Shown: piece after piece, positions 1-13,031 of the stretch
Layout of the letters: every line of letters starts with the position of its first letter
Position numbering within the stretch: the first letter of the stretch is position 1
Notes under the pieces: model-generated
The model's database searches: none
What the model saw: the letters and a program-made list of their open reading frames with translations, nothing else
Told to the model about the DNA's origin: nothing
Virus record (IMG/VR): IMGVR_UViG_2548876858_000019
DNA from: a virus
Taxonomy: Duplodnaviria; Heunggongvirae; Uroviricota; Caudoviricetes
Length of the DNA stretch: 13,031 nt
Reading direction: 5' to 3' (one strand)
Translations under genes and position numbers: made by a program

Positions 1-1248
1 ATGGCACTGAATATTCCATTCAGAAATGCGTACTATCGTTTTGCATCCAGTTACTCATTTCTCTTTTTTATTTCCTGGTCGCTGTGGTGGTCGTTATACG
101 CTATTTGGCTGAAAGGACATCTAGGATTAACAGGGACGGAATTAGGTACACTTTATTCGGTCAACCAGTTTACCAGCATTCTATTTATGATGTTCTACGG
201 CATCGTTCAGGATAAACTCGGTCTGAAGAAACCGCTCATCTGGTGTATGAGTTTCATTCTGGTCTTGACCGGACCGTTTATGATTTACGTTTATGAACCG
301 TTACTGCAAAGCAATTTTTCTGTAGGTCTAATTCTGGGGGCGCTCTTTTTTGGCCTGGGGTATCTGGCGGGATGCGGTTTGCTTGACAGCTTCACCGAAA
401 AAATGGCGCGAAATTTTCATTTCGAATATGGAACAGCGCGCGCCTGGGGATCTTTTGGCTATGCTATTGGCGCGTTCTTTGCCGGTATATTTTTTAGTAT
501 CAGTCCCCATATCAACTTCTGGTTGGTCTCGCTATTTGGCGCTGTATTTATGATGATCAACATGCGTTTTAAAGATAAGGATCACCAGTGCATAGCGGCG
601 GATGCGGGAGGGGTAAAAAAAGAGGATTTTATCGCAGTTTTCAAGGATCGAAACTTCTGGGTTTTTGTCATATTTATTGTGGGGACGTGGTCTTTCTATA
701 ACATTTTTGATCAACAACTCTTTCCTGTCTTTTATGCAGGTTTATTCGAATCACACGATGTAGGAACGCGCCTGTATGGTTATCTCAACTCATTCCAGGT
801 AGTACTCGAAGCGCTGTGCATGGCGATTATTCCTTTCTTTGTGAATCGGGTAGGGCCAAAAAATGCATTACTTATCGGTGTTGTGATTATGGCGTTGCGT
901 ATCCTTTCCTGCGCGCTGTTCGTTAACCCCTGGATTATTTCATTAGTGAAGCTGTTACATGCCATTGAGGTTCCACTTTGTGTCATATCCGTCTTCAAAT
1001 ACAGCGTGGCAAACTTTGATAAGCGCCTGTCGTCGACGATCTTTCTGATTGGTTTTCAAATTGCCAGTTCGCTTGGGATTGTGCTGCTTTCAACGCCGAC
1101 TGGGATACTCTTTGACCACGCAGGCTACCAGACAGTTTTCTTCGCAATTTCGGGTATTGTCTGCCTGATGTTGCTATTTGGCATTTTCTTCCTGAGTAAA
1201 AAACGCGAGCAAATAGTTATGGAAACGCCTGTACCTTCAGCAATATAG
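1..1248 (+). CDS. cscB: LacY-family oligosaccharide:H+ symporter, sucrose permease-like
   Basis: 415-aa ORF from ATG at position 1; hydrophobic throughout in a multi-helix pattern; end-to-end resemblance to LacY-type permeases; N-terminus MALNIPFRNAYYRF and length match my recollection of E. coli CscB. Symbol is from memory, not a search. Confidence 0.75.
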   Translation: MALNIPFRNAYYRFASSYSFLFFISWSLWWSLYAIWLKGHLGLTGTELGTLYSVNQFTSILFMMFYGIVQDKLGLKKPLIWCMSFILVLTGPFMIYVYEPLLQSNFSVGLILGALFFGLGYLAGCGLLDSFTEKMARNFHFEYGTARAWGSFGYAIGAFFAGIFFSISPHINFWLVSLFGAVFMMINMRFKDKDHQCIAADAGGVKKEDFIAVFKDRNFWVFVIFIVGTWSFYNIFDQQLFPVFYAGLFESHDVGTRLYGYLNSFQVVLEALCMAIIPFFVNRVGPKNALLIGVVIMALRILSCALFVNPWIISLVKLLHAIEVPLCVISVFKYSVANFDKRLSSTIFLIGFQIASSLGIVLLSTPTGILFDHAGYQTVFFAISGIVCLMLLFGIFFLSKKREQIVMETPVPSAI

Positions 1249-1330
1249 ACGTAAACTTTTTCCGGTTGTTGTCGATATCTCCATATCCCTCAACCGGAAA
1301 ATAATAATACAAAAATGCTTAGCCCTGCTA

Positions 1331-1564
1331 ATAATCGCCTAATCCAAACGCCTCATTCATGTTCTGGTACAGTCGCTCAAATGTACTCCGGATACGCGGT
1401 TCGCTGATTTCCAGGACATTGTCGTCATTCAGCGACCTGTCCCGTGTATCACGGGCCTGCGAATTCATCAAGGAATGCATTGCAGAGTGAAGTATCGAGT
1501 CACGCCATATTTCGCTATCAGGATTCTGTATGATGGTTACATCGCCCGGCCCAGGGCTGTTTAG
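1331..1564 (-). pseudogene. possible 3' remnant of a disrupted gene (start-less open frame)
   Basis: Minus-strand frame open for about 78 codons, ending ...EISEPRIRSTFERLYQNMNEAFGLGDY at TAG (1328-1330), protein-like composition but no upstream start; lies between cscB and the att repeat. Confidence 0.2.
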
Positions 1565-1689
1565 TCATCAGCGCTTTCTGACAGTGCTGAGATTTCAACC
1601 TGTTGCAGTAAAAATGAGTAGATATAGGGCAAGTGTGCTGCCAAACCCATCTTTTACGGGGTGAAGGTAGATTTGGTTTGAAGGGTATC

Positions 1690-1711
1690 TGGTGTCCCTG
1701 CAGGAATCGAA
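1690..1711 (-). repeat. att-type direct repeat: partial copy of a tRNA 3' end (T-loop to CCA)
   Basis: Minus strand reads TTCGATTCCTGCAGGGACACCA (T-loop GTTCGATTCC, acceptor-stem 3' half, ACCA); no tRNA 5' portion upstream, so it is a partial copy; the sequence resembles what I recall of the argW tRNA-Arg 3' end; integrase start sits at the opposite end of the element. Confidence 0.6.
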
Positions 1712-1761
1712 AATGTATTTATATCTATGTTTTATAAAGGTAATTTAAGTGGTTGTTTTGT

Positions 1762-1784
1762 TGATACCATCATGGATACCATCA
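1762..1784 (+). repeat. tandem direct repeat GATACCATCA x2, candidate integrase arm-type sites
   Basis: GATACCATCAtgGATACCATCA about 50 bp inside the element from the att core. Confidence 0.3.
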
Positions 1785-2124
1785 AACGATAAAAACATCT
1801 CATTAAGGCCATAGAGATCGGCCTATTCCGTCAGTTTCAATAATGAATAGTTGGATGAAAAAACGACGGGGCAGGGGGCTGGCAAATCTGCGAAAAGGTT
1901 GAAAAATGCGCAAAAAAGTTATCACACCCCACGCATTATACAATGCTGCTCGCAAACCAGCGCCAACTCTGGGAAGTCAGGGGGATACACCCTAAAGTAT
2001 TTTTTTCATTTTATGTATACCAGAATGGCTTTAAATCACTCACCATCCAGCGCTATAACCGGGTTTAACCGTGTATACCATCCCCCATGTGATATGACGT
2101 ATTCTCATTCATAAAACCCTTTAT

Positions 2125-2200
2125 TGTATCGAATTTGACACAATACCCGCCCGCAGTAATCAGACCGTCAAGCAAATATCGTTGTACTGTTCACGACACA
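2125..2200 (+). promoter_or_regulatory. two TGT-N12-ACA dyads (Ogr/Delta-box-like) upstream of the portal gene
   Basis: TTGTATCGAATTTGACACAA (2124-2143) and TTGTACTGTTCACGACACAC (2182-2201); each has exact TGT-N12-ACA spacing and shares 14-15 of 20 positions with the dyad upstream of the sid-like gene. Confidence 0.4.
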
Positions 2201-2236
2201 CCTGATCACTCAAGAATTGTTCACAGCGAGAAAAAT

Positions 2237-3262
2237 ATGGATAACCCGGACAAAACTCCCGTACCTGAGGTCACTGTAGCAACAGAACCGCAGCCCTCTG
2301 CAGAATGCTTCACCTTTGGCGATCCCATTCCGGTACTGGACCGGCGCGAGCTGCTTGATTATGTGGAGTGCGTACAGATTGATCGCTGGTATGAACCGCC
2401 GGTCAGTTTTGCCGGGCTGGCACGTACCTACCGCGCTGCCGTGCATCACAGTTCACCAATTGCTGTTAAGCGTGACATTCTCAGCAGCACCTTCATCCCA
2501 CACCGCTTGCTCAGCCAGCAGTCTTTCGCCCGTTTCGTTCAGGATTATCTGGTGTTTGGTAATGCTTATCTGGAAAAGCGCACCAACTGGCTGGGTGATG
2601 TCCTCTCACTGGAGCCAGCGCTGGCAAAGTATACCCGGCGCGGCGTTGACCTAGAATCCTACTGGTTTGTGAACTACGGCCTGACGATGCAGCCTTATGA
2701 GTTCACCAGAGGCAACATTTTTCATCTGATGGAGCCGGATATTAACCAAGAGATTTACGGGCTGCCCGGTTATCTCTCCGCCATTCCGTCAACCCTGCTC
2801 AACGAGTCCGCAACGCTGTTCCGTCGGAAATATTACATCAACGGCAGCCATGTAGGCTTCATCATGTACATGACCGACGCTGCGCAGAATCAGGAGGATG
2901 TGAACAACATCCGCAAGGCAATGAAAAGTGCCAAAGGACCGGGCAATTTTCGCAATCTCTTTATGTACTCACCCAATGGCAAAAAAGATGGCATCCAGAT
3001 CATCCCCCTATCCGAAGTTGCGGCGAAAGATGAGTTTCTGAACATCAAGAACGTGAGCCGTGATGACATGATGGCAGCGCACCGTGTGCCACCGCAGATG
3101 ATGGGAATCATGCCGAGTAACGTTGGGGGGTTTGGAGATGTAGAAAAAGCCAGCCGTGTTTTTGTTCGCAACGAACTGATGCCGCTACAGAAGCGACTGC
3201 AGGAACTGAACGACTGGTGTGGCGAGAAAATAATTAGTTTTGAACCTTATACACTTGAGTAA
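2237..3262 (+). CDS. phage portal protein, P2 Q / PBSX-type
   Basis: 341 aa from ATG 2237 (track ORF starts at TTG 2135; trimmed); portal-like clip motif RDDMMAAHRVPPQMMGI; length close to P2 Q as I recall it; ends at TAA 3260-3262 before a terminator. Confidence 0.7.
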   Translation: MDNPDKTPVPEVTVATEPQPSAECFTFGDPIPVLDRRELLDYVECVQIDRWYEPPVSFAGLARTYRAAVHHSSPIAVKRDILSSTFIPHRLLSQQSFARFVQDYLVFGNAYLEKRTNWLGDVLSLEPALAKYTRRGVDLESYWFVNYGLTMQPYEFTRGNIFHLMEPDINQEIYGLPGYLSAIPSTLLNESATLFRRKYYINGSHVGFIMYMTDAAQNQEDVNNIRKAMKSAKGPGNFRNLFMYSPNGKKDGIQIIPLSEVAAKDEFLNIKNVSRDDMMAAHRVPPQMMGIMPSNVGGFGDVEKASRVFVRNELMPLQKRLQELNDWCGEKIISFEPYTLE

Positions 3263-3263
3263 T

Positions 3264-3289
3264 AAAAAAGCCACTGAAGTGGCTTTTTT
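3264..3289. terminator. bidirectional rho-independent terminator between portal gene and gene Y
   Basis: AAAAAAGCCAC-TGAA-GTGGCTTTTTT: GC stem with 4-nt loop flanked by A6 and T6, so a U-run follows the hairpin on both strands; 1 bp after portal stop and 8 bp after Y stop. Confidence 0.65.
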
Positions 3290-3291
3290 AT

Positions 3292-4257
3292 TTAATCGGG
3301 AAGGTTACGTAAATCGATATATGAGAAAAATGCGGCACCTTTCTCAGTTAACTCGTATCGAAGATATCGATTTTCCATTATTGGCGTTGTTTTGAGTAGG
3401 CCATGGACCATCATTAACGTGCAAACATTTCTAACCAAAAAACCAGCTAAGTCAGTCGAATTTGATCTTAACCCAGAAAGAATAGTTCCTCTATACAGCA
3501 AAATGAGTCGCATTGCTGTTGTTTTAACTGGCTCTGGAGTTTCGGATAATTTTGTCGGGATCGTTAACTGTGTATTTTCAAATAGCTTATATATTTTACT
3601 GAACTCTTCCTCAGATGGTTTTTTTACTATAGCTTTACTTTCAGGAGAACGTGCAGCTCTGAGAAGTTCAACCTCAGATTTTAAAGCTTCATTTTCCTTC
3701 GTTAGTTTAGATATTTGTTCTATTAACACACTTGACTCTGATATTTCCTTTCCAGAAACCCACCCAAGGAGATTTCTCTCGACACCAATTTGAGGAAGTG
3801 TCTTATAAATTGATATTTGTATATCTTTAATATCCCGAAAAAATTCCACCGGATACCCCTTGACCTTTTGTTTGAAAGCTTCATATTTTGTCGGGTTATC
3901 TAATTCAAGAACTTCCTTACCAACTGTTTTAACTTTTTCATCTAGATATTCGTCATCAATGACTATCGAAAATAGAGGTTTGTTTGTACTTAAAGCATAA
4001 TCATATTCGAGCTCTGTATAGCAATAATCACTGCCGGGAGCAATCGTTCCATAACGCCCTCCCAGAATAAGGATGTAGATATCTGACTCATCTATCCAGC
4101 GCTTAATAATTTCTAACTGGCTTCTGTCTCCAGGCTTAAATAGCTCCATTCCCGCAGGTATATGCCCGGCAGTTAATATGGCACTTACCGCAGCTTGCCT
4201 TTCTTCAATGAGGTCTGTAAAAGTTGATGAAATGAAAACTTGAAATTTCCTATTCAT
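3292..4257 (-). CDS. DUF4062-like domain protein with coiled-coil and C-terminal domain of unknown function (candidate defence cargo)
   Basis: 321 aa from ATG 4255-4257; N-terminus MNRKFQVFISSTFTDLIEERQAAV...ILILGGRYGTIAPGSDYCYTELEYDYA fits the FISSTF/ER/GGRYG/TExEY signature I associate with DUF4062; central coiled-coil (ISKLTKENEALKSEVELLRAA); visibly AT-rich; terminators on both sides. Confidence 0.8.
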   Translation of the reverse strand: MNRKFQVFISSTFTDLIEERQAAVSAILTAGHIPAGMELFKPGDRSQLEIIKRWIDESDIYILILGGRYGTIAPGSDYCYTELEYDYALSTNKPLFSIVIDDEYLDEKVKTVGKEVLELDNPTKYEAFKQKVKGYPVEFFRDIKDIQISIYKTLPQIGVERNLLGWVSGKEISESSVLIEQISKLTKENEALKSEVELLRAARSPESKAIVKKPSEEEFSKIYKLFENTQLTIPTKLSETPEPVKTTAMRLILLYRGTILSGLRSNSTDLAGFLVRNVCTLMMVHGLLKTTPIMENRYLRYELTEKGAAFFSYIDLRNLPD

Positions 4258-4518
4258 TTTTTATCCATATAGAGTTATTGTCATCTAACATACCTACAAA
4301 ATGCTATAGGTAAATTTAAGTTGGTATTATTAGTCTTTTACTAGTATCTAATGCTGAAAAAGTTGATGAAAGAAAGACATTAGACGCAGATACCAACATC
4401 AGAGCATAATCATATGATATAGGTTAAAGCGTGTTCAAGACCGATTAACGTAAGTTCCCTAGATCTCCCCTCAGCGCGAGCAGCCCCGCCCGCCTGCCCG
4501 CTTCGCTTAACAGAATGG

Positions 4519-4632
4519 TTTTCATGCACCCCGTAAATCGCCTCAGGAGCCGCCACACAAGGGCTTTCACGTCAAAAATGATGCATGAGACTCATGCGTT
4601 TTCATGCGCCATAGACATGCACTCATGCGCTC
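4519..4632. repeat. cluster of CATGC-containing direct repeats (TTTTCATGC x2, ACTCATGCG x2, six CATGC cores)
   Basis: Seen at 4519-4527, 4599-4607 (TTTTCATGC) and 4589-4597, 4621-4629 (ACTCATGCG), plus further CATGC at 4583 and 4616; intergenic between Delta terminator and Y promoter region. Confidence 0.35.
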
Positions 4633-4656
4633 TCAGGCCAGCCAGGAAAAAGGCGT

Positions 4657-4683
4657 AAAAAATCCCGGTGCCGGGCCGGGATT
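4657..4683 (-). terminator. rho-independent terminator of the sid-delta operon
   Basis: AATCCCGG-(7 nt)-CCGGGATT hairpin 4661-4683, followed on the minus strand by TTTTTTACGCC; 21 bp downstream of the Delta stop. Confidence 0.6.
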
Positions 4684-4703
4684 AGGTAGGCGTTTTTTGC
4701 TAA

Positions 4704-4976
4704 TCAGACAGGGATTTGCTGGCGGCTTGATAACTTTGATGCAGAGCCATAGCGATTGAGCGTTTGCTGTTGTTTTTCCGGCATTTGTGCTTTGTCTGAT
4801 TCCTGTTCATTGCGCCGGGGCTTCATAATTATCTTATCCACACTTTCCAGAGCGGTAAATGTGCAGGAACATTCAAGATTCTGGCACTGATACCATGAGC
4901 GTTTAACCGACGGTGCTTCATAGGCGGTGGTTCTGGCGTGTGCAACGGTGCCGCATTCAGGACATTTCAGCGCCAT
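4704..4976 (-). CDS. Ogr/Delta-family zinc-finger late-gene transcription activator
   Basis: 90 aa, MALKCPECGTVAHARTTAY...YQCQNLECSCTF: C-x2-C...C-x4-C motif and overall pattern of P2 Ogr / P4 Delta; ATG overlaps the TGA of the upstream sid-like gene (ATGA). Confidence 0.85.
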   Translation of the reverse strand: MALKCPECGTVAHARTTAYEAPSVKRSWYQCQNLECSCTFTALESVDKIIMKPRRNEQESDKAQMPEKQQQTLNRYGSASKLSSRQQIPV

Positions 4977-5737
4977 CAGATACCCTCCATATCACGGTTA
5001 CGTTTCTGCAGCTCTTCACGTTCCTGACGGATCTTCATTTTGTGAAGGGCCGCCGGTGACGGGATTTTGCTTAAATCGACACGAGCCGCATAATCCGGCG
5101 CAACGCCCGCCAGTTTAAACACAGGGTCCAGTTCCGGCATCGCAGTGTTAGCAAGAGCCGGTTTGGTGATATGTTTGTGAATAAAGTCTTTCAGCAGTGT
5201 GTCCGGGTCATTAACTGAATTCACCACCCCCACAACGGCACTGGCTTCCCGCCCCATTGTGGTTTTGAGCAGGCTCAGTGTCTGGATTAACGCCTTACCA
5301 TGCGCCTGCATGAAGTCTTCCCAGATTTGCTTTGCGCGAATTTCCACAAGGGTGTTATGTGCGCTGATATACTGCCCGGCTAATTTCCCGGCTTCCTGCG
5401 GTAATAAGGCATTTTCGCTTTCCTGAGCTGCCAGCAGTTCATCAAAATCCTCAAGCGTTTCTCGTCCCAGCGCAATTTCCGTGCGCAGTTTTTTCATTTC
5501 CTTTGAGACTACGCCCTGACTTTCACGAAACAGCGTGCGCCACTCCTCATTCAGCGCGTTCGTCGTGGCTTCCATTTCAGCCCGGCGCTGGCGGATTGTC
5601 GCAATATTATCCGCTGCCGCTTTCTGCCGACGACGTGCTTCAAGCCATGCGCTTCTGGCTGTATTCAGGGTTTCCATTGCCTGCTGCGTTACAGCCGGAA
5701 AAGTGGAAAGGTTGTTATTCTCTGCGGTGTTGTTCAT
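4976..5737 (-). CDS. Sid/Psu-family protein (P4 capsid size determination-like; Psu-like not excluded)
   Basis: 253 aa, coiled-coil rich; segment AGQYISAHNTLVEIRAKQIWEDFMQAHGKALIQTL matches the Psu/Sid family pattern as I recall it; sits directly upstream of and coupled to delta as sid does in P4; AGGAGA Shine-Dalgarno before ATG 5735-5737. Confidence 0.65.
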   Translation of the reverse strand: MNNTAENNNLSTFPAVTQQAMETLNTARSAWLEARRRQKAAADNIATIRQRRAEMEATTNALNEEWRTLFRESQGVVSKEMKKLRTEIALGRETLEDFDELLAAQESENALLPQEAGKLAGQYISAHNTLVEIRAKQIWEDFMQAHGKALIQTLSLLKTTMGREASAVVGVVNSVNDPDTLLKDFIHKHITKPALANTAMPELDPVFKLAGVAPDYAARVDLSKIPSPAALHKMKIRQEREELQKRNRDMEGI

Positions 5738-5771
5738 GACTTCTCCTGCCGGGTTGGTTCGTTACGTCAAT

Positions 5772-5827
5772 TGTGTCGTGACTGACACAAGCGCACTATC
5801 GGCGCTCAGTGTGTGGTGGCTGGCACA
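5772..5827 (-). promoter_or_regulatory. Psid-like late promoter with two Delta-box dyads
   Basis: TGT-N12-ACA at 5772-5789 (within TTGTGTCGTGACTGACACAA) and at 5810-5827; centres 38 bp apart and about 43 and 81 bp upstream of the sid-like ATG, consistent with activator sites near -18 and -55. Confidence 0.55.
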
Positions 5828-5914
5828 ACGGGCGTTTGCGGTTATTCAGACGCGGCCATGACAGCCAGCCAGATAAAAATGCCTCTGTTTCAGCCTGCTT
5901 TATGTCCCGGATGC

Positions 5915-6110
5915 GGTGAAACAGGTGGAACAGGTGTTACAGCATTGTTTTGTAAAACATTTATATGCACATCACAGGTGAAACATCGCAGGTAACAAGG
6001 TGGAACAGCGGATCGGCTGGCGTTCCACCTGTTCCACCTCACTATTTCAGAAGGTGAAACAGGTTTAGCCCTTGTAAAATACGGGTGTTCCACCTGTTTC
6101 ACCTGTTACC
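5915..6110. repeat. iteron array, candidate replication origin / crr-like site
   Basis: At least nine copies of the 9-mer GGTG(A/G)AACA or its complement TGTT(C/T)CACC: plus orientation at 5915, 5924, 5977, 5999, 6053; minus orientation at 6021/6030, 6086, 6095, with tandem pairs; AT-rich stretch 5941-5970 in the middle; 28 bp downstream of the primase stop. Confidence 0.7.
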
Positions 6111-6137
6111 CTTAATAAATAAGACTCACGCAAAGCC

Positions 6138-8810
6138 TTAACCCGGCACCTCGCTGTTGAAGACATAGAGTCTGCGGGGATTCATCTCTGGCGGGCGAAT
6201 GGTTGTCTGCAGCTTGCCATCGGTGGAGGGCAGCAGGTATCCACGATCCGCGCACAGACGCGCCACCTTGCGCGGGTCAAATCCCCGGCAGATTTCTTTC
6301 CAGCCGGACGGCATGACGTAGAACGTGGTGACGGCCTCCGTGCCCTGCGCGGTACTGCCTTTCTCCACCCTGCGCCAGCCCACCATATTGCCGGGGCGGT
6401 TACGCTCGTCGTGCCAGTCAGCAAAGCGGCTGTACTGATTCGCGGTAAAGAAGCTGCGTACCTGCTCCAGTGCGGCAATATCTTCCTGATTGGCGGTGTG
6501 CCCGCGATCTTTCAGCCATGCGTTCAGGCAGACGCGGGTTGCCCGCAGCGCTTCACCCTCAGGCCAGCCGGTAATACCCAGCCGGGTTGCCAGCTCGCCC
6601 GCCATCGCCACCAGTGCAAAGCGGTTCACAGCCCGGCCTACCTGATTACCCGCATCTTTCGGGGTCAGGGCGGCTGTATATTCCTTCATCAGTGACTTTG
6701 CCTGTGCCGTCAGCCCGTTAAGGTCAGCGGTCAGGGCTTTCAGCCACTCCCTGAACGGCGAACCGTAGTAGCTGGACGTGGCCCACTCCAGATGTTCCGC
6801 CAGAGCCTTGCCGCTGTCGAAGCCGTGCAGCTCCTCAAATACGCCAAATTTCCCGGAATCGCTGGGGATCTGGATCATCCTGACTTCCATCCCGGCAAAG
6901 GTACGCTCACCGGCTTTTGCCGCATGTTCGGTCAGTGACAGCTCGCCGGTTGAAAAGAACAGCAGCCGCCACTGCTTACGGGTGCGCAGCTCACCGTCCG
7001 TACCGGCACGGCCCTTGCCCTGACCGTTTGCCAGCATGTAGGCGATATTACCCGCCTCGCGTCCGTCCACCTCCCGGATCTCATCGAGCATCATGGCGGC
7101 ATCGTTGCGGCGGCTGGCGCATCCCTCCAGCGCGTTGCCGGTTGCCCGCCACGTCTGCCAGTAATCAGGCCCGCCACAAACGGAGGTTGCCGCTTTCATG
7201 GTGGTGGTCTTACCGTCAGTCGATTCCCCCTTGAGGTGGTAGCCGCCGCCGTCCATCCCAACCAGCCGTAACAGGGGTGCAGCAAAGGCCAGACTGACGG
7301 CAAACGCCACGCGGGAGTTACCGGTGCAGTAACGGGAAACGTGCTCCCGCCATTCCTCCGTTGTACCTGACACACGGAAATCGCGCCCCTGCACGGAAGT
7401 GGTCTGGAGAATGACACCCTCTGCACCTTCACCGCTGACCTCATCCTGCAGGACGTAAACCTGACCATGCCAGCCAGTGCGGCTGACGCAGGTCACGCGG
7501 CGTTCCGGTTTACACAGCGAGATATATTCCATCAGGCGGGCGCGGGCCTCACCGGTGGTGCTGATATAGGACAGCCCGTTAACCAGCAGTACCCGGCGTA
7601 GTTCCTCACCGCTACCACTGAGCATTTCCATCGGCATCGCCCAGCGGCGGCGCTCTCCCCATGTATCTTCCCACTCCAGCAGTCGCCCGAAATTACCGCC
7701 ATCAGCATCGCAGGTGATTGCCGTCACGCGCAACGGGTTGCATATTTTGACGTTCTGGATCTCCGTCTCACCGTTGCGCTGTACCTGTTTTTCATACCAG
7801 AGATATTCCTGGGTAAGACGGAACCCGTGCGGCAACTGCGTGCGGCCTTCTCCGCACAGTACAAGACCGTTACGAAAGGCTTCACGGGCACGTGTAATAC
7901 CGTGCTCACGGTGGAAGTCATTCCAGTCAGCTTTAATTTCTCCCGGTGGCAGCGTCACCCAGCCACCGACTGATTTTGCCGCCCGTTCAGCAAAGGATCT
8001 GCCGGGATTCTCGCCCCCGTCCTGAAAATCGTTATCACCGGCGATGATAATTTTTACCTCAGGCCAGCGTGCCCGCAGCGCCTGTGCGACGTTGGGCAGG
8101 TTGCCCGCCGATATGGCCGCCACTACGCATCCGGCGGTGAGCTGGCTTACCGTCAGCGCCGTGGCGTAACCTTCGGTAATCACCACCTGTACCGGCGGTT
8201 CAGACGGTAACGGGCTGAGCGCCACAAACGCGCCTTTCATCGTGCTGCCGGGCAGTATGCTTTTTTCACCCGTCGGGGCGATAAGCTGTGCACCGGTCAC
8301 GGCTCCGGCGTTCGTCGTGAGCGGTAACAGCAGGGAACCGGCAGGGAAATCCTTACCACTGATATGCTGCACGCTCCCGGTCAGGGAGGCCGGGTATCCG
8401 GCGAACCCTTTTCCGGTCAGATAGGGGCTTTCTCCCGTGTGACTCTCTTTCATCAGGGCCGCCACGGTAAGGCTCATATCGCGTTTAGGGGCTTTTTGCC
8501 TGGCGGGCTTAACGGGCAGTTCCTGCACATCCGGCACATTAAGCACCTGCGCCACCTCCTGCGCTGCCTTTCTGATGCCGTAACCGGTTATGAGCTTAAC
8601 CAGATCCAGACCATCACCATTGCCGCACTGGCTGCAAATCCACGTCCCGCGCCCGTCGAGGTCATCGAGGCGGAAGCGATCCTTGCCCCCACATTTCGGG
8701 CAGGGACCGTGCCTGCCGTTTTCAGGTACATCAATACGCAGCATCTGCAGAATGACGGGCCATTTTCCCCGCGCTGCGGCTGAAATCTGCGTAACCGTCT
8801 GTGTTGTCAT
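6138..8810 (-). CDS. P4 alpha-type primase-helicase (zinc finger + Toprim + P-loop NTPase)
   Basis: 890 aa; N-terminal HGPCPKCGG...CSQCGNGDG zinc finger; Toprim-like ITEGYATALTV and IIAGDNDFQDGG; Walker A GESTDGKTT; GGGGGA Shine-Dalgarno; ATG overlaps the TGA of the upstream ORF. Confidence 0.85.
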   Translation of the reverse strand: MTTQTVTQISAAARGKWPVILQMLRIDVPENGRHGPCPKCGGKDRFRLDDLDGRGTWICSQCGNGDGLDLVKLITGYGIRKAAQEVAQVLNVPDVQELPVKPARQKAPKRDMSLTVAALMKESHTGESPYLTGKGFAGYPASLTGSVQHISGKDFPAGSLLLPLTTNAGAVTGAQLIAPTGEKSILPGSTMKGAFVALSPLPSEPPVQVVITEGYATALTVSQLTAGCVVAAISAGNLPNVAQALRARWPEVKIIIAGDNDFQDGGENPGRSFAERAAKSVGGWVTLPPGEIKADWNDFHREHGITRAREAFRNGLVLCGEGRTQLPHGFRLTQEYLWYEKQVQRNGETEIQNVKICNPLRVTAITCDADGGNFGRLLEWEDTWGERRRWAMPMEMLSGSGEELRRVLLVNGLSYISTTGEARARLMEYISLCKPERRVTCVSRTGWHGQVYVLQDEVSGEGAEGVILQTTSVQGRDFRVSGTTEEWREHVSRYCTGNSRVAFAVSLAFAAPLLRLVGMDGGGYHLKGESTDGKTTTMKAATSVCGGPDYWQTWRATGNALEGCASRRNDAAMMLDEIREVDGREAGNIAYMLANGQGKGRAGTDGELRTRKQWRLLFFSTGELSLTEHAAKAGERTFAGMEVRMIQIPSDSGKFGVFEELHGFDSGKALAEHLEWATSSYYGSPFREWLKALTADLNGLTAQAKSLMKEYTAALTPKDAGNQVGRAVNRFALVAMAGELATRLGITGWPEGEALRATRVCLNAWLKDRGHTANQEDIAALEQVRSFFTANQYSRFADWHDERNRPGNMVGWRRVEKGSTAQGTEAVTTFYVMPSGWKEICRGFDPRKVARLCADRGYLLPSTDGKLQTTIRPPEMNPRRLYVFNSEVPG

Positions 8811-9190
8811 ATTTCCCCCTGATACAGCGATACACCCGAGCTGCAGAAGTCATCAAATGCCGCCGGAAGTGTGCGGTACAGCTCCGCCATCACTTCACAG
8901 CCGCGCACAGTCAGTACCGGTGGCGCGGTCAGCAATGATGGCTCCAGCATGTCAGTCAGCAGCGCCAGTGCAGCCGCTGCTCCCTGTGCTTCGCCATATT
9001 CGTTAATCAGTGCGCACTCGATATGCAGGGCAATGGCCATTTCAATACGTTCAACCGTCAGGCTGTGCGGACCATAGTGATCGCAGCCGGTTTCGGTCAG
9101 CGCTTTCTGGCGCCAGGCCGATGCAATAGCCCGCCGGTAAAGCGCAGTGGTCATTTCTGCCGGAAAAATAGAAACCTGCGGCTGGTTCAT
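8807..9190 (-). CDS. hypothetical protein (replication-module small ORF)
   Basis: 127 aa; strong AAGGAGG Shine-Dalgarno 7 nt before ATG; ATGA overlaps at both ends with neighbouring ORFs; no recognisable motif. Confidence 0.5.
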   Translation of the reverse strand: MNQPQVSIFPAEMTTALYRRAIASAWRQKALTETGCDHYGPHSLTVERIEMAIALHIECALINEYGEAQGAAAALALLTDMLEPSLLTAPPVLTVRGCEVMAELYRTLPAAFDDFCSSGVSLYQGEI

Positions 9191-9471
9191 TGGGTGCCTC
9201 CTTCAATCAGTTCGCAACTGTGCGCAATATCCGTCAAATCTGCCCGCAGGTACTCCATCAGCGCGGCGATGCCTGGCGCACATCCTGCATCCAGCGTTCC
9301 GCCCTGCGAGGGGTATTCAGAAAAGAGAAGCTGCAACATGTCGCAGGCCTTTCTGGCGCGGTCCAGCTTTCCGAAACCGTCCTCTGACAACCCATACGCA
9401 AAAGCACCGCTATTGTGTTTTTCAGGCAAAGCGTGGCCCTGAGCACCGTTGTGCCCGTTTGAAATATTCAT
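9187..9471 (-). CDS. hypothetical protein (replication-module small ORF)
   Basis: 94 aa; ATG 9469-9471 with GGAG upstream; stop overlaps the next start (ATGA). Confidence 0.45.
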   Translation of the reverse strand: MNISNGHNGAQGHALPEKHNSGAFAYGLSEDGFGKLDRARKACDMLQLLFSEYPSQGGTLDAGCAPGIAALMEYLRADLTDIAHSCELIEGGTQ

Positions 9472-9502
9472 CGTGGATTACTCCGTTTTCAGCGGTGTTT
9501 TG

Positions 9503-9862
9503 TCAGAGAAACTTTGAATAGTGACTGTCGTCAGGTTCAGCAGAACGCCGTATGCTGCGCTCCCGCCAGCGGGTAAATACCACCGACGGATGCAGCGTCA
9601 GCGAGCCAGAGCCGCTACCCCCCGCGGGAGCTAGCGAAGGTTTAAAGAGCGGGGCATTAAACAGGCGCGTATACCGCTGCTCAAACCATGCCAGAGGGCA
9701 GGAAGAAAGCTTATTGTCGCTGTCATGACGAATCAGCACTTCACAGCTGAATTCAGGGTTAACCAGCGCCACGGAGGGCGAGGCTTCAGTTAATCTGATA
9801 ATCGTGACAGTCCAGCCACGCTCATGCTGCCAGCGTTCGCCGGGTTGCGGATAATTACGCAT
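9503..9862 (-). CDS. hypothetical protein
   Basis: Track ORF starts at TTG 9892; first ATG at 9860-9862 is preceded by GGAGGTG and overlaps the stop of the upstream small ORF (ATGCGTAA); C-terminal half is low complexity (AGGSGSGS). Confidence 0.4.
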   Translation of the reverse strand: MRNYPQPGERWQHERGWTVTIIRLTEASPSVALVNPEFSCEVLIRHDSDNKLSSCPLAWFEQRYTRLFNAPLFKPSLAPAGGSGSGSLTLHPSVVFTRWRERSIRRSAEPDDSHYSKFL

Positions 9863-10031
9863 GTTCACCTCCACAGGGAATGCGACCGGCAAAGCTCAGC
9901 ACATAGTCCGGGGCAAGTCTGCGCCGCGCTGAGCGCTCGTTATCTGCGGTGATCCTTAACATCACAGGACGGGCATTGCGTTGACTGCGGTTGATCGCCG
10001 CAAATAACCAGGTACACTTCTGTTTAGCCAT
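9855..10031 (-). CDS. hypothetical small basic protein (first gene of the leftward operon)
   Basis: Track ORF starts at GTG 10085; ATG 10029-10031 preceded by GAGGT gives 58 aa MAKQKCTWLFAAINRSQRNARPVMLRITADNERSARRRLAPDYV...; coupled to the next ORF. Confidence 0.35.
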   Translation of the reverse strand: MAKQKCTWLFAAINRSQRNARPVMLRITADNERSARRRLAPDYVLSFAGRIPCGGEHA

Positions 10032-10113
10032 TTTCGTTACCTCATCTAACGCTTTGGTCAGACGCCTCGGCAGTGCCGCAAACACTCCGGGGCGTTGCTA
10101 TTTTGATTCCTTG

Positions 10114-10169
10114 TGTGTAATGTGTCATTACACATAAGCACATTACAATAGGTGTAATTGACGTGTCAA
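10114..10169. promoter_or_regulatory. operator-like palindromes in a divergent promoter region
   Basis: Perfect inverted repeat TGTGTAATG-tgt-CATTACACA (10114-10134) and palindrome TTGACGTGTCAA (10158-10169) overlapping the GTG start of the ribbon-helix-helix gene; lies between the leftward small-ORF/primase operon and the rightward RHH gene. Confidence 0.45.
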
Positions 10170-10342
10170 CACACAAGAACGAAAGACGTGGTAATCCACC
10201 ATTCCAGTTCAGACTTGACCCTGAATTGCGTGAGTTAATGGAAGAAGCACAGCAGCAGGATGGTGATGAATCACTGGCTGCTTGGATCAAACGCATTATC
10301 CGCAAAGAGCTACAAAGTCGTGGTTCCGAACCAAAGAACTGA
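10163..10342 (+). CDS. putative ribbon-helix-helix (Arc/CopG-like) DNA-binding protein
   Basis: 59-aa frame from GTG 10163 to TGA 10340-10342, absent from the ORF track (below its 60-aa cutoff); VSTHKNERRGNPPFQFRLDPELRELMEEAQQQDGDESLAAWIKRIIRKEL has the basic N-terminus, short beta-strand and two helices typical of RHH regulators; AGGTG upstream; the antisense 121-aa track ORF looks non-coding. Confidence 0.45.
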   Translation: MSTHKNERRGNPPFQFRLDPELRELMEEAQQQDGDESLAAWIKRIIRKELQSRGSEPKN

Positions 10343-10352
10343 TAAATACATG

Positions 10353-10379
10353 GGGAAGATTTTCTTCTTTCCCATTTTT
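10353..10379 (+). terminator. possible terminator after the RHH gene
   Basis: Imperfect hairpin GGGAAGA-tttt-cTTCTTTCCC followed by ATTTTTC. Confidence 0.3.
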
Positions 10380-10393
10380 CTAAGGTCGTCATA

Positions 10394-10603
10394 TTATTTA
10401 TCAGCATCTGAGGATTGAGCTTTTACCCACTGTCTAATTTCTTGTGCATCGTAAACAGTTACCCGTTTTGAAATACGTGTGGATTTTGGAAATTCAGGAT
10501 TGTTTTTTTCCCAGCGCCAGAGAGTAACTGTGCTTACTTGCAAAAAGTCAGCAGTAGCCCGTGGGCGGGCATGCCCGGTGATAGGGTAAGTTTTTAATGT
10601 CAT
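10394..10603 (-). CDS. alpA: AlpA/Vis-family phage transcriptional regulator
   Basis: 69 aa; TADFLQVSTVTLWRWEKNNPEFPKSTRISKRVTVYDAQEIRQWV fits the AlpA-type helix-turn-helix pattern; typical size and position next to a P4-type integrase. Confidence 0.7.
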   Translation of the reverse strand: MTLKTYPITGHARPRATADFLQVSTVTLWRWEKNNPEFPKSTRISKRVTVYDAQEIRQWVKAQSSDADK

Positions 10604-10609
10604 GAAATT

Positions 10610-10637
10610 ACCTGCCGTGTTATGTAATGAACACGGC
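10610..10637. other. 10-bp-stem hairpin immediately upstream of the alpA start
   Basis: CTGCCGTGTT-(8 nt)-AACACGGCAG; on the minus strand its 3' arm runs into the alpA ribosome-binding site (CAGGTAATTTCATG). Confidence 0.4.
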
Positions 10638-10710
10638 AGATGATGGCAAGGTTAGGGCTAAATTATCAGTGCCACTATTTTGTTTTTATGATGGTATAAA
10701 ATATTACCAC

Positions 10711-11685
10711 TTAAAATCTTCCTGCTTTAGATGAGCTAAGACATTCTTTTATCTTATCTTTTCCAAGTTCAACCTTTGTTTTTGGATTGTTTCTTTCTGC
10801 CACGATTTTATCTGCCCACGCGTCAATAGTCAGTTTTCCTCGTTTTCCATTGCAAGATGCTGGGTCATTTAGTAACCAATAAATAGCTGCTTTGTACACT
10901 GCCTCTCTTTTTGTTGCTGATGCTTCAACATTACCATGCACTCTTCGGATGCTTTCGATGCTGGATACACCACCATTCACATAGCTGGGTAGCTCTTTGC
11001 CAACACCGTTATCTAATTTTTCTATTTGGTATCTTGTTAAATAGATATCATCCAGTGTTATATTTCCAATAATATTTTTATTAGATGGAGATACTAATCC
11101 CTCTATTGATGATAAGCCTTCGAAAGGGGACATTGCTAATATTACCCACTCATCACTGCCAAATGCAGCATTAGTGAATGGCATATTAGCTTCTTTAAAA
11201 GAAATATCATGTGCTAATAGCCTTGCTTTACCATATACCTTTAGTTCTTTGTATAATGAAGATGTTGGGCTGATGACACATATAGACCACAATCCAGAAA
11301 GTAAGATTAATGGGCTTTTTATATTTGGTTTGTTTTCTAAATGGTATATTTGTTTTGGAGGTGAAAATGGCTTATCTTCTGTATAATCAATATCGAATTT
11401 TGCTTTTGGTATGAAATGGCTTAATGCAGATTTATTACTATAGTTTAATACTCTGGGTGGGTACATGTTTTCCCAATCTTTAAAATCTCCACCTTTACGC
11501 ATCATCATTAGCGCAGCTTCGAAACCATTTAATTCTAAGCAAAATTCGATAATTCCAATTTGAGCAAAATGGATAAGGTCATCAATTTGGCAATTAAGTA
11601 GTTCAGCAGCTCGTTTTAGGGAGCAAAATTCCATTACAGGAATACTATTCCTTTCCCAAACATTTAATCGTGTATTATCGCTCAT
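10711..11685 (-). CDS. hypothetical protein X, AT-rich, between integrase and alpA
   Basis: Track ORF starts at TTG 11763 overlapping the int stop; ATG 11683-11685 has a good AGGTGA Shine-Dalgarno and gives 324 aa starting MSDNTRLNVWERNSIPVMEF; no motif I can name; visibly AT-rich. Confidence 0.6.
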   Translation of the reverse strand: MSDNTRLNVWERNSIPVMEFCSLKRAAELLNCQIDDLIHFAQIGIIEFCLELNGFEAALMMMRKGGDFKDWENMYPPRVLNYSNKSALSHFIPKAKFDIDYTEDKPFSPPKQIYHLENKPNIKSPLILLSGLWSICVISPTSSLYKELKVYGKARLLAHDISFKEANMPFTNAAFGSDEWVILAMSPFEGLSSIEGLVSPSNKNIIGNITLDDIYLTRYQIEKLDNGVGKELPSYVNGGVSSIESIRRVHGNVEASATKREAVYKAAIYWLLNDPASCNGKRGKLTIDAWADKIVAERNNPKTKVELGKDKIKECLSSSKAGRF

Positions 11686-11759
11686 CACGTCACCTGTATG
11701 CACATATGGTAAAATGGGGCGAATAGCAGACTTTACTACTATTAGCCATTTTCTTATTT

Positions 11760-13031
11760 TCAAACAACGCGTAGTTTTTTCATTTTATAGGGGGCAATAT
11801 ATCTATCAGTGTTAGCTTCAATATAATTAGACCACCATTGCATCATCCGACGACGTTCATGCATATGCTGAGCTAAGTGTACATAAGCGGCTCGCACTTC
11901 ATTTCGTTCTTGATGGCTCATTTGCCGTTCTACTGCATCCCTCGACCATAAGCCTGATTCTGTCAGGGCTGAGCACGCCATTGCCCTAAATCCATGAAGG
12001 CAAATGTCCACCTGCGTGTCGTACCCCATAATTCTTAATGACTTATTAACTGTGTTCTCACTCATTGGTTTGTAAGGGTTACTATCTCCGGGGAAAATAA
12101 GTTCATACTCACCACTTATTTTTTTAATAGCTTCGAGAACATCAATAGCTTCATTAGATAATGGAACATAATGAATACTGCCCATTTTTGCCCCACGCTC
12201 TGAATATTTTACCCCATCAATTCTTTTTCTTTGAGCAGGAATAGTCCACATTGCATTTTCAAAATTAATTTCCTCCCATCTTGCGTGTCTCAGTTCACTG
12301 GAGCGAACAAAAGTATGAAGAGAAAATAATACTGCCAGCTTAGTTAACGGCCTCCCTGTATAGCTATCAATTTTTGATATTAATTCGGGTAATCGTTCTA
12401 ACGGAAGTGCAGGGCGATGCTTTATTTTGGGGCTGGAAATTGCTCCTCTTAGATCATGGGTAGGATTGTATTCAACAATTCCACGCTGAATAGCGTACCG
12501 GAAAACGCTTGCAAGAGTAGTTTTCACTCTTCCTGTTGTTGCTCCAATTCCCTGATCACTCATCCTCACCAATAATGGCAACAGGTCACTTGTTTTTAAT
12601 GAGTCGATGGGTTTATTTCCGATATATGGGAAAATATGATTTTCCATTTCTCTTAAAATTTTAGTGCGGGTAATCTCTTTCCATGAGGGATGGCCTATAG
12701 AGCCTTTATGCCACTCTAAAGCGATTGTCTGGAATGTAGCAGAGGCGGGTTCTGTTGGCGCTGCTTTTTTAGATACTCTGGGATCAACACCGTCGGCTAA
12801 AAGTTGCCTTGCTTCATCTCTACGCTTACGGGCAAGTGCCAGCGAAACGTCTGGGAAAACGCCCAAAGCCAGCGTAGCTTGTTTGCCGTTAAATCTGTAG
12901 TTCATTCGCCATGCCTTGGTCCCGTTCTTTTTAACTAAAAGATACAGGCTTCCCCCATCCGTCAGTTTGTAGTCTGTTTCTTTGGGTTTAGCGTTTTCAA
13001 CTTTCTTGGGTGATAGCTCATTTAGTGCCAT
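11760..13031 (-). CDS. tyrosine recombinase, P4 / CP4-57 IntA-type integrase
   Basis: 423 aa; N-terminal arm-binding region (YKLTDGGSLYLLVKKNGTKAWRMNYRFNGK); catalytic-region HGFR (HxxR) and tyrosine in RAAYVHL; start codon is the last three bases of the window, facing the presumed tRNA. Confidence 0.9.
   Translation of the reverse strand: MALNELSPKKVENAKPKETDYKLTDGGSLYLLVKKNGTKAWRMNYRFNGKQATLALGVFPDVSLALARKRRDEARQLLADGVDPRVSKKAAPTEPASATFQTIALEWHKGSIGHPSWKEITRTKILREMENHIFPYIGNKPIDSLKTSDLLPLLVRMSDQGIGATTGRVKTTLASVFRYAIQRGIVEYNPTHDLRGAISSPKIKHRPALPLERLPELISKIDSYTGRPLTKLAVLFSLHTFVRSSELRHARWEEINFENAMWTIPAQRKRIDGVKYSERGAKMGSIHYVPLSNEAIDVLEAIKKISGEYELIFPGDSNPYKPMSENTVNKSLRIMGYDTQVDICLHGFRAMACSALTESGLWSRDAVERQMSHQERNEVRAAYVHLAQHMHERRRMMQWWSNYIEANTDRYIAPYKMKKLRVV

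Follow-up and report, generated by a model that had tools for sequence, protein, structure and literature searches.

Positions 1690-1784 of the 13,031-nucleotide stretch of viral DNA analysed here (IMG/VR record IMGVR_UViG_2548876858_000019; hereafter the window) are, with a probability that we put at about 0.9, the ordinary attL junction of an 11.5-kb P4-like satellite integrated in the 3' end of argW. Here we present a comparison of this junction with empty sites, with other copies of the satellite and with phage P4, together with a set of features for the element, a likely function for the tandem repeats that adjoin the junction, and an account of a one-base difference between the two copies of the core.

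Junction with argW

The plus strand at 1690-1711 reads TGGTGTCCCTGCAGGAATCGAA; its reverse complement, TTCGATTCCTGCAGGGACACCA, corresponds to the T-loop, the 3' strand of the T-stem, the 3' strand of the acceptor stem, the discriminator and the CCA of tRNA-Arg(CCU). Compared with positions 54-76 of argW the copy is one base short, with GGG and not GGGG in the acceptor stem. No complete tRNA was found in the window by ARAGORN, so that 1690-1711 is a fragment, and a search of the window with Rfam at gathering thresholds gave no matches. The features of the junction are as follows.

1690-1711, minus strand: 3' end of argW in displaced position, from the T-loop through the CCA and with GGG for GGGG; attL junction (similarity breaks at 1711 and at 1690)
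1690-1692, minus strand: host-derived CCA end (TGG on the plus strand), outside the duplicated core (attR reads ggtatTGTCCCC, with no TGG ahead of the core)
1693-1711: att core, present as a direct repeat of 19 bp, TGTCCCTGCAGGAATCGAA; in relatives the copy at attR is 20 bp long and has four C (comparison of attL and attR)

The junction is defined from both sides, by matches to empty sites that end at 1711 and by a match to a copy at another site that starts at 1690. The left flank of the window has a match in 2,657 of 5,426 complete genomes of E. coli. Among the 30 hits listed, the match ends at 1711 in 21, and a tRNA-Arg annotation lies under it in 17; the remaining listed hits end at 1703-1722, apart from EC1515, which continues through to 2200, and one hit that covers only 1-125. 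An E. coli with an unoccupied site (L002) shares the sequence of the window from cscB onwards, continues past 1711 into a 75-nt argW (anticodon CCT) and then reaches yfdC. In UTME-8, where the left flank is dsdC and not csc, the match extends exactly from 1690 to 13031, with a reported identity of 100.0% that is not a base-for-base figure. The original prediction had read 1690-1711 as a copy of the 3' end of an argW-like tRNA near a csc locus, lacking the rest of the gene, and as the distal att repeat of an element, and had named an empty site in a related strain as one comparison to make; these readings are borne out, the tRNA being tRNA-Arg with anticodon CCT in a gene that adjoins csc.

On the plus strand, attL in the window reads ...gggtatcTGG TGTCCCTGCAGGAATCGAA aatgtattt..., and attR in three relatives (L001, L004 and L005) reads ...gaaaaggtat TGTCCCCTGCAGGAATCGAA cctgcaatt..., continuing into argW. 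The duplicated core comprises tRNA positions 54-73, which occupy 19 bp at 1693-1711 and 20 bp at attR.

A remnant of a DUF4942 gene, 50 codons long, occupies 1328-1480 on the minus strand, in the interval from cscB to the tRNA fragment. Strains with an empty site have it too, and it probably goes back to an older island at argW.

Insertions are frequent in the argW region, as this remnant and the common tandem elements at argW indicate, and the tRNA fragment could likewise be left over from an older, unrelated insertion, in which case it would not mark the end of the satellite. We regard this as very improbable, because the element and the fragment travel together, the match in UTME-8 starting at 1690 beside a different host flank, because the arm boxes described below lie at the P4 distance from the fragment, and because the core-to-core distance is the size of P4.

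Right end of the element

The second core of the relatives lies inside argW, 187-188 bp past the start of int, and the distance from core to core is 11,526 bp (3004 to 14530 in L004), close to the 11.4 kb proposed originally. The integrase gene had been noted to start at the far end of the window, facing outward; it occupies 11760-13031 on the minus strand, and its start codon is formed by the last three bases. The window stops at this point and attR is known here from relatives alone, by which the second core would lie about 188 bp past position 13031. The limits of the satellite are fixed in this way, with one core at 1693-1711 and the other beyond the window end. Past 13031 we expect about 187 bp that contain an inverted and a tandem TACCATCA box, followed either by TGTCCCCTGCAGGAATCGAACC and argW or by the core and the torI-side end of a prophage.

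Ten complete genomes of E. coli carry the int of the window at an identity of at least 99.7%. Seven of them (Evo1, CP137705, PEC1003, UTME-8, CM194533, 4FM and AH21) have argW directly after the int side. In the other three (EC1515, EC974 and CM188746) TGTCCCCTGCAG comes after the int-side arm, and beyond it lies the torI end of another prophage, which in EC1515 is a 38.6-kb P22/Sf6-like IntS/TorI prophage with IntS beside a 75-nt argW. Such a tandem prophage separates the satellite from argW in three of the four complete genomes that have the full layout of the window. The index of assemblies lists an identical Int protein in 1,272 blocks. A reading of the 25 longest contigs showed ten distinct places, and at all ten int is 186-187 nt from argW, which is followed by yfdC. 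The expectation of a complete tRNA just right of 13031 agrees with the seven genomes and with the ten places of the identical Int, but not with the three genomes in which a prophage intervenes; judged from these relatives it is likely, though not certain, to be correct for the genome from which the window comes. As argW often carries several elements in tandem, the tRNA gene is not always directly beside the satellite integrase.

Searches for the excised attP gave no matches to the exact pattern in viral contigs; looser patterns matched there only a tandem junction (L008) and another attL (L048), and two metagenome scans delivered only tandem junctions or unrelated sequence. A reconstructed attP of 430 nt had no match in plasmid or phage collections and was matched in E. 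coli genomes only as two separate halves.

Classification and gene content

The satellite unit of 11,526 bp contains int, alpA, an alpha-like primase gene, delta, one sid/psu-like gene and a cos-like site; no separate psu gene was found in it. Its gene order is not that of P4; the element belongs to the broader P4-like family and is not P4 itself. Its genes and sites outside the attachment region are listed below.

2135-3262, plus strand: cargo; P2 gpQ-like portal gene, nearly full length (phrog_68, E = 4e-169, profile 11-339 of 344; Pfam Phage_portal)
3292-4257, minus strand: cargo; DUF4062 gene, which with the portal gene fills the variable region between cos and att (domain match)
4470-4499, minus strand: cos-like site, G/C-rich, downstream of delta (local alignment score with P4 cos of 44)
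4704-4976, minus strand: Ogr/Delta-like zinc-finger transactivator (PF04606, E = 1e-16)
4976-5737, minus strand: Sid/Psu-like capsid morphogenesis protein (phrog_6165, E = 8e-94; PF07455; 'phage capsid morphogenesis protein' in RefSeq)
6138-8810, minus strand: Alpha-like primase-helicase (zinc ribbon, Toprim, DUF927)
Listed in RefSeq relatives, minus strand: Icd-like and DUF5375 genes
10394-10603, minus strand: AlpA-family helix-turn-helix protein, candidate excision directionality factor or regulator (PF05930; phrog_66)
10711-11763, minus strand: gene of no named family (open reading frame)
11760-13031, minus strand: P4-family tyrosine integrase with an N-terminal arm-DNA-binding domain (PF13356, PF22022, PF00589; 50% identity to P4 Int)

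The cos-like site aligns with the P4 cos junction at a score of 44, against 21.5 +/- 3.5 (maximum 35) for shuffled sequences; the 19-mer of P4 cos does not occur, even when three mismatches are allowed, and BLAST of P4 against the window gave no matches at cos.

P4-like satellites are described as very common in Enterobacterales (PMC8628076), and they possess a hotspot of variable cargo adjacent to cos and a packaging limit of about 12 kb that is set by the small P4 capsid (PMC9122126). The 11,526-bp unit fits this capacity. Like the satellites described in these two studies, the element carries int, alpA, alpha, delta and a sid/psu-like gene, is integrated, measures about 11 kb and has variable cargo beside cos, whereas its cargo differs from theirs in including a nearly full-length P2 gpQ-like portal gene and in giving no PADLOC match to a defence system for either the portal or the DUF4062 gene. 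Both genes lie within the cores, as had been proposed for the portal gene and its neighbour, and this places them inside a mobile, packageable unit of 11.5 kb. Other cargo is found at the same cos-adjacent place in AH21 and Z1322HEC0003. Since the portal gene of P2 flanks the hotspot beside cos, the region with the portal and DUF4062 genes may have been acquired as one block from a helper phage.

The copies of the satellite in Evo1 and CP137705 have an additional segment of about 1.06 kb, located past the arm boxes and ahead of the portal gene (3391-4314 in L001, near window position 1950), which is annotated as IS903B in Evo1.

The closest comparison is with P4 (X51522). The two share an integrase of the same three-domain build, a core in the 3' part of a tRNA gene, a genome of about 11.5 kb and a cos-like site. 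They differ in the target, which is argW for the satellite and leuX for P4; in the core, which in P4 extends from position 57 through the CCA and in the satellite covers 54-73 without the CCA; and in the displaced copy, which in the satellite is one base short. In the satellite sid and delta have the orientation of alpha, att lies between cargo and int, and the sid/psu function is held in a single gene, all unlike P4; the departure in gene order counts against the main reading.

Integrase and arm-type boxes

The integrase has the PF13356 arm-DNA-binding domain at residues 6-91 (E = 6e-26) together with the central and catalytic domains, and shares 50% identity with P4 Int across 412 aa. Inward of the core, the far arm of the attachment site has the following features.

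1712-1762: A/T-rich spacer of the core-distal arm, variable in sequence and fixed in length (14 diverged arms aligned)
1763-1772, plus strand: first putative arm-type integrase-binding box, GATACCATCA (its 8-mer lies 52 nt from tRNA position 54, as in P4)
1775-1784, plus strand: second putative arm-type integrase-binding box, GATACCATCA, 12 bp after the first (P4 layout; arm alignment)
1785-1850: block inside the arm boxes (gataaaaacatctcattaaggccatagagatcggcctatt...), kept among the closer satellites, unlike the spacer on the other side of the boxes (arm alignment)

The word GATACCATCA has two exact copies, at 1763-1772 and 1775-1784, of which the first is separated from the core by 51 nt, and these copies are the tandem repeats that had been noticed about 50 bp inside the element. 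With at most one mismatch it has five matches in the window against 0.66 expected, a number reached by none of 200 shuffled sequences. Tandem Repeats Finder reported nothing for 1600-2000, two units of 12 bp scoring too low. Three more boxes lie upstream of int in the relatives L001 and L004, two of them exact copies and one degenerate, arranged as one inverted copy and a tandem pair.

In the P4 record X51522, features annotated as 'attP arm sequence repeat' surround the core, in the order inverted copy at the int start, tandem pair with a 12-bp period, core and second tandem pair, and one more copy lies inside int at 3621-3632. The five boxes of the satellite have the same pattern, as the positions show.

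Box consensus: P4 RTGCCCCC; satellite RTACCATC
Inverted box near the int start: P4 3917-3924; satellite 15557-15564 of L001
Int-side tandem pair, 12-bp period: P4 3944-3951 and 3956-3963; satellite 15583-15590 and 15595-15602 of L001
tRNA discriminator: P4 4081; satellite 15720 of L001
tRNA position 54: P4 4100; satellite 1711 of the window
Far-side tandem pair: P4 4153-4160 and 4165-4172; satellite 1764-1771 and 1776-1783 of the window
Int-side pair to discriminator (8-mer boxes): P4 117 nt; satellite 117 nt
tRNA position 54 to far pair: P4 52 nt; satellite 52 nt
Inverted box to int-side pair: P4 19 nt; satellite 18 nt

The distances to tRNA positions 73 and 54 are identical in the two elements. 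The box itself reads TACCATC in the satellite and TGCCCCC in P4, a difference that is expected of a diverged arm-binding domain in integrases of 50% identity. A satellite with an Int of 77% identity (L006) keeps the offsets of the boxes to within 1 nt, although the sequence of its arm has diverged. When 14 distinct diverged far arms, taken from E. coli, from other Enterobacterales and from metagenomes, are aligned, the core and the second box are invariant and the first box is nearly so; the A/T-rich spacer of about 52 nt varies in sequence and keeps its length. The conservation of the boxes across diverged arms supports a function for them. The original prediction gave the tandem repeats none; by position they are homologues of the P4 arm-type sites, and the two GATACCATCA boxes are most likely binding sites for the N-terminal domain of the satellite integrase, by which the tandem repeats acquire a likely function.

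Only two copies of the box, to which Int would bind, are visible in the window, and P4 itself also carries short direct repeats within crr and ori, in the vicinity of attP. The boxes might on these grounds bind a protein other than the integrase, such as a replication protein, for which they would serve as iterons, or the AlpA-like candidate for an excision factor or regulator. This is improbable, since the replication repeats of P4 are 8-mers of a different layout, whereas the pattern of the boxes and their distances to tRNA positions 73 and 54 reproduce the annotated arm repeats of P4 within 1 nt, the boxes lie on both sides of the core, and the integrase has an arm-binding domain.

A weak promoter-like match, to the consensus only, lies upstream of int (15592-15620 of L001, minus strand), with an extended -10 inside the int-side pair of boxes. 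The boxes proximal to int probably let Int repress its own promoter.

Integration and excision

The junctions, the duplication, the limits of the element and the pattern and conservation of the boxes are observed; the binding of Int, its self-regulation and the dependence on a helper are inferred from P4, and the place of strand exchange is a proposal as well. As a P4-family tyrosine recombinase, Int would have two DNA-binding specificities, with the N-terminal domain placed on the five arm boxes and the other domains on the core. It would pair the satellite attP with argW through the shared core of 19/20 bp (tRNA positions 54-73) and exchange strands there. Integration would displace the original 3' end of the tRNA gene, with its CCA, to the far side at 1690-1711, and the tRNA gene beside int would be rebuilt from satellite sequence. 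The boxes that flank the core would serve to build the recombination complex and would determine its direction, as they do in P4 and lambda. Excision would reverse integration in the presence of a P2-like helper, a dependence that is taken over from P4, probably with the help of the AlpA-like protein, and the 11.5-kb genome would then be packaged from cos.

One-base difference and missing CCA

The displaced core has three C (TGTCCCTGCAG, window 1693-1699) in every insertion of the satellite lineage examined, whatever its left partner, whereas four C are found in argW and in every attR examined (L001, L003-L006 and L038-L047). The insertions with a three-C attL are grouped below by their left partner or origin.

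csc flank: the window, L001, L003, L006
dsdC flank: L004, L005
Joined to the int-side arm of another element: L008/L034, L010-L014, L030
Other genera: L019, L026, L048

Some related elements (L022, L031 and others) have an attL with four C. A full-length argW with three C was found in none of the 5,426 complete genomes of E. coli. The one-base difference is not explained by conservative recombination alone, and it counts against the reading of 1690-1784 as an ordinary attL junction, as does the lack of an excised attP in the collections searched.

One possible explanation, to which we give slightly less than an even chance, is that strands are exchanged in or near the T-loop side of the core, that attP has four C, and that each integration, or an event after it, causes the 'damage' by which the C is lost. 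In all 14 diverged arms the block of identity has tRNA position 54 as its exact start, P4-like integrases reportedly use att sites with a start in the T-loop (bioRxiv 10.1101/2020.11.02.365908), and an attP with four C gives a calculated spacing of 189 nt between the arm pairs, the same as in P4. Satellites are moreover reported to leave deletions that start in the acceptor stem of displaced tRNA fragments, for which a role in addiction has been proposed (PMC10111431, where the 'damage' is attributed to Williams 2002). The deletion seen here is likewise in the acceptor stem of the displaced fragment and is consistent across independent insertions; the published cases differ in concerning tRNA genes for Pro, Thr, selenocysteine, Ser and Ile2, satellites of the PICI type and deletions of variable length, as opposed to argW, a P4-like satellite and always exactly one base. 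If the explanation is correct, excision would leave a crippled argW, with an addiction-like effect. Against it stand the conservative nature of tyrosine recombination, which should remove no base, the fact that the scar expected of excision, a full-length three-C argW, does not occur among the complete E. coli genomes, and the annotated core of P4, which stops at position 57. By our reading P4 has a mismatch to leuX at position 56; if so, P4 lacks a fully identical overlap in the T-loop.

Alternatively, attP may itself have three C, with exchange in the 6 bp beside the discriminator (TGTCCC, or GGGACA on the tRNA strand). The short C run of attL would then come from the element, and excision would restore argW. 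No loss of a base is needed in this case, three C in attL and four in attR are obtained with a csc or dsdC flank, the int-side arm of another element or another genus as left partner, and the lack of three-C scars in the complete E. coli genomes is accounted for. An exchange at the acceptor end is nevertheless the less probable of the two: it has just 6 bp of identity at its disposal, it sets the core-binding site of the integrase one base out of register between attP and attB, it offers no reason for an identity that ends exactly at the first base of the T-loop, and related elements with a four-C attL exist. It was favoured at first and was downgraded because of the T-loop-exact start of the identity, the one-base register shift and the published 'damage' phenomenon.

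The tRNA genes of E. coli normally encode the CCA. The rebuilt argW ends in GGGGACA followed by ATACC and does not encode it (15717-15725 in L001, 14527-14535 in L004, and L038-L047); in RefSeq it is annotated with 72 nt and not 75. The tRNA would thus depend on 3' trimming and on the CCA-adding enzyme, which carriers presumably need for tRNA-Arg(CCU). A survey of Klebsiella mentions two islands with a repeat that lacks the CCA, so that its absence is rare but not unprecedented.

It is conceivable, though in our view unlikely, that the one-base difference and the missing CCA together reflect an unusual recombination, be it a 6-bp exchange at the acceptor end with a deliberately different attP or an active damage of the displaced fragment. 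In the case of active damage, excision would cripple argW and make the host dependent on the satellite; in either case carriers would need the CCA-adding enzyme to make tRNA-Arg(CCU). The shortening by one base and the loss of the CCA bear on the questions of where P4-family integrases cut tRNA genes and whether satellites damage their target.

Tandem elements at argW

KplE1 (CPS-53) and related IntS/TorI prophages use the same tRNA gene, argW, and occur in tandem with the satellite, but they possess an integrase of a different family and different arm sites. The 16-nt core of KplE1 is CTGCAGGGGACACCAT (PMC2951348), which overlaps the core of the satellite by 12 bp. Unlike the satellite core it includes the CCA, and argW beside intS therefore stays 75 nt long.

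A prophage of the IntS/TorI type lies between satellite and argW in Z1322HEC0003 as well as in EC1515, EC974 and CM188746. The tandem joint is at TGTCCCCTGCAG, and the argW beside intS is again 75 nt long (14719-14740 in L003; 1-38890 in L037; 17291-17310 in L006). In further loci the int-side arm of another element abuts the core, which is followed by a far arm of the TACCATCA type (L008 at 6835; L010, L012, L013, L014, L030 and L034; L011 at 118); such junctions indicate tandem occupancy by two integrative elements. The arm boxes of the left element in L008 read TACCCCC, which points to two integrases of different arm specificity that act on one common core.

Follow-up and report, generated by a model that had tools for sequence, protein, structure and literature searches.

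Organization of the element

The window, i.e. the whole stretch of DNA analyzed here (13,031 nucleotides), contains a P4-like satellite prophage inserted at tRNA-Arg. A 16-bp att repeat (CCCTGCAGGAATCGAA), which corresponds to the 3' part of tRNA-Arg, is located at positions 1696-1711. Over the 4.1 kb that were compared (window positions 1800-5900), the sequence is 100% identical to the chromosome of E. coli strain UTME-8. The minus strand carries, in this order, an integrase gene, a TOPRIM/DUF927 primase gene, a gene of the Sid/Psu family, an Ogr/Delta gene, a cos-like site and a DUF4062 gene. A portal gene is encoded on the plus strand and faces the minus-strand satellite genes. The features on which the present analysis is based are listed below; scores in bits refer to the weight matrix described in the section on the activator boxes, and positions with a sign are relative to the predicted transcription start.

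2124-2143 (about -65 to -46): dyad 1, predicted -55 activator box of the portal promoter; exact dyad, 16.2 bits, 0 of 20 positions variable, left edge of the shared module
2177-2182, plus strand: -10-like hexamer TATCGT; recognized by its spacing to dyad 1 and its invariance in the satellite copies
2182-2201 (about -6 to +12): dyad 2, second activator-type box over the predicted start; exact dyad, 14.8 bits, half-sites invariant
2186-2190, plus strand: predicted transcription start, near 2189; placed according to the annotated starts of P2
2237-3262, plus strand: portal gene, 341 amino acids; Pfam Phage_portal, 8.6e-17
3261-3292: bidirectional terminator hairpin for the convergent portal and DUF4062 genes; 14-bp perfect stem with flanking A/T runs, -21.2 kcal/mol, z = -5.8
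4468-4540, minus strand: cos-like packaging site, flanked by delta and by the variable cargo; aligns locally with the cos junctions of P2 and P4
4704-4976, minus strand: Ogr/Delta-family activator gene, 90 amino acids; Pfam Ogr_Delta, 1.1e-16
4976-5737, minus strand: Sid/Psu-like capsid-morphogenesis gene, 253 amino acids, first gene of the sid-delta late operon; Pfam Psu, 1.1e-7
5770-5791, minus strand: proximal one of the two boxes of the sid-like promoter, overlapping the -10-like CACAAT at 5770-5775; exact dyad at 5772-5789 with 21.0 bits
5808-5829, minus strand: upstream (-55-type) box of the sid-like promoter; exact dyad at 5810-5827, 16.5 bits, 34 nt to CACAAT

The features of P4-like satellites that were tested for are present, namely an integrase, an alpha-type primase, a sid/psu-type gene, delta, a cos-like site and integration into a tRNA gene. 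P4-like satellites possess a separate psu and no structural gene set, whereas the present element has no separate psu and carries one structural gene, the portal gene. The Ogr/Delta protein contains an exact CX2CX22CX4C zinc finger (C5-X2-C8-X22-C31-X4-C36, as read from the translation). In RefSeq the product of the Sid/Psu-like gene is named either 'phage capsid morphogenesis protein' or 'polarity suppression protein'. No clear match was obtained when the cos junctions of P2 and P4 were used in a blastn-short search; the cos-like site was found via its conservation among the satellites and via alignment with phage loci, and its alignment to the cos region that directly follows the portal gene in one phage locus (L010) is stronger than that to the P2 and P4 junctions. 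The portal gene faces the cos-like site as it does in P2-like phages, with variable cargo in between.

In the window, the slot between cos and portal is filled by the DUF4062 gene (3292-4257), whereas other copies (L002-L004, L006) have a gene for a 120-aa hypothetical protein there; the portal gene is thus a neighbour of the variable, defence-hotspot-like cargo position of the satellite. Iteron-like repeats (GGTGRAACAGGT and relatives, on both strands) are clustered at 5915-6113, between the primase gene and the sid-like promoter, and may represent the replication origin. A 350-aa open reading frame (10711-11763) adjoining the integrase gene is without a Pfam match and is listed in RefSeq as hypothetical. 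The approximately 410 bp from the att repeat to dyad 1 (1696-2123) are without a convincing gene; this stretch travels with the element and is 90% identical in the copy from Pantoea stewartii (L006). The leuX-type copies have an integrase-proximal region with a hairpin in its place.

Origin and distribution of the portal gene

The portal protein shows 61% amino acid identity to gpQ of P2. Its residues 21-341 are up to 92% identical to the portals of complete P2-like phages, in which the terminase, scaffold and capsid genes adjoin the portal gene, and the homology to phage portals at the DNA level begins near codon 21. Judged by these similarities, the portal gene is a capture from a P2-like phage. 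About 1240 E. coli genomes contain a portal gene with 80-90% DNA identity; one such gene belongs to the P2-like prophage of BL21(DE3). The region upstream of the portal gene in its satellite form was found in about 14 of 5426 complete E. coli genomes, and the satellite-type portal region was also found in Pantoea stewartii, Pseudocitrobacter and a few metagenome or viral contigs.

Among the satellites, dN/dS of the portal gene is 0.03-0.075 at a dS of 0.44-0.60; as far as can be judged from these ratios, the gene is under strong purifying selection. Compared with the window, the Sid-like and primase proteins of L002-L005 are 100% identical, whereas the portal genes differ at a dS of 0.44-0.52 and the promoter differs at 8-12%. 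Because the backbone is identical and the portals are divergent, the portal module has a separate history, be it module exchange or recombination with phage portals. The simplest history would be that a phage arm consisting of cos, portal gene and PP promoter (the promoter of the terminase and portal genes in P2-like phages) was captured and that the terminase gene was lost; it is suggested by the portal gene facing the cos-like site, by the homology beginning near codon 21 and by the edge of the module at dyad 1.

Activator boxes in the window

A preceding reading made from the sequence alone (the sequence-only reading) had reported two exact TGT-N12-ACA dyads upstream of the portal gene, and both are indeed present. 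Dyad 1 (TTGTATCGAATTTGACACAA, 2124-2143) contains the exact pattern at 2125-2142 and dyad 2 (TTGTACTGTTCACGACACAC, 2182-2201) contains it at 2183-2200, which gives a start-to-start distance of 58 bp; the portal ATG follows at 2237-2239. Both dyads had further been described as sharing 14-15 of 20 positions with the sid-side dyad (TTGTGTCGTGACTGACACAA, 5771-5790). This is correct for dyad 1 (15/20), whereas dyad 2 reaches 14/20 against the reverse complement only and agrees at 12/20 positions on the same strand. The number of matches to the bare TGT-N12-ACA pattern is, taken alone, not significant: five are found in the window versus 2.83 expected, and five or more were obtained in 30 of 200 shuffles.

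A symmetrised weight matrix of 26 nt was derived from 35 unique intergenic PO/PP boxes of P2-like phage loci, with no satellite box included. Applied to the whole window, it yielded exactly four sites, with scores of 14.8-21.0 bits. Two of them are the portal-side dyads (16.2 bits for 2125-2142 and 14.8 bits for 2183-2200) and the other two lie on the sid side (21.0 bits for the proximal box at 5772-5789 and 16.5 bits for the upstream box at 5810-5827); the next best site (5066-5083) scored 2.1 bits. The number of sites with at least 14.8 bits expected in 13 kb is 0.02 according to an exact calculation and 0.026 according to 2000 Markov simulations, versus the four observed. The suspicion that one of the two portal-side dyads was fortuitous can thus be dropped, given scores of 16.2 and 14.8 bits against 0.02 expected sites. 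The fifth bare match (11263-11280) was rejected as an activator box; with a score of -1.9 bits it is a chance match.

In a scan of 39 kb around the BL21(DE3) prophage with the same matrix, the top match was the PO/PP box (23.9 bits), followed by a dyad 58 bp from it that lies over the terminase start codon (14.0 bits) and by a box centred 55.5 bp before the start codon of the baseplate gene V (12.7 bits). The latter is the expected PV promoter, which is absent from the training set, and thus serves as an outside check of the matrix. The boxes of P2 itself, which are imperfect, were not recovered (best score 4.3 bits, at pF), and neither was the -55 box of P4; since it performs poorly on the P2 and P4 boxes, the matrix describes the helper lineage related to the present satellite. 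The box of P2 has the form TGT-N12-CCA, whereas the satellite boxes have the form TGT-N12-ACA.

Only the proximal one of the two sid-side boxes had been recorded in the sequence-only reading. The two are 38 bp apart, and the P4 record has the same 38-bp pair of boxes before sid, at 9493 and 9531. The Psid promoter of P4 and the sid-like promoter of the window share with the portal promoter the activator family, a -55-type box 34 nt away from the hexamer, and the presence of two boxes, the second of which is located inside the core promoter. They differ from it in their layout, because the boxes of a Psid-type pair are 38 bp apart with the second box over the -10 (CACAAT), whereas the portal boxes are 58 bp apart with the second box over the predicted start. 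When tested for the 38-bp layout, the sid-like promoter of the window (5772/5810) shows it and the portal boxes do not. Delta has reportedly been seen by Julien and Calendar, in 1995, to footprint both Psid boxes, at -55 and -18.

Predicted core promoter before the portal gene

According to the P2 record, the PP start (3016) and the PO start (3127) are each located 55.5 bp from the centre of the box that the two promoters share. In both directions, the -10 hexamer follows the end of the box after 34 nt, and transcription starts at the 7th nt downstream of this hexamer. The same distance of 34 nt is found between the end of dyad 1 and TATCGT, which thus occupies +35 to +40 after the box and represents a weak -10 (4/6). 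At +35 to +40, 50 phage PP promoters have TANNYT (TATGTT, TATTTT, TAGTCT, TAGGCT and similar), and P4 Psid and the sid-like promoter of the window have CACAAT. Since dyad 1, the 34 nt and TATCGT follow each other as in P2, the start is predicted near 2189, with the centre of the box at -55.5 and a leader of 48 nt, and from this start dyad 2 would span about -6 to +12. The geometry had been regarded as noncanonical on account of the 58-bp spacing and the nearness of dyad 2 to the ATG; however, the centre of dyad 1 is 55.5 bp before the predicted start, exactly as for the P2 box. A consensus scan of the plus strand from 1650 to 2400 found no sigma-70 promoter with consensus -35 and -10 elements, as expected for an activator-dependent promoter.

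Some other arrangements were considered and rejected. With dyad 2 as the -55 box, ATATGG would have to serve as the hexamer and transcription would begin ten bases inside the open reading frame. For leftward promoters from either dyad, the hexamers at the right spacing (read by hand) would be GGGTAT and ACATGG; in addition, the left flank differs between the element types. An N-terminally extended portal protein starting from the in-frame TTG at 2135 is contradicted by a 1-nt indel at 2233, which breaks the frame in most copies.

Similarity to the late promoters of helper phages

The PP promoters of P2 and P2-like phages resemble the portal promoter in that the centre of the dyad is 55.5 bp before the start (a predicted one in the present case), in the 34 nt between the dyad and TANNYT and in having no -35 element; in the phages the promoter ultimately drives a portal gene, as the portal promoter would in the satellite. 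An exact second dyad at +58, which overlaps the terminase start codon, was found in 10 of the 46 unique phage PP promoters, with scores of up to 14.0 bits, and also in BL21. The 58-bp spacing, which had seemed aberrant, is accordingly a layout that occurs in the PP (terminase/portal) promoters of helper phages. In most phages the counterpart at +58 is degenerate and lies within coding sequence, and it may thus carry no function in the phages.

In an ungapped comparison anchored on dyad 1, window positions 2144-2203 match the phage PP promoters at up to 33 of 60 positions (mean 25.5), as compared with 14.8 +/- 2.4 for the shuffled window segment, which reached the observed mean in 0 of 2000 cases, and with 17.8 for the PO side of the boxes. 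A GTCAAG block before the hexamer is common to the satellite and the phage PP promoters. The best match of a phage PP profile (nhmmer) within the window is at 2123-2187 on the plus strand, with an E-value of 0.009 that is marginal and stems partly from the dyad itself. A blastn search with 2100-2300 against all phage loci gathered returned words of 12-14 nt only, and no homologue of this region was found in the phage and plasmid collections. Given that blastn came up blank and that matches were obtained only with the register-anchored comparison and the profile, the similarity is a distant one, and it could be due in part to convergence on the same functional elements.

The differences concern mainly the surroundings. 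PP of P2-like phages is followed by a terminase gene, whereas the satellite promoter lacks one and is joined to the portal gene via a 36-nt leader after dyad 2. PP is located between the divergent P and O genes and shares one box with PO, whereas the window contains neither a P or O homologue nor a divergent PO. Finally, PP is part of a phage, whereas the portal promoter is part of a satellite, in which conservation of the DNA does not extend leftward beyond the box. The portal promoter therefore does not represent PP in place, but it probably works like PP and was derived from it. A different late promoter of P2-like phages, PV, also has its box centred 55.5 bp before the start codon of V in BL21, and in the P2 record the start of V transcription is annotated at the start codon. 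PV has a single box and a leaderless message, whereas the portal promoter has two boxes and a predicted leader of 48 nt.

In related P2-like phages (L008-L034), just 6 nt separate the end of the PP -10 hexamer from the ATG of the terminase gene. The terminase message of these phages would accordingly be leaderless or nearly so. In a subset of them, the terminase ATG is overlapped by a second dyad of the activator type; in the BL21 prophage (L093) this dyad is located at 6730-6747. We know of no description of either the near-leaderless terminase message or the dyad over the terminase ATG.

Conservation among the satellite copies

Variable positions were counted in eight distinct satellite copies, which are 88-93% identical in the promoter region. 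None of the 20 positions of dyad 1 and none of the six positions of TATCGT is variable. Dyad 2 has four variable positions out of 20, every one of them in the central spacer, and its half-sites are invariant. Variable positions amount to 11/33 in the spacer between dyad 1 and the hexamer, to 25/60 in the first 20 codons and to 67/129 (52%) among the four-fold sites of the portal gene, a benchmark taken from a shallow clade and perhaps inflated if the portal bodies recombine with phage portals and the promoter does not. Regarding the positions of box and hexamer, 0/33 are variable versus 23/80 elsewhere (Fisher p = 1e-4). Against the four-fold sites, p is 5e-5 for dyad 1 and 0.004 for the half-sites of dyad 2; across the conservation contrasts, p ranges from 2e-6 to 0.004.

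The four boxes are retained with their 58-bp and 38-bp spacings in all copies compared. The presence of the dyads in the homologous regions of related elements, on which the sequence-only reading had made its proposal depend, is thereby confirmed. The sole copy with a broken dyad 1 is L090, a partial sequence on the metagenome contig OKPJ01000297.1, in which TGT is changed to TTT (TTGTAT to TTTTAT); the change may be due to an error in sequencing or to decay of this copy.

In argW-type as well as in leuX-type elements, the left edge of dyad 1 is precisely where the shared module ends. An att repeat was looked for beside dyad 1 and none was found. Because the att repeat is located at 1696-1711 and not at dyad 1, the break in homology at dyad 1 represents a module boundary and not the end of the element.

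Interpretation of the putative portal promoter

The region 2124-2236 would belong to the P2/P4 class of Ogr/Delta-dependent late promoters, as every feature that can be tested on a sequence fits. The class features seen are the TGT-N12-ACA dyads, a core promoter without a -35 element and the gene for a cognate CX2CX22CX4C activator. The best explanation, to which we assign a probability of about 0.7, is a promoter of the PP type, at which Delta or the Ogr of a helper, acting at dyad 1, would switch on the portal gene from a start near 2189, alongside the sid-delta operon. The earlier proposal that the portal gene is under control of the element's own Delta thus gains support from the strength of the motif, the spacing of dyad 1 to the -10-like hexamer, the presence of an Ogr/Delta gene and the conservation. 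From these features we infer the binding of the activator, the start site, the dependence on the activator and the role of dyad 2.

In detail, dyad 1 would be the activator box, with its centre about 55.5 bp before the start near 2189, and TATCGT would serve as a weak -10 with no -35 element. A zinc-finger activator on dyad 1, be it the 90-aa Delta of the satellite itself or Ogr from a helper phage, would recruit RNA polymerase, and transcription of the portal gene would be confined to late times. [quoted passage not shown] The sid-delta operon, which has its own pair of boxes, would be switched on simultaneously. Dyad 2 would be a second, somewhat weaker box for the same activator, placed over the start site, and would correspond to the dyad over the terminase start codon in a subset of the helper PP promoters. 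As an occupied box over the start should hinder the polymerase, it cannot be that both boxes simply activate. For dyad 2, a modulatory role is most likely, for instance that of a brake which would limit or time the expression of the portal gene when the activator is abundant.

With regard to the role of dyad 2 only, it is possible, if less probable, that the box acts as a positive co-site instead of a brake, either through cooperative binding or because it is preferred by the helper Ogr or by the satellite Delta. Psid, which is a strong late promoter, and the sid-like promoter of the window likewise carry their second box inside the core promoter, and the half-sites of dyad 2 are conserved; but a protein bound at -6 to +12 normally blocks the formation of the open complex, and the centres of the portal boxes are 58 bp or approximately 5.5 helical turns apart, which places them on opposite faces of the DNA.

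The layout of the promoter as a whole could also be read in the manner of Psid, with dyad 2 as the proximal box (about -18), dyad 1 as a distal box (about -76) and a start near 2210. The distance from the centre of dyad 2 to the portal ATG (45.5 bp) is close to that from the proximal box to the sid ATG in P4 and in the window (43.5 bp), and the satellite's own sid-like promoter uses two boxes. Still, this reading is unlikely: the portal boxes are spaced by 58 bp and not by 38 bp, dyad 1 follows the -55 rule exactly and has an invariant hexamer, and the 58-bp arrangement is that of phage PP promoters with the second dyad at the start site. Moreover, no conserved -10 follows dyad 2, because CACACC is a poor one and CCTGAT varies at 2204/2205.

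Even less probable is that the boxes are a fossil, i.e. that they stem from a phage PP promoter, arrived together with the portal gene and are now unused, the portal gene being expressed otherwise or never. Inheritance is suggested by the collinearity with the phage PP promoters, the phage counterpart of dyad 2 sits in coding sequence, and one copy (L090) has a broken dyad 1. An unused promoter is hard to reconcile with an invariant dyad 1 and -10 next to spacer, N-terminal codons and four-fold sites that vary at 33-52%, with the strong purifying selection that appears to act on the portal gene among the satellites, and with the lack of an alternative consensus promoter on the plus strand between 1650 and 2400. 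Finally, that the short dyads arose by chance in AT-rich intergenic DNA can practically be dismissed, since the bare-pattern count met by 30 of 200 shuffles is outweighed by the four extended-motif sites found where 0.02 are expected per window, each of them directly upstream of a late-type gene and kept in all satellite copies compared.

Implications for P4-like satellites

P4, the textbook satellite, brings along no structural genes, and two Delta-dependent promoters, Psid and PLL, are known from it. Recent surveys of P4-like satellites and their hotspots make no mention of a satellite portal gene. What lies before the portal gene would be a known type of promoter in an unusual place, namely a helper-type late promoter in front of a satellite portal gene. 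While such a promoter would be ordinary for its class, the context is more interesting, in that a small clade of P4-like elements appears to keep a helper-derived portal gene under purifying selection and under helper-type late control. This would provide a concrete and testable case of gene flow from P2-like phages to P4-like satellites. Furthermore, the activator regulon of the satellite appears to be readable from its sequence by means of a matrix trained on helper boxes, with exactly four boxes in two promoters.

A more speculative and rather doubtful extension of the PP-type reading is that the satellite took over a helper arm (cos, portal gene and PP promoter, minus the terminase gene) and makes a divergent portal late in infection through the activator logic of the helper. 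The portal would then seed procapsids that favour the satellite or compete with the helper portal, and dyad 2 would be an activator-operated brake on the portal dose. If true, this would represent a satellite-encoded step of structural takeover undescribed for P4-like elements, and the activator box at the start site would be an unrecognised control feature of the PP promoters of P2-like phages.

One further match to the matrix was observed in the BL21 prophage (L093 16090-16107); it scores 11.4 bits and is located inside a gpD/VgrG-like remnant, approximately 280 bp upstream of ogr.

Follow-up and report, generated by a model that had tools for sequence, protein, structure and literature searches.

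The 13,031-nt stretch of DNA analysed here (the window) contains at positions 2237 to 3262, on the plus strand, a portal gene of the gpQ/PBSX type that encodes 341 amino acids, starts with ATG and ends in a single terminal stop codon. A first-pass annotation, made from the sequence alone, had described a full-length portal-type reading frame, and both profile searches and structure prediction confirm this description. The product matched Pfam PF04860 (61.7 bits; cutoff 39.1) and NCBIfam TIGR01540 portal_PBSX (339 bits; cutoff 166), and it aligned end-to-end with the PHROG family phrog_68 'portal protein' (residues 12-340 on profile positions 11-339 of 344, E 3e-169). An AlphaFold (AF2) model based on a diverse alignment of 50%-cluster representatives reached a pLDDT of 86 and a pTM of 0.81, while a shallow alignment, in which all sequences were >77% identical, gave a pLDDT of only 38. 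Foldseek found GTA and HK97 portals as the best matches of the model in the PDB (probability 1.0, TM about 0.57-0.60), and the predicted model comprises the wing, stem, clip and crown of a portal; a phmmer search against the PDB sequences gave no match, i.e. the protein is without a solved close sequence homologue.

The assignment to the P2 Q type held for the family, but not for a close kinship to P2 Q itself: the satellite portal shares 83-92% identity with its counterparts in P2-like phages of the Fels-2/Cartapus type and 60% with P2 gpQ. Since the 90% clusters of the protein homologue search merge satellite and phage portals under phage-type representatives, this search was unable to separate the two. 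The motif RDDMMAAHRVPPQMMGI, which had been ascribed to the clip region, is indeed present at residues 275-291, where it forms the end of helix 261-282 and the following loop in the AF2 model; by analogy with HK97-fold portals, this segment probably belongs to the stem/tunnel-loop region and not to the clip.

Where does this portal gene reside? It lies within an ~11 kb P4-like satellite of E. coli that carries int, alpA, alpha, Sid, Delta and cos. The left boundary of the satellite is a distal att remnant (attR, 1690-1711), which resembles the 3' end of tRNA-Arg (argW). We found the same ~11 kb element, from portal through integrase, next to four different chromosomal flanks (cscB, dsdC, an omptin gene and a gene of the lipid A acyltransferase family, Pfam Lip_A_acyltrans), which diverge exactly up to position 1690, whereas the element is identical beyond it. 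At one of these loci (L006), the element has inserted cleanly between dsdC and tRNA-Arg, and a 16-nt repeat corresponds to the 3' end of the tRNA-Arg beside the integrase. This 16-mer occurs once in the window, and a second att, which would have shifted the proposed boundary, was looked for and is absent. Neither the window nor any satellite locus contains the P2 genes P, O, N, M or L, tail genes, gpA or a separate att. With a single att copy and the element boundary at 1690, a separate P2 remnant with its own att is ruled out. The att-proximal arm of the argW-type satellite (1712-2082) is non-coding; together with the att remnant (1690-2082) it shares 96% identity with the satellite of strain AH21 (L022), which has no portal, and leuX-type satellites carry another sequence in its place.

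The backbone of the satellite is encoded on the minus strand and contains the complete P4-like core set: a Delta/Ogr-type zinc-finger late-gene activator (4704-4976; PF04606, E 1e-16), a homologue of Sid, the external scaffold that sets capsid size (4976-5737; full-length match to P4 Sid, PDB 7JW1_E, E 1e-10; phrog_6165), an alpha-type primase/helicase (6138-8810; Zn_Ribbon_Prim, Toprim_3 and DUF927; phrog_1139), an AlpA-type regulator (10394-10603; PF05930) and a tyrosine integrase (11760-13031) with its tRNA-Arg attachment site just past the window end. No psu gene was found in the element, in which Delta is directly followed by cos, a state that corresponds to the 'Type B' category of SatelliteFinder. 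Relatives carrying two Psu-family genes exist. A link between portal carriage and the absence of psu was ruled out, as the portal-less AH21 satellite likewise lacks psu. A search of the whole window for Rfam RNA families gave no match. The P4-like pattern is further completed by a cos related to that of P2 helpers with an adjoining variable hotspot; it is broken at one point, in that P4-like elements should have no virion structural genes and here a full-length portal gene lies inside the element. As the portal is the sole head-module gene, the element is not a capsid-forming PICI either.

The cos-like site, GCATGAAAACC...GCGGGCAGGCG-GGCGGGG, lies at 4472-4527 on the minus strand and was aligned to the annotated Cartapus cos as well as with five P2-like phages. 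Relative to the cos of P2-like phages, this variant has lost 1 nt and differs in its distal part. The canonical 19-nt cohesive-end sequence of P2 and P4, which the first-pass annotation had proposed to seek near the portal, has no match in the window at <=3 mismatches; a cos is present there, but in this variant form. An 18-mer of the variant occurs in 26 IMG/VR contigs; delta and/or sid homologues are present in about 20 of these, and none of them carries a terminase or capsid gene. Backbone homology among satellites stops at the cos-like site. A DNA search of 3263-4703 against phages gave no match, and only a short-query search with a relaxed E-value recovered the similarity of the cos region to phages.

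Between the att-proximal arm and the backbone lies a variable cos-adjacent hotspot (2083-4479), occupied here by the portal module and a DUF4062 gene. Its borders are given by the AH21 satellite, in which backbone homology (98-99% identical) breaks at 2082 and returns at 4480 and which has in the hotspot position one gene for a 663-aa HATPase_c_3 protein and no portal. Because a satellite with such a similar backbone does without it, the portal belongs to the swappable hotspot and is not a core gene. The DUF4062-domain protein (321 aa; 3292-4257, minus strand; PF13271, E 3e-28) is a hotspot cargo and a candidate defence gene. It converges with the portal gene on a common bidirectional terminator (3261-3292), a perfect 15-bp inverted repeat with A and T runs, and is preceded by an AT-rich leader (4258-4471, minus strand) with sigma-70-like promoter candidates at 4438-4409 and 4284-4256, which are consensus matches only. 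A DUF4062 single-gene system is listed among P2-encoded hotspot loci (Rousset 2022, Table S5, PMC9122126), and the satellite protein shares 38% identity with it. PADLOC returned no match for the portal, the DUF4062 protein, a 120-aa protein or a 350-aa ORF.

As the first-pass annotation had stated, no terminase gene precedes the portal: the ORF list, the sequence and Pfam profiles revealed no terminase ORF or remnant, and 525 bp of non-coding DNA separate the ATG from the att remnant. In the P2-like phages compared, gene P lies immediately upstream of Q; the satellite portal does not have this P-Q operon placement directly after the large terminase gene. Instead, we found an invariant dyad, TTGTATCGAATTTGACACAAT (TGT-N12-ACA; 2124-2144, plus strand), which we propose as an Ogr/Delta activator box of a portal late promoter. 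The dyad is identical in all aligned satellites, and homology between the att types begins there. Based on an invariant -10-like hexamer, TATCGT (2177-2182, plus strand), read from sequence and conservation, we predict a transcription start near 2189. The centre of the dyad (2125-2142) would then lie 56 bp upstream of the start, compared with 56 bp in pP and 55 bp in pO of the P2 record. Ogr/Delta-dependent late promoters of P2 and P4 have such a dyad about 55 bp before the start and a weak -35. A second conserved TGT-N12-ACA box (2183-2200, plus strand), 58 bp downstream of the first, is without counterpart in P2 promoters; it shares its right half, TCACGACACA, with the Sid-proximal box, and the two lie at similar distances from the ATG (45.5 versus 43.5 bp). 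Upstream of sid, two TGT-N12-ACA boxes 38 bp apart (5772-5827, minus strand) form a putative Psid-like late promoter, in an arrangement that we take to resemble the -55/-18 layout of P4 Psid. The number of such boxes in the window, 5 versus 2.8 expected, is alone not significant. The p-distance of the promoter and leader among satellites is 0.05-0.11, well under the synonymous divergence. A scan of genome contigs with the 21-nt dyad gave 3 matches only; in one of the contigs, a Brevibacillus MAG, the stretch surrounding the match contains no portal or satellite genes.

Is the portal a singular acquisition of this element, or does it occur elsewhere? The first-pass annotation had suggested looking for it at the same position in other P4-like elements, and indeed the module, i.e. 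the conserved promoter, a satellite-specific acidic N-terminus and the portal, recurs at both argW and leuX. It is paired with three types of cargo (DUF4062, a 120-aa HAD-like protein and a 558-aa protein) and is found in Pantoea stewartii and Pseudocitrobacter besides Escherichia; the database names of identical portal proteins include Salmonella. The junction of promoter and N-terminus is present in 13 of 5426 complete E. coli genomes, and all 13 are these satellites. The 558-aa cargo block had no match among complete E. coli genomes. Compared with the ~145 nearest portals, 14 residues are unique to satellite portals, all at position <=158. The N-terminal ~21 residues are acidic in the satellite portal and basic in phages; an AECF replaces the AEAF of phages at a position that presumably adjoins the processing site of P2 gpQ; and six further satellite-only substitutions lie at residues 59-158, the probable wing. 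The stem, clip and crown show no satellite-specific changes.

The reading frame is intact, with no stop or frameshift, in all copies examined except KFu022, which is disrupted by an IS3 insertion. Among satellite portal alleles, whole-gene dN/dS is 0.045-0.10 at a dS of 0.15-0.5, with about 15-27 non-synonymous versus 33-84 synonymous changes between alleles. In codons 22-158, dN/dS is 0.03-0.12 for satellites and 0.03-0.05 between phages, and dS between satellites is 0.08-0.41, compared with at least 0.67 to any of the 4 phages compared; the monophyly of this 5' half is based on 4 phage DNA sequences together with protein-level signatures. For codons 159-320, no clear separation of satellite from phage alleles is seen, so that recombination with phage genes, and not selection in satellites, may account for some of the low dN/dS in this part. 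The portal is thus under strong purifying selection, of the same strength as in phages, and the check for premature stops and divergence that had been proposed speaks for an intact gene. The DUF4062 gene co-diverges with the portal (dS 0.52, dN/dS 0.05). The backbone genes around the module are nearly identical (dS 0.002-0.02), so the module long predates its present hosts.

These values bear on the possibility that the portal is a passive relic, flanking DNA that was carried along with phage cargo, has no function and has so far escaped decay. Its rarity and dispensability, its location in a region of very fast turnover and the occurrence of phage-to-satellite transfer would all fit a relic. 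Yet the alleles with the satellite-only promoter and N-terminus differ by the dS values given above and still have intact frames, KFu022 excepted, and the module is spread across several genera and predates its present hosts. A relic was already disfavoured on these grounds, and we regard it as very improbable.

From where did the satellite obtain the gene? The order cos, convergent cargo and portal, with the 3' end of the portal toward cos, is the layout at the left end of P2-like genomes, for which we compared Cartapus, Fels-2, the Klebsiella phage ST15-OXA48phi14.1, the E. coli E189 prophage and p13P477T-2. This layout supports an origin by cos-proximal recombination with a P2-like phage. 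Furthermore, a satellite (L007) and a complete P2-like prophage (L054, ECONIH5) have in common an identical 453-bp tract that comprises the portal 3' end and the cargo gene, and identity between the two climbs through the portal 3' half toward this tract. This shows that phage and satellite exchanged DNA recently and that a crossover fell within the portal gene. A tblastn search of three cargo proteins against deposited phages found no close P2-like match but one, a 55% homologue of the 558-aa protein in p13P477T-2. At the same time, a real capture is supported by the place of the gene within the mobile element, by a promoter and N-terminus found in these satellites only, and by the purifying selection. 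The first-pass annotation had offered capture and cos-proximal recombination as alternatives; both appear to apply, as two stages of one history.

The traces of exchange also raise the question whether the portal gene serves as a recombination arm only, such that portal and cos provide phage-like flanks for gaining defence cargo and the protein itself is irrelevant or tolerated. The identical tract and the identity ramp fit such an arm, and in line with it the portal 3' half is not monophyletic relative to phages, the portal C-terminus differs with the cargo type, and the 558-aa and DUF4062 cargo families fill the same slot in P2-like phages. A role at the DNA level alone leaves unexplained, however, why the frame is intact in every copy examined apart from the IS3-disrupted one, why dN/dS is so low in the 5' half, where the satellite-specific residues show that no conversion from phages has taken place, and why the promoter is better conserved than synonymous sites. 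Moreover, such a role is compatible with a functional protein and is included in the explanation that we prefer. We therefore consider an arm without a protein function unlikely.

Similarly unlikely, in our view, is that the portal acts as interference or defence cargo, in which the Ogr of an incoming or induced P2-like phage would switch on the portal, and the portal would enter the rings of that phage or nucleate unproductive procapsids and so reduce the yield of helper or competitor, or else serve as bait or trigger for a neighbouring sensor. Its location in a hotspot that is otherwise home to anti-phage systems would suit this role, as would the Ogr/Delta-type box, the variable candidate defence gene that always adjoins the portal, and the altered N-terminus and residues 59-158. 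But the constraint is as strong and even as in working phage portals, and the stem, clip and crown are unchanged, while a decoy would be expected to lose or alter some surfaces; poisoned portals would hurt the packaging of the satellite too. PADLOC did not recognize the module, and the partner gene is not the same in all variants, as it should be in a fixed two-gene system.

We favour, with somewhat better than even confidence, the explanation that the satellite carries a captured, still functional and late-expressed portal that doubles as a recombination arm. A psu-less P4-like lineage gained the portal from the cos, cargo and Q left end of a Fels-2/Cartapus-type phage. Satellite Delta or helper Ogr would bind the TGT-N12-ACA box ~56 bp upstream of the start and switch on late transcription of the portal from the multicopy, replicating satellite. 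The product would form the usual dodecameric ring and dock the terminase and the head-completion and tail proteins of the helper; such docking would be possible because its stem, clip, tunnel-loop and crown cannot be told apart from the corresponding parts of phage portals. The analysis establishes what the gene is, its place within the element, its origin, the purifying selection, the conserved promoter and the exchange with a phage, and from these we infer that the portal is expressed late, enters particles and benefits the satellite. We speculate that the acidic N-terminal propeptide, the A-to-C change and the 6 substitutions at 59-158 could fit procapsid nucleation together with Sid, or, alternatively, that the satellite simply supplies extra portals for its more numerous small capsids. 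In addition, portal gene and cos bracket the cargo slot as they do in P2-like phages; since these flanks are the same, homologous recombination can swap cargo with helper-type phages, an exchange that is demonstrated for one cargo gene. Several observations weigh against this explanation: the module is rare among complete E. coli genomes; a portal is already provided by the helper, which puts a benefit to the satellite in doubt; and the overlap with phage alleles in codons 159-320, the 4 phage sequences behind the 5' monophyly, the box count and the second box, all described above, count against it as well. The absence of the portal from the AH21 satellite, with its closely similar backbone, further implies that it is dispensable for the satellite life cycle.

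A more far-reaching idea, which we put forward tentatively and consider doubtful, is piracy at the level of the portal: the satellite portal, through its acidic propeptide and altered residues 59-158, would preferentially nucleate Sid-caged small procapsids or otherwise mark procapsids for the satellite, and would again double as a homology arm for swaps of defence cargo. If true, this lineage would hijack capsids via the portal vertex as well as via the external scaffold. Independently of this idea, an intact and conserved portal in a satellite means that not every P4-like satellite is devoid of capsid genes, and the exchange found here, concrete and datable and with its crossover mapped to the portal gene, means that P4-like satellites and their helpers do trade DNA. 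With one gene and known helpers, the system is simple enough to ask whether a satellite can gain from a portal of its own; it also bears on whether portal supply or portal identity limits capsid hijacking, and on how defence cargo moves between helpers and satellites.

How does the element compare with known systems? The portals of P2 (gpQ), Fels-2, Cartapus (Elveevirus) and ST15-OXA48phi14.1 (Peduoviridae) are of the same family, length and predicted fold, and share with the satellite the orientation toward cos and the convergent cargo slot. Unlike these phage portals, the satellite copy has no preceding terminase gene P and has a promoter of its own. With P4 and the psu-less Type B satellites the element shares the tRNA integrase, AlpA, alpha primase, Sid, Delta, cos and a cos-adjacent hotspot, and its ~11 kb size fits a small capsid, as in P4-like satellites; in contrast to P4, it carries a helper-type portal and no psu. 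P4-type satellites, the textbook parasite without capsid parts of its own, have been described as lacking them, and Delta as the sole P4-specific gene that P2-like phages also possess in homologous form (PMC8628076); the portal-bearing lineage departs from that picture. Between gpA and gpQ, P2-like phages have a cos-proximal defence hotspot (Rousset et al. 2022, PMC9122126), which has in common with the satellite the order cos, cargo and Q as well as cargo of the DUF4062 and 558-aa types, but in the satellite the Sid-Delta module takes the gpA side and an att arm instead of gene P lies beyond Q. Finally, cf-PICIs are likewise satellites that encode head components including a portal. They carry, however, the complete set of head genes (capsid, protease, portal, connectors, TerS and TerL), whereas the P4-like element encodes the portal only and depends on the capsid, scaffold and terminase of its helper, together with a Sid-type size determinant.

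The open reading frame at 2237-3262 on the plus strand is intact and encodes a 341-residue protein that matches PF04860, phrog_68 and TIGR01540 end to end, the last with 339 bits where the cutoff is 166. Among deposited phages, the best identities were found for the portal proteins of Yersinia phage MLG42 (92%) and Klebsiella phage ST15-OXA48phi14.1 (91%), with 85-86% to Cartapus and Fels-2, and the alignment to P2 gpQ gave 60%. An AlphaFold model was confident when based on a diverse alignment (pLDDT 86), with the GTA and HK97 portals as its best PDB matches; a shallow alignment gave no usable model. The first-pass annotation of a full-length portal-type frame is thus borne out by family and fold matches. 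The clip-region motif reported with it is present at residues 275-291, but in the model it spans the last part of a long helix and the following loop, a region that would correspond to the stem/tunnel-loop of HK97-fold portals rather than to the clip.

Is the portal gene part of the satellite? Many contigs encode an identical protein. Ten of these places were examined, and in them one and the same element, running from the portal through DUF4062, Delta, Sid and alpha to the integrase, is joined to four different left flanks, which differ exactly up to position 1690. In strain 'isolate 12' (locus L006), it sits cleanly inserted between dsdC and tRNA-Arg, and each end carries a copy of a 16-nt repeat. 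Related elements at tRNA-Leu with a different integrase also bear the same portal module, and no other P2 gene was found in any satellite locus examined. The portal therefore lies inside the satellite, as had been proposed; the 525 bp between the att remnant (1690-1711) and the portal ATG, and the lack of a terminase gene upstream, were likewise confirmed.

The window is E. coli chromosome, and the chromosome of E. coli UTME-8 matches it at 100% identity over 2100-5737. It starts with the chromosomal cscB (1-1248) before the island and closes with the tyrosine integrase (11760-13031, minus strand) at the island's end. The island gene set is P4-like, comprising, besides this integrase, an AlpA-type regulator (10394-10603), an alpha-type primase/helicase (6138-8810), a 253-aa Sid homologue with a full-length match to P4 Sid (PDB 7JW1_E, E 1e-10) and a Delta/Ogr zinc-finger protein (4704-4976); no psu gene was found in the island and no Rfam RNA family in the window. 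Inverted and direct repeats of GGTGAAACAGGTGGAACA cluster between sid and alpha (5912-6104) and resemble the TGTTCACC-type iterons of P4 ori/crr; the cluster may be a replication origin or a crr-like site. A 350-aa frame adjoining the integrase (10711-11763, minus strand), without Pfam or PADLOC match and with a weak PHROG match, could belong to the cargo of a second hotspot, the integrase-proximal one known from P4-like elements. Just outside att, between cscB and the satellite, a 50-aa DUF4942 fragment (1328-1480, minus strand; 12080-12232 in L001, the locus of strain EC1515) is probably the remnant of an earlier argW island. In EC1515, torI and lambdoid/P22-like early genes (Rad52 family, ssb, anti-RecBCD; L001 24056-27445), not tRNA-Arg, come after the satellite integrase, so that the satellite lies in tandem with a further argW prophage; their junction showed no att repeat of at least 12 nt.

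The AH21 satellite occupies the same site and has a backbone 98-99% identical, with a single gene for a 663-aa ATPase in place of DUF4062 and portal. It is homologous to the window over 1690-2082 and again from 4480 on, and this gap (2083 to 4479) places the portal module in a cos-adjacent variable hotspot and not in the core. At the right edge of the hotspot lies a cos-like site (4472-4527, minus strand), which aligns with the annotated Cartapus cos and with a near-invariant cos motif common to Fels-2, ST15-OXA48phi14.1, MLG42 and the prophages of E. coli E189 and ECONIH5, and which differs from phage cos by a 1-nt deletion and a different distal part. The canonical P2/P4 19-mer, for which a search had been suggested, is absent from the window; the cos-like site is a variant form. 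The satellite-form core, without one base found in all P2-like phage cos sites seen, occurs in 26 IMG/VR contigs, about 20 with delta and/or sid homologues and none with terminase or capsid genes. Between satellites with backbones 98-99% identical, the 7-12 bases after the conserved core GGCAGGCGGGCGGGG vary (CTGCTCGCGC, CAGCGCGCGC, CTGCGCACGT; window 4472-4499, L006 11681-11708, satellite locus L045 4246-4273), so that the breakpoints of hotspot swapping seem to fall within the presumed cohesive end.

In every P2-like phage examined, the portal is followed by a cargo gene and by cos on the opposite strand, with the portal 3' end toward cos. The window has the same layout, as would fit an origin in the left end of a P2-like genome. 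The cargo families agree with such an origin: Rousset et al. (PMC9122126), who treated the two cos-adjacent hotspots separately, include among P2-encoded hotspot loci a DUF4062 single-gene system 38% identical to the window protein, and the P2-like element p13P477T-2 carries, between cos and Q, a 55% homologue of the 558-aa protein that another portal-bearing satellite has as cargo. The two readings offered at first, a captured portal and a cos-proximal recombination with a P2-like phage, both find support, as consecutive stages in a single history.

Could the portal be a passive relic of this history? All satellite portals share an acidic N-terminus (MDNPDK..PEVT..TE.Q.SAECF), where phages are basic, as well as C24, A59, S96, E140, S141, N146 and R158; each of these signatures occurs in 0 of the ~145 nearest portals. 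Homology between satellites of different att types starts exactly at an invariant dyad, TTGTATCGAATTTGACACAAT (2124-2144), and the promoter-plus-N-terminus junction was found in 13 of 5426 complete E. coli genomes, only in these satellites. The module is also present in Pantoea stewartii and Pseudocitrobacter vendiensis, and identical proteins are named from Salmonella. Over codons 22-158, dS is 0.08-0.41 between satellites and at least 0.67 from satellite to each of four phages compared, with dN/dS (0.03-0.12) in the same range as between phages, and the 113-bp promoter/leader (p-distance 0.05-0.11) is more conserved than synonymous sites. Whole portal alleles among satellites differ by a dS of 0.15-0.5 (dN/dS 0.045-0.10), and neighbouring cargo genes alike, whereas the backbone is near-identical (dS 0.002-0.02 for sid and alpha; delta identical except in locus L008). 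The module is therefore old, co-diverging with its cargo and shuffled into near-identical backbones. These signatures indicate a maintained module, and a passive relic is the weaker explanation.

The only disrupted copy seen, KFu022 (H64, NZ_CP091677.1), misses the 5' part of the portal, with an IS3 transposase annotated at the break. In Pantoea stewartii ATCC 8199 (L052, ~6760), a 1-nt deletion at the portal stop lengthens the frame by ~26 codons, which overlap the start of the 120-aa gene in another frame; the deletion may be genuine or a sequencing error in a homopolymer. An exact 21-nt dyad match in a Brevibacillus MAG contig (JAKFCU010000029.1, 7947-7967) lies at the edge of a ~8 kb stretch in which no portal or satellite genes were detected, and may reflect chance or contamination.

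When would the portal be expressed? The window contains five TGT-N12-ACA matches, a total not significant on its own, but four of the five lie directly upstream of sid or portal, two boxes each. The centre of the upstream portal box lies 56 bp from the start site predicted from an invariant TATCGT hexamer; in the P2 record, the corresponding distances of the activator site are 56 bp for the P start and 55 bp for the O start. From these positions and this spacing, late Delta/Ogr-dependent expression is a well-founded prediction. The second portal box (2183-2200), a conserved TGT-N12-ACA 58 bp downstream of the first, falls inside the predicted portal leader; it has the same right half as the Sid-proximal box and lies at about the same distance from the ATG. 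The sid boxes (5772-5789 and 5810-5827) are 38 bp apart, which is the layout of P4 Psid, with sites near -55 and -18. We consider a role of the portal in interference or defence weaker than that of a late-expressed, functional protein.

The portal sequence also appears to serve exchange. E. coli ECONIH5 carries a complete P2-like prophage with terminase, portal, 120-aa gene and cos, which shares with the NCTC11023 satellite a 453-bp tract without mismatches, spanning the final 63 nt of the portal gene, all of the 120-aa gene and the next 24 nt. Identity between the two portals is ~0.75-0.8 over the 5' half and climbs to 0.9-0.95 over the 3' half, and together with the tract this shows that phage and satellite recently exchanged DNA, with a crossover falling within the portal gene. 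Over codons 159-320, satellite alleles are not clearly separate from phage alleles, and the last ~20 residues vary with cargo type. The 120-aa cargo itself (L006 11195-11557; ECONIH5 prophage locus L054 7146-7508) opens with MGWIGVDLDGTLA, a DxDxT motif typical of HAD-type phosphatases; it has distant homologues in many unrelated phages and no Pfam or PADLOC match. That the portal is kept solely as a recombination arm is, in our view, a weaker reading.

In summary, we consider it most likely that the satellite captured a portal that is expressed late, is functional and also provides an arm for recombination by which cargo is exchanged with helper-type phages, functionality itself being just on the probable side. 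In the literature searched, surveys of P4-like satellites leave the portal gene unmentioned, and it may have been noted elsewhere. One of these surveys gives Delta as the sole P4-specific gene with a clear counterpart in P2-like phages (PMC8628076); the portal-bearing satellite described here shares with them the portal as well.

Follow-up and report, generated by a model that had tools for sequence, protein, structure and literature searches.

A DUF4062 gene of likely Swarozyc/Evangelion type next to cos in a P4-like satellite

What is the function of an AT-rich gene inserted between the late genes of a P4-like satellite and a P2-type portal gene, and where did it come from? This question is raised by a stretch of 13,031 nucleotides recorded as viral DNA (IMGVR_UViG_2548876858_000019; hereafter the window), in which a reading of the sequence alone, the original prediction, had seen a candidate undescribed defence gene. 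The gene is real and selectively maintained. It belongs to a kind of defence already described in 2026 preprints and can no longer be called undescribed, single-gene DUF4062 systems having been reported in May-June 2026. According to these reports, DUF4062 proteins that work as single-gene systems are NADases of TIR-like type and bring about abortive infection, with a variable C-terminal AUX region as sensor (bioRxiv 10.64898/2026.05.01.722283; 10.64898/2026.06.25.731849). We consider it likely that the product of the window gene is a defence protein of this DUF4062 (Swarozyc/Evangelion) type that acts alone by abortive infection, the gene being cargo of a cos-adjacent hotspot and captured from a P2/186-like phage.

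The DUF4062 gene as cargo of a cos-adjacent hotspot

The gene (3292..4257, minus strand) is an intact ORF of 321 amino acids with an ATG start, and its product is present in RefSeq as WP_024235421.1, 'DUF4062 domain-containing protein'. It is more AT-rich than its neighbours, as had been noticed from the sequence: its GC content is 0.371 (GC3 0.30), against 49–60% in the flanks (portal 0.517, delta 0.491, sid-like 0.521, alpha 0.605). The DUF4062 signature proposed for the N-terminus was confirmed by a match of residues 6–88 to the full Pfam profile PF13271 (positions 1–82 of 82; E 2.7e-28, 98.4 bits, for a gathering cut-off of 24.7 bits), and the VFISSTF, EER, LGGRYG and TELEY motifs were all found. 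Assignment to the Swarozyc/Evangelion type draws on the ORF, this Pfam match, a phmmer match to the Klebsiella protein chain 10wc_A (see below) and dN/dS. The window protein falls into a clade of more than 6000 proteins, and no partner gene is conserved across the contexts in which the gene occurs. A search of the defence library PADLOC-DB 2.0.0, of the sort advised with the original prediction, yielded no model for the protein and only spurious coiled-coil matches (GajB and Cas11a; E > 0.01), and the NCBIfam profiles gave nothing; both libraries are older than the 2026 DUF4062 preprints. When 50,697 phage records were searched by tblastn, the sole match was a 26%-identical protein of an Acinetobacter jumbo phage. 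The P2-like carriers of homologues are prophages, absent from that collection.

The satellite core genes int, alpA, alpha, sid-like and delta are all present in the window, in the order int-X-alpA-...-alpha-sid-delta-cos-cargo on one strand, with int at the end opposite the cargo. The delta gene (4704..4976, minus strand) encodes a zinc-finger late activator of 90 amino acids (Pfam Ogr_Delta, E 1.1e-16). The sid-like gene (4976..5737, minus strand) encodes a 253-amino-acid capsid-size protein of the Psu/Sid family (Pfam Psu, E 1.1e-7, above cut-off; phrog_6165, E 7.6e-94), named 'phage capsid morphogenesis protein' in RefSeq. We placed the satellite cos, with the cohesive-end 19-mer GGCGGGCGGGGCTGCTCGC, at 4476..4494 (± 1 nt, minus strand) by aligning the region locally with the cos junction of P4. 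A search for the P2/P4 cos 19-mer, exact or with three mismatches, returned nothing; local alignment and a degenerate motif found the site, and the motif is common to six satellites and three P2-like prophages. The conserved cos-flanking (packaging) region, which includes the delta terminator (4495..4703, minus strand), is 88–92% identical in 858 E. coli genomes, and backbone homology with these genomes stops at about 4467–4483. The DUF4062 gene lies about 220 bp past cos. A comparison of the int flank with the element's left end showed no direct repeats of at least 11 bp that could be att sites. The left boundary of the element would be at 1692, a position taken solely from the end of homology with Leclercia satellites. 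The SNP-dense zone in the comparison with strain EC1515 ends at 1661.

The 446-bp gap between the gene and delta (4258–4703), seen in the original prediction as an intergenic region, is present and composite. Positions 4475–4703 are the satellite cos region (GC 0.555). Positions 4258–4474 (minus strand) are AT-rich (GC 0.327) and part of the cargo, with homology only in elements that carry the DUF4062 gene (the leuX satellite L002, and in part L008). This segment presumably holds the gene's own promoter; in a promoter scan the best sigma-70-like match (-35 at 4438–4433, -10 at 4414–4409) was not significant. The terminators proposed on both sides of the gene were missed by a simple pattern scan and revealed by direct folding. 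The hairpin at 3264–3289 has a folding energy of -18.3 kcal/mol on one strand (z = -6.1) and of -16.8 kcal/mol on the other (z = -7.1). Since T-runs stand on both sides of it, it forms a bidirectional intrinsic terminator (3263..3291, both strands) that serves the DUF4062 gene as well as the portal gene, which converges on it. The delta terminator (4657–4683, minus strand) combines an 8-bp GC stem with a U6 run behind it; its z is a modest -1.7 in a 59-nt context.

The cargo nature of the gene, also part of the original prediction, is apparent from its distribution: it occurs in 9 of 5426 complete E. coli genomes, whereas the homologous delta/cos region occurs in 858. In eight related loci inspected, other cargo stands at the same position (DRT3, Dsr2, SIR2 with an ATPase, an ABC-three-component system, an AAA ATPase and others), and seven distinct cargo sets were counted among the related loci. 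It had further been proposed that psu is missing and that the DUF4062 gene fills its slot. The first part holds, psu being absent from the window and from strain C21. The second does not: in related satellites psu sits between sid and delta, so that a replacement of psu by this gene was rejected, and the DUF4062 gene lies beyond cos, where P4 has its gop/beta/cII hotspot. Hotspots adjacent to cos have been described both in P4 (gop/beta/cII) and in the P2 gpA-gpQ interval (old/tin) (Rousset et al. 2022, PMC9122126). The present locus resembles the P4 hotspot in that the cargo stands directly beside cos, varies between similar elements and includes known defence systems at the same position; it resembles the P2 hotspot in that homologues of the DUF4062 gene sit in the gpA-gpQ interval. 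It differs from P4 by its gene order, the lack of psu and a helper portal gene still present in the cargo. The operational 'psu to int' definition of the hotspot used in PMC9122126 misses this satellite, because psu is absent and int stands at the opposite end. The psu-less satellite may be packaged by a P2/186-like helper with a GGCGTGGCGGGG-type cos.

Could the gene serve something other than defence, either as an accessory 'moron' NADase or regulator of the element's own life cycle, or as a decaying relic? Its carriers are temperate phages and satellites and not a chromosomal defence island, and PADLOC models fail to recognise its product, as such a role would allow. However, dN/dS is 0.05–0.07 for the whole gene, 0.008–0.03 for the TIR-like domain and 0.08–0.14 for AUX. 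Both domains are under strong purifying selection, which rules out a relic. Moreover, this slot has been documented to harbour a stock of validated anti-phage systems, known defence systems occur there in sister elements, and family members tested elsewhere defend against phage. We therefore give a non-defence role hardly any credence. The anti-phage role put forward in the original prediction is strongly expected, from the experiments on family members.

Predicted architecture and relatives of the protein

The AlphaFold2 model (pLDDT 82.9) runs from a TIR-like domain through a stalk helix and a hairpin to a winged helix-turn-helix (wHTH) and a C-terminal helix. The TIR-like DUF4062 domain (residues 1–165; 3763..4257, minus strand), a predicted NADase domain, is recognised from its alternating beta/alpha structure in the model, from Foldseek and from alignments. 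After the G165-W166 motif comes the helical stalk (residues 175–202; 3652..3735, minus strand), which aligns with the stalk of KpSwz; the coiled coil expected from the sequence is a single long helix in the model. The C-terminal domain, originally left uncharacterised, appears as a folded AUX domain, the putative sensor (residues 216–321; 3295..3612, minus strand). Its secondary structure in the model comprises a helix, a beta-hairpin at 230–247, a wHTH with a wing at 288–303 and the C-terminal helix.

Foldseek was run against a PDB library extending to April 2026 that does not include the KpSwz structures. The best matches to the model were the catalytic TIR domains of the plant NLR proteins RPS4, SNC1 and RUN1 and of SARM1 (E 2e-4 to 1e-2; target-normalised TM of up to 0.62). 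The protein resembles TIR NADases (SARM1, plant TNL TIR domains and the logic of Thoeris ThsB/ThsA) in that it is predicted to have a flavodoxin-like TIR fold and a catalytic Glu and to become active when its oligomer rearranges, whereas sequence similarity to the Pfam TIR families is undetectable. Among 46 homologues, E82, E84, W54, G165-W166 and GGRYG are invariant.

The closest characterised relative is KpSwz of Klebsiella pneumoniae (WP_202404386; PDB 10wc/11cq/11cv), which senses a phage portal (Osinski et al., bioRxiv 10.64898/2026.05.01.722283). Its catalytic Glu lies in a T-E-x-E-[YF] motif (E97 in KpSwz, E1008 in TEP1), KpSwz and TEP1 produce ADP-ribose and nicotinamide only, with no signalling nucleotide, and the KpSwz dimer interface is AB, not AE (10.64898/2026.05.01.722283). 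The window protein matched the KpSwz chain 10wc_A by phmmer across residues 2–200 (E 3.7e-26), and a profile of the 46 homologues matched it across residues 2–250 (E 1e-41). BLASTP to full KpSwz (P0121) gave 36% identity over residues 1–199 and aligned TELE84Y with TEKE83F, E83 of P0121 being E97 in the numbering of Osinski et al. E84 (codon 4006–4008, minus strand) thus aligns with the E97A position of 10wc_A and is the putative catalytic Glu, and W166 corresponds to KpSwz W176. The window protein clade is separate from that of KpSwz, and a full profile-profile alignment between the two is colinear over 294 columns (probability 100%; TIR domain only, hhalign E 9e-41). Both are single proteins of about 320 amino acids, carried on mobile elements or in defence hotspots, with the same catalytic Glu and the GGRYG and GW motifs. 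In their AlphaFold2 models, DUF4062, an intertwining segment with a conserved Trp, a helical stalk and a hairpin plus winged-helix AUX follow in the same order. The original prediction could assign no biochemical activity; NAD+ hydrolysis through E84 can now be proposed.

Likeness to the Evangelion systems (Eva01-Eva04), compared by description, lies in a conserved DUF4062 core joined to a diversified AUX needed for defence in a single gene, carriage by mobile elements (satellites are mentioned), NAD+ loss and abortive infection. The matching motifs are an N-terminal aromatic, an acidic E-Y, Q/W/E and a junction Trp: the window protein has F8/F13, E84-Y85, Q47/W54/E57 and W166, all of them invariant or almost invariant. 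Eva01, from a staphylococcal plasmid, requires E87, W162 and AUX for defence and lowers NAD+, and its triggers are linked to replication/recombination; Eva02 gave no protection when tested, and Eva03 was active in E. coli (Ibarra-Chavez et al., bioRxiv 10.64898/2026.06.25.731849).

AUX is where the window protein and KpSwz part. The two AUX domains are about 16% identical; hhalign restricted to AUX gave a weak match (probability 30–49%, 16% identity, pairwise E 2–6e-4), with a convincing alignment limited to the recognition helix and wing ('HGLL...yELTEKG' vs 'LGLL...WKLSPKG'), and phmmer with AUX did not match KpSwz AUX. The tip of the KpSwz hairpin, W238/Y239, anchors it to the portal (10.64898/2026.05.01.722283). 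At the equivalent position (230–247) the predicted hairpin of the window protein reads TIPTKLSETPEPVKT, without the W-Y of the KpSwz TVGWYDEDRE, and the window AUX has an extra helix (216–228) and a longer wing. AUX alone, searched by phmmer against 1.8 billion representatives, gave 22 weak matches, mostly fragments of the same family; 3 of 10 scanned matches kept the DUF4062 N-terminus, and no fusion of AUX to other effectors was seen among the AUX-only matches. AUX also has a weak match to the HxlR-type wHTH protein PA1607 and, by Foldseek, a match to PA1374.

AUX might then recognise phage nucleic acid, or replication or recombination intermediates as proposed for Eva01, and still control the same DUF4062 NADase effector. 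Its core is a wHTH, a classical DNA-binding fold, and the W-Y portal anchor is missing. However, the wHTH of KpSwz AUX binds the portal, a protein and not DNA (10.64898/2026.05.01.722283), and the fold therefore does not decide between nucleic-acid and protein sensing. The window protein is also, by sequence, nearer to KpSwz than the published description of Eva01 suggests, Eva01 having been compared by description only. We judge nucleic-acid sensing unlikely. A truer Swarozyc relative than the window protein is WP_001513676.1, 40% identical to KpSwz with AUX included; other P2-like prophages of E. coli carry it in the same slot between cos and portal. E. coli has no fewer than three DUF4062 lineages, and the one with a KpSwz-like AUX (WP_001513676.1) seems, by inference, the likelier source of the 'EcDUF4062' that Osinski et al. 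tested (UniParc UPI0002A39D72).

Origin of the cassette and role of the adjoining portal gene

The gene on the other side of the shared terminator had been correctly identified as a P2-type portal. It is an intact gpQ-type gene (2237..3262, plus strand; 341 amino acids; TIGR01540, E 4e-101; phrog_68, E 4e-169), 82–85% identical to portals of P2-like phages in nucleotides and 80–85% in amino acids, without internal stops. Its first ~20 residues are not P2-like, and the upstream terminase gene is absent. In other satellites the portal is truncated by IS3 (L002) or deleted (L008); in the Leclercia satellites 118 bp of it are left. The portal is a passenger that came with the DUF4062 gene. All close homologues examined, at 62–79% identity, stand in a cos-DUF4062-portal arrangement in P2-like prophages. 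The segment from cos to the start codon (4268–4474) has no detectable homology to the three P2-like prophages examined.

Comparison of the window with L002 showed backbones 99–100% identical and a cargo block only 83–91% identical, with the break just past cos. Such a drop between near-identical backbones indicates that the cassette was apparently exchanged there, and apparently it was taken from a P2-like helper together with the portal. Identity breakpoints and synteny suggest that the home of the DUF4062 gene would be the slot from cos to gpQ, at the far left of P2/186-like phage genomes, and that the cos-DUF4062-portal block would have entered the P4-like satellite by recombination at, or within ~10–30 bp of, cos.

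This history bears on whether the two genes form a functional two-gene unit, in which the portal would modulate the sensor, act as a decoy or be tolerated by the sensor as a 'self' ligand. The genes are always convergent, with a spacing of 28–43 bp in P2-like prophages and of 29 bp in the window; they entered satellites together, the portal ORF is intact in the window, and portal-sensing by KpSwz would fit such a unit. The 3' part of the portal has a dN/dS of 0.017 at a dS of 0.56 between two satellite alleles, but this is explained if the alleles diverged in functional phages before separate capture, because the backbones are 99–100% identical. Likewise gpQ is fixed beside cos in P2-like genomes, which explains the adjacency. 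In the window the portal has neither a promoter nor an upstream terminase gene, and in the leuX and Leclercia satellites the DUF4062 gene is intact beside a broken portal. A functional pair is very improbable. Only slightly less of a long shot is a version set in P2-like phages, with AUX and the linked gpQ as a co-inherited self/non-self pair and the satellite keeping the portal as a tolerance or decoy factor. If this were true, AUX would ignore the linked portal allele and respond to foreign portals, those of rival P2-like helpers among them, and the 28–43 bp linkage would keep compatible alleles together. The cos-portal slot of P2-like phages is occupied by two different DUF4062 lineages, one with a KpSwz-type AUX.

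Proposed mechanism and implications

To return to the reading that we prefer, a single-protein abortive-infection defence, the analysis itself shows that the protein belongs to the family, keeps the catalytic and structural residues and the domain layout, is under purifying selection in both domains and is encoded in a hotspot. That it is an NADase, aborts infection and uses AUX as its sensor we infer from experiments on homologues. The N-terminal ~165 residues would be a TIR-like NAD+ hydrolase with E84 as catalytic residue. By analogy with KpSwz, the resting state would be an autoinhibited dimer or oligomer held by the TIR-like domains and the stalk. The hairpin and winged helix of AUX would sense a phage-made ligand, whose binding would realign the stalks and switch the NADase on. 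NAD+ would then be depleted and the infected cell would die before phage release. Our leading guess for the trigger, a tentative one, is a structural protein of the virion, for instance a foreign portal. The trigger specificity of KpSwz cannot be transferred, because the window AUX is too diverged, and the trigger must spare P2-type helpers, because P2-like phages and their satellites are the carriers of this lineage.

The gene now stands as a testable prediction, namely an abortive-infection protein that depends on E84, depletes NAD+ and has a new sensor domain. Its sub-lineage, and separately a KpSwz-like lineage, live in the one-gene cos-to-portal slot of P2-like phages. The element itself stands for a class of P4-like satellites that escapes the 'psu to int' search: alpha, sid and delta on one strand, no psu, and a hotspot far from int. 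The swap of defence cassettes between helpers and satellites at their shared cos was raised as speculation by Rousset et al. (PMC9122126). Because the block alleles differ by ~10% on near-identical backbones, with a breakpoint ~10–30 bp from cos, and because a helper portal gene was dragged along with the cargo, this locus offers unusually clean natural evidence for such a cos-anchored swap.

Composition and position of the DUF4062 gene

The ORF at 3292-4257(-) is genuine, with an ATG start and a 321-aa product listed in RefSeq as WP_024235421.1 ('DUF4062 domain-containing protein'). It is AT-rich, as originally predicted (GC 0.371, GC3 0.30; the portal, delta, sid-like and alpha genes around it have GC 0.49-0.60), and its product matches Pfam DUF4062 across the entire profile (E 2.7e-28) and contains every motif quoted in that prediction. 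Terminators were confirmed on both sides: a strong bidirectional hairpin 3' of the gene at 3264-3289 (z = -6 to -7 on each strand) and the delta terminator at 4657-4683, with a GC stem of 8 bp followed by U6. The 446-bp gap to delta is present but is not one region, being a composite of GC-rich satellite backbone (4475-4703) and an AT-rich part belonging to the cargo (4258-4474).

The element carrying this gene is a P4-like satellite read on the minus strand, with int (11760-13031), an AT-rich orphan gene X (10711-11763), alpA (10394-10603), DUF5375 (8807-9190), alpha (6138-8810; 890 aa, TOPRIM/DUF927), a Sid/Psu-family gene (4976-5737) and Ogr/Delta (4704-4976), all on this strand. Its order differs from that of P4, where sid-delta-psu diverges from the alpha operon and int adjoins the hotspot. 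The DUF4062 gene had been placed in the psu slot. In the related E. coli satellite loci inspected, however, the late genes run sid-psu-delta; psu is thus missing here, as it is in strain C21, yet its slot lies between sid and delta, away from the DUF4062 gene.

When aligned locally to the cos junction of P4, the satellite cos fell at ~4476-4494(-), GCGGGCA|GGCGGGCGGGGCTGCTCGC; this placement is supported by a motif common to three P2-like prophages and six satellites. Homology among satellites ends at 4467-4483, directly past cos. Beyond this point we found seven different cargo sets in related elements: DRT3a/b; an AAA ATPase with a hypothetical protein; an ABC-three-component system; Dsr2; an MltR-like regulator with IS66; SIR2 with an ATPase (L018 2617-5627); and, in Leclercia, a 534-aa protein of unassigned type with this DUF4062 gene. 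Of 5426 complete E. coli genomes, 858 have the delta/cos region and just 9 the DUF4062 gene. The gene therefore occupies the cos-adjacent hotspot of Rousset et al. 2022 (PMC9122126), and its description as hotspot cargo holds, since it adjoins cos, is rare and has a position filled variously in relatives. Seven of the nine carriers have identical copies at the csc/argW-side locus; the other two have 89.8% identical copies, the one examined (L002) lying at leuX. The identical protein occurs on 542 contigs from several Enterobacteriaceae, and purifying selection is strong on both of its domains.

In the Leclercia satellites the DUF4062 product shares 93% identity with that of the window, and between cos and its gene a 534-537-aa protein without Pfam domain is encoded (L008 8067-9671 and L009 6207-7820), perhaps as a second item of cargo or as an accessory. 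A SIR2-family and ATP-binding pair lies just beyond the IS3-truncated portal of the leuX element (L002 9843-12763). Its annotations are those of the L018 post-cos pair, which suggests that successive hotspot contents have left stacked remnants here.

A putative NADase with a divergent sensor domain

The gene had been regarded as a candidate for an undescribed kind of defence gene, but two 2026 preprints define the DUF4062 family (10.64898/2026.05.01.722283; 10.64898/2026.06.25.731849). Osinski et al. (10.64898/2026.05.01.722283) show DUF4062 to be a TIR-like NADase. Their Klebsiella pneumoniae protein KpSwz (Swarozyc) acts by abortive infection and shields E. coli from many phages of the BASEL collection, for which it requires E97 and the C-terminal AUX domain. 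Its dimers and oligomers, which have helical stalks, are autoinhibited until phage portal binding to the HTH/winged AUX turns the protein on. Ibarra-Chavez et al. (10.64898/2026.06.25.731849) report for Evangelion a conserved DUF4062 core with diversified AUX, NAD+ loss, Eva01 triggers mapping to recombination genes, and some lineages on satellites.

Residues 2-200 of the window protein match the KpSwz PDB chain (E 3.7e-26), and residues 1-199 are 36% identical to full-length KpSwz. By this alignment the catalytic Glu is E84 (codon 4006-4008); E84 and the junction Trp, W166, are invariant across 46 homologues. Foldseek groups the predicted N-domain with catalytic TIR domains. Aligned profile to profile, the window protein and the KpSwz clade remain colinear across 294 columns, whereas AUX alone (residues 216-321, the putative sensor) gives a weak match (probability 30-49%, 16% identity). 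In the AlphaFold2 models both proteins run from a TIR-like domain through a stalk helix, a beta-hairpin and a winged HTH to a C-terminal helix; the window protein differs from KpSwz in having one more helix (216-228), a longer wing, and a shorter hairpin that lacks the W-Y tip. It has more than 6700 homologues, mostly of ~320 aa; full-length identity is 42-48% for the more distant of the best 120 listed.

The window protein is thus probably an NADase resting as an autoinhibited oligomer. A phage-made ligand acting through AUX would switch it on, and the resulting NAD+ depletion would abort infection. Our leading guess for the trigger is a foreign structural protein such as portal, the main alternative being DNA or replication intermediates. 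Since P2-like phages and their satellites are the gene's home, P2-type portals are presumably tolerated; Rousset et al. 2022 (PMC9122126) found satellite-borne systems to be generally permissive to P2.

Probable acquisition from P2-like phages

All placeable close homologues (79%, 65% and 62% identity) are found in intact P2/186-like prophages, each ordered gpA ... cos, 50-90 bp, DUF4062 forward, portal backward, terminase, the DUF4062 and portal genes being convergent and 28-43 bp apart. The window shows the same arrangement of cos, DUF4062, a 29-bp terminator and a P2-type portal. This portal gene (2237-3262(+), 341 aa) is intact and gpQ-type, with 82-85% nucleotide and 80-85% amino-acid identity to phage portals; its first ~20 residues are un-P2-like, being acidic (MDNPDKTPVPEV...) where phage copies are basic, and no terminase gene is present upstream. 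Sister satellites have kept the DUF4062 gene intact but are losing the portal, which is truncated by IS3 in the leuX element and reduced to 118 bp in Leclercia. That the two genes form a functional pair is therefore very improbable.

The window and leuX elements are 99-100% identical over sid, delta and the cos-proximal region; from ~4465 on, identity is 83-91% in the upstream region, the DUF4062 gene and the portal alike. The mosaic boundary is sharp (window ~4465-4494, L002 15190-15215), separating near-identical sequence towards delta from divergent sequence towards the cargo, with one substitution within the cos 19-mer and divergence beginning about 10-30 bp past it. Exchange of cassettes with cos as the anchor would leave such a pattern; Rousset et al. 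2022 (PMC9122126) raised this idea as speculation only. The 3' part of the window portal differs from the leuX remnant with dS 0.56 and dN/dS 0.017, so selection was acting while the two diverged; the simplest reading is that they did so inside phages, before being imported separately.

Satellite architecture, surroundings and other lineages

Two architectures occur among E. coli P4-like satellites (window 4704-8810; L004-L006, L016-L018). The window type has alpha (890 aa, TOPRIM/DUF927), sid, in some cases psu, and delta all reading the same way, with the hotspot distant from int. In the classical type the hotspot lies beside int, and alpha (777-aa type) and sid point in opposite directions, diverging from each other. 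Both have sid-psu-delta, against sid-delta-psu in P4. Gene X, between int and alpA, is a second AT-rich gene (GC 0.35, GC3 0.25; 350-aa ORF, annotated as 324 aa). Pfam, NCBIfam and PADLOC searches gave no match and phrog_7144 a weak one; among 5.8 billion proteins its family numbers just 15, all of them hypothetical proteins from Enterobacterales. Sister satellites carry other genes between int and alpA (825-bp, 639-bp and 292-aa ORFs), so a second cargo slot may lie there.

Between cscB and the portal gene (1249-2236) lies a 50-aa DUF4942 fragment (1328-1480(-)), and 1692-2105 is 78% identical to Leclercia satellite sequence at the equivalent relative position. Mismatches to strain EC1515 cluster left of 1662 (30 of 36), which suggests an element boundary near 1660-1690; no att direct repeat of 11 bp or more links the int flank to the element's left end. 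Past window position 13031, the satellite's int borders directly on a prophage of lambdoid or KplE1-like type (torI, kil, cIII, anti-RecBCD; L001 23741-28966, in the extended window locus); at the satellite's other end is the csc sucrose operon. The dsdA/argW region holds mobile elements arrayed in tandem.

E. coli has at least two further DUF4062 lineages. That of LF82 (L021 7001-7981) has 76% nucleotide identity to KpSwz, and the genes around it carry annotations of an integrating conjugative element. WP_001513676.1 of E. coli O9:H10 (L022 7000-8034) is 40% identical to KpSwz over the full length, AUX included; its gene occupies the same cos-portal slot of a P2-like prophage, convergent to the portal and 36 bp away. 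The window gene represents a new putative sensor lineage of an already known kind of system. The interest therefore shifts from the gene class to the recurrent cos-to-portal niche, to apparent helper-to-satellite transfer with a portal passenger, and to a satellite architecture that psu-to-int searches miss.

Follow-up and report, generated by a model that had tools for sequence, protein, structure and literature searches.

The window analysed here, a stretch of 13,031 nucleotides, is a piece of Escherichia coli chromosome: strain EC1515 and other strains match 100% of its length at 99.7% identity. The cscB gene occupies positions 1-1248, and a P4-like satellite, whose own genes lie on the minus strand, begins after it. 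The satellite encodes an integrase (11760-13031, minus strand), an HTH regulator, an Icd-like gene, DUF5375, a TOPRIM/DUF927 primase (6138-8810, minus strand), a Sid-like capsid-size (morphogenesis) protein of the Psu/Sid fold family (4976-5737, minus strand; Pfam PF07455, annotated as "phage capsid morphogenesis protein") and an ogr/Delta-like zinc-finger late activator (4704-4976, minus strand; Pfam PF04606, E = 1e-16, and RefSeq annotation). Both sid and delta are intact. The P4-like core gene set that we used comprises the integrase, an AlpA-like HTH protein, the primase (alpha-like), Sid, Delta and Psu; of these, the window has the integrase, an HTH regulator, a primase of the TOPRIM/DUF927 type, a Sid-like protein and an Ogr/Delta protein, with no separate psu. 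Within 4704-5737, sid is followed directly by delta without a separate psu, whereas relatives that share the cos region have the order sid-psu-delta. Gene order also differs from that of P4, the integrase gene of the window satellite being on the primase side.

The distal end of the element is marked by a 16-nt att core, CCCTGCAGGAATCGAA (1696-1711, plus strand), whose partner copy lies in tRNA-Arg in strain UTME-8. In that strain the same element is located between dsdC and tRNA-Arg and is flanked by this core as a 16-nt direct repeat, with copies at 2507 and 14034 of the UTME-8 locus (L286), one of which is the 3' end of tRNA-Arg (argW). The element measures 11,527 bp between the att repeats in UTME-8, as compared with 11,624 bp for P4, and fits the range of small P4-type capsids (about 11-12 kb). 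Because its length is so close to that of P4, the 11.5-kb satellite looks packageable. In EC1515, only 8 bases of the 16-nt att core (CCCTGCAG) are left at the integrase-side junction, which a torI-carrying prophage adjoins; excision of the element may therefore be impaired in that strain. Between cscB and att, the region 1249-1690 holds a 50-aa DUF4942 fragment (1328-1480, minus strand) along with other non-coding remnants, which probably stem from an earlier island at argW. Between the integrase and the HTH regulator, AT-rich DNA contains an ORF of 350 aa (10711-11763, minus strand) with no Pfam match and no PADLOC match; it may be cargo in a second variable spot.

Two further genes separate the att core from the region of main interest. 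A complete P2 Q-type portal ORF (2237-3262, plus strand; 60.7% identity to P2 Q) is followed by a gene for a DUF4062 protein (3292-4257, minus strand; Pfam PF13271, E = 3e-28). On the other side, the sid-delta operon ends in a terminator-like hairpin, AATCCCGG..CCGGGATTTTTT (4647-4697, minus strand; arms 4647-4668 and 4676-4697), an inverted repeat that lies downstream of ogr/delta and is kept in relatives; it immediately precedes the probable cos region. The hairpin and the DUF4062 gene bound a repeat-rich stretch.

An earlier note on this DNA had described a GC-rich tract and a cluster of CATGC repeats in this stretch, and both are real. The tract, CAGCCCCGCCCGCCTGCCCGC, lies at 4481-4501 (about 4478-4500 in the earlier note), and six CATGC cores fall within 106 bp (4523-4628), starting on the plus strand at 4523, 4593, 4603, 4616 and 4624, with a minus-strand copy at 4583-4587. 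The longer paired repeats were also recovered: TTTTCATGC at 4519-4527 and 4599-4607, and ACTCATGCG at 4590-4598 and 4621-4629. The whole window contains 27 CATGC sites on both strands, fewer than its shuffles (about 43). When 27 sites were placed uniformly in 20,000 trials, five sites within 50 bp had a probability of 1e-4 and six within 110 bp a probability of about 5e-5, so that chance is rejected as the origin of the cluster.

The P2/P4 cohesive-end 19-mer, GGCGAGGCGGGGAAAGCAC, is absent, with no match within three mismatches anywhere in the window. The earlier note had expected a cos site here, could not recognise one and considered that it might be degenerate or lost. The expectation of place was sound: cos in P4-like elements lies between the sid/psu/delta operon and a variable hotspot (Rousset et al. 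2022, PMC9122126), and the stretch is found at the same location, between delta of the sid/delta operon and the variable hotspot. The failure to recognise it was an error of strand, as the plus strand was read and the site reads on the minus strand. On that strand, 4471-4527 can be aligned, one block after another, with the 55-bp P2/P4 core and with the Fels-2-type core; a clear cos match thus exists inside the very stretch that was thought to lack one, and a degenerate site is unlikely.

Read from 4632 to 4471, the minus strand is GCGCATGAGTGCATGTCTATGGCGCATGAAAACGCATGAGTCTCATGCATC ... (55 nt) ... GTGCATGAAAACCATTCTGTTAAGCGAAGCGGGCAGGCGGGCGGGGCTGCTCGCGCTGA, which is collinear with cos of P2, of P4 and of Fels-2-like phages of the P2 family. 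It comprises three parts: a distal GCATG array, a proximal box GCATGAAAACC, and a core made up of AAGCGGGCA followed by GGCGGGCGGGGCTGCTCGC. The distal array (4583-4632) has four direct copies of the repeat (4628-4624, 4620-4616, 4607-4603 and 4597-4593) and an inverted one (4583-4587), at offsets of -101, -93, -80 and -70 (direct) and -60 (inverted) from the proximal box. Alignments place a spacer of about 55 nt (4528-4582) between the array and the box. The proximal box (4517-4527) is the start of the 55-bp P2/P4 core, its P2/P4 equivalent being GCATTAAAACC. The left flank of the cleavage site, likewise placed by alignment, is AAGCGAAGCGGGCA (4495-4508) and carries a 5-nt tandem duplication, AAGCG, as compared with AAAGCGGGCA in phages. 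The predicted cosN-like cohesive-end segment GGCGGGCGGGGCTGCTCGC (4476-4494) matches P2 GGCG.GGCGGGG in its 5' half, minus one base, and differs from P2 in its 3' half. The right flank (4471-4475, within CGCGCTGA) is the counterpart of the P2 CGCGC block that follows the cohesive end, and it is here, at the start of the variable hotspot, that homology with relatives stops. The block AAGCGGGCAGGCG is unique in the window. All P2/P4-type core blocks are present, in order, in the 57 nt of 4471-4527, with one 5-nt duplication and one 1-nt deletion. By analogy with P2, the top strand would be nicked between 4495 and 4494, with candidate overhangs of 15, 18 or 19 nt.

The correspondence is best seen when the sites are written out, with slashes marking the borders of the cohesive end. 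The right end of P2 joined to its left end reads GCATtcaagggtGCATGAgattGCAT ... GCATTAAAACCGCCCCGTGAAGCGGGCG/GGCGAGGCGGGGAAAGCAC/TGCGCGCTGACGG, the 19-mer being present at both ends of the P2 database record; P4 reads ATGCATcgataaggtGCATGgctttGCATGC ... GCATTAAAACCGCCCCGCAAAGCGGGCG/GGCGAGGCGGGGAAAGCAC/CGCGCGC; and a third form, GTGCATGTCTATGCCGCATGAGATCGCATGA ... TCATGCAGGTGCATGAAAACCACTACATAAAGCGGGCA/GGCGTGGCGGGGATACGAG/CGCGCGC, is shared by Fels-2, Escherichia phage 500465-1 and a Klebsiella Gegavirus. Reduced to blocks, P2 is GCATTAAAACC-N10-GCGGGCG/GGCGAGGCGGGGAAAGCAC/TGCGCGC, with the same blocks in P4, the Fels-2 type is GCATGAAAACC-N9-AGCGGGCA/GGCGTGGCGGGGATACGAG/CGCGCGC, and the window is GCATGAAAACC-N14-AGCGGGCA GGCGGGCGGGGCTGCTCGCGC. 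In published descriptions, the conserved core of the P2/P4 cos spans 55 bp and the 5' cohesive ends are 19 nt long (Ziermann & Calendar 1990, as cited in PMC9122126, PMC3931495 and PMC9594776); by our own count the distance from the proximal box to CGCGC is 54 nt, which corresponds to the published "55-bp" homology. Close variants of the 19-mer occur in 186, Fels-2 and Smp131. Functional cos sites vary in the 3' half of the cohesive end (AAAGCAC in P2, ATACGAG in Fels-2, AGACGAG in Smp131; PMC3931495). The window keeps the 5' half, GGCG(-)GGCGGGG, and departs from P2 largely at those 3' positions where functional sites differ among themselves, and so these differences are no argument for inactivation. 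A blastn search with 4300-4760 against 50,697 phage records returned nothing, which is uninformative because the homology blocks are shorter than the 11-nt word. IMG/VR likewise contains no exact copy of a 24-mer from the window core, and degenerate patterns were used instead. A cos site can be located even when its 19-mer has drifted and BLAST is empty.

The earlier note had also proposed a motif search for the repeats in related elements. They turned out to be conserved in P2, P4 and about 100 non-redundant P2-family phage cos regions. Our first IMG/VR scan used a pattern consisting of the proximal box and left flank only, without the distal repeats, and gave 120 loci; the Fels-2-type phage set consists of 53 non-redundant loci with a portal gene downstream. 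GCATG is found in the -100, -90 and -80 bins of 50, 48 and 47 of these 53 cos regions, respectively (about 90%), and essentially nowhere else within 260 bp. An inverted CATGC at -10, the palindromic partner (TCATGCA) of the proximal box, is present in 43 of the 53 phages and degenerate in the window. Conservation in the phage alignment starts abruptly at the first GTGCATG, with none upstream of it, and stops just after CGCGCGC. A second scan with the P2-type box yielded 46 non-redundant phages whose upstream sequences are otherwise unalignable; of these, 32, 35 and 41 have GCAT in the -100, -90 and -80 bins, respectively, and seven P4-type satellites have the same bin pattern. From these roughly 100 non-redundant loci we derived a triple GCAT(G) repeat, 70-105 nt upstream of the box, as a criterion for such sites, and the window carries this feature (-101, -93, -80, -70).

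Judged by sequence, then, the CATGC repeats are GCATG repeats seen from the opposite strand, and they form part of the cos region. A motif that keeps its position beside cos, while the sequence around it is free to vary and the neighbouring genes change, is best interpreted as belonging to the packaging signal. The suggestion that the cluster is a packaging or regulatory site of a different kind was therefore right as to packaging and wrong as to kind, since P2-family cos carries the repeats at the same offsets. The lambda terminase protein gpNu1 binds the R sites of lambda cosB. By analogy, the GCATG repeats may be recognition sites for the small terminase subunit, and the distal array (4583-4632) would be a terminase-recognition (cosB-like) element. 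Neither the repeats nor terminase binding to them is described in the accessible P2/P4 cos literature, which excludes the primary paper of Ziermann and Calendar (1990), and the literature on gpM and gpP added nothing on GCATG recognition. Which part of P2-type cos the terminase recognises is still poorly defined, and the repeats are the obvious candidates.

Very probably, 4471-4632 on the minus strand serves as cos for the packaging of an 11.5-kb P4-like satellite that is integrated at tRNA-Arg (argW). It appears from the alignments to be a diverged but complete relative of the P2/P4 cos, an ordinary feature of a known family. Homology, collinearity, genomic context and position-specific conservation, the last in phages as well as satellites, are direct observations; what we infer is that a terminase binds here, where exactly it cuts and which phage is the helper. 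The GC-rich tract would be the cosN-like cleavage core, with AAGCGGGCA as its left flank and GGCGGGCGGGGCTGC(TCGC) as the predicted segment between staggered nicks. The GCATG repeats would make up two conserved cos elements, the proximal box GCATGAAAACC, about 25 nt before the cut, and the distal array, with direct repeats every 8-13 nt or so, 70-105 nt further upstream than the box. As a P2-family helper enters late gene expression, its terminase, with a gpM homologue as the small subunit and a gpP homologue as the large one, would recognise the GCATG repeats in the manner of gpNu1 on the R sites of lambda cosB. Recognition would place the large subunit on the GC-rich core, where it would introduce staggered nicks, and the excised 11.5-kb circle would be packaged into capsids downsized by Sid.

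The cos stretch is widespread. Sequences with 88-92% identity to 4468-4700 occur in 859 of 5426 complete E. coli genomes. In four annotated relatives, it lies between delta and a cargo that differs each time (an ABC-three-component (ABC-3C) system, SIR2 with an ATPase, retron St85 and an IS66 insertion), followed by an integrase or IS. The cargo beside cos may have either orientation among relatives, which also carry different primase types, and the repeats stay fixed relative to cos. A third IMG/VR scan with the core pattern GGCAGGCG[GT]G[CG]GGGGCTG found 39 loci, 30 of them in cos context (a GCATGAAAAC box and a TTAAG(C/T)G(A/G)AGC(G/A) flank); the other nine matched in unrelated GC-rich sequence and were set aside. 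Delta and/or sid is located upstream in 29 of the 30, the remaining one (L021) having too little sequence to tell, and no plain phage with this core variant is among the 30. Satellites with Fels-2-type and P2-type cores also occur.

Members of this family differ from every phage examined in the AAGCG tandem duplication between the box and the cut. Their G-rich half is one base short (GGCGGGCGGGG as compared with GGCG[A/T]GGCGGGG), as it also is in phage 500465-1; CTGC(N)CG replaces AAAGCAC or ATACGAG, and the left half of the proximal palindrome is degenerate. Together, the 5-nt duplication and the 1-nt deletion put the box-to-cut geometry about half a helical turn off that of every phage examined. 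Variation across 30 unique family sequences is lower in the GCATG columns than in the others (mean 0.056 versus 0.133; Mann-Whitney p = 1e-4, with columns fixed by the search pattern, namely the proximal box, included in the test). The proximal box GCATGAAAACC is invariant in these 30 members, though it is part of the search pattern. Within the family, homology ends 3-12 nt beyond GGGGCTG, a point that falls in the predicted cohesive end or on its border; cargo exchange at cleaved cos ends would give such a pattern.

About 16% of complete E. coli genomes thus carry a satellite-only core allele. It is a tentative idea, and one that we consider improbable on balance, that an E. coli satellite lineage has evolved its own cos allele, with no helper phage carrying it and with consequences for packaging and cassette exchange. 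Such an allele would be marked by the AAGCG duplication, by additional GCATG repeats in the distal array, by a changed and perhaps shortened cohesive end and by the lack of a proximal palindrome. If this were true, the allele could bias the helper terminase toward satellite DNA, and satellite ends could be unable to anneal with helper ends; the sharp breakpoints would be footprints of cassette exchange mediated by cos ends, and defence cargo would be swapped with helpers through the captured portal gene as the other arm of homology.

The same differences can be turned against function. The missing 19-mer, the altered spacing between box and cut, the missing psu, the degenerate proximal palindrome and the lack of an IMG/VR phage with the same core variant all count against a functional cos, the altered spacing being the main point of doubt. 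They could mean that a packageable ancestor was inactivated for cleavage by duplication and deletion in the core and that the element is now a defective island with a decayed cos. The AAGCG duplication and the base missing from the G-rich half, the absence of helper phages with the variant from IMG/VR, the loss of a psu that annotated relatives have, and the EC1515 junction, with half of its att core bases and an adjoining prophage, would all agree with decay. We regard decay as quite unlikely, because 859 of 5426 E. coli genomes keep this variant, the elements that carry it differ in replication module and cargo, and its motifs are more conserved than its spacers across the 30 unique family sequences. 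Moreover, the element is P4-sized, most of the differences affect positions at which working cos sites vary too, and homology breaks precisely at the core, as expected of a point of recombination and cleavage that is still active. The element is probably a mobilisable satellite rather than a packaging-dead relic, which matters for predicting the spread of defence cargo.

Two other roles for the CATGC repeats fare worse. Given their intergenic position and a weak hairpin with trailing T's (4583-4597) that overlaps two of them, the repeats might control transcription, as operators or a late promoter for the cargo gene or by acting on read-through from delta. The target of Ogr/Delta at P2/P4 late promoters is a TGT-N12-ACA dyad. 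No such dyad was seen on reading the sequence by eye, no promoter-like site was found in 4500-4640, and each relative has a different cargo next to repeats that keep their position with respect to cos; transcriptional control is therefore very improbable. We reject the proposal that the repeats are replication-origin iterons, or a cis-acting replication region bound by the TOPRIM/DUF927 primase. Being short, multiple, intergenic and roughly helically phased (spacings of 10, 10, 13 and 7), they do resemble iterons, and the P4 crr consists of short repeats. However, the same repeats flank cos at the same offsets in P2-family phages with unrelated neighbouring genes, and these phages replicate by a mechanism different from that of P4-type satellites; they are present, too, in satellites whose primase is of a different type. 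Furthermore, the window has a separate P4-ori-like cluster beside the primase gene: nine TGTT(C/T)CACC iterons in both orientations at 5915-6103, between the primase and sid genes (11 matches in the whole window versus 2.65 expected). They resemble the type-1 repeats of P4 ori/crr, TGTTCAC(C/A), and are the likely replication cis-site of the element, so that the CATGC repeats are not this site.

Beyond cos, the order portal - cargo - cos looks like a cos-proximal hotspot captured from a helper, which we consider possible. The window portal, transcribed toward cos, has about 90% amino-acid identity to Fels-2-like, Wadgaonvirus and Gegavirus portals, apart from the first 20 or so residues, which differ; no terminase gene was found upstream of it. 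Fels-2-like phages have a TIR-domain or other variable gene between Q and cos, in an order like that of the window, and two IMG/VR satellites (L157 and L158) have the portal - cargo - cos layout too, with a different, 558-aa cargo. The portal-bearing version is present in only 9 E. coli genomes (coverage of at least 80%). The DUF4062 cargo had no PADLOC match and no close homologue in deposited phages, so that a helper hotspot is at most its putative source. Recombination at the cos end followed by a second homologous exchange has been speculated (PMC9122126); portal capture fits this scheme, and the portal could serve as the second homology arm for cassette exchange.

Among known packaging sites, lambda cos (cosN and cosB with gpNu1 R sites and an IHF site) shares with the window site, as predicted, a nicking core flanked on one side by an array of short direct repeats that would position the terminase. 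Cohesive-end length and terminase family differ, the likeness is functional only, and we claim no membership in lambda-type cosB. P2 and P4 cos are much closer. They share with the window the order and spacing of blocks, the GCAT(T/G)AAAACC box, AAGCGGGC(G/A), the GGCG.GGCGGGG 5' half and the CGCGC flank, three or four GCAT(G) repeats 70-105 nt upstream, and a location downstream of the sid/delta operon adjoining a variable hotspot; P4 cos also reads in the direction of sid and delta, as the window cos does. On the other hand, the window has CTGCTCG(C) in the 3' half where P2/P4 have AAAGCAC, lacks one base in the 5' half, has the AAGCG duplication between the box and the cut, a core of 57 rather than 55 nt, and an extra direct and an extra inverted repeat in the distal array.

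The closest sequence match to the window cos is found in Fels-2-like phages (Felsduovirus, Wadgaonvirus and Gegavirus; e.g. NC_010463, NC_049342 and NC_049454). In these, GTGCATGTCTATGnnGCATGAnnnnGCATGA and GTGCATGAAAACC are nearly identical to the window, the left flank AAGCGGGCA is identical, and so is the synteny of portal Q, variable cargo and cos. They differ in having GGCGTGGCGGGGATACGAG without the AAGCG duplication, a well-formed hairpin GGCCCGCCAG..TGGCGGGCTTT in the spacer, whose window counterpart is degenerate, and a palindromic TCATGCAGGTGCATGA at the proximal box, the left half of which is degenerate in the window. Finally, a cos-adjacent defence hotspot is known in P4-like satellites and P2-like phages (PMC9122126, PMC8628076 and PMC13586616). 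As in these, homology in the window stops at cos and gives way to variable cargo, here the DUF4062 gene; the far side of the hotspot is a phage portal gene, as in a helper phage, whereas in known satellites it is the satellite integrase.

Follow-up and report, generated by a model that had tools for sequence, protein, structure and literature searches.

A probable Psid-type late promoter with two candidate activator boxes upstream of the sid–delta operon of a P4-like satellite prophage

The region 5770–5827 on the minus strand of the window, by which we mean the whole 13,031-nucleotide stretch of viral DNA that was analysed (IMG/VR record IMGVR_UViG_2548876858_000019), is very probably the late promoter of the sid–delta operon of a P4-like satellite prophage and orthologous to the Psid promoter of P4, as judged from its sequence. 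The DNA itself is that of Escherichia coli, being 99.9% identical to strain EC1515. A preliminary description of this DNA had read the region as a Psid-type promoter, and that reading is borne out by a dyad geometry identical to that of P4, by the presence of the same arrangement in all related loci, by the ranks of both sites in a weight-matrix scan and by the Sid and Ogr/Delta genes that lie downstream. On this identification the promoter is a Psid orthologue of a known type, a well-conserved activator-dependent late promoter, which taken alone merely confirms the annotation of a P4-like prophage and adds little by itself. The two boxes, their spacing of 38–39 bp and the motif CACAATT together form a compact signature for finding satellite genes under Delta/Ogr control.

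The consensus of the Ogr-dependent late promoters of phage P2 is TGT-N12-ACA, and Ogr is a zinc protein of the form CX2CX22CX4C (PMC3931495). P2 Ogr also trans-activates P4, such that delta, psu and sid are expressed, and Delta is itself an Ogr homologue (PMC7552001); psu, delta and sid are contiguous and have one promoter in common (PMC13586616). Neither the GenBank nor the RefSeq record of P4 annotates Psid or its start.

Two perfect dyads upstream of sid

A dyad scan of the window found perfect TGT-N12-ACA dyads at both 5772–5789 and 5810–5827. The centres are at 5780.5 and 5818.5, a spacing of 38 bp. Counted from the A of the ATG at 5737 (minus strand), they are 43.5 and 81.5 bp upstream. 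These figures agree with the preliminary description, which had placed two dyads about 43 and 81 bp upstream of a sid-like ATG at a spacing of 38 bp. The right half of the proximal dyad overlaps the probable −10 element. The features of the promoter region are as follows:

5810–5827, minus strand: candidate distal activator box (plus strand TGTGTGGTGGCTGGCACA; minus strand TGTGCCAGCCACCACACA), predicted centre about −55.5
5772–5789, minus strand: candidate proximal activator box (plus strand TGTGTCGTGACTGACACA; minus strand TGTGTCAGTCACGACACA), predicted centre about −17.5
5770–5775, minus strand: CACAAT, a probable −10 hexamer within the invariant motif CACAATT (CACAATTGA in all lineages but P4)
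5760–5766, minus strand: predicted transcription start, best guess A5763, derived from the geometry of P2 PO and PP
5743–5747, minus strand: Shine-Dalgarno sequence AGGAG, read from the sequence, 5 nt before the ATG at 5737

The number of such dyads is not significant by itself: the window holds five against 2.83 expected, and at least five occurred in 30 of 200 shuffles. The arrangement of the dyads, unlike their count, is significant. Of 3000 sequences simulated from the window with a first-order Markov model, only 0.33% had a pair spaced 36–40 bp apart anywhere, and 0.17% had two pairs, each no more than 60 bp apart.

A weight-matrix scan, the check that the preliminary description had suggested, gave the same two sites. 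For this purpose we left out the window's own lineage, built a symmetrised matrix from the boxes of the others and scored it on the window and on 200 shuffled windows. The two sites upstream of sid took the first two ranks in the window, with 24.6 bits for 5772–5789 and 20.8 bits for 5810–5827, while the top score over all shuffled windows was 18.4 bits and thus below both. The extended form of the dyad is TTGT...ACAA. A control matrix, built without P4 and without the window's lineage, returned the Psid distal, PLL and Psid proximal dyads as its top three matches in P4, and in P2 it placed the annotated activator sites of PF and of PO/PP among the top three. A joint top match in P2 (L071), at 32845–32862 inside the old gene, has no annotated activator site and may be due to chance. 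The fifth perfect TGT-N12-ACA dyad of the window, at 11263–11280, was also considered as an activator site; because it lies within a hypothetical coding region and its matrix score is 0.9 bits, we treat it as probably a chance occurrence.

The sid and delta genes and their surroundings

Directly downstream of the promoter lie two genes:

4976–5737, minus strand: sid homologue, 253 aa, first gene of the operon (Pfam Psu family, 1.1e-7; PHROG 6165, 7.6e-94, full length)
4704–4976, minus strand: delta homologue, 90 aa, one zinc finger, same operon (Pfam Ogr_Delta, 1.1e-16; one CX2C...CX4C motif)

The product of the first gene is 25% identical to P4 Sid from end to end (E = 6e-14), and its match to P4 Psu covers 28 residues only. 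The product of the second shares 47% identity with P2 Ogr, and the two halves of the 166-aa Delta of P4 each align to it. The naming of the two genes as sid and delta in the preliminary description is upheld by these comparisons, with the PHROG 6165 and P4 Sid matches speaking for the one and the Ogr_Delta match for the other.

Along the minus strand, the genes run from an integrase (11760–13031) through a hypothetical gene, an AlpA-like helix-turn-helix gene (10394–10603), Icd-like and small genes and a DUF5375 gene to a primase (6138–8810, minus strand, 890 aa, Toprim and DUF927), which is followed by a 400-bp non-coding region, sid and delta. From the integrase to delta (4704–13031), all satellite genes thus lie on one strand, with sid–delta downstream of the primase. 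No psu gene is present in the window, where sid is followed directly by delta, while close relatives (e.g. L004, 4105–5674) have the order sid–psu–delta. [quoted passage not shown] The window has int, an AlpA-like gene (a weak Pfam match), sid, delta and a primase among these; epsilon was not identified and psu is absent, a gene set that corresponds to type B. The primase, with its Toprim and DUF927 domains, belongs to a Pfam family other than the alpha profile PF03288 of the same survey. At about 1691–1712 on the minus strand, a remnant of the 3′-end of a tRNA-Arg gene forms the left junction of the island; the window holds no complete tRNA gene, and most E. coli genomes have a tRNA-Arg at that junction.

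The operon is flanked by two further elements:

5912–6113, no strand assigned: iteron cluster, GGTGAAACAGG / GGTGGAACAGG in both orientations, between the primase stop and the promoter
4468–4703, no strand assigned: conserved block downstream of delta, from an alignment of satellites with different cargo

The iterons, whose motif is GGTGRAACAGG, fall within the 400-bp non-coding region and probably constitute the replication origin. They are placed as in P4, in which the annotated type 1 repeats of ori (9310–9413) lie upstream of the dyads that begin at 9493. The block downstream of delta holds a G+C-rich cos-like core, GCAGCCCCGCCCGCCTGCCCGC, at 4480–4501, and the variable cargo begins at its left edge. 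The core looks like the cohesive-end sequence of P2/P4, yet neither the 19-mer of the P2/P4 cos site, with as many as 3 mismatches allowed, nor 500-bp cos regions gave a match, and we infer that the block is probably a cos site that belongs to another helper group. The P4 hotspot has been placed beside cos (PMC9122126), which fits a cos-like block between delta and the variable cargo. In the window, a DUF4062 gene (3292–4257) fills the variable cargo slot that separates the portal gene described below from the cos-like block; the same slot in related satellites holds either an AAA ATPase or a gene of 120 aa. None of the DUF4062 protein, a 324-aa hypothetical protein and the portal was assigned to a defence system by PADLOC.

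Conservation across loci with a Sid homologue

The promoter was compared across 66 loci, 59 of them from viral contigs, found with a profile of 18 Sid proteins, and seven from genomes of other genera. The scan of genome contigs, which used a single Sid protein, gave seven close loci only, and it was the profile scan of the viral contigs that supplied the diversity; the Sid proteins of the 66 loci range from 99% down to 43% identity to that of the window. Two perfect dyads 38 or 39 bp apart lie upstream of sid in every one of the 66, with centres 79.5–84.5 and 41.5–45.5 bp upstream of the sid ATG. These loci comprise 39 distinct upstream sequences from about six lineages.

When representatives of the lineages are aligned, the invariant columns are the two TGT and the two ACA, the C before the proximal ACA and the ATT after it, so that the proximal right half-site reads CACAATT, the sole invariant block of the cross-lineage alignment besides the half-sites. 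The twelve inner bases of the boxes, the 20–21 bp spacer and the leader vary freely between lineages. The TGT and ACA of the distal box are unchanged in P4 and in all 66 related loci. In the proximal box the left TGT is constant in 67 sequences and matches no sigma-70 element, and the distance of its TGT and ACA to the −10 element is constant across lineages.

Since the left TGT of the proximal box is invariant at a place where no sigma-70 element sits, it points to a protein site rather than to a part of the core promoter. The proximal ACA overlaps the −10 element, and part of the conservation of the proximal dyad could therefore reflect the −10 element alone, which would leave unexplained the invariant TGT that lies 12 bp upstream. 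The strict conservation of the −18 box argues for a selected function. The two-box design runs through the whole Sid-bearing family sampled, although every Delta examined but that of P4 is single-domain: in the loci examined, P4's excepted, the Deltas have one zinc-finger motif and a length of 90–124 aa. Since only the Delta of P4 departs from this form, the two-box design is independent of P4's tandem Delta.

Core promoter and proposed mechanism

A consensus scan of 5400–6400 found no sigma-70 promoter with both hexamers, and at the −35 position stands TAGTGC, which agrees with TTGACA in only 2 of 6 bases; both are expected of an activator-dependent promoter. We placed the start of transcription by reference to the P2 record, whose annotated starts put the centre of the activator dyad at −55.5 in PO and PP and at −57.5 in PF. 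Subtracting the PO/PP distance of 55.5 from the distal centre at 5818.5 gives a predicted +1 at about 5763, which is an A on the minus strand. This would put the proximal dyad at about −17.5 and is consistent with the preliminary description, which had a start near 5762 and sites at −55 and −18. With +1 at 5763, CACAAT (5775–5770) falls at −12 to −7 with the start 7 nt downstream of it, and the predicted leader is about 26 nt. Terminator prediction gave nothing between the primase gene and the promoter, so read-through from the primase operon may add to the expression of sid.

We propose that an Ogr/Delta zinc-finger activator, which may be either the Ogr of the helper phage or the satellite's own 90-aa Delta, binds the dyad whose centre lies about 55 bp before the start and brings in RNA polymerase at a core that has a usable −10 element (CACAAT) but lacks a −35 element. 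Activation of the P2 late promoters works by recruitment of polymerase via its alpha subunit. We read the distal box as a class-I-type site for both helper Ogr and satellite Delta because of the literature on Ogr and P4 and of established knowledge. Transcription would run from near A5763 through a leader of ~26 nt with a strong Shine-Dalgarno sequence into sid and delta. The helper's Ogr would trigger the operon and Delta would then sustain its expression by positive feedback, and since delta lies within the operon, such a circuit would be self-reinforcing. The second dyad, near −18 and over the −10 element, may be a further binding site for the same activator. It would not be needed for activation and would modulate the output, its most likely effect being to limit or time expression as Delta builds up. 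Delta is said to leave a footprint at −18 in Psid of P4.

Alternative explanations

Both boxes might bind the activator and both might be required, the −18 box being a co-activator site, which might for example reshape the spacer or hold polymerase, and no brake. The proximal TGT and ACA are as invariant as the distal ones in all lineages, they keep a fixed distance to the −10 element, and the spacing of the boxes is held at 38–39 bp, all of which speak for this reading. We nevertheless consider this unlikely, as P2 late promoters function with one site at about −55 and competition with polymerase is to be expected from a protein that covers about −27 to −10. The second site of Psid has been reported as not required for activation. 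It is also conceivable that the distal dyad alone is a protein site and that the proximal ‘dyad’ is conserved as core promoter, that is, as the −10 element and spacer. The right half-site ACA does fall within the invariant CACAATT, but the left TGT, at about −27 to −25, is invariant in the 67 sequences with no sigma-70 element matched, the bases between the half-sites vary freely, and the matrix from other lineages gives its top score to the proximal site, so that we regard conservation as core promoter as quite improbable.

There is very little room for the dyads being sites of a regulator other than Ogr/Delta, such as CRP, or an origin element bound by the primase. The proximal site of the window also contains TGT-N10-ACA, a CRP-like spacing, and the origin iterons are about 90 bp upstream. 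The N10 reading exists only in the window's lineage, however, whereas N12 is kept in all; the iterons have a different motif, GGTGRAACAGG; and one and the same matrix picks out both the three dyads of P4 and the annotated Ogr/Delta-dependent sites of P2. A CRP-activated promoter (TGTGA-N6-TCACA, with TGT-N10-ACA spacing) was rejected specifically on the ground that N10 is not conserved among the orthologues. That the dyads are chance matches, or RNA hairpins on read-through transcripts of the primase operon, we hold to be extremely improbable. The window-wide count of dyads is not significant and no upstream terminator was found, which would suit either version, but a pair at such spacing is rare in the simulated windows (0.33%) and its conservation in 66 of 66 loci excludes chance. 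The predicted RNA fold of 5738–5850 is no stabler than that of shuffled sequences (z = +0.59) and has no Rfam match, and an RNA-structure reading of this segment was rejected on both counts. The preferred reading remains that of two sites for an Ogr/Delta activator, of which the distal one would activate and the proximal one would modulate.

A second pair of boxes upstream of a portal gene

The third and fourth ranks of the matrix scan fall on a second pair of dyads, which lies on the opposite strand upstream of a portal gene:

2125–2142, plus strand: distal dyad of the second pair, TGTATCGAATTTGACACA, followed by AT to give CACAAT; rank 3, 14.4 bits
2183–2200, plus strand: proximal dyad of the second pair, TGTACTGTTCACGACACA; rank 4, 14.4 bits
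2237–3262, plus strand: intact P2 gpQ-type portal gene, 341 aa (TIGR01540, 3.3e-101; PHROG 68, 3.4e-169; full-length alignment to P2 gpQ)

This pair has its centres 103.5 and 45.5 bp before the ATG of the portal gene, and the geometry differs from that of Psid in that the boxes are 58 bp apart rather than 38 bp. The pair is kept in the relatives L072, L073, L162 and L011, and both dyads are present in all five satellite variants. In L072 and L162 the homology to the window begins at the distal dyad (2125–2142), and in the relatives the proximal dyad retains its TGT and ACA while its inner bases differ. An identical portal–DUF4062–delta–sid–primase block was found in several chromosomal contexts, and variants with other cargo were found in other E. 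coli strains and in Pantoea stewartii; for these reasons we assign the portal gene to the satellite. All portal-bearing loci examined are without psu.

The portal protein is 84–93% identical to the portals of P2-like phage contigs, with most matches beginning near residue 20, and at the DNA level the similarity to phages begins at 2309, 72 bp inside the gene. In none of 80 phage loci was a dyad found within 260 bp upstream of the portal match, and 62 of the 80 have a long open reading frame upstream, like the terminase gene P of P2.

The satellite-borne portal gene is a probable second target of Delta/Ogr control. We think it possible, though somewhat short of probable, that in this psu-less lineage the Delta/Ogr regulon extends beyond sid to the portal, a copy of the helper's gene behind a new upstream region with the two boxes, and that the −18 box, kept throughout alongside single-domain Deltas, is an obligatory operator of the family and no peculiarity of P4. 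If 2125–2200 is a working late promoter, a P4-like satellite makes its own portal protein under late control, which, if confirmed, would alter the view of P4-like elements as having no virion structural genes besides Sid and Psu. The satellite papers searched make no mention of a portal gene in P4-like elements, an absence from those texts that is no proof of novelty.

Comparison with the promoters of P4 and P2

In P4 (NC_001609) the only dyads near sid are at 9493–9510 and 9531–9548, with the sid ATG at 9583. Their centres are 81.5 and 43.5 bp upstream of that ATG and 38 bp apart, an exact match to the window, and the P4-like spacing that the preliminary description had claimed for the two boxes is thus identical to that of P4 itself. 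P4 Psid further resembles the window promoter in that CACAAT overlaps the proximal dyad and origin iterons lie just upstream, and in both elements sid is first in its operon and the activator gene belongs to the same operon. In contrast, the sequences of the two promoters are only 37.5% identical without gaps and are essentially unalignable outside the boxes. A MAFFT alignment of the two promoter regions misplaces the boxes; we compared them without gaps instead, with the ATG as anchor, and the identical positions coincide with the half-sites, CACAATT and a TAAC at the predicted start. The two systems also differ in their activator, a 90-aa single-domain protein in the window and a 166-aa tandem Delta in P4, and in their operon, which is sid–delta without psu in the window and sid–delta–psu in P4. 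Moreover, the sid operon of the window is downstream of and co-directional with the primase operon, whereas the operons of P4 are divergent.

P4 has another promoter of this kind in PLL, the late promoter of the alpha operon, whose Delta/Ogr-type dyad (9133–9150) is recovered by the same matrix. PLL drives an operon for replication and regulation, and no counterpart of it is detectable in the window, where neither a dyad nor a matrix match was found upstream of the alpA-like gene (10394–10603).

The late promoters PP, PO, PV and PF of P2 share with the window promoter the half-site motif, a dyad about 55 bp upstream of the start and the lack of a sigma-70 consensus, and within a helper–satellite pair they and the window promoter form the same regulon. 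Their dyads fit TGT-N12-ACA at 5 of 6 bases (..CCA for ..ACA), unlike the perfect dyads of the window, so the rule of a perfect dyad is looser than the pattern suggests. Where the window promoter has two boxes, the P2 late promoters are each annotated with a single activator site and lack a −18 box. A second dyad ~38 bp downstream, over the −10 element, is the feature that separates Psid from the P2 promoters, and it is present in the window.

Follow-up and report, generated by a model that had tools for sequence, protein, structure and literature searches.

A probable replication origin immediately downstream of a DUF927 primase-helicase gene in a P4-like satellite of Escherichia coli

The satellite element and its gene content

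The DNA analysed here (the window, 13,031 bp) is 100% identical to E. coli chromosomes, for example that of strain EC1515, and the 600 bp around the repeat array described below are present in 335 of 5426 complete E. coli genomes (about 6%). The element is adjoined by csc sucrose genes. Nearly all of its genes lie on the minus strand, in the order int-alpA-...-pri-ori-sid-delta, where ori marks the position of the array. The features are as follows, beginning at the integrase:

11760-13031, minus strand: integrase
Between the integrase and the AlpA-like gene, minus strand: 350-aa ORF
10394-10603, minus strand: AlpA-like regulator
Between the AlpA-like and DUF5375 genes, minus strand: small ORFs, including an Icd-like one
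8807-9190, minus strand: DUF5375 gene
6138-8810, minus strand: gene for the 890-aa primase-helicase and putative initiator
400 bp between the primase-helicase and Sid/Psu-like genes: intergenic region with the repeat array
5772-5789 and 5810-5827, no strand assigned: two TGT-N12-ACA boxes upstream of the sid/psu-like start codon at 5737, conserved in relatives
4976-5737, minus strand: Sid/Psu-like capsid-size gene (Pfam Psu; RefSeq annotation of an identical record)
4704-4976, minus strand: Delta/Ogr-like gene (Pfam Ogr_Delta; RefSeq annotation of an identical record)
3292-4257, minus strand: DUF4062 gene, in the slot after delta
2135-3262, plus strand: P2-type portal ORF ("phage portal protein" in an identical RefSeq record)

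The element has the gene content of a P4-like satellite and a gene order that resembles that of a PICI. It may have decayed as a prophage and lost the ability to replicate, though the ORF for the 890-aa protein is intact.

The two TGT-N12-ACA dyads at 5772-5827 are 38 bp apart, with the array on one side and the start codon of the sid-like gene on the other. They resemble P4 Psid, where a dyad symmetry of the TGTCAGGGCTGGCACA type is separated from the start codon of sid by a corresponding distance. Boxes of this kind we take to be Delta/Ogr activator sites, as in P2 and P4, and by this analogy the pair looks like a P4 Psid-like, Delta/Ogr-activated late promoter, which would be a separate feature outside the origin. 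A second TGT-N12-ACA pair (2125-2142 and 2183-2200) is located at the start of the P2-type portal ORF. The ORF with these dyads (2125-2200) could be a late-promoter-driven portal gene, or a P2 remnant beside the satellite.

Several other features of the element are noted here. The slot after delta holds DUF4062 in the window and the antiviral reverse transcriptases drt3a/drt3b in E. coli C21 (L083 1-1619), with flanks that are 94.7% identical; it looks like a variable hotspot for defence cargo, in which DUF4062 may be a defence candidate. Between delta and this cargo gene, at 4470-4640, there is a GC-rich CCCCGCCCGCC tract together with several copies of TCATGC(A/G)C, which could be a site of packaging or a variant of cos; the 19-nt cohesive end (cos) of P2/P4 has no match within 3 mismatches in the window. 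A C4/CI-type immunity RNA gave no Rfam match at the gathering threshold in 9500-10400, where an Icd-like ORF is annotated in the identical record, and the element may have no P4-type RNA immunity, or one too divergent to be recognised. In EC1515 (L001 16605-18553), torI and lambdoid early genes (ead/Ea22-like, anti-RecBCD) are found directly past the satellite integrase, so that the satellite abuts another prophage; the two are possibly tandem elements at one attachment site.

The repeat array downstream of the primase-helicase gene

The word GGTGRAACA occurs exactly eight times in the window, against 0.18 occurrences expected, and every copy falls within 5915-6103 (189 bp). None of 200 dinucleotide-preserving shuffles gives eight copies. 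Allowing one mismatch adds a ninth copy, GGTGGAACG, on the minus strand at 6021-6029, as well as a flanking GCTGAAACA at 5886-5894. A preliminary description of this DNA had listed at least nine copies of GGTG(A/G)AACA in both orientations at 5915-6110, which is borne out as eight exact copies and one copy with a single mismatch. Sequence reading and alignment add three degenerate copies (GGTGTTACA at 5933-5941, AGGTAACA at 5990-5997 and TGTTACC at 6104-6110), whose register is shared with full copies in relatives. The array thus comprises about 12 sites (nine strong and three degenerate), seven on the plus strand and five on the minus strand, arranged as follows:

6086-6110, minus strand: gene-proximal tandem iteron triplet at 9-bp spacing, consisting of the degenerate GGTAACA (6104-6110), GGTGAAACA (6095-6103) and GGTGGAACA (6086-6094); all three sites are in register in relatives
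6053-6061, plus strand: single iteron GGTGAAACA, conserved in position; relatives read GGTGGAACA or GGTGTAACA
6021-6038, minus strand: tandem iteron pair, GGTGGAACA (6030-6038) and GGTGGAACG (6021-6029)
5977-6007, plus strand: three iterons, GGTGAAACA (5977-5985), the degenerate AGGTAACA (5990-5997) and GGTGGAACA (5999-6007)
5942-5976, no strand assigned: AT-rich spacer, a candidate DNA-unwinding element by analogy with SaPI and PICI origins (PMC9371898, PMC6092414)
5915-5941, plus strand: gene-distal tandem iteron triplet, GGTGAAACA, GGTGGAACA and the degenerate GGTGTTACA, inverted relative to the gene-proximal triplet

Read along the minus strand, which is the direction of the gene, the order is three forward sites, one reverse, two forward, three reverse, the AT-rich stretch, and three reverse. 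The outer groups are tandem triplets at 9-bp spacing that are mutually inverted, with an 18-nt perfect inverted repeat that can be extended to 32 nt at 78% complementarity. Two of the three tandem pairs described previously are found where they were placed (5915-5932 and 6086-6103), while the middle pair lies at 6021-6038, one base away from the 6022-6039 originally given. The first site is 27 nt past the stop codon (6138-6140) of the 890-aa ORF, in agreement with the earlier placement of the array directly downstream of the primase gene. The AT-rich stretch occupies approximately 5940-5976 (about 35 bp; 76-80% AT in 25-bp windows at 5940-5974). It was originally described as the centre of the array; the stretch exists, but it is off-centre, with iterons on both sides in a ratio of three sites to nine. 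A search for exact and one-mismatch copies found no second iteron cluster anywhere in the 13,031-bp window.

Two classes of repeat array can be set aside from the form of the repeats. CRISPR arrays have regular direct repeats of 24-48 bp with unique spacers, whereas the repeat unit here is 9 bp long, occurs in both orientations and has irregular spacings of 9 to 65 bp, which rules out a CRISPR array, as had been concluded before. An iteron-plasmid origin of the RepA/pi type, in which the repeats are direct and 17-22 bp long, DnaA boxes are present and the Rep protein (WH1-WH2) has no helicase activity, is likewise ruled out by 9-bp repeats in both orientations and by a putative initiator that carries both helicase and primase. 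Words resembling the DnaA box are not enriched, the AT-rich stretch holding one-mismatch copies only, and no match to the IHF consensus was found.

The region also folds well as RNA and contains open frames. A minus-strand transcript of 5905-6115 is predicted to fold at -87.3 kcal/mol (z = -7.3 against shuffles), and the longest of the stop-free stretches overlapping the array measures 70 aa. On these grounds the primase mRNA might carry at its 3' end a structured RNA or terminator formed by the inverted repeats, or the region might encode a small protein (70 aa, 5890-6102, minus strand). A low folding energy is, however, what inverted copies of one word produce, and a structured RNA would leave unexplained the occurrence of the same 9-mer in tandem direct copies and in different helices, all changing together in relatives. 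No Rfam match at the gathering threshold and no terminator-like site was found; a tRNA scan, and a scan of 5600-6300 with consensus promoters and terminators, also gave no match. The ORFs have no Pfam match, and the frame is not kept in relatives, the median stop-free stretch being 58 of 80 possible codons (43-58 in close relatives). We therefore regard a structured RNA or small ORF as extremely improbable.

The 890-aa protein and related loci

The 890-aa protein contains a Zn-ribbon (aa 32-68), a Toprim domain (209-304) and a DUF927 helicase domain (330-612; E=2.2e-90 in Pfam), with a Walker A motif GESTDGKT at 528-535. DUF927 is followed by a helical bundle and then by a predicted C-terminal winged helix (approximately aa 795-890). 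When the C-terminal 246 aa were modelled they again gave a helical bundle and a winged helix, for which the best structural matches were SaPIbov1 Rep, the oriT-bound wHTH protein TcpK, and Cch. The DUF927 helicase is itself related to SaPIbov1 Rep and to SCCmec Cch.

BLASTP aligns the protein to P4 alpha with 37% identity over 320 aligned positions (E=9e-48), all of it within aa 1-316. Past its primase domain, P4 alpha consists of D5_N, DUF5906 and Pox_D5 (Pfam), and the C-terminus of the 890-aa protein compared with alpha residues 600-777 gave an hhalign probability of 0.1%. From the presence of DUF927 in place of D5_N/DUF5906/Pox_D5, and from this hhalign result, we conclude that a P4-type primase is here fused to helicase and origin-binding modules of the SaPI Rep/Cch type. 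The two properties that mark an initiator of the SaPI/PICI type, namely a helicase of the self-loading class and a C-terminal winged helix, are thus found in the 890-aa protein by homology and by modelling. The preliminary description had interpreted the array in terms of P4 alpha and its ori and crr sites; the homology to alpha is confined to the N-terminal primase domain and there is only one cluster, and this framing is therefore not supported. What does survive is the description of the array as iteron-like, for which the best explanation is an origin that the adjacent 890-aa primase-helicase recognises.

Seventeen homologues were aligned and the alignment was used to scan genomes, which yielded 78 loci, with protein identities from 100% down to 36%, from Enterobacterales, Burkholderiales and other proteobacterial MAGs. 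For the 74 loci with enough downstream sequence, repeats of 7-mers were counted over the locus of approximately 10 kb. In 62 of the 74, this count peaks in the 300 bp past the stop codon, where it is typically 7-13 against a background mean of 2.3 and maximum of 3-6. The clusters contain 6-13 copies in both orientations, in similar orientation patterns, at approximately +25 to +260. Almost no second cluster was found in these ~10-kb loci. In three loci (L038, L046 and L063) the cluster, with 10-13 copies of GGGAACA or GTGGGAA, is displaced by about 1.15 kb (to about +1150 to +1380), which suggests an insertion between the DUF927 gene and the origin.

The architecture is common to the relatives, and the repeat word varies between loci. 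The words found include GGTGGAACA, GGTGTAACA, GGGGTAACA, yTGGTAACA, GTGGTAACA, TGGATACA, TGTAGTACA, GGGTTAC, GCGGTTAC, GCTGTTAC, TGGGGACA and GCAGGGGCA. We note also that L049, L050 and L053 encode DUF927 proteins of about 700 aa that are without the P4-type Zn-ribbon/Toprim N-terminus, and that L050 carries 12 iterons of the sequence GGTGGAACA, the window's own word, at only 65% protein identity. The sequences of these three loci point to modular exchange of the primase domain.

The array is situated about 90-300 bp upstream of the Psid-like promoter with its two TGT-N12-ACA boxes, and there is no intrinsic terminator between the primase gene and the sid-like gene. Both observations would suit an array of operators for the late sid/delta operon, bound by AlpA or by a Delta/Ogr-type regulator of the satellite or its helper. 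However, the array is found behind the DUF927 gene with or without sid/delta nearby, and similar arrays follow this gene in many loci that are without sid/delta, including all those of Burkholderiales, none of which has a sid/delta homologue nearby. Since it follows the primase-helicase gene regardless, the array is tied to that gene and not to the late promoter. Furthermore, the Delta/Ogr boxes are a separate motif that is differently conserved, and the iteron word appears to covary with winged-helix residues of the adjacent protein, as described below. An operator function is accordingly very unlikely for an array that accompanies the initiator gene whether or not sid/delta is present.

Comparison of the window with a locus from Pantoea (L006), whose protein is 91% identical, separates the sites from the DNA between them. 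The 105 iteron columns are 88% identical, compared to 45% for the 91 spacer columns and 51% for the upstream flank. All 12 sites are in register, and the differences within them are nearly all at position 5. Among five close relatives, position 5 changes between A and G site by site and the other eight positions are fixed. The AT-rich spacer of L006 is also AT-rich, but it cannot be aligned with that of the window. The alignments indicate that it is the sites, and not the DNA between them, that are under selection, a pattern that would be expected for protein-binding sites flanking an unwinding element.

Two pairs of closely related proteins are accompanied by different iteron words. L022 and L025 are 96.4% identical (33 differences), and every iteron changes in register from GGTGTAACA to yTGGTAACA; the differences within the winged helix are at 846, 850, 866 (K to R) and 870. 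The second pair, L024 and L027, has 22 differences (97.6% identity) and iterons that change in register from GGTGTAACA to GGGTAACA, and here the winged-helix differences are at 846, 867 and 883. Both pairs therefore have substitutions at 846, where the predicted recognition helix begins, and in the wing (866/867). The N-terminal 200 aa are also variable in both pairs. On a wider scale, the motif in the wing is distributed as follows:

G-K-x-Q: all loci of GGTG/GGGG type
G-R-x-(Q/V): iteron types TGGTAACA, TGGATACA, TGTAGTACA and GGGTTAC
G-W-A-Q: iteron types GCGGTTAC and GCTGTTAC

The G-K-x-Q rule also holds in L056, L059, L064, L068 and L080 (Burkholderiales/MAG), which were inspected after the pattern had been spotted. 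In sliding windows of 40 aa, comparing protein pairs with the same and with different iterons, there was no segment whose identity tracks iteron type, and no column of the alignment perfectly splits GGTGGAACA loci from GGTGTAACA loci. This failure of the coarser analysis probably arises because position 5 is loosely read: A and G alternate at this position within one element, so that the GGTGGAACA and GGTGTAACA "types" may not be distinct specificities. A signal emerged only from the close pairs, in which the word changes more, and from the wing motif. The signal resides in a few wing and helix residues and in few independent switches, and could thus reflect phylogenetic inertia. The covariation of the iteron word with recognition-helix and wing residues is therefore suggestive and not proof, and gives indirect support to specific binding of the iterons by their own initiator. 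To judge from their sequences, the pairs L022/L025 and L024/L027 appear to be natural switches of specificity, which would be useful for mapping the residues involved in recognition.

Proposed origin function and comparison with known systems

On the sequence evidence above, and by analogy with characterised origins, we consider that the array at 5915-6110 is most probably the single replication origin of a P4-like/PICI-like satellite in the E. coli chromosome, read by the adjacent 890-aa protein. The features of a SaPI/PICI-type origin are present: the array is immediately 3' of the gene, it has short opposed iterons in a number that fits the range of 6-12, and it includes an AT-rich region flanked by iterons.

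The preliminary description had left the choice between origin and crr open. Of these, an origin is very probable and crr is not favoured, there being a single cluster and no separate crr. In P4 the iteron cluster that directly follows alpha serves as crr, ori lying elsewhere, and iteron arrays of plasmids can act in copy control. The array might on this basis be a crr-like auxiliary or copy-control site (a cis enhancer, or a site of handcuffing) that is bound by the same protein, with initiation elsewhere. However, no second iteron cluster is present in the window or in the ~10-kb loci of relatives, which leaves no other candidate for ori, and the array holds its own AT-rich stretch between opposed iterons. 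The homologous SaPI system, moreover, has a single rep-proximal ori (PMC9371898). A crr-like role is thus unlikely, because no other cluster could serve as ori; being the sole cluster in the window, with essentially none besides it in relatives, the array is the only candidate ori.

For the array as origin, we propose the following mechanism. The 890-aa protein would combine initiator, helicase and primase in one chain. Its C-terminal winged helix would recognise the 9-bp iterons (GGTG-R-AACA), reading position 5 loosely, and multiple protomers would assemble on the approximately 12 sites, whose orientations are opposed across the AT-rich DNA at 5942-5976. The DUF927 ATPase, which is of the SaPI Rep/Cch type and MCM-like, would then self-load as ring helicases and melt the AT-rich DNA, and the fused P4-alpha-type Zn-ribbon/Toprim domain would make primers. 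We infer binding, melting, loading and priming from the characterised SaPI Rep-ori, EcCICFT073 pri-ori and P4 alpha-ori systems. That the 12 sites might match two hexamers is speculation.

An iteron origin immediately 3' of a satellite initiator gene is a well known kind of arrangement, and DUF927 "primases" have already been noted in Gram-negative PICIs, with the origin downstream of pri (PMC10111431). Less ordinary are the chimeric initiator, the collapse of ori and crr into one site, the rapid and legible switching of the iteron word, and a likeness between the iteron words of different satellites that is described below. We tentatively suggest, as a broader possibility that falls somewhat short of being probable, that the system is a modular chimera of a P4-alpha primase and a SaPI-Rep-type (DUF927) initiator-helicase, in which one rep-proximal origin replaces P4 ori/crr. 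The word would be set by residues around 846 and by the wing motif G-K/R/W-x-Q (865-868) across a proteobacterial family, and switches at 96-98% identity would create incompatibility groups. If true, this would provide a readable recognition code, and would define incompatibility groups among co-resident satellites.

The analysis locates a probable origin for a satellite family found in many Proteobacteria besides E. coli, in which about 6% of complete genomes carry it. The result also corrects the natural assumption that all P4-like satellites replicate as P4 does, since the half of the protein responsible for helicase and origin-binding functions is of the SaPI Rep/Cch type. The pairs L022/L025 and L024/L027 offer material with which to study iteron reading by a winged helix and to predict which satellites would be incompatible in replication, and 5880-6140 together with the 890-aa gene is an obvious candidate cassette for P4-like delivery particles or for minimal satellite replicons.

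The comparison with P4 shows likeness in gene content: the window shares with it sid/psu-like, delta, DUF5375 and AlpA-like genes and a homologous primase domain. The P4 word GGTGAACA is similar to GGTGRAACA, and P4 also has tandem copies about 9-11 bp apart and an AT-rich stretch between iterons. P4 ori consists of six type I octamers and type II repeats and lies directly upstream of Psid/sid, 4.5 kb from crr, while P4 crr lies directly downstream of alpha and is made up of a 120-bp unit repeated directly, each of the two copies containing five type I octamers. The array in the window is upstream of a Psid-like promoter, as is P4 ori, and downstream of the primase gene, as is P4 crr; it is the gene order, unlike that of P4, that puts one cluster in both positions. 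The window differs from P4 in having one cluster, with neither the 120-bp direct repeats of crr nor type II repeats, and a unidirectional, PICI-like gene order, and its helicase and origin-binding modules are non-homologous (DUF927 and winged helix, compared to D5_N/DUF5906/Pox_D5). A repeat search found no 120-bp direct repeat. Of the components of a P4 ori/crr system, then, the Zn-ribbon/Toprim primase homology is present, and the octamer clusters, the SF3/Pox_D5 alpha and the two-site layout are not.

The comparison of iterons with P4 ori/crr that had been proposed as a check does not support a P4 assignment. The P4 octamer TGTTCACC is not enriched: there are 10 matches in the window at up to 1 mismatch compared to 9.9 expected, and the sole exact copy is at 9862, with none in the array. 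Nor is the 9-mer a P4 octamer with one base changed, as had been thought, since the difference is an inserted base (GGTG-R-AACA compared to GGTG-AACA) and not a substitution. Pairwise alignment with P4 ori-Psid DNA matches the TGT-N12-ACA box only, and a blastn comparison of P4 with the window matches only int and the N-terminus of the primase.

The only experimentally tested Gram-negative satellite origin that we found is that of EcCICFT073, which has a different helicase family. In E. coli PICIs, two sets of iterons flank an AT-rich region just 3' of pri-rep, and a pri-ori segment from EcCICFT073 was shown experimentally to maintain a plasmid (PMC6092414). In its origin sequence an AT-rich stretch is flanked by two iteron sets, with words of 8-9 bp (GGTAGACA/GGTAGATA), and the window shares with it the unidirectional int-alpA-...-primase-ori layout, with the origin directly 3' of the primase gene. 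By contrast, the EcCICFT073 Pri-Rep is composed of D5_N, DUF5906 and Pox_D5, has neither Toprim nor DUF927, and shows no significant similarity to the 890-aa protein, and its morphogenesis genes are lambdoid-type where the window has sid/psu/delta. As Pri-Rep is not a DUF927 protein, EcCICFT073 supports the layout and not the family of the 890-aa protein.

We note in passing that the words of three satellite origins can all be written as GGT-N2-3-ACA: GGTAGACA in EcCICFT073 (L084 6500-6740), GGTGAACA in P4 ori (L002 9310-9413) and GGTGRAACA in the window. They are alike despite the fact that the DNA-binding domain of the window's protein is not detectably homologous to the Pox_D5-type domain of P4 and EcCICFT073.

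SCCmec Cch (PDB 5dgk) resembles the 890-aa protein in having a DUF927/MCM-like helicase core and a C-terminal winged helix. Unlike the 890-aa protein, it has no fused primase and belongs to another kind of mobile element, and in the literature compared, iterons are described for SaPI Reps only.

A close parallel to the array and its protein is the ori/Rep of the Staphylococcus aureus SaPIs (SaPIbov1 Rep/Rep2 type; PDB 8tch), in which ori is also 3' of the initiator-helicase gene and has opposed iterons and an AT-rich stretch. In SaPIs the origin directly follows rep and combines 6-12 iterons, some of them opposed, with an AT-rich region; the C-terminal winged helix of Rep binds iterons without ATP, and the helicases self-load (PMC9371898). 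The iteron words vary by element, each of them matching its own initiator (PMC9371898), as we propose for the relatives of the window. The differences are that the host here is Gram-negative, that the iterons are 9 bp long compared to 5-6 bp in SaPIs, and that the AT-rich stretch is off-centre (three sites to nine), whereas in SaPIs roughly half of the iterons are on each side. The identity between the 890-aa protein and SaPIbov1 Rep is 10-14% in structural alignments. Furthermore, the initiator in the window carries a fused P4-alpha-type Zn-ribbon/Toprim primase, in an element with P4-type sid/psu and delta.

Follow-up and report, generated by a model that had tools for sequence, protein, structure and literature searches.

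The DNA analysed here, a window of 13,031 nt from a Caudoviricetes virus record (IMG/VR IMGVR_UViG_2548876858_000019), carries four small open reading frames head to tail in front of a primase gene, and raises the question of whether these frames are genes and, if so, whether any of them acts on a helper phage. The initial annotation had placed them at the position held in P4 by small regulatory genes. The arrangement it described was borne out in full: the sequence and the ORF list contain the four minus-strand frames, the RefSeq gene calls agree with them and an alpha-like primase-helicase gene directly follows ORF4 (Table 1). The start/stop overlaps are exact, being ATGCGTAA at 9862-9855 (8 nt) for ORF1/ORF2, ATGA at 9190-9187 (4 nt) for ORF3/ORF4 and ATGA at 8810-8807 for ORF4/alpha, while ORF2 and ORF3 lie 31 nt apart without overlapping. 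Shine-Dalgarno sites, identified by eye on the minus-strand sequence, are present upstream of all four ORFs as claimed (ORF1, GAGG, 8 nt 5' of the ATG; ORF2, GGAGG, 5 nt; ORF3, GGAG, 9 nt; ORF4, GGAGG, 6 nt) and also upstream of alpha (GGGGGA, 3 nt).

Table 1. Features of the cassette and its flanks (window coordinates)
Feature	Position	Strand	Description
Iteron cluster	5885-6113	both orientations	GGTG(A/G)AACAGGT / ACCTGTT(C/T)CACC, at least 10 copies
Alpha-like primase-helicase	6138-8810	minus	890 aa; cassette translationally coupled to alpha
ORF4	8807-9190	minus	127 aa; Cnr homologue (DUF5375); stop overlaps alpha start codon
ORF3	9187-9471	minus	94 aa; probable distant homologue of P4 epsilon (Derepression family), predicted to fold as a helical hairpin
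ORF2	9503-9862	minus	119 aa counted from ATG at 9862; shortened P4 orf151 family member
ORF1	9855-10031	minus	58 aa; Icd-like, homologue of P4 Kil; translated first in the operon
5' leader RNA hairpin	10062-10095	minus	conserved; invariant ACCA directly after
Palindromic operator candidate	10110-10138		TGTGTAATG-ACA-CATTACACA; inverted repeats I2, I6, I7
Candidate early promoter	10142-10169	minus	TTGACA-N16-TGTAAT, by pattern match
Arc/ribbon-helix-helix-like gene	10163-10342	plus	59 aa; divergent from operon
AlpA-family gene	10394-10603	minus	PF05930, E = 7.9e-7; counterpart of P4 ORF88/vis, on the upstream side of the operon

Given the small size of the ORFs, and with no curated family for ORF2 or ORF3, some of the four might be chance reading frames and not genes. 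We consider the probability of this to be negligible: besides the Shine-Dalgarno sites, exactly these four coding sequences are called by RefSeq (PGAP) in an E. coli chromosome that is 100% identical to the region, and intact frames with the same junctions are kept across genera down to 33-55% identity. The five-gene order, including alpha, recurs in Citrobacter, Enterobacter, Shigella, Pantoea, Erwinia and other Enterobacterales, with the 8-nt ORF1/ORF2 and 4-nt ORF3/ORF4 overlaps retained. Three further loci show the identical order, as do all 14 comparison loci of the lineage, although an Icd match is missing from one of the 14. Pairwise dN/dS lies between 0.11 and 0.48 for all four ORFs, with dS near saturation, and values below 0.5 indicate purifying selection on all four, across a range of hosts that extends from E. 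coli to Pantoea and Erwinia. The conservation data thus refute the non-gene reading, and the lack of conservation that the initial annotation had allowed for was not found. Within E. coli, the region is matched in 336 of 5426 complete genomes and over at least 80% of its length in 73.

Profile searches of each protein were informative. ORF1 matches NF033153 (phage_ICD_like; E = 5.5e-24; 84 bits, cut-off 25) and shares 54% identity with a stretch of the P4 'cI' reading frame (residues 86-131, in the Kil region) that forms the C-terminal Icd-like domain of that eta/kil frame. Related loci retain the ATG and Shine-Dalgarno site of ORF1, and what precedes them is a non-coding leader. We firmly assign ORF1 as the predicted counterpart of P4 Kil/Icd. 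The assignment of ORF4 to P4 Cnr is equally firm at the level of sequence, with a match to PF17345 (DUF5375; E = 3.8e-14; 52.9 bits, cut-off 30), 43% identity to P4 ORF106 (Cnr; E = 2e-18) and membership of phrog_5991, the family that also contains P4 ORF106. In P4, Cnr is a copy-number regulator that acts through the alpha protein.

ORF2 matches phrog_30862 (E = 6.6e-83), and hhalign comparison of its family with the orf151 family gave a probability of 85.5% (E = 5.7e-6) over residues 1-65. A protein that occupies the ORF2 slot in a related locus (L078) joins the two families because it matches both, with 40% identity to P4 orf151 along the entire protein (E = 3e-41) and a match to ORF2 at E = 8e-6. 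The extreme C-terminal tail is also common to both families. ORF2 has an SH3-like barrel at its N-terminus, followed by a disordered linker and then this conserved tail (...PDDSHYSKFL); in the AF2 model the β-barrel spans residues 1-63 with a pLDDT of about 65-85. We place ORF2 firmly in the P4 orf151 family, of which it is a shortened representative.

ORF3 is the more difficult case. It matches phrog_14861 (E = 7.7e-38), but the ORF3 sequence itself gave no match to P4 epsilon by BLAST, none to the epsilon Pfam model PF25738 at E ≤ 0.1, and was not listed at E ≤ 10 by an epsilon HMM that we built. At the level of families, hhalign related the ORF3 profile to PF25738 with a probability of 74.9% (E = 2.6e-5), rising to 85.7% (E = 5.4e-6) when one more divergent sequence was added; the probability climbs with profile diversity (8, 30, 75 and 86%). 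The controls were much weaker (E = 0.42 for the reversed profile, 0.012 for the best of 30 column shuffles and 0.02-0.7 for other small families). When the epsilon HMM was run on a decoy set of 4946 ORFs, ORF3 orthologues ranked next after epsilon itself (E = 0.0014 and 0.006), and PF25738 was the best Pfam match of two orthologues, P0114 and P0117 (E = 0.0076 and 0.028), both of which occupy the ORF3 slot. The two families have two motifs in common in the same order, LSxExFxKLxRA and YLxxDLxxV, with YLHEDLRFVI of P0117 aligning with YLHEDISYVL of epsilon. The AF2 model is a hairpin of moderate confidence (helices 30-52 and 65-92, mean pLDDT 70), and a structure search with it gave no significant neighbour. 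Because the family profile match is well above the controls, ORF3 is a credible remote relative of epsilon, and we regard it as a probable homologue, bearing in mind that the link involves low-diversity profiles (Neff 2-3), two short helical motifs and hhalign probabilities below 90%.

P4 epsilon is the helper derepression protein, and ORF3 is a candidate helper antirepressor. The proposal in the initial annotation that one or more of the ORFs manipulate the helper can be retained only for ORF3, by inference from the family profile, and falls for ORF4, which as a Cnr homologue belongs with replication accessory proteins. The comparison with epsilon that it suggested is negative for ORF3 by BLAST and Pfam and positive for the ORF3 family profile. 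Its statement that none of the ORFs has a nameable motif does not hold for ORF1 and ORF4, which fall in named families; ORF3 has no direct match.

A different role for ORF3, perhaps together with ORF2, would be as an accessory of the satellite's own Cnr/alpha module with no action on the helper, in which case the likeness to epsilon would reflect a shared small helical fold or ancestry and not function. ORF3 always lies directly upstream of cnr and is coupled to it by the ATGA overlap, and ORF2 and ORF3 co-occur strictly with a long Cnr and a DUF927-type alpha (14 of 14 lineage loci, 0 of 55 P4-type loci), although common descent explains this co-occurrence equally well. In 49 of the 55 P4-type loci the slot of ORF3 is occupied by a different protein of 75 aa, described by Moura de Sousa and Rocha (PMC8628076) as prevalent in P4-like satellites but missing from P4 itself. 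Like ORF3, the 75-aa protein is of similar size, lies immediately upstream of cnr and overlaps it by 4 nt. Epsilon and the 75-aa protein occur together in some elements, so a protein in this slot need not do the job of epsilon. The ORF3 profile aligns weakly with it over the full length (E = 0.008-0.07 and 1.4e-3), and a conserved cysteine lines up, but unless a bridging sequence is included the similarity does not reach significance (E = 0.78; E = 0.021, within the shuffle range), and it falls short of the epsilon signal. We therefore treat it only as a positional analogue of ORF3 and a possible distant relative. Moreover, no other genes of the operon evolve as fast as ORF2 and ORF3 (identities of 53-62%, compared with 95-97% for the C-terminal half of alpha), and epsilon holds the same rank in P4-type operons; ORF3 evolves much faster than Cnr or alpha, a pattern more in keeping with a variable target outside the satellite than with a conserved partner inside it. 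On balance we find the accessory role unlikely, while giving it appreciable weight, and prefer the epsilon-like assignment.

We rate as less likely still a role of ORF2 and/or ORF3 in host takeover or anti-defence that has nothing to do with helper derepression or with replication. Both are small, fast-evolving, early and without characterized relatives; satellites of this lineage carry variable cargo by delta (UvrD-like, DUF87/HerA, AAA_15/21 and DUF4062 proteins); and a distant ORF3-family member, P0123, adjoins a Phage_pRha gene in a different element. However, PADLOC defence models match none of the four ORFs, the two genes lie in the conserved core operon outside the variable cargo region, and the orf151 and epsilon links point to the P4 left operon. 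The cassette thus reads kil, orf151-like, probably epsilon-like, cnr and then alpha.

Homologues of the P4 left-operon genes kil/eta, orf151 and cnr, and probably of epsilon, are found here in one co-directional, stop/start-coupled operon that ends in the alpha-like gene, and both elements have an AlpA/Vis gene upstream (P4 ORF88 is in the same Pfam family, PF05930), P4-like iterons adjoining alpha, and Sid/Psu-family and Ogr/Delta genes. The element encodes in addition an integrase and a P4-like primase domain, and the relationship to P4 suggested by the initial annotation is upheld. Our favoured interpretation, though by no means a certain one, is that the four ORFs make up the first part of the early ('left') operon in a P4-related satellite lineage integrated at tRNA-Arg in E. 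coli.

There are several differences from P4. The orf151-like gene precedes the epsilon-like gene, the reverse of the P4 order; the kil frame lacks the Ash/eta extension; and Cnr is 20 aa longer. Alpha contains Zn_Ribbon_Prim, Toprim_3 and DUF927 domains, and is 37% identical to P4 alpha over residues 6-316, whereas the remainder is not P4-like; its helicase half is of the DUF927, SaPI Rep/Cch type and resembles SaPI Rep (8tch) and SCCmec Cch (5dgk). Since the C-terminal half has no relationship to P4 alpha, the interaction of Cnr with alpha in P4 cannot be assumed to apply here as it stands. The iterons (repeat families D1-D4, inverted repeats I1-I14) resemble the annotated P4 'ori type 1 repeats', which we take to read TGTTCACC, and are a candidate origin and alpha/Cnr target.

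The control region also differs. The CI/C4 RNA, isrK and a1b1 element of P4 were not found in the window by a search (C4, isrK and c4-a1b1 RNAs) that finds them in the P4 control, and a divergent Arc-like gene with candidate palindromic operators stands in place of the P4 RNA immunity. The Arc-like protein matches phrog_228 ('Arc-like repressor'; E = 4.9e-6) and, below the cut-off of that model, NF041551 (YlcI/YnfO; E = 5e-4), the name given by PGAP in some genomes; a divergent gene with a matching protein (44-93% identity) occupies this position in 12 of the 14 lineage loci. The candidate promoter was missed by a consensus scan because its second hexamer has a G at position 2; its TTGACA is unchanged in all of the 11 related loci compared. 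Another half-site, ATTACAC, sits at about 10151-10158, between the -35 and -10 hexamers, and related loci have different palindromes at the same two positions over the invariant TTGACA. The Arc-like protein is a candidate repressor of the operon. For the leader hairpin, RNAalifold predicted 11 pairs, eight of which have compensatory changes; 91.7% of cells are paired, compared with 21-50% in slid controls, and none of 500 shuffles reaches this value. It matches no Rfam family.

Two immI operons offer further parallels, that of P1 consisting of c4 RNA, icd and ant and that of P22 of mnt/arc and ant. As in P1, an Icd-like gene is translated first and is followed by an antirepressor, here a putative one; there is no c4 RNA. 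As in P22, there is a small Arc-type ribbon-helix-helix regulator, here a candidate one encoded divergently at the promoter. Unlike both, the putative antirepressor is a 94-aa epsilon-like hairpin and not an Ant/KilAC protein. A Klebsiella phage has the same leader hairpin, an Icd-like gene and an RHH-like gene adjoining an AntA/KilAC antirepressor gene.

The cassette is a variant of a known system. In the mechanism that we propose, the Arc-like repressor would release the promoter to give one polycistronic mRNA, on which the overlapping stop and start codons would hold ribosomes, so that the five proteins would be made together and Rho-dependent polarity avoided; in P4, translation of kil avoids such polarity. 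The Icd/Kil protein would transiently block cell division, the epsilon-like ORF3 protein may induce a resident P2-like helper by binding its immunity repressor, and Cnr would bind alpha and limit initiation at the iterons, while alpha would replicate the satellite.

The description of the cassette in the initial annotation, as four small minus-strand ORFs with stop/start overlaps and Shine–Dalgarno sites, agrees with the minus-strand sequence, the ORF list and the RefSeq coding sequences. The junctions are ATGCGTAA at 9862-9855 (ORF1/ORF2), ATGA at 9190-9187 (ORF3/ORF4) and ATGA at 8810-8807 (between ORF4 and alpha, the primase-helicase gene). The gap between ORF2 and ORF3 is 31 nt, and a purine-rich Shine–Dalgarno site is found 3-9 nt before every start of the cassette. 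Exactly the same four coding sequences are present in the RefSeq annotation of a 100% identical E. coli chromosome, in which the element sits at tRNA-Arg beside the csc sucrose genes. Matches to the region occur in 336 of the 5426 complete E. coli genomes searched, and 73 of these match it over 80% or more of its length. Two start assignments are backed by agreement among homologues: all relatives of ORF2 share the N-terminus MR(N/E)YPQPGE, and the ATG and Shine–Dalgarno site of ORF1 are kept in its relatives, the stretch upstream being a non-coding leader.

Coordinates of the cassette and of the other features considered in the window (ORF1-ORF4 as called from the ORF list and the minus-strand sequence)
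Feature	Position	Strand	Remarks
ORF1	9855-10031	-	58 aa
ORF2	9503-9862	-	119 aa
ORF3	9187-9471	-	94 aa
ORF4	8807-9190	-	127 aa
Primase-helicase gene (alpha)	6138-8810	-	890 aa; downstream of ORF4
Iteron cluster	5885-6113	both orientations	GGTG(A/G)AACAGGT / ACCTGTT(C/T)CACC, at least 10 copies; between alpha and Sid-like genes
Arc/ribbon-helix-helix-like gene	10163-10342	+	59 aa; divergent, faces operon promoter
Candidate promoter TTGACA-N16-TGTAAT	10169-10142	-	-35 hexamer invariant in 11/11 loci
Palindrome TGTGTAATG-ACA-CATTACACA, candidate operator	10110-10138		extra half-site between -35 and -10 hexamers
Leader RNA hairpin	10062-10095	-	11 pairs, 8 with compensatory changes; invariant ACCA next
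DUF4062 protein and portal-like protein	2135-4257	- and +, respectively	321 aa and 375 aa, respectively; downstream of delta
350-aa protein (324 aa per PGAP)	10711-11763	-	between integrase and AlpA; no Pfam or NCBIfam family

The 69 relatives of ORF3 and the 39 of ORF2 are all from Enterobacterales, and none is named. Further relatives of ORF3, down to about 30% identity, came from searching 1.84 billion representative proteins with a profile. Comparison of gene order in Erwinia, Pantoea and other genera, and in 11 further loci reached via the Cnr protein, indicates a common arrangement: an integrase is followed by an unknown gene, AlpA and a small divergent gene; next is a cassette of genes for proteins of 58-59, 117-151, 93-94 and 113-127 (DUF5375) residues; and after it are a primase of the TOPRIM-DUF927 type, a Sid/Psu-family gene, Ogr/Delta and cargo that varies. 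The pairwise dN/dS values, with dS near saturation, are 0.11-0.15 for ORF1, 0.23-0.28 for ORF2, 0.20-0.48 for ORF3, 0.14-0.19 for ORF4 and 0.05-0.15 for alpha. Chance reading frames are excluded for all four ORFs.

ORF4 matches PF17345 (DUF5375) with 52.9 bits against a gathering threshold of 30, and is 43% identical to ORF106 of P4 (E = 2e-18), with which it shares PHROG 5991. ORF106 is cnr, a copy-number regulator that acts through alpha (PMC8628076). Directly upstream of alpha and overlapping it, ORF4 keeps this adjacency in all related loci. Details of the action of cnr in P4 are reportedly to be found in Terzano et al. 1994 and Ziegelin et al. 1997. A search of PDB sequences with the Cnr profile gave one weak, non-significant match (E = 0.081). 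Judged by these similarities ORF4 is a homologue of Cnr and a predicted replication accessory. The alpha protein itself is 37% identical to P4 alpha over residues 6-316, the remainder not being alignable with P4 alpha, and its helicase half is of the DUF927 type, similar to the SaPI replication initiator Rep (8tch) and the SCCmec Cch helicase (5dgk). On these alignments the primase-helicase is a hybrid of a P4-like primase part and a non-P4 helicase half. The iterons of the window resemble the type-1 origin repeats of P4, and their cluster probably marks the replication origin.

ORF1 matches the Icd-like model NF033153 with 84 bits (cut-off 25, E = 5.5e-24) over positions 1-47 of 48. It also shares 54% identity with residues 86-131 of a P4 frame that carries the annotation 'cI gene product'; these residues form the Icd-like domain of that 'cI'/eta/kil frame. 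We assign ORF1 from this similarity as an Icd-like protein, homologous to the portion of the P4 eta/kil frame that encodes Kil. In P4, as Forti et al. 1999 (J Bacteriol 181:5225) are said to have described, Kil corresponds to the C-terminal 65 residues of the eta/kil frame, kil is the first gene translated after the early promoter, overexpression of Kil kills cells and translation of kil prevents Rho-dependent termination.

ORF2 falls in phrog_30862 and not in phrog_10748, the family of P4 orf151, with which it aligns weakly by BLASTP (22% identity, E = 4e-4). Against profiles of the orf151 family, hhalign returned a probability of 85.5% (E = 5.7e-6) in the N-terminal domain. Both families have the C-terminal tail PD(D/N)S(H)Y..(F/Y)L, which reads ...PDDSHYSKFL in ORF2 and ...PDNSYRNYL in orf151. 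Furthermore, the 151-residue protein in the ORF2 slot of one comparison locus (L078) is 40% identical to P4 orf151 over its full length (E = 3e-41) and matches ORF2 with E = 8e-6. Because of the profile alignment, the common tail and this intermediate, we regard the link as established and classify ORF2 as a member of the P4 orf151 family. The AF2 model of ORF2 places a small SH3-like barrel at residues 1-63, along with a linker that is disordered.

Between ORF3 and epsilon, the helper-derepression protein of P4, BLASTP found no alignment, and no Pfam family matched ORF3 at E <= 0.1, the Derepression family PF25738 to which epsilon belongs included. In two ORF3 orthologues that occupy the same operon slot (P0114 and P0117) PF25738 is the top Pfam match, at 16.4 and 14.6 bits, which are below the cut-off of 27. 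For profile comparisons the true epsilon family was represented by collected PF25738 members. The hhalign signal rose steadily with profile diversity: the ORF3 family gave a probability of 8% (E = 0.0041) against the single P4 epsilon sequence and 30% (E = 5.7e-4) against a small epsilon alignment, the two expanded families gave 74.9% (E = 2.6e-5), and the expanded families with one further divergent sequence gave 85.7% (E = 5.4e-6), a value below the usual 90-95% confidence level. The controls for this comparison reached E = 0.012 at best: the reversed epsilon profile gave 0.42, 30 column shuffles gave a best value of 0.012 and a median of 0.32, and other small families of the same operons gave 0.02-0.7.

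Searches with the family HMMs point in the same direction. When the epsilon HMM was run against 4946 decoy ORFs from all fetched loci, the next matches after epsilon were ORF3 orthologues (E = 0.0014 and 0.006), and in reciprocal searches the ORF3 and epsilon families are each other's best non-self match. The ORF3 of the window is among the least epsilon-like members of its family and alone falls short of the epsilon HMM. The motifs LSxExFxKLxRA and YLxxDLxxV occur in this order in both families, YLHEDLRFVI of P0117 aligning with YLHEDISYVL of epsilon. ORF3 is encoded between homologues of kil and cnr, as epsilon is in P4, with the order relative to orf151 reversed. Its AF2 model is a helical hairpin (helices 30-52 and 65-92, mean pLDDT 70). 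The structure-based searches suggested in the initial annotation, made with the ORF2 and ORF3 models (Foldseek; PDB and BFVD), returned nothing that reached E = 0.001, only generic SH3/Tudor-like barrels for ORF2 and generic helical hairpins for ORF3; PDB sequences gave zero matches to the two family profiles. In our view homology between ORF3 and epsilon is likely on the sequence evidence. The proposal that helper-manipulating factors are to be found among these ORFs fails for ORF4, as a replication accessory, and does not apply to ORF1, but for ORF3 it is indirectly supported by the epsilon profile match. A distant member of the ORF3 family (P0123; L079/L080, ~6001-6285) is encoded immediately downstream of a gene with a Phage_pRha domain; the element concerned is an unrelated one that has an integrase, a Toprim primase and a DNA methylase.

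The 66 Cnr loci split into two groups, the lineage of the window and the P4 type, compared here as 14 loci (the window, L003, L007 and L010-L020) and 55 loci, respectively. ORF2 and ORF3 are present in all 14 loci of the window lineage. Of the 55 P4-type loci only about 10, with P4 and three P4-identical contaminant contigs counted, have true epsilon and orf151. The kil frame is Icd-like only in the window lineage, whereas in the P4 type it is an eta/kil frame with an Ash extension. Cnr has 124-127 residues in the former and 106 in the latter, and alpha is of the DUF927 and the P4 type, respectively. The slot upstream of cnr holds ORF3 in the window lineage, whereas in 49 of the 55 P4-type loci it holds a gene for a 75-residue protein. 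Four of the comparison loci (L023-L026) are short MAG contigs assigned to Dysgonomonas, Clostridiales, Ferruginibacter and 'bacterium', whose encoded proteins match those of P4 itself with 95-100% identity; such sequence is implausible for the taxa named and probably reflects assembly contamination.

Two features of ORF3 are what would be expected if it served the Cnr/alpha module as an accessory, rather than acting as a helper antirepressor: its place before cnr is fixed, and it occurs strictly together with the DUF927 alpha. It could be so, but ORF3 evolves fast and its similarity to epsilon is stronger, both of which speak against an accessory role.

The 75-residue protein is described as prevalent in P4-like satellites and missing from P4 (Moura de Sousa and Rocha; PMC8628076). 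In L021-L075 its gene, of about 225 nt, is directly upstream of cnr and coupled to it by an overlap (for example, L040 3777-4004), and the protein has no Pfam or NCBIfam family. The ORF3 profile aligns weakly to the whole of it, with a conserved cysteine in register. Comparison of the two families gave E = 0.78 with the smaller profile, the reversed control being better, and E = 0.021 with the larger one, inside the shuffle range. A value of 1.2e-4 is not independent, because the sequence added was itself a member of the 75-residue family. It is possible that ORF3 and the 75-residue protein are related, with a signal that is marginal when the bridging sequence is left out.

Satellite marker profile definitions were taken from the same survey (PMC8628076). 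Its 'epsilon' profile, PF10554 (Ash), matches the eta/'cI' frame of P4 (L002 8168-8584); epsilon of P4 (L002 7888-8175) belongs to PF25738, not PF10554. By Pfam, the window element carries an integrase, a Psu/Sid-family protein (25% identical to P4 Sid), Ogr/Delta and AlpA. Both PF10554 and PF03288 (P4-type alpha) are absent from the Pfam matches of ORF1-ORF4 and alpha, and the element would therefore fall in the 'Type C' class of the survey.

Expression of Icd/Kil in P1 and P4 is under leader-encoded C4/CI antisense RNA. Rfam searches for C4, isrK and c4-a1b1 found none of these in the whole window, nor in 9800-10750 at E values up to 10, and detected all three in the P4 control (C4 with 74.9 bits); P4-type CI/C4 RNA immunity was rejected on these grounds. 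The weak Rfam matches in the window, RT-15 and traJ_5 among them, are far under their gathering scores and were dismissed as chance. Related loci have other palindromes at the positions of the candidate operator and its extra half-site, with TTGACA unchanged, as would be expected if the operators differed in immunity specificity. Together with these palindromes (10106-10180), the Arc-like gene looks like a protein immunity switch of several specificities that would replace the CI RNA of P4. Conceptually the cassette would be an immI-type antirepressor operon, with icd in first place like that of P1 and an Arc-type regulator like that of P22.

In the leader hairpin, which is conserved, 91.7% of cells are paired, compared with 21-50% in slid controls, and no Rfam family matches it. 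It could serve in processing, in antitermination or as a binding site for a protein. The same hairpin, Shine–Dalgarno site and ATG are found in Klebsiella phage P12620-1 (L081, PQ569648; 2200-3850) with 85% identity over about 100 nt. There the leader precedes an Icd-like ORF and is adjoined by a divergent ribbon-helix-helix-like ORF and an AntA/KilAC antirepressor gene; an annotated 245-residue CDS that spans the leader is probably a mis-call.

Elsewhere in the window, the portal-like protein matches the Phage_portal model in part only, and the slot downstream of delta (2135-4257) had no PADLOC matches. Related loci have UvrD-like, DUF87/HerA or AAA_15/21 genes in this slot; since its contents vary among loci, it is probably a variable cargo or defence hotspot. 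In strain Evo1 (L001 2291-3214) an IS903B insertion, absent from the window (~1250-2130), lies between cscB and the portal-like gene. The interval between integrase and AlpA encodes unrelated-looking proteins of 229-276 residues in related loci.

The cassette amounts to the left operon of P4 in a form specific to this lineage. Once the predicted Arc-like repressor was released, a single polycistronic transcript would be made, from which coupled translation would deliver the Kil/Icd, orf151-like, epsilon-like, Cnr and alpha proteins together. Kil/Icd would then block division, the epsilon-like ORF3 would inactivate the repressor of a P2-like helper and Cnr would restrain alpha at the iterons. 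A role in host takeover or anti-defence is less likely, as the genes belong to the core operon and the PADLOC defence models gave zero matches for ORF1-ORF4.

It is possible that ORF3, epsilon and the 75-residue protein form a single superfamily. The fuller reading, in which this would be a fast-evolving helical antirepressor superfamily, each member tuned to the repressor of a different P2-like helper, in an operon under an Arc-type switch and a leader hairpin, is tentative when taken as a whole, and we consider it rather doubtful. Were it true, most P4-related satellites would encode helper derepression in a gene missed so far, in part because the 'epsilon' marker of the survey matches the eta/kil frame. 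A switch of varying operator specificity, in place of the CI/C4 RNA, would govern the antirepressor operon of the lineage, and this switch module would be common to at least one Klebsiella phage with an Ant antirepressor.

Although P4 is the textbook satellite, the majority of its relatives are different. The results refine the map of a known system and do not overturn current understanding. They expose a marker problem in the survey literature, whose 'epsilon' profile misses the real epsilon protein, and they give ORF2 and ORF3, hypothetical in PGAP, concrete testable identities. The candidate protein switch with interchangeable operators bears on how co-resident satellites escape cross-repression, and helper derepression may be widespread through a diversified epsilon-like family, rather than peculiar to P4.

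Follow-up and report, generated by a model that had tools for sequence, protein, structure and literature searches.

In the Gram-positive PICIs (SaPIs), the regulator Stl or Rpr is divergent from the excision and replication operon and is placed to silence the element until the helper phage arrives (PMC6092414). For the Gram-negative PICIs a global repressor has not been identified so far; the master switch established there by experiment is AlpA, an activator that alone suffices to induce the island EcCICFT073 (PMC6092414). P4 immunity relies on an RNA (CI/C4 antisense RNA, seqA/isrK target, downstream of PLE) which causes premature termination and so silences the leftward operon of the prophage (PMC10111431). 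Small regulators with a ribbon-helix-helix (RHH) fold have been described from other settings, among them Arc and Mnt of the phage P22 immI locus, CopG and AmrZ. Our literature search on P4-like elements and PICIs found no RHH, YlcI or YnfO regulator that has been characterised. A 2026 survey mentions the gene described below only as an 'accessory gene'.

The DNA analysed here (the window, 13,031 nucleotides, IMG/VR record IMGVR_UViG_2548876858_000019) belongs to a P4-like satellite of E. coli whose integration site adjoins a tRNA-Arg gene. Its genes are arranged as int, alpA (leftward), an RHH gene (rightward) and an operon that runs leftward from an Icd-like gene through three small ORFs to a TOPRIM/DUF927 primase (Table 1); an earlier note on this DNA, made from the letters alone, had correctly placed the RHH gene divergent from the primase operon. 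The arrangement recalls Stl/Rpr, but in the window int and alpA flank the regulator gene on its other side, convergent with it; the folds are unrelated, with no homology, and the demonstrated switch of Gram-negative PICIs is an activator, AlpA. Stl is also a much larger HTH repressor. With respect to P4, the RHH gene has the position of the immunity locus, which vis/alpA borders on one side and the epsilon/alpha (primase) operon on the other, and we propose for it the corresponding task of silencing the leftward operon. P4 itself has no RHH gene, whereas the window lacks C4 and isrK: neither C4 (RF01695) nor isrK (RF01394) gave an Rfam gathering-score match in the window, or any match at E up to 10 between 9800 and 10700, while P4, the positive control, scored 74.9 bits for C4 and 60.8 bits for isrK. 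P4-type CI/C4 RNA immunity is thus ruled out in the window.

Table 1 Features of the RHH locus and its neighbours, in window positions
Feature	Position	Strand	Remarks
Icd-like host cell-division inhibitor gene, first in the leftward operon	9855..10031	-	NF033153, E 1e-23; RefSeq
Small hairpin CGUUA-GAUGAGG-UAACG, predicted to present or sequester the Icd-like Shine-Dalgarno	10035..10051	-	
Cys/Ser-rich antisense ORF, 121 aa, rejected as a gene	10042..10407	-	Overlaps the RHH gene
GC-rich conserved hairpin, 5′ end of the leftward (Icd-like) transcript	10062..10095	-	
Candidate leftward sigma-70 promoter, ATGACA (10128-10123), 17 nt, CAAAAT (10105-10100)	10100..10128	-	
Perfect 9-bp-arm inverted repeat, TGTGTAATG-TGT-CATTACACA, 3-nt loop	10114..10134	.	
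Five GTGTMAW heptads	10115..10169	10115+, 10122+, 10127-, 10152+, 10163+	
Box S1, GTGTCATTACAC (GTGT-N4-ACAC)	10122..10133	.	Overlaps both candidate -35 hexamers
Candidate rightward promoter, GTGTCA, 16 nt, TACAAT	10122..10149	+	Weak
Interrupted inverted repeat TTGAC-GT-GTCAA (5-bp arms, 2-nt spacer)	10158..10169	.	Over the start codon
Box S2, GTGTCAACACAC	10163..10174	.	Spans the start codon and codons 2-4
Gene for the 59-aa ribbon-helix-helix protein, GTG start	10163..10342	+	RefSeq WP_024235422.1
Intrinsic terminator for the RHH gene (stem of 10 bp followed by TTTTTCT)	10350..10375	+	
AlpA/Vis-family gene, convergent with the RHH gene	10394..10603	-	PF05930, 29.3 bits (cutoff 21); RefSeq

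The GTG-start frame of 59 aa that the earlier note saw on the plus strand is indeed present, although it is not unannotated as claimed: WP_024235422.1 is exactly this CDS. RefSeq names the protein either 'hypothetical protein' or 'YlcI/YnfO family protein'; the second name is given inconsistently and is used by the newer annotations. Its homologues form 122 clusters, mostly above 80% identity, in the Enterobacterales, with further relatives in the Pasteurellaceae. The start position is common to relatives that have ATG there. At 42 genome loci the frame is open, constant in length and RHH-like in all but one; the exceptional locus has a stop at codon 2 and probably starts at the ATG of codon 5. 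The antisense ORF overlapping the gene had been dismissed as implausible, with a comparison of substitution patterns in the two frames suggested as the check. This ORF stays open because it shares its third codon positions with the RHH gene, and for the same reason periodicity alone cannot tell the frames apart. That much can be said for the view that there is no RHH gene here, with either the minus-strand ORF or no ORF functional and the conservation purely at the DNA or RNA level. The substitution pattern, however, favours the plus strand (pN/pS of 0.14, about half the 0.30 of the antisense frame), and in the plus frame variation is lowest at codon position 2. In-frame stops interrupt the antisense ORF in 10 of 35 relatives; it has no homologues and no family match, and is absent from the RefSeq annotation. 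With the stops, the higher pN/pS and the missing homologues the antisense ORF is ruled out as a true gene, and the view that the locus encodes no RHH protein is scarcely credible in the face of the open, constant-length frame of the genome loci. Judged by its conservation, the plus frame is a real, strongly conserved gene.

The protein has a minimal Arc/CopG-type ribbon-helix-helix fold. It comprises an N-terminal basic arm, a β strand (PFQFRL) and two helices separated by a GDES turn. The β-α-α topology of about 45 residues, the alternation of hydrophobic and polar residues in the strand and the G-x-S/T/N-type turn between the helices are those of RHH proteins. In the AF2 model the helices span residues 20-33 and 38-52 (block-mean pLDDT of 94 for residues 21-50) and follow an extended segment (11-19); the strand is not formed in this monomer model, as expected where it pairs across a dimer. 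According to the model and the homologue alignment only seven, poorly conserved, residues follow helix 2. Among homologues F14-Q15-F16-R17-L18 is near-invariant, whilst D33-G34-D35, which precedes E-S, is invariant. Structural matches were obtained to AmrZ, Arc and NikR, and the protein matches PHROG 228, 'Arc-like repressor' (E 4.9e-6). It has no Pfam RHH match itself; of 30 distant family members, three match RHH_1 and three TacA1, with further matches to HicB, NikA-like and Omega_Repress families. A family profile was required to reach the PDB, where it matched CopG/TacA, VapB26, NikA, HP0222, MazE7 and ArtA, all RHH proteins (E 0.02-1); searching the solved structures with the single protein returned only spurious coiled-coil-like matches. 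The RHH-like character read earlier from the translation is thus supported by the AF2 helices, the structural matches, the PHROG annotation and the distant Pfam matches.

The likeness to Arc/Mnt, CopG and AmrZ extends to size (Arc has 53 aa), the glycine-containing turn, the basic arm and, as predicted here, short symmetric DNA boxes over promoters. There is no significant pairwise sequence similarity to these proteins, however, the operator sequence is unrelated, and the context is a satellite rather than a phage immI or plasmid copy-control locus. A further comparison is with YlcI/YnfO proteins (NF041551), for which no published function was found. The one in EcCICFT073, the prototype Gram-negative PICI (WP_000190587.1), also has 59 aa, shares the predicted strand-helix-turn-helix register and is encoded divergently in the slot between alpA and the Icd-like/primase operon. 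Genes of this type fill the corresponding slot in several hundred other E. coli genomes as well. The window protein nevertheless scores only 20.1 bits (E 5e-4) against the family model, below the cutoff of 30, compared with 67.4 bits for the EcCICFT073 protein, and comparison of the profile with that of the window family is weak (E 0.015). The repeats upstream of the EcCICFT073 gene differ too (AGGTGTGGCCCAC, twice), while the leader hairpin is kept.

Two palindromes had been proposed as operators. The first is present as described, a perfect 9-bp-arm repeat, and lengthens to 13-nt arms (12 of 13 positions complementary) at 10110-10138. About 0.5 perfect repeats of this arm length (loops of 0-8 nt) are expected by chance per shuffled window, so that on its own it is weak evidence. 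Its inner core is paired in all 29 relatives (10117/10131, 10118/10130 and 10121/10127); the outer three pairs of the arms are complementary in 11-21 of the 29, with no compensatory changes. The second does lie over the start codon, but as an interrupted repeat rather than a perfect palindrome. Its right arm belongs to S2 and does not vary; in the left arm relatives differ (TTAAC, TTTAG, TTAAG), and G10160 is unconserved without compensatory change. Since conservation extends neither to the outer pairs nor to G10160, the palindromes as first drawn are not the conserved units; these are instead GTGT-N4-ACAC boxes and GTGTAAT heptads. Of the earlier proposal, what holds is that conserved symmetric boxes, putative operators, lie over the candidate leftward -35 and over the gene's own start.

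Copies of GTGTCAnnACAC lie at 10122 and 10163, and GTGTAAT heptads accompany them. The four GTGT/ACAC pairs of S1 are invariant in 29/29 relatives, as are 10117-10125 (GTAATGTGT) and 10130-10133 (ACAC), with A10134 kept in 28/29; synonymous sites of the adjacent RHH gene are meanwhile saturated (pS 0.79). S2, whose centre lies 41 bp from that of S1 (approximately four helical turns), is kept even in relatives in which it is probably 5′-UTR (likely start at the ATG of codon 5), and distant subfamilies have a similar box on the start codon. Of the 11 GTGTMAW matches in the 13 kb window, five fall within 55 bp, where about 0.02 would be expected from a shuffle mean of 5.75 per window, the pattern having been chosen after the region was seen. 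It is conservation together with clustering that makes the region non-random. Dense direct and inverted heptad arrays near promoters recall those of Omega (inc18 plasmids) and ParG, which bind 7-bp heptads, and one distant family member of the window protein matches Pfam Omega_Repress. The likeness would be confined to the layout of the sites, as the heptads are unrelated in sequence and no ParA-type ATPase is adjacent. A function of the heptads as replication iterons is ruled out, as they stay the same next to divergent primases (32-45% identical, or belonging to other families). Weak Rfam matches to the traJ 5′-UTR and to miRNA over the hairpin and palindrome were taken as chance (E >3, far under the gathering scores).

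A consensus scan predicts that transcription from the leftward promoter starts near 10093; of the four elements scanned, this promoter was called in the window and in L010, and not in L047 or L019. For the RHH gene the scans of four elements gave inconsistent placements. The final T of the TACAAT -10 is unconserved in relatives. An alternative, TACACA-N18-T(G/A)TAAT, would place the transcription start inside the start codon; a transcript directed by the conserved TGTAAT/TATAAT would begin inside the GTG, which is poor for leaderless translation. The predicted terminator stem (-13.9 kcal/mol, z = -3.55) is weaker on the minus strand (-9.5 kcal/mol), where it has no T-run. With this terminator and then the convergent alpA, the RHH gene is monocistronic. 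On the leftward transcript the GC-rich hairpin shows compensatory changes in 6 of 9 predicted pairs (19 loci). The stem of the smaller hairpin varies in relatives with pairing kept (CAUUA..UAAUG, CGAUA..UAUCG), although RNAalifold did not recover it.

Sequence comparison shows gene and boxes to be a conserved cassette, with strict linkage of the boxes to the gene. The cassette was found in P4-like satellites, in classical and in capsid-forming PICIs and on plasmid islands, and its protein remains 84-95% identical where AlpA is 35%, the Icd-like protein 43-53%, the primase 32-45% and the integrase 24-56% identical. Among 2.9 million viral contigs, exact matches to the S1 region are followed by the gene at equal distance in 45 of 46 cases, the remaining one being cut by the contig end; none of the 45 scorable matches lacks the adjoining gene. 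Trans targets in helper phages are accordingly unsupported. A subfamily with a KQIAFRV strand has TGTCA-N-ACAC boxes, one base shorter, at equivalent relative positions. This linkage and co-variation would fit, indirectly, a dimer that binds specific DNA sequences through its paired strands.

Taken together, the locus is best read as encoding an autoregulated repressor of the leftward promoter and replication operon, an assignment that we favour with some caution and that takes both box binding and repression from the sequence. The earlier note had proposed such a repressor, in effect the element's immunity switch, and architecture and the co-variation of regulator and repeats make this plausible. 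Divergent orientation of gene and replication operon, with symmetric boxes over the predicted promoters, is the layout expected of a master repressor. RHH dimers would bind the GTGT-N4-ACAC boxes and GTGTAAT heptads at 10115-10174. As S1 covers the candidate -35 of the promoter that would drive the Icd-like/primase operon, and S2, 41 bp away, covers the protein's own start codon, occupancy would both repress the operon and curb production of the protein itself. In the integrated state the genes for replication and for the toxic division inhibitor would in this way stay silent. During helper infection, relief may come through transcription from the alpA promoter, antisense through the RHH gene and into the operon, or through a helper-encoded factor. 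Because AlpA is the known switch, and at least one relative (L046) carries the RHH gene together with P4-type C4/isrK immunity RNAs, the RHH protein would be at most one layer of control. With both systems in one element, it does not simply replace RNA immunity, and its share of the control may be minor; as a general rule, such replacement is ruled out.

Several points count against repression, among them the inconsistent promoter placements, the leftward promoter being called in only two of four elements, the sufficiency of AlpA in EcCICFT073 and the immunity RNAs of L046. Immunity repressors usually diversify, and the RHH protein, unlike them, is unusually conserved. An RHH protein on such sites could also activate transcription. 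The protein might be an activator or architectural factor that turns on the leftward promoter, or holds S1 and S2 in a looped complex for AlpA-dependent induction or excision. We think this unlikely, as boxes over a candidate -35 and over the gene's own start are in typical occlusion positions and the first gene of the target operon, a cell-division inhibitor, is expected to be kept off. Another possibility is that the boxes serve chiefly as promoter elements, or as sites bound by AlpA, a host protein or a helper-phage protein, and that the RHH protein acts elsewhere, for example on helper-phage DNA or a protein partner. A conserved external partner could explain why the protein is so well kept across genera beside diverging neighbours, and AlpA has been shown by experiment to regulate the early genes of PICIs (PMC6092414). 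The boxes, however, stay constant over AlpA identities of 35% to 91%, and even where no AlpA is detected, they change along with the RHH type, and the absence of the S1-region motif from viral contigs apart from the gene gives no sign of helper-phage targets. We regard a division of boxes and protein between separate functions as quite improbable.

An antitoxin-like role had also been considered in the earlier note. Here the protein would neutralise the Icd-like inhibitor or another toxin by direct contact, its autoregulation being that of a type II toxin-antitoxin system. Weak profile similarity to the antitoxins VapB, MazE and TacA is in keeping with this, as is the toxic Icd-like gene being the usual divergent neighbour. 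The gene, however, has no co-transcribed toxin partner, being followed by the terminator and convergent alpA, and the seven residues past helix 2 leave no C-terminal toxin-binding extension, both of which are features of type II antitoxins. Nor do Icd-like identities of 43-53%, against 90-95% for the RHH protein, resemble the co-evolution of a binding pair, and in L045, a plasmid copy, the annotation of the neighbouring gene goes no further than hypothetical protein. An antitoxin function is very unlikely on these grounds. Partition-protein and relaxase-accessory roles are ruled out, the element having neither ParA nor a relaxase.

Lying between alpA and the replication operon, the small RHH gene recurs in conserved form in three satellite families and in many genera. 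The window also shows that some P4-like elements lack the RNA immunity of P4. Were the protein merely a minor autoregulated regulator, this would be an ordinary, already annotated small DNA-binding gene. A more far-reaching proposal, which we find doubtful, is that the RHH cassette and the YlcI/YnfO-type genes in the same slot could be the missing master repressor of Gram-negative satellites, the counterpart of Stl. In that case the Icd-like/replication operon would be held off in P4-like, PICI and capsid-forming PICI satellites, override would come from convergent alpA transcription or a conserved helper-phage protein, and the unusual conservation of the RHH protein would reflect its interaction with the helper. 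The RHH gene and its operator-like array provide a concrete and easily tested candidate for the means by which Gram-negative phage satellites are silenced.

The window is an E. coli integrative element adjoining a tRNA-Arg gene and is identical or nearly so in nine complete genomes. It is a P4-like satellite, sharing with P4 the order vis, early genes, DUF5375 and alpha. The ribbon-helix-helix (RHH) gene is divergent from the leftward operon, which runs from the Icd-like gene through the primase, as an earlier note on the sequence had described. Beyond the sid-like and delta genes, at 2135-4257, the position of the variable cargo/defence hotspot described for P4-like satellites, lie a gene that RefSeq names 'phage portal protein' and a DUF4062 gene. 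Between the convergent ends of these two genes lies a long perfect palindrome, made of nested matches with 9-bp arms whose loops span 2-8 nt, that probably terminates transcription in both directions. Ten nucleotides before the alpA start codon ends an inverted repeat with perfect 10-bp arms, and its loop includes TGTAAT, a hexamer also present in the RHH-proximal GTGTMAW heptads. This repeat may act as an attenuator or terminator ahead of alpA, or as a site for a regulator. We note that the Rfam int-alpA RNA (RF02996) is found between integrase and alpA in the related loci L003 (9184-9248), L007 (8713-8780), L011 (9527-9596) and L014 (7896-7963), and has no match in the window at gathering score.

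Genes and sites of the satellite, in window coordinates
Feature	Coordinates	Strand	Detail
Integrase	11760-13031	-	
350-aa unknown	10711-11763	-	
Inverted repeat before alpA	10613-10638		CTGCCGTGTT-(ATGTAATG)-AACACGGCAG
AlpA/Vis-family regulator	10394-10603	-	
RHH gene	10163-10342	+	59 aa, GTG start
Box S2	10163-10174		GTGTCAACACAC
Second repeat	10158-10169		TTGAC-GT-GTCAA
Box S1	10122-10133		GTGTCATTACAC
9-bp-arm inverted repeat	10114-10134		
Predicted leftward promoter	10128-10123 and 10105-10100	-	ATGACA, 17 nt, CAAAAT
Leader hairpin	10062-10095	-	
Second, small hairpin	10035-10051	-	
Icd-like division inhibitor	9855-10031	-	
Two small unknowns	9503-9862 and 9187-9471	-	
DUF5375	8807-9190	-	
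TOPRIM/DUF927 primase	6138-8810	-	
Capsid-morphogenesis gene	4976-5737	-	
Ogr/Delta zinc-finger gene	4704-4976	-	
DUF4062 gene	3292-4257	-	
Palindrome	3264-3289		
'Phage portal protein' gene	about 2237-3262	+	

The GTG-start frame is present, as is the Cys/Ser-rich antisense ORF over it (121 aa). The gene had been called unannotated; RefSeq in fact has this CDS (WP_024235422.1) under the name 'hypothetical protein' or 'YlcI/YnfO family protein' and annotates no CDS antisense to it. The two strands were compared in 35 sequences (the window and 34 genome loci) over 53 ungapped codons. Variable columns at plus-frame codon positions 1, 2 and 3 number 26, 17 and 49. The plus frame is the coding one, with a pN/pS of 0.14 (pS 0.79, saturated) against 0.30 for the antisense ORF, which has in-frame stops in 10 of the 35 loci and stays open because its third positions coincide with those of the plus frame. 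Most relatives have GTG at the start position; Xenorhabdus and some Pantoea, Erwinia and Pectobacterium have ATG there. In Mannheimia and one metagenomic relative the GTG has a clear GGAG ahead of it. For one subgroup (L027-L036) the ATG at codon 5, with AGGTG before it, is the likelier start.

The 59-aa protein very probably has the DNA-binding RHH fold that had been proposed; the individual lines of evidence are weak and all concordant. Pfam gave no match and NCBIfam YlcI_YnfO_N scored 20.1 bits, under the 30-bit cutoff, while PHROG 228 ('Arc-like repressor') matched at E 4.9e-6. An AF2 model from a 37-sequence alignment places helices at residues 20-33 and 38-52 after an extended segment, with a block-mean pLDDT of 94 over residues 21-50. 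The family profile matched CopG/TacA, VapB26, NikA, HP0222, MazE7 and ArtA in the PDB at E 0.02-1, and distant family members matched Pfam RHH_1, TacA1, HicB, NikA-like and Omega_Repress. The strand F-Q-F-R-L and a D-G-D turn are invariant or nearly invariant in the family.

Upstream of the gene, the perfect 9-bp-arm inverted repeat is where it was reported. About 0.5 such repeats are expected by chance per shuffled window, and the case for function therefore rests on conservation. The second palindrome claimed over the start survives as a repeat, though only with 5-bp arms around a 2-nt spacer. In a gap-free alignment of 29 relatives, 10117-10125 (GTAATGTGT) and 10130-10133 (ACAC) are invariant in all 29, and the A at 10134 is kept in 28. 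Both boxes have the form GTGT-N4-ACAC and are spaced 41 bp apart. All four GTGT/ACAC pairs of S1 are invariant; in S2 three are, the fourth being retained in 24 of the 29, and S2 is kept even in the L027-L036 subgroup, where it is probably untranslated. Five of the 11 GTGTMAW heptads in the window fall within 10115-10169. In the 9-bp arms, the three outermost pairs keep complementarity in just 11-21 of the 29 relatives, with no compensatory changes among them, and the conserved region thus reads as a set of sequence-specific sites and not as a hairpin.

The boxes travel with the protein. IMG/VR holds 46 exact matches to the S1 region, of which 45 are followed by the RHH gene at an identical 46-bp distance; at the remaining one the contig ends. 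In the same slot EcCICFT073, the prototype Gram-negative PICI, has a different 59-aa protein that scores 67.4 bits as YlcI/YnfO and is a true, RHH-like member of that family. Two AGGTGTGGCCCAC direct repeats lie upstream of its gene in place of the boxes, and the leader hairpin beside the slot is still present. In a subfamily with the strand KQIAFRV the boxes are one base shorter (TGTCA-N-ACAC) and are again found at the start codon and some 37-48 bp upstream of it. This co-variation makes the best case so far for binding of the boxes by the RHH protein, and it argues against their main ligand being AlpA, the primase or a helper factor. The EcCICFT073 region (L049 6243-6860, NC_004431 1380242-1380859) also has a second, Arg/Lys-rich ORF of 57 aa downstream of the YlcI/YnfO gene on the same strand; among 5426 E. 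coli genomes, 902 match DNA related to this region, and in 162 the match covers most of it.

The predicted leftward promoter, found in the window and L010 and not predicted in L047 or L019, has its -35 within S1. The leftward RNA would start at a GC-rich hairpin whose conservation extends from Escherichia to Mannheimia and in which six of nine predicted pairs show compensatory changes. The small hairpin that follows holds the Icd-like Shine-Dalgarno sequence in its loop. In the plus-strand reading a T-run comes after the first hairpin, which in relatives is called as a terminator; candidate roles are an mRNA 5' stabiliser, an insulator against rightward transcription or the target of a regulator. 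A candidate rightward promoter (GTGTCA-N16-TACAAT) is specific to the window, and the conserved TGTAAT/TATAAT hexamer, taken as a -10, would put the transcription start inside the RHH start codon. Downstream, on the plus strand only, the RHH gene has a good terminator (-13.9 kcal/mol, then UUUUUCU).

A word-index search gave 122 homologue clusters, most of them >80% identical and spanning Escherichia, Klebsiella, Enterobacter, Pantoea, Serratia, Yersinia, Proteus, Xenorhabdus, Photorhabdus and Arsenophonus; Pasteurellaceae relatives are 56-69% identical. The family is narrow, since only 44 representative clusters reached E 0.001 or better in an exhaustive profile search. Of 5426 complete E. 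coli genomes, 245 have the cassette of RHH gene and boxes, with 32 of its places on plasmids. The order int, alpA, RHH, Icd-like, primase recurs across several element types, among them this P4-like satellite, a classical PICI with TerS and PerC at tRNA-Pro (L046) and a capsid-forming PICI at cspD (L047). The genes around the cassette have diverged further than it has: at loci where identity of the RHH protein is 84-95%, it is 35-91% for AlpA, where AlpA can be detected at all, 43-53% for the Icd-like protein, 32-45% for the primase and 24-56% for the integrase. On plasmid NZ_CP021681.1 (69497-69732) the cassette stands alone beside a BREX system (WYL, DUF1819, DUF1788, BrxC) and IS elements, apparently a satellite remnant with no integrase or primase nearby. 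Citrobacter sp. wls619 has tandem RHH genes on the same strand (L030, 5769-5936 and 6001-6168), with identity to the window's protein of 46% for one and 84% for the other; the pair may mark where two elements join or be a duplicated regulator.

P4 lacks an RHH ORF and matches the C4 (CI) and isrK (seqA) RNAs between vis and epsilon, whereas the window has the RHH gene and neither RNA matched. Among 12 related loci scanned, both RNAs occur only in L046 (5621-5806, between the RHH and Icd-like genes); isrK/C4 are absent from the window and the 11 others. Since L046 carries the RHH gene as well, the gene is no simple substitute for RNA immunity, and some satellites therefore combine control by protein with control by RNA. 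RHH control would act one step earlier than RNA immunity, at the promoter.

From this anatomy we infer box binding, the direction of its effect and the means of relief, along the lines of the autoregulated repressor suggested earlier. With RHH dimers bound at S1, S2 and the heptads, the leftward promoter would be occluded, keeping the Icd-like inhibitor and replication genes off, and the same occupancy would limit the protein's own synthesis. Induction would follow helper-phage-triggered AlpA expression, and read-through transcription that starts at the alpA promoter and runs antisense to the RHH gene could contribute; AlpA is an activator sufficient to induce EcCICFT073 (PMC6092414). The RHH protein may instead be an activator or architectural factor. 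The antitoxin-like role also raised earlier is unlikely, given a monocistronic gene and a protein lacking a C-terminal tail. Roles in partition or as a relaxase accessory were rejected, the required partner genes being missing.

Literature searches turned up no functional study of the RHH gene, and a 2026 survey counts 'YlcI/YnfO' and 'HicB' among the accessory genes of these elements with no function assigned. The founding PICI paper describes a global repressor in Gram-negative PICIs as unclear (PMC6092414). The gene has been annotated before, and its fold and the kind of element are known. Rather than a new kind of system, the RHH finding is a solid and moderately interesting lead.

Follow-up and report, generated by a model that had tools for sequence, protein, structure and literature searches.

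Gene X, an unannotated gene between the integrase gene (int) and alpA of an Escherichia coli P4-like satellite at the tRNA-Arg/yfdC site, belongs to a sizeable unannotated family (at least 419 clusters) that is fixed at the int-alpA junction, has two DNA-binding-like domains and is swapped as a cassette along with its cognate DNA motif. As the best explanation we tentatively propose, at somewhat less than an even chance, that X is a cassette-encoded DNA-binding regulator in the int-alpA control module of P4-like/PICI-like satellites. Coordinates refer to the window, the whole stretch of 13,031 nucleotides that was analyzed.

Gene X, its family and its domains

The unit to which X belongs consists of the following parts.

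11760-13031, minus strand: tyrosine integrase of the P4 type, 423 aa, which opens the int-X-alpA unit (domains Arm-DNA-bind_3, Phage_int_M and Phage_integrase)
11686-11759, minus strand: int-X spacer, predicted by folding to form a stem-loop with a U-run behind it and, further on, another hairpin pairing with the Shine-Dalgarno sequence of X
10711-11685, minus strand: gene X, 324 aa, of an unnamed family, partly phrog_7144 (homologues, selection, PHROGs match)
10394-10603, minus strand: regulator of the alpA/vis type, 69 aa, with which the unit ends (Phage_AlpA, E 7.9e-07)
10350-10375, no strand assigned: terminator-like hairpin between the convergent alpA (minus) and an Arc-like ORF (plus), closing the unit

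The reading frame at 10711-11763 (minus strand) gives 350 aa from a TTG at 11763 or 324 aa from an ATG at 11685, with its stop codon at 10711-10713. An earlier note on this DNA had placed X after int in the same orientation, starting at ATG 11685 behind an AGGTGA, and this holds: AGGTGA-CGTG precedes that ATG, RefSeq uses the same start (WP_024235423.1, 975 bp), and all homologues align from its Met, M1 being invariant. Against two homologues of ~80% nucleotide identity, X has a dN/dS of 0.07-0.10, indicating purifying selection similar to that on int (0.05) and alpA (0.11-0.19), and within the allele lineage dN/dS gave no indication of positive selection. Because of this low dN/dS and the clusters of homologues (15 by word search, at least 419 at 50% identity by profile search), X is a real gene and not a chance ORF. 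The window's allele recurs at 99.7% identity or more in 10 of 5426 complete E. coli genomes. The description of X as AT-rich like int and unlike the GC-rich primase region was also accurate (35.0% GC, against 42.1% in int and 57-63% in the primase region; alpA has 42.4%), and in every locus X lies 6-17 GC points below its neighbors.

X relatives are ~260-350 aa long, and X itself shows the family's hallmarks: a length of 260-350 aa, the N-terminal IPxLEYCxLxRAAxLLxCxxxDLLHWAxIG, GLW and DxYLTRxxIEKL. The order int, X, alpA on one strand was found in all ~19 distinct elements examined and in every full-length member looked at, across Enterobacterales (Escherichia, Klebsiella, Pantoea, Citrobacter, Enterobacter, Scandinavium) and Aeromonas, in elements whose integrases fall to 18-25% identity and whose integration sites differ. 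The search of genomes for related loci with a narrow alignment returned 4 loci. Judging by a tblastn search of 50,697 phage records, which gave one marginal match and none in P4, sequenced phages do not carry the family. Loss of integrity does occur: one of seven near-identical IMG/VR copies of a sister allele is truncated (L028, 235 aa), and Klebsiella has orphan short relatives without int or alpA. Such cases would fit a passenger ORF, decaying or selfish, that has no function today, a reading that the dN/dS of 0.07-0.10, the breadth of clusters of intact length and the strict synteny across bacterial orders make extremely improbable.

A tRNA-Arg gene lies ~190 bp upstream of int in the full genome. 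The int stop codon occupies 11760-11762, leaving a 74-nt spacer before X that folds at -19.7 kcal/mol (z -2.4). Elements with integrases at no more than ~23% identity still have homologous spacers; in RNAalifold, only a 4-bp inner stem was recovered, with little covariation. No Rfam family matched either the int-X or the X-alpA spacer. On the far side of alpA, the Arc-like match is to an ORF at 10163-10342 (plus strand), convergent to alpA.

Fold searches and conservation divide X into three regions.

11506-11643, minus strand: residues ~15-60, conserved winged helix-turn-helix of the MerR/Xis/AlpA fold class (fold searches)
10981-11505, minus strand: residues ~61-235, beta-rich variable middle, the least conserved part
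10714-10980, minus strand: residues ~236-324, helical winged-helix-like C-terminal domain of type 'A1' (HGNVEASATKREAVYKAAIYWLL...) (fold searches)

The N-terminus thus has a predicted winged helix of the MerR/Xis class, and the C-terminal domain comes in several sequence types across the family. In the middle region G131 and W133 alone are near-invariant, D213 is invariant among closer relatives, and dN/dS is the highest of the three parts (0.08-0.15). A structure search with this region returned no match, and modeling X without its N-terminal domain worsened it (pLDDT 40-66). At the sequence level, the statement that X contains no recognizable motif agrees with our searches: Pfam, NCBIfam and PADLOC gave no match, nor did scans of X and its three fragments at E<=10, including PF05930 and PF12728 for X and the N-terminal fragment. 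Scans of 81 relatives against the same three collections yielded nothing over cut-off; one of the 81 matched HTH_17 below it (E 0.005), so that no sequence-level HTH family match reached threshold. Profile searches against PDB sequences gave chance-level matches only, Foldseek against BFVD gave nothing at E<=0.001, and no enzymatic or membrane effector domain was found by domain and fold searches.

Cassette exchange at the int-alpA junction

Closely related elements carry deeply diverged X alleles. Loci L017 and L010 are 93% identical in int and 91% in alpA, and only 27% in X; L021 and L022 share identical integrases (100%) and have X proteins at 39%; the window and L008 stand at 77% (int), 86% (alpA) and 23% (X). 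DNA homology is lost near the int stop codon and returns ~40-50 nt before the alpA ATG; therefore the exchanged block comprises X plus the first ~70 bp downstream of it. Between the window and L017, homology is unbroken from X residue ~212 through alpA. X is thus swapped as a cassette and does not co-evolve with int. It is also optional, since EcCIMP1, a functional PICI, lacks it; EcCIMP1_002, considered as an X homologue, was rejected as a small unrelated ORF. EcCIMP1 has a working, helper-dependent satellite cycle although it lacks X, and its excision requires alpA and proceeds without X (PMC11773190). X therefore cannot be the sole or essential switch. The suggestion that X might be a conserved integrase-module protein fares better than its alternative of defence cargo, given the int-X-alpA order in all full-length members, but must be qualified: X is optional and is swapped relative to int.

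These observations bear on a role in recombination, in which X would act with the integrase at att as a directionality or architectural factor and AlpA would be a transcription factor. Similarity to recombination directionality factors does exist at the fold level, for the N-terminal ~60 residues only. With 324 aa in three domains, X is unlike known factors of this kind, which include small single-domain excisionases, and its alleles do not co-vary with int: integrases 100% and 93% identical carry X proteins at 39% and 27%. Since EcCIMP1 excises without X and needs alpA (PMC11773190), and the motifs described below are separated by ~1 kb from the int gene and by >2 kb from the att side, near which they have no copies, we regard this role as quite unlikely.

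Accessory cargo is the other reading raised by the cassette structure: X, expressed from the quiescent satellite, might take part in conflicts with phages or competing elements, where its target could for instance be foreign DNA or a protein of the phage (exclusion, interference or an antirepressor-like action), with deep allelic variation reflecting target diversity. Its AT-richness in every locus, its optional presence, its diverged alleles within near-identical flanks and its variable middle domain are all compatible with cargo, and satellites are known carriers of defence genes (PMC13586616). PADLOC v2, however, returned zero matches for X and 81 relatives, no effector domain of enzymatic or membrane type was found, and within the allele lineage X is under purifying selection, with no indication of positive selection. 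Unlike at true hotspots, one and the same family fills the slot every time, the element's hotspot-equivalent region is elsewhere, and the type-specific conserved DNA motifs beside X would be left unexplained. The defence role proposed in the earlier note therefore found no positive support (PADLOC negative, one family in the slot), and we consider cargo doubtful, if less so than a recombination role.

Motifs beside the X stop codon and the proposed control of alpA

Two elements lie between X and alpA.

10664-10687, minus strand: AAAAACAAAAT-N-GTGGCACTGATA, a conserved motif in non-coding DNA, 24 nt beyond the stop codon of X
10612-10639, minus strand: perfect 10-bp inverted repeat CTGCCGTGTT-N8-AACACGGCAG, ending 8 nt before the alpA ATG

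The first, a candidate operator or promoter element, is unique in the window and not palindromic, and occurs exactly once, at the same position, in every locus with an A1 C-terminus and in no other locus. Each C-terminal type of X has its own conserved motif 2-40 nt after the stop codon, within the ~100-bp spacer upstream of alpA. For the palindromic form GGA[AGC]TT-N4-8-AA[CT]TCC, 11 matches were found in 567 kb (0.9 expected), all 2-40 nt past an X stop codon and arranged in tandem, as two copies ~20 bp apart. Their carriers are elements of Aeromonas and Enterobacteriaceae with alpA at 16-37% identity; the X-less EcCIMP1 has none, yet its int and alpA are 88% and 69% identical to those of a palindrome-bearing element. 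The tandem palindromes hence track X, not int or alpA. An IMG/VR scan for one exact palindrome form gave 4 matches, each single and unlinked and none accompanied by X, int or alpA, a number near that estimated for chance in a collection of this size. Neither the surroundings of att nor the rest of the elements contain further copies of the motifs, suggesting that the regulatory target is local. Two other candidates were set aside: an inverted repeat right after the window's X stop codon (GTGGTA..TACCAT) was dropped as an operator since neither L003 nor L020 conserves it, and TGGCAC was rejected as a sigma-54-like element on spacing.

Part of the association between motif and C-terminus may, however, stem from co-inheritance of one recombination block, because homology between the window and L017 is continuous from X residue ~212 through alpA. 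The motifs could also act at the RNA level, as 3' elements, or be bound by a protein other than X.

The inverted repeat at 10612-10639 folds at -18.4 kcal/mol (z -4.4) and is a candidate hairpin sequestering the ribosome-binding site of alpA. Most loci with X have a hairpin at the same position, of differing sequence, and 2 loci without X have none. Such insulation of alpA fits expression of X while alpA is silent, and the implied expression of X and alpA under different conditions also speaks against joint action of X and the integrase at att.

Taken as a regulator, X would be made together with int in the quiescent satellite and would bind its cognate motif beside the alpA promoter; bound X would turn alpA transcription on or off, alpA being the switch gene for excision and induction, and a cassette swap would alter the specificity of alpA control. 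Here we infer DNA binding by X, the reading of the motif by X rather than by another protein, the direction of alpA regulation by X and any link of X to a helper phage. According to the founding paper on Gram-negative PICIs, it is unclear whether these elements have a global repressor, and the helper factor that induces alpA has yet to be identified (PMC6092414). For the silence and helper sensing of Gram-negative satellites (PICIs and P4-like elements), the X family is a concrete candidate. A more specific version, which we rate as improbable, would make the family the specificity-determining counterpart of Stl: a cassette-encoded repressor holding the alpA promoter through its own operator, whose variable middle domain would bind a helper-phage protein. 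If so, cassette exchange would re-target a satellite to another helper or another immunity type. Even as an accessory gene, X represents a family that merits a name and a profile model, as satellite annotation tools leave it 'hypothetical' and the int-alpA slot is not yet among the counted satellite variable regions.

Comparison with known systems

The analogy drawn earlier with the P4 hotspot downstream of int was misapplied. P4-like satellites have their hotspot between int and psu-delta-sid (PMC13586616, PMC8628076), whereas X lies between int and alpA. In the window, psu-like and delta genes are at 4704-5737; the gene order differs, so the equivalent of the P4 hotspot is at the far end, beyond these genes, in an AT-rich DUF4062 gene (3292-4257). 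X and the P4 hotspot (gop-beta-cII and its replacements) are alike in being AT-rich, variable and downstream of int in a P4-like satellite. Hotspots, however, hold unrelated systems between int and psu, whereas the int-alpA slot held one family in ~19 elements and was otherwise empty or occupied by unrelated sequence (EcCIMP1), and X matches no defence model.

The parallel with YfjH of the E. coli K-12 element CP4-57 is confined to size and position: YfjH is likewise uncharacterized, has 318 aa and lies between intA and alpA, but yfjH is on the strand opposite to both, whereas X shares the strand of int and alpA. Homology was rejected (best BLASTP E 0.54, hhalign probability 0.9%). The nearest catalogued family is phrog_7144 (PHROGs v4), which matches X residues 18-112 (E 4.4e-05) and 16 of the 81 relatives (best E 1.1e-42); it covers a subset of the X family and has no functional annotation.

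The first ~60 residues of X share a fold class with AlpA/Vis/excisionase proteins (PF05930, PF12728; P4 Vis, GIsul2 Xis 8c3t, Pukovnik Xis 4j2n) and MerR N-termini, and both X and the AlpA/Vis/excisionase proteins are encoded beside a tyrosine integrase in a mobile element. The alignment of AlpA with X is in register but weak. The known proteins have 55-90 aa, whereas X has 324 aa with two further domains and no Pfam match over threshold. Nor is X the element's AlpA, since a bona fide alpA gene lies immediately downstream.

With Stl (Rpr), the master repressor of Gram-positive satellites (SaPIs/PICIs), X shares a position adjacent to int, an N-terminal DNA-binding domain (predicted in X), variable domains and alleles that are hypervariable among related satellites. 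The two differ in fold, Stl being an all-helical protein with an XRE-type HTH and X having a MerR/Xis-type winged helix. Stl and the operon under its control are transcribed in divergent directions, whereas X is co-directional with int and alpA. Stl is essential for quiescence and X is optional; the related functional PICI EcCIMP1 is still helper-dependent without X, which, for this X-less element, speaks against an essential role. The proposed point of action is nevertheless common to both, as Stl acts on the switch region of its element and X would do so too (PMC6092414).

Gene X within a P4-like satellite

An open reading frame downstream of int exists as claimed in the earlier note, its maximal frame spanning 10711..11763 (-) and encoding 350 aa from TTG. 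The start favored there, ATG 11685, yields 324 aa, is preceded by AGGTGA-CGTG and is also the RefSeq start (WP_024235423.1); all homologues align from this methionine. The int ORF ends at 11760, leaving a 74-nt spacer. Against two homologues (about 80% nucleotide identity), dN/dS of X was 0.07-0.10, compared with 0.05 for int and 0.11-0.19 for alpA, and the C-terminal third was the most constrained part (0.03-0.04). X is a real gene. Its described AT-richness was confirmed (35.0% GC, versus 42.1% in int, 42.4% in alpA and 57-63% in the primase region).

The int-X-alpA segment of the window is 100% identical to E. coli chromosome NZ_CP101915.1, and the satellite is integrated at tRNA-Arg, adjoining yfdC. 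Among 5426 complete E. coli genomes, at least 76 have a satellite of this type at argW. The minus-strand genes are int, X, alpA, an Icd-like gene, two hypothetical genes, DUF5375, a TOPRIM/DUF927 primase, a Psu/Sid-like capsid morphogenesis protein, an Ogr/Delta zinc-finger protein and a DUF4062 protein, beyond which lie a truncated portal gene and csc sucrose genes.

Features toward the far end of the satellite
2135-3262 (+): truncated P2/PBSX-type portal gene, adjoining the satellite's far end
3292-4257 (-): DUF4062 gene, 34-38% GC, beyond Ogr/Delta; 321 aa, N-terminal DUF4062 and coiled-coil tail
4976-5737 (-): single Psu-family gene, 253 aa, before delta

This gene content identifies a P4-like satellite, but its genes are arranged differently from those of P4. 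P4-like elements usually run int, hotspot, psu-delta-sid, alpA, epsilon, alpha, an arrangement described in 77% of full-set (Type A) members, with the defence hotspot between int and psu (PMC8628076, PMC13586616). In the window the late genes lie downstream of the primase, and the hotspot equivalent is therefore the far end, with its AT-rich DUF4062 gene. Accordingly, X is not a P4 hotspot gene, contrary to the placement first suggested. The DUF4062 protein had no significant PADLOC match and matched phrog_15411 (function not annotated); a sister E. coli element (L008) has two different hypothetical genes at this position. Across 4704-13031, int, alpA, primase, Sid/Psu-like and Delta genes share one strand, a zone order resembling that of PICIs; the late genes, however, are P4-type. 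Two sister loci have two genes, one Sid-like (~248 aa) and the other Psu (183 aa) (L003 15952-17246, L008 3146-4437), and the short psu gene seems, by this comparison, to be missing from the window element.

In a homologous Klebsiella michiganensis satellite, P2-like tail genes (tail assembly chaperone, GpE, tape measure) follow directly (L003/L004 17900-20975). Together with the portal remnant, this suggests that satellite and helper-type prophage appear in tandem at one tRNA-Arg site, of which the window retains only a remnant. The Evo1 reference has an IS903B insertion that separates the sucrose transporter gene from the portal fragment (L001 3886-5937) and is absent in the window (1249-2134), so the window strain differs from the best int-X-alpA match.

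A fixed position and exchanged alleles

About 19 distinct elements from Escherichia, Klebsiella, Pantoea, Citrobacter, Enterobacter, Scandinavium, Aeromonas and metagenomes carry a full-length X relative, and all have a P4-type integrase, X and alpA on one strand. Spacers are mostly 20-140 nt between int and X (405 nt in L013, where the integrase is frameshifted) and 92-126 nt between X and alpA (23 nt in L022, 251 nt in L015). The backbones vary, from P4-like with Psu and Delta, through an Aeromonas element with a GpO-type scaffold, to PICI-like with AntA, ProQ or SSB, as do integration sites, and integrase identity falls to 18-25%. The order is broken only by short Klebsiella relatives (216-257 aa), with no adjoining int or alpA: K. 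grimontii (L011 7001-7774), K. spallanzanii (L012 6992-7753) and K. aerogenes (L014 6992-7642). They have only the predicted N-terminal winged helix in common with X (~42-51% identity), and that of K. grimontii lies downstream of yfdC, the chromosomal site of the E. coli satellite. These copies are either remnants or domesticated.

X has 34-41% GC in every locus, versus 42-56% for both neighbors, and in paired elements it diverges far beyond int and alpA.

Pairwise identities between paired elements
L017 and L010: int 93%, alpA 91%, X 27%
L021 and L022: int 100%, alpA 58%, X 39%
L006 and L031: int 87%, alpA 62%, X 22%
window and L008 (two E. coli argW satellites): int 77%, alpA 86%, X 23%

The window allele (n=10) and the 293-aa sister allele (n=66) are each nearly clonal among the 5426 complete E. 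coli genomes, with no intermediates, and remain homologous (pairwise E 5e-19). In exchanged pairs, DNA homology is lost near the int stop codon and picks up again 38-48 nt ahead of the alpA ATG, which means that X moves as a unit with the roughly 70 bp that follow it. Recombination takes place within X as well: between the window and L017, homology is restored from X residue ~212 onward. Citrobacter locus L035 carries X, while EcCIMP1, a PICI shown by experiment to be functional (int 88%, alpA 69% identical to L035), has an unrelated 427-bp spacer in its place; X is therefore optional. Low GC, optional presence and deep polymorphism would suit a defence or accessory function, which the earlier note had entertained, but no positive evidence favors defence, and we regard this reading as unlikely.

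Non-coding elements linked to X and alpA

The X C-terminal domain comprises at least four sequence types, each with its own conserved non-coding sequence within 40 nt past the stop codon. For type A1, to which the window's X belongs, the motif reads AAAAACAAAAT-N3-G-N-CACT, with a single copy at constant position in all A1 loci and none in any other locus. The A1 loci include L013, despite 34% (X), 18% (int) and 25% (alpA) identity to the window. The type B motif consists of two palindromes, GGA[AGC]TT-N4-8-AA[CT]TCC, spaced about 20 bp, with 11 matches in 567 kb (0.9 expected), every one of them 2-40 nt beyond the stop codon of an X gene. It is common to Aeromonas and Enterobacteriaceae elements whose alpA genes are only 16-37% identical and is absent from X-less EcCIMP1; the motif thus goes with X rather than with alpA or int. 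Types A2 and C have palindromes of their own. Near att, and in the remainder of the loci examined, no further motif copies were found.

Because X and the motifs co-vary, we infer that they are read by X rather than by another protein. The best-supported reading, which we hold tentatively, makes X a DNA-binding regulator that would repress, activate or insulate alpA from a site just upstream of its promoter, protein and site being exchanged together. In Gram-negative PICIs, excision and replication begin with alpA expression, which depends on the helper for its induction (PMC6092414). The alternative that X is a recombination-accessory protein is quite improbable, since X and int show no co-variation, the linked motifs are distant from att, and EcCIMP1, which lacks X, still excises.

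Elements flanking X and alpA
10163-10342 (+): Arc-like (ribbon-helix-helix) small ORF, converging with alpA and diverging from the icd-primase operon
10612-10639 (-): perfect 10-bp inverted repeat CTGCCGTGTT-N8-AACACGGCAG, ending 8 nt before alpA ATG 10603
11686-11759 (-): int-X spacer with a terminator-like stem-loop and U-run, then a hairpin pairing with the X ribosome-binding site

As alpA and the Arc-like ORF converge on a terminator-like hairpin (10350-10375), int-X-alpA looks like its own transcription unit. The Arc-like product could plausibly act on the replication operon as an immunity or switch regulator. The inverted repeat folds at -18.4 kcal/mol (z -4.4); clear hairpins occupy this alpA-proximal place in 10 of 14 X-bearing loci (z < -2.5) and weaker ones in two more (z -1.5, -1.9). 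Arm sequences vary between loci, with the Shine-Dalgarno sequence contained in the 3' arm; the hairpin is absent from two X-less int-alpA loci, CP4-57 and EcCIMP1 (z about 0). It could block alpA translation on int-X read-through transcripts, much like fold-back inhibition in IS10, or serve as a palindromic operator. The int-X spacer, present also in L006, L009, L010, L017, L021, L030 and L039, is recognizably homologous in elements sharing only ~23% integrase identity. Its fold z-scores were mixed (-2.4, 0.2, -0.6, -2.2), RNAalifold gave little covariation, and there was no Rfam match.

Protein family and known regulators

As noted from sequence alone, X has no recognized motif: Pfam, NCBIfam and PADLOC returned no matches, and phrog_7144 (function not annotated) matched the N-terminus weakly. 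A word-indexed search gave only 15 clusters of relatives, while a profile search of 1.84 billion representatives gave at least 419 at E<=0.001 (130 at E<=1e-10), mostly 260-350 aa and similar at both ends, not the middle. Among 81 diverse members, Pfam gave no match at threshold and PADLOC none with any model; phrog_7144 matched 16 of them. Every record seen was named "hypothetical protein", and we found no paper naming the family accessions or phrog_7144.

AlphaFold modeling of full-length X (15 sequences, mean pLDDT 66) was confident at residues ~15-60 and parts of 120-230. Residues ~15-60 form a putative winged helix of the MerR/Xis/AlpA class, and the X profile aligned to AlpA in register but weakly (E 0.0098). 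The beta-rich middle region had no structural matches. Because all scores are modest, both DNA-binding regions, N-terminal and C-terminal, are proposed as candidates.

The suggested likeness to YfjH failed on alignment, X not being homologous to it. We class X as a putative mobile-element DNA-binding regulator whose architecture is new and whose slot had not been described before. AlpA, Vis and Xis share its fold class, but X differs from them in sequence and architecture. SaPI Stl resembles X in location, domain logic and allelic diversity, but is unlike it in orientation, dispensability and HTH class.
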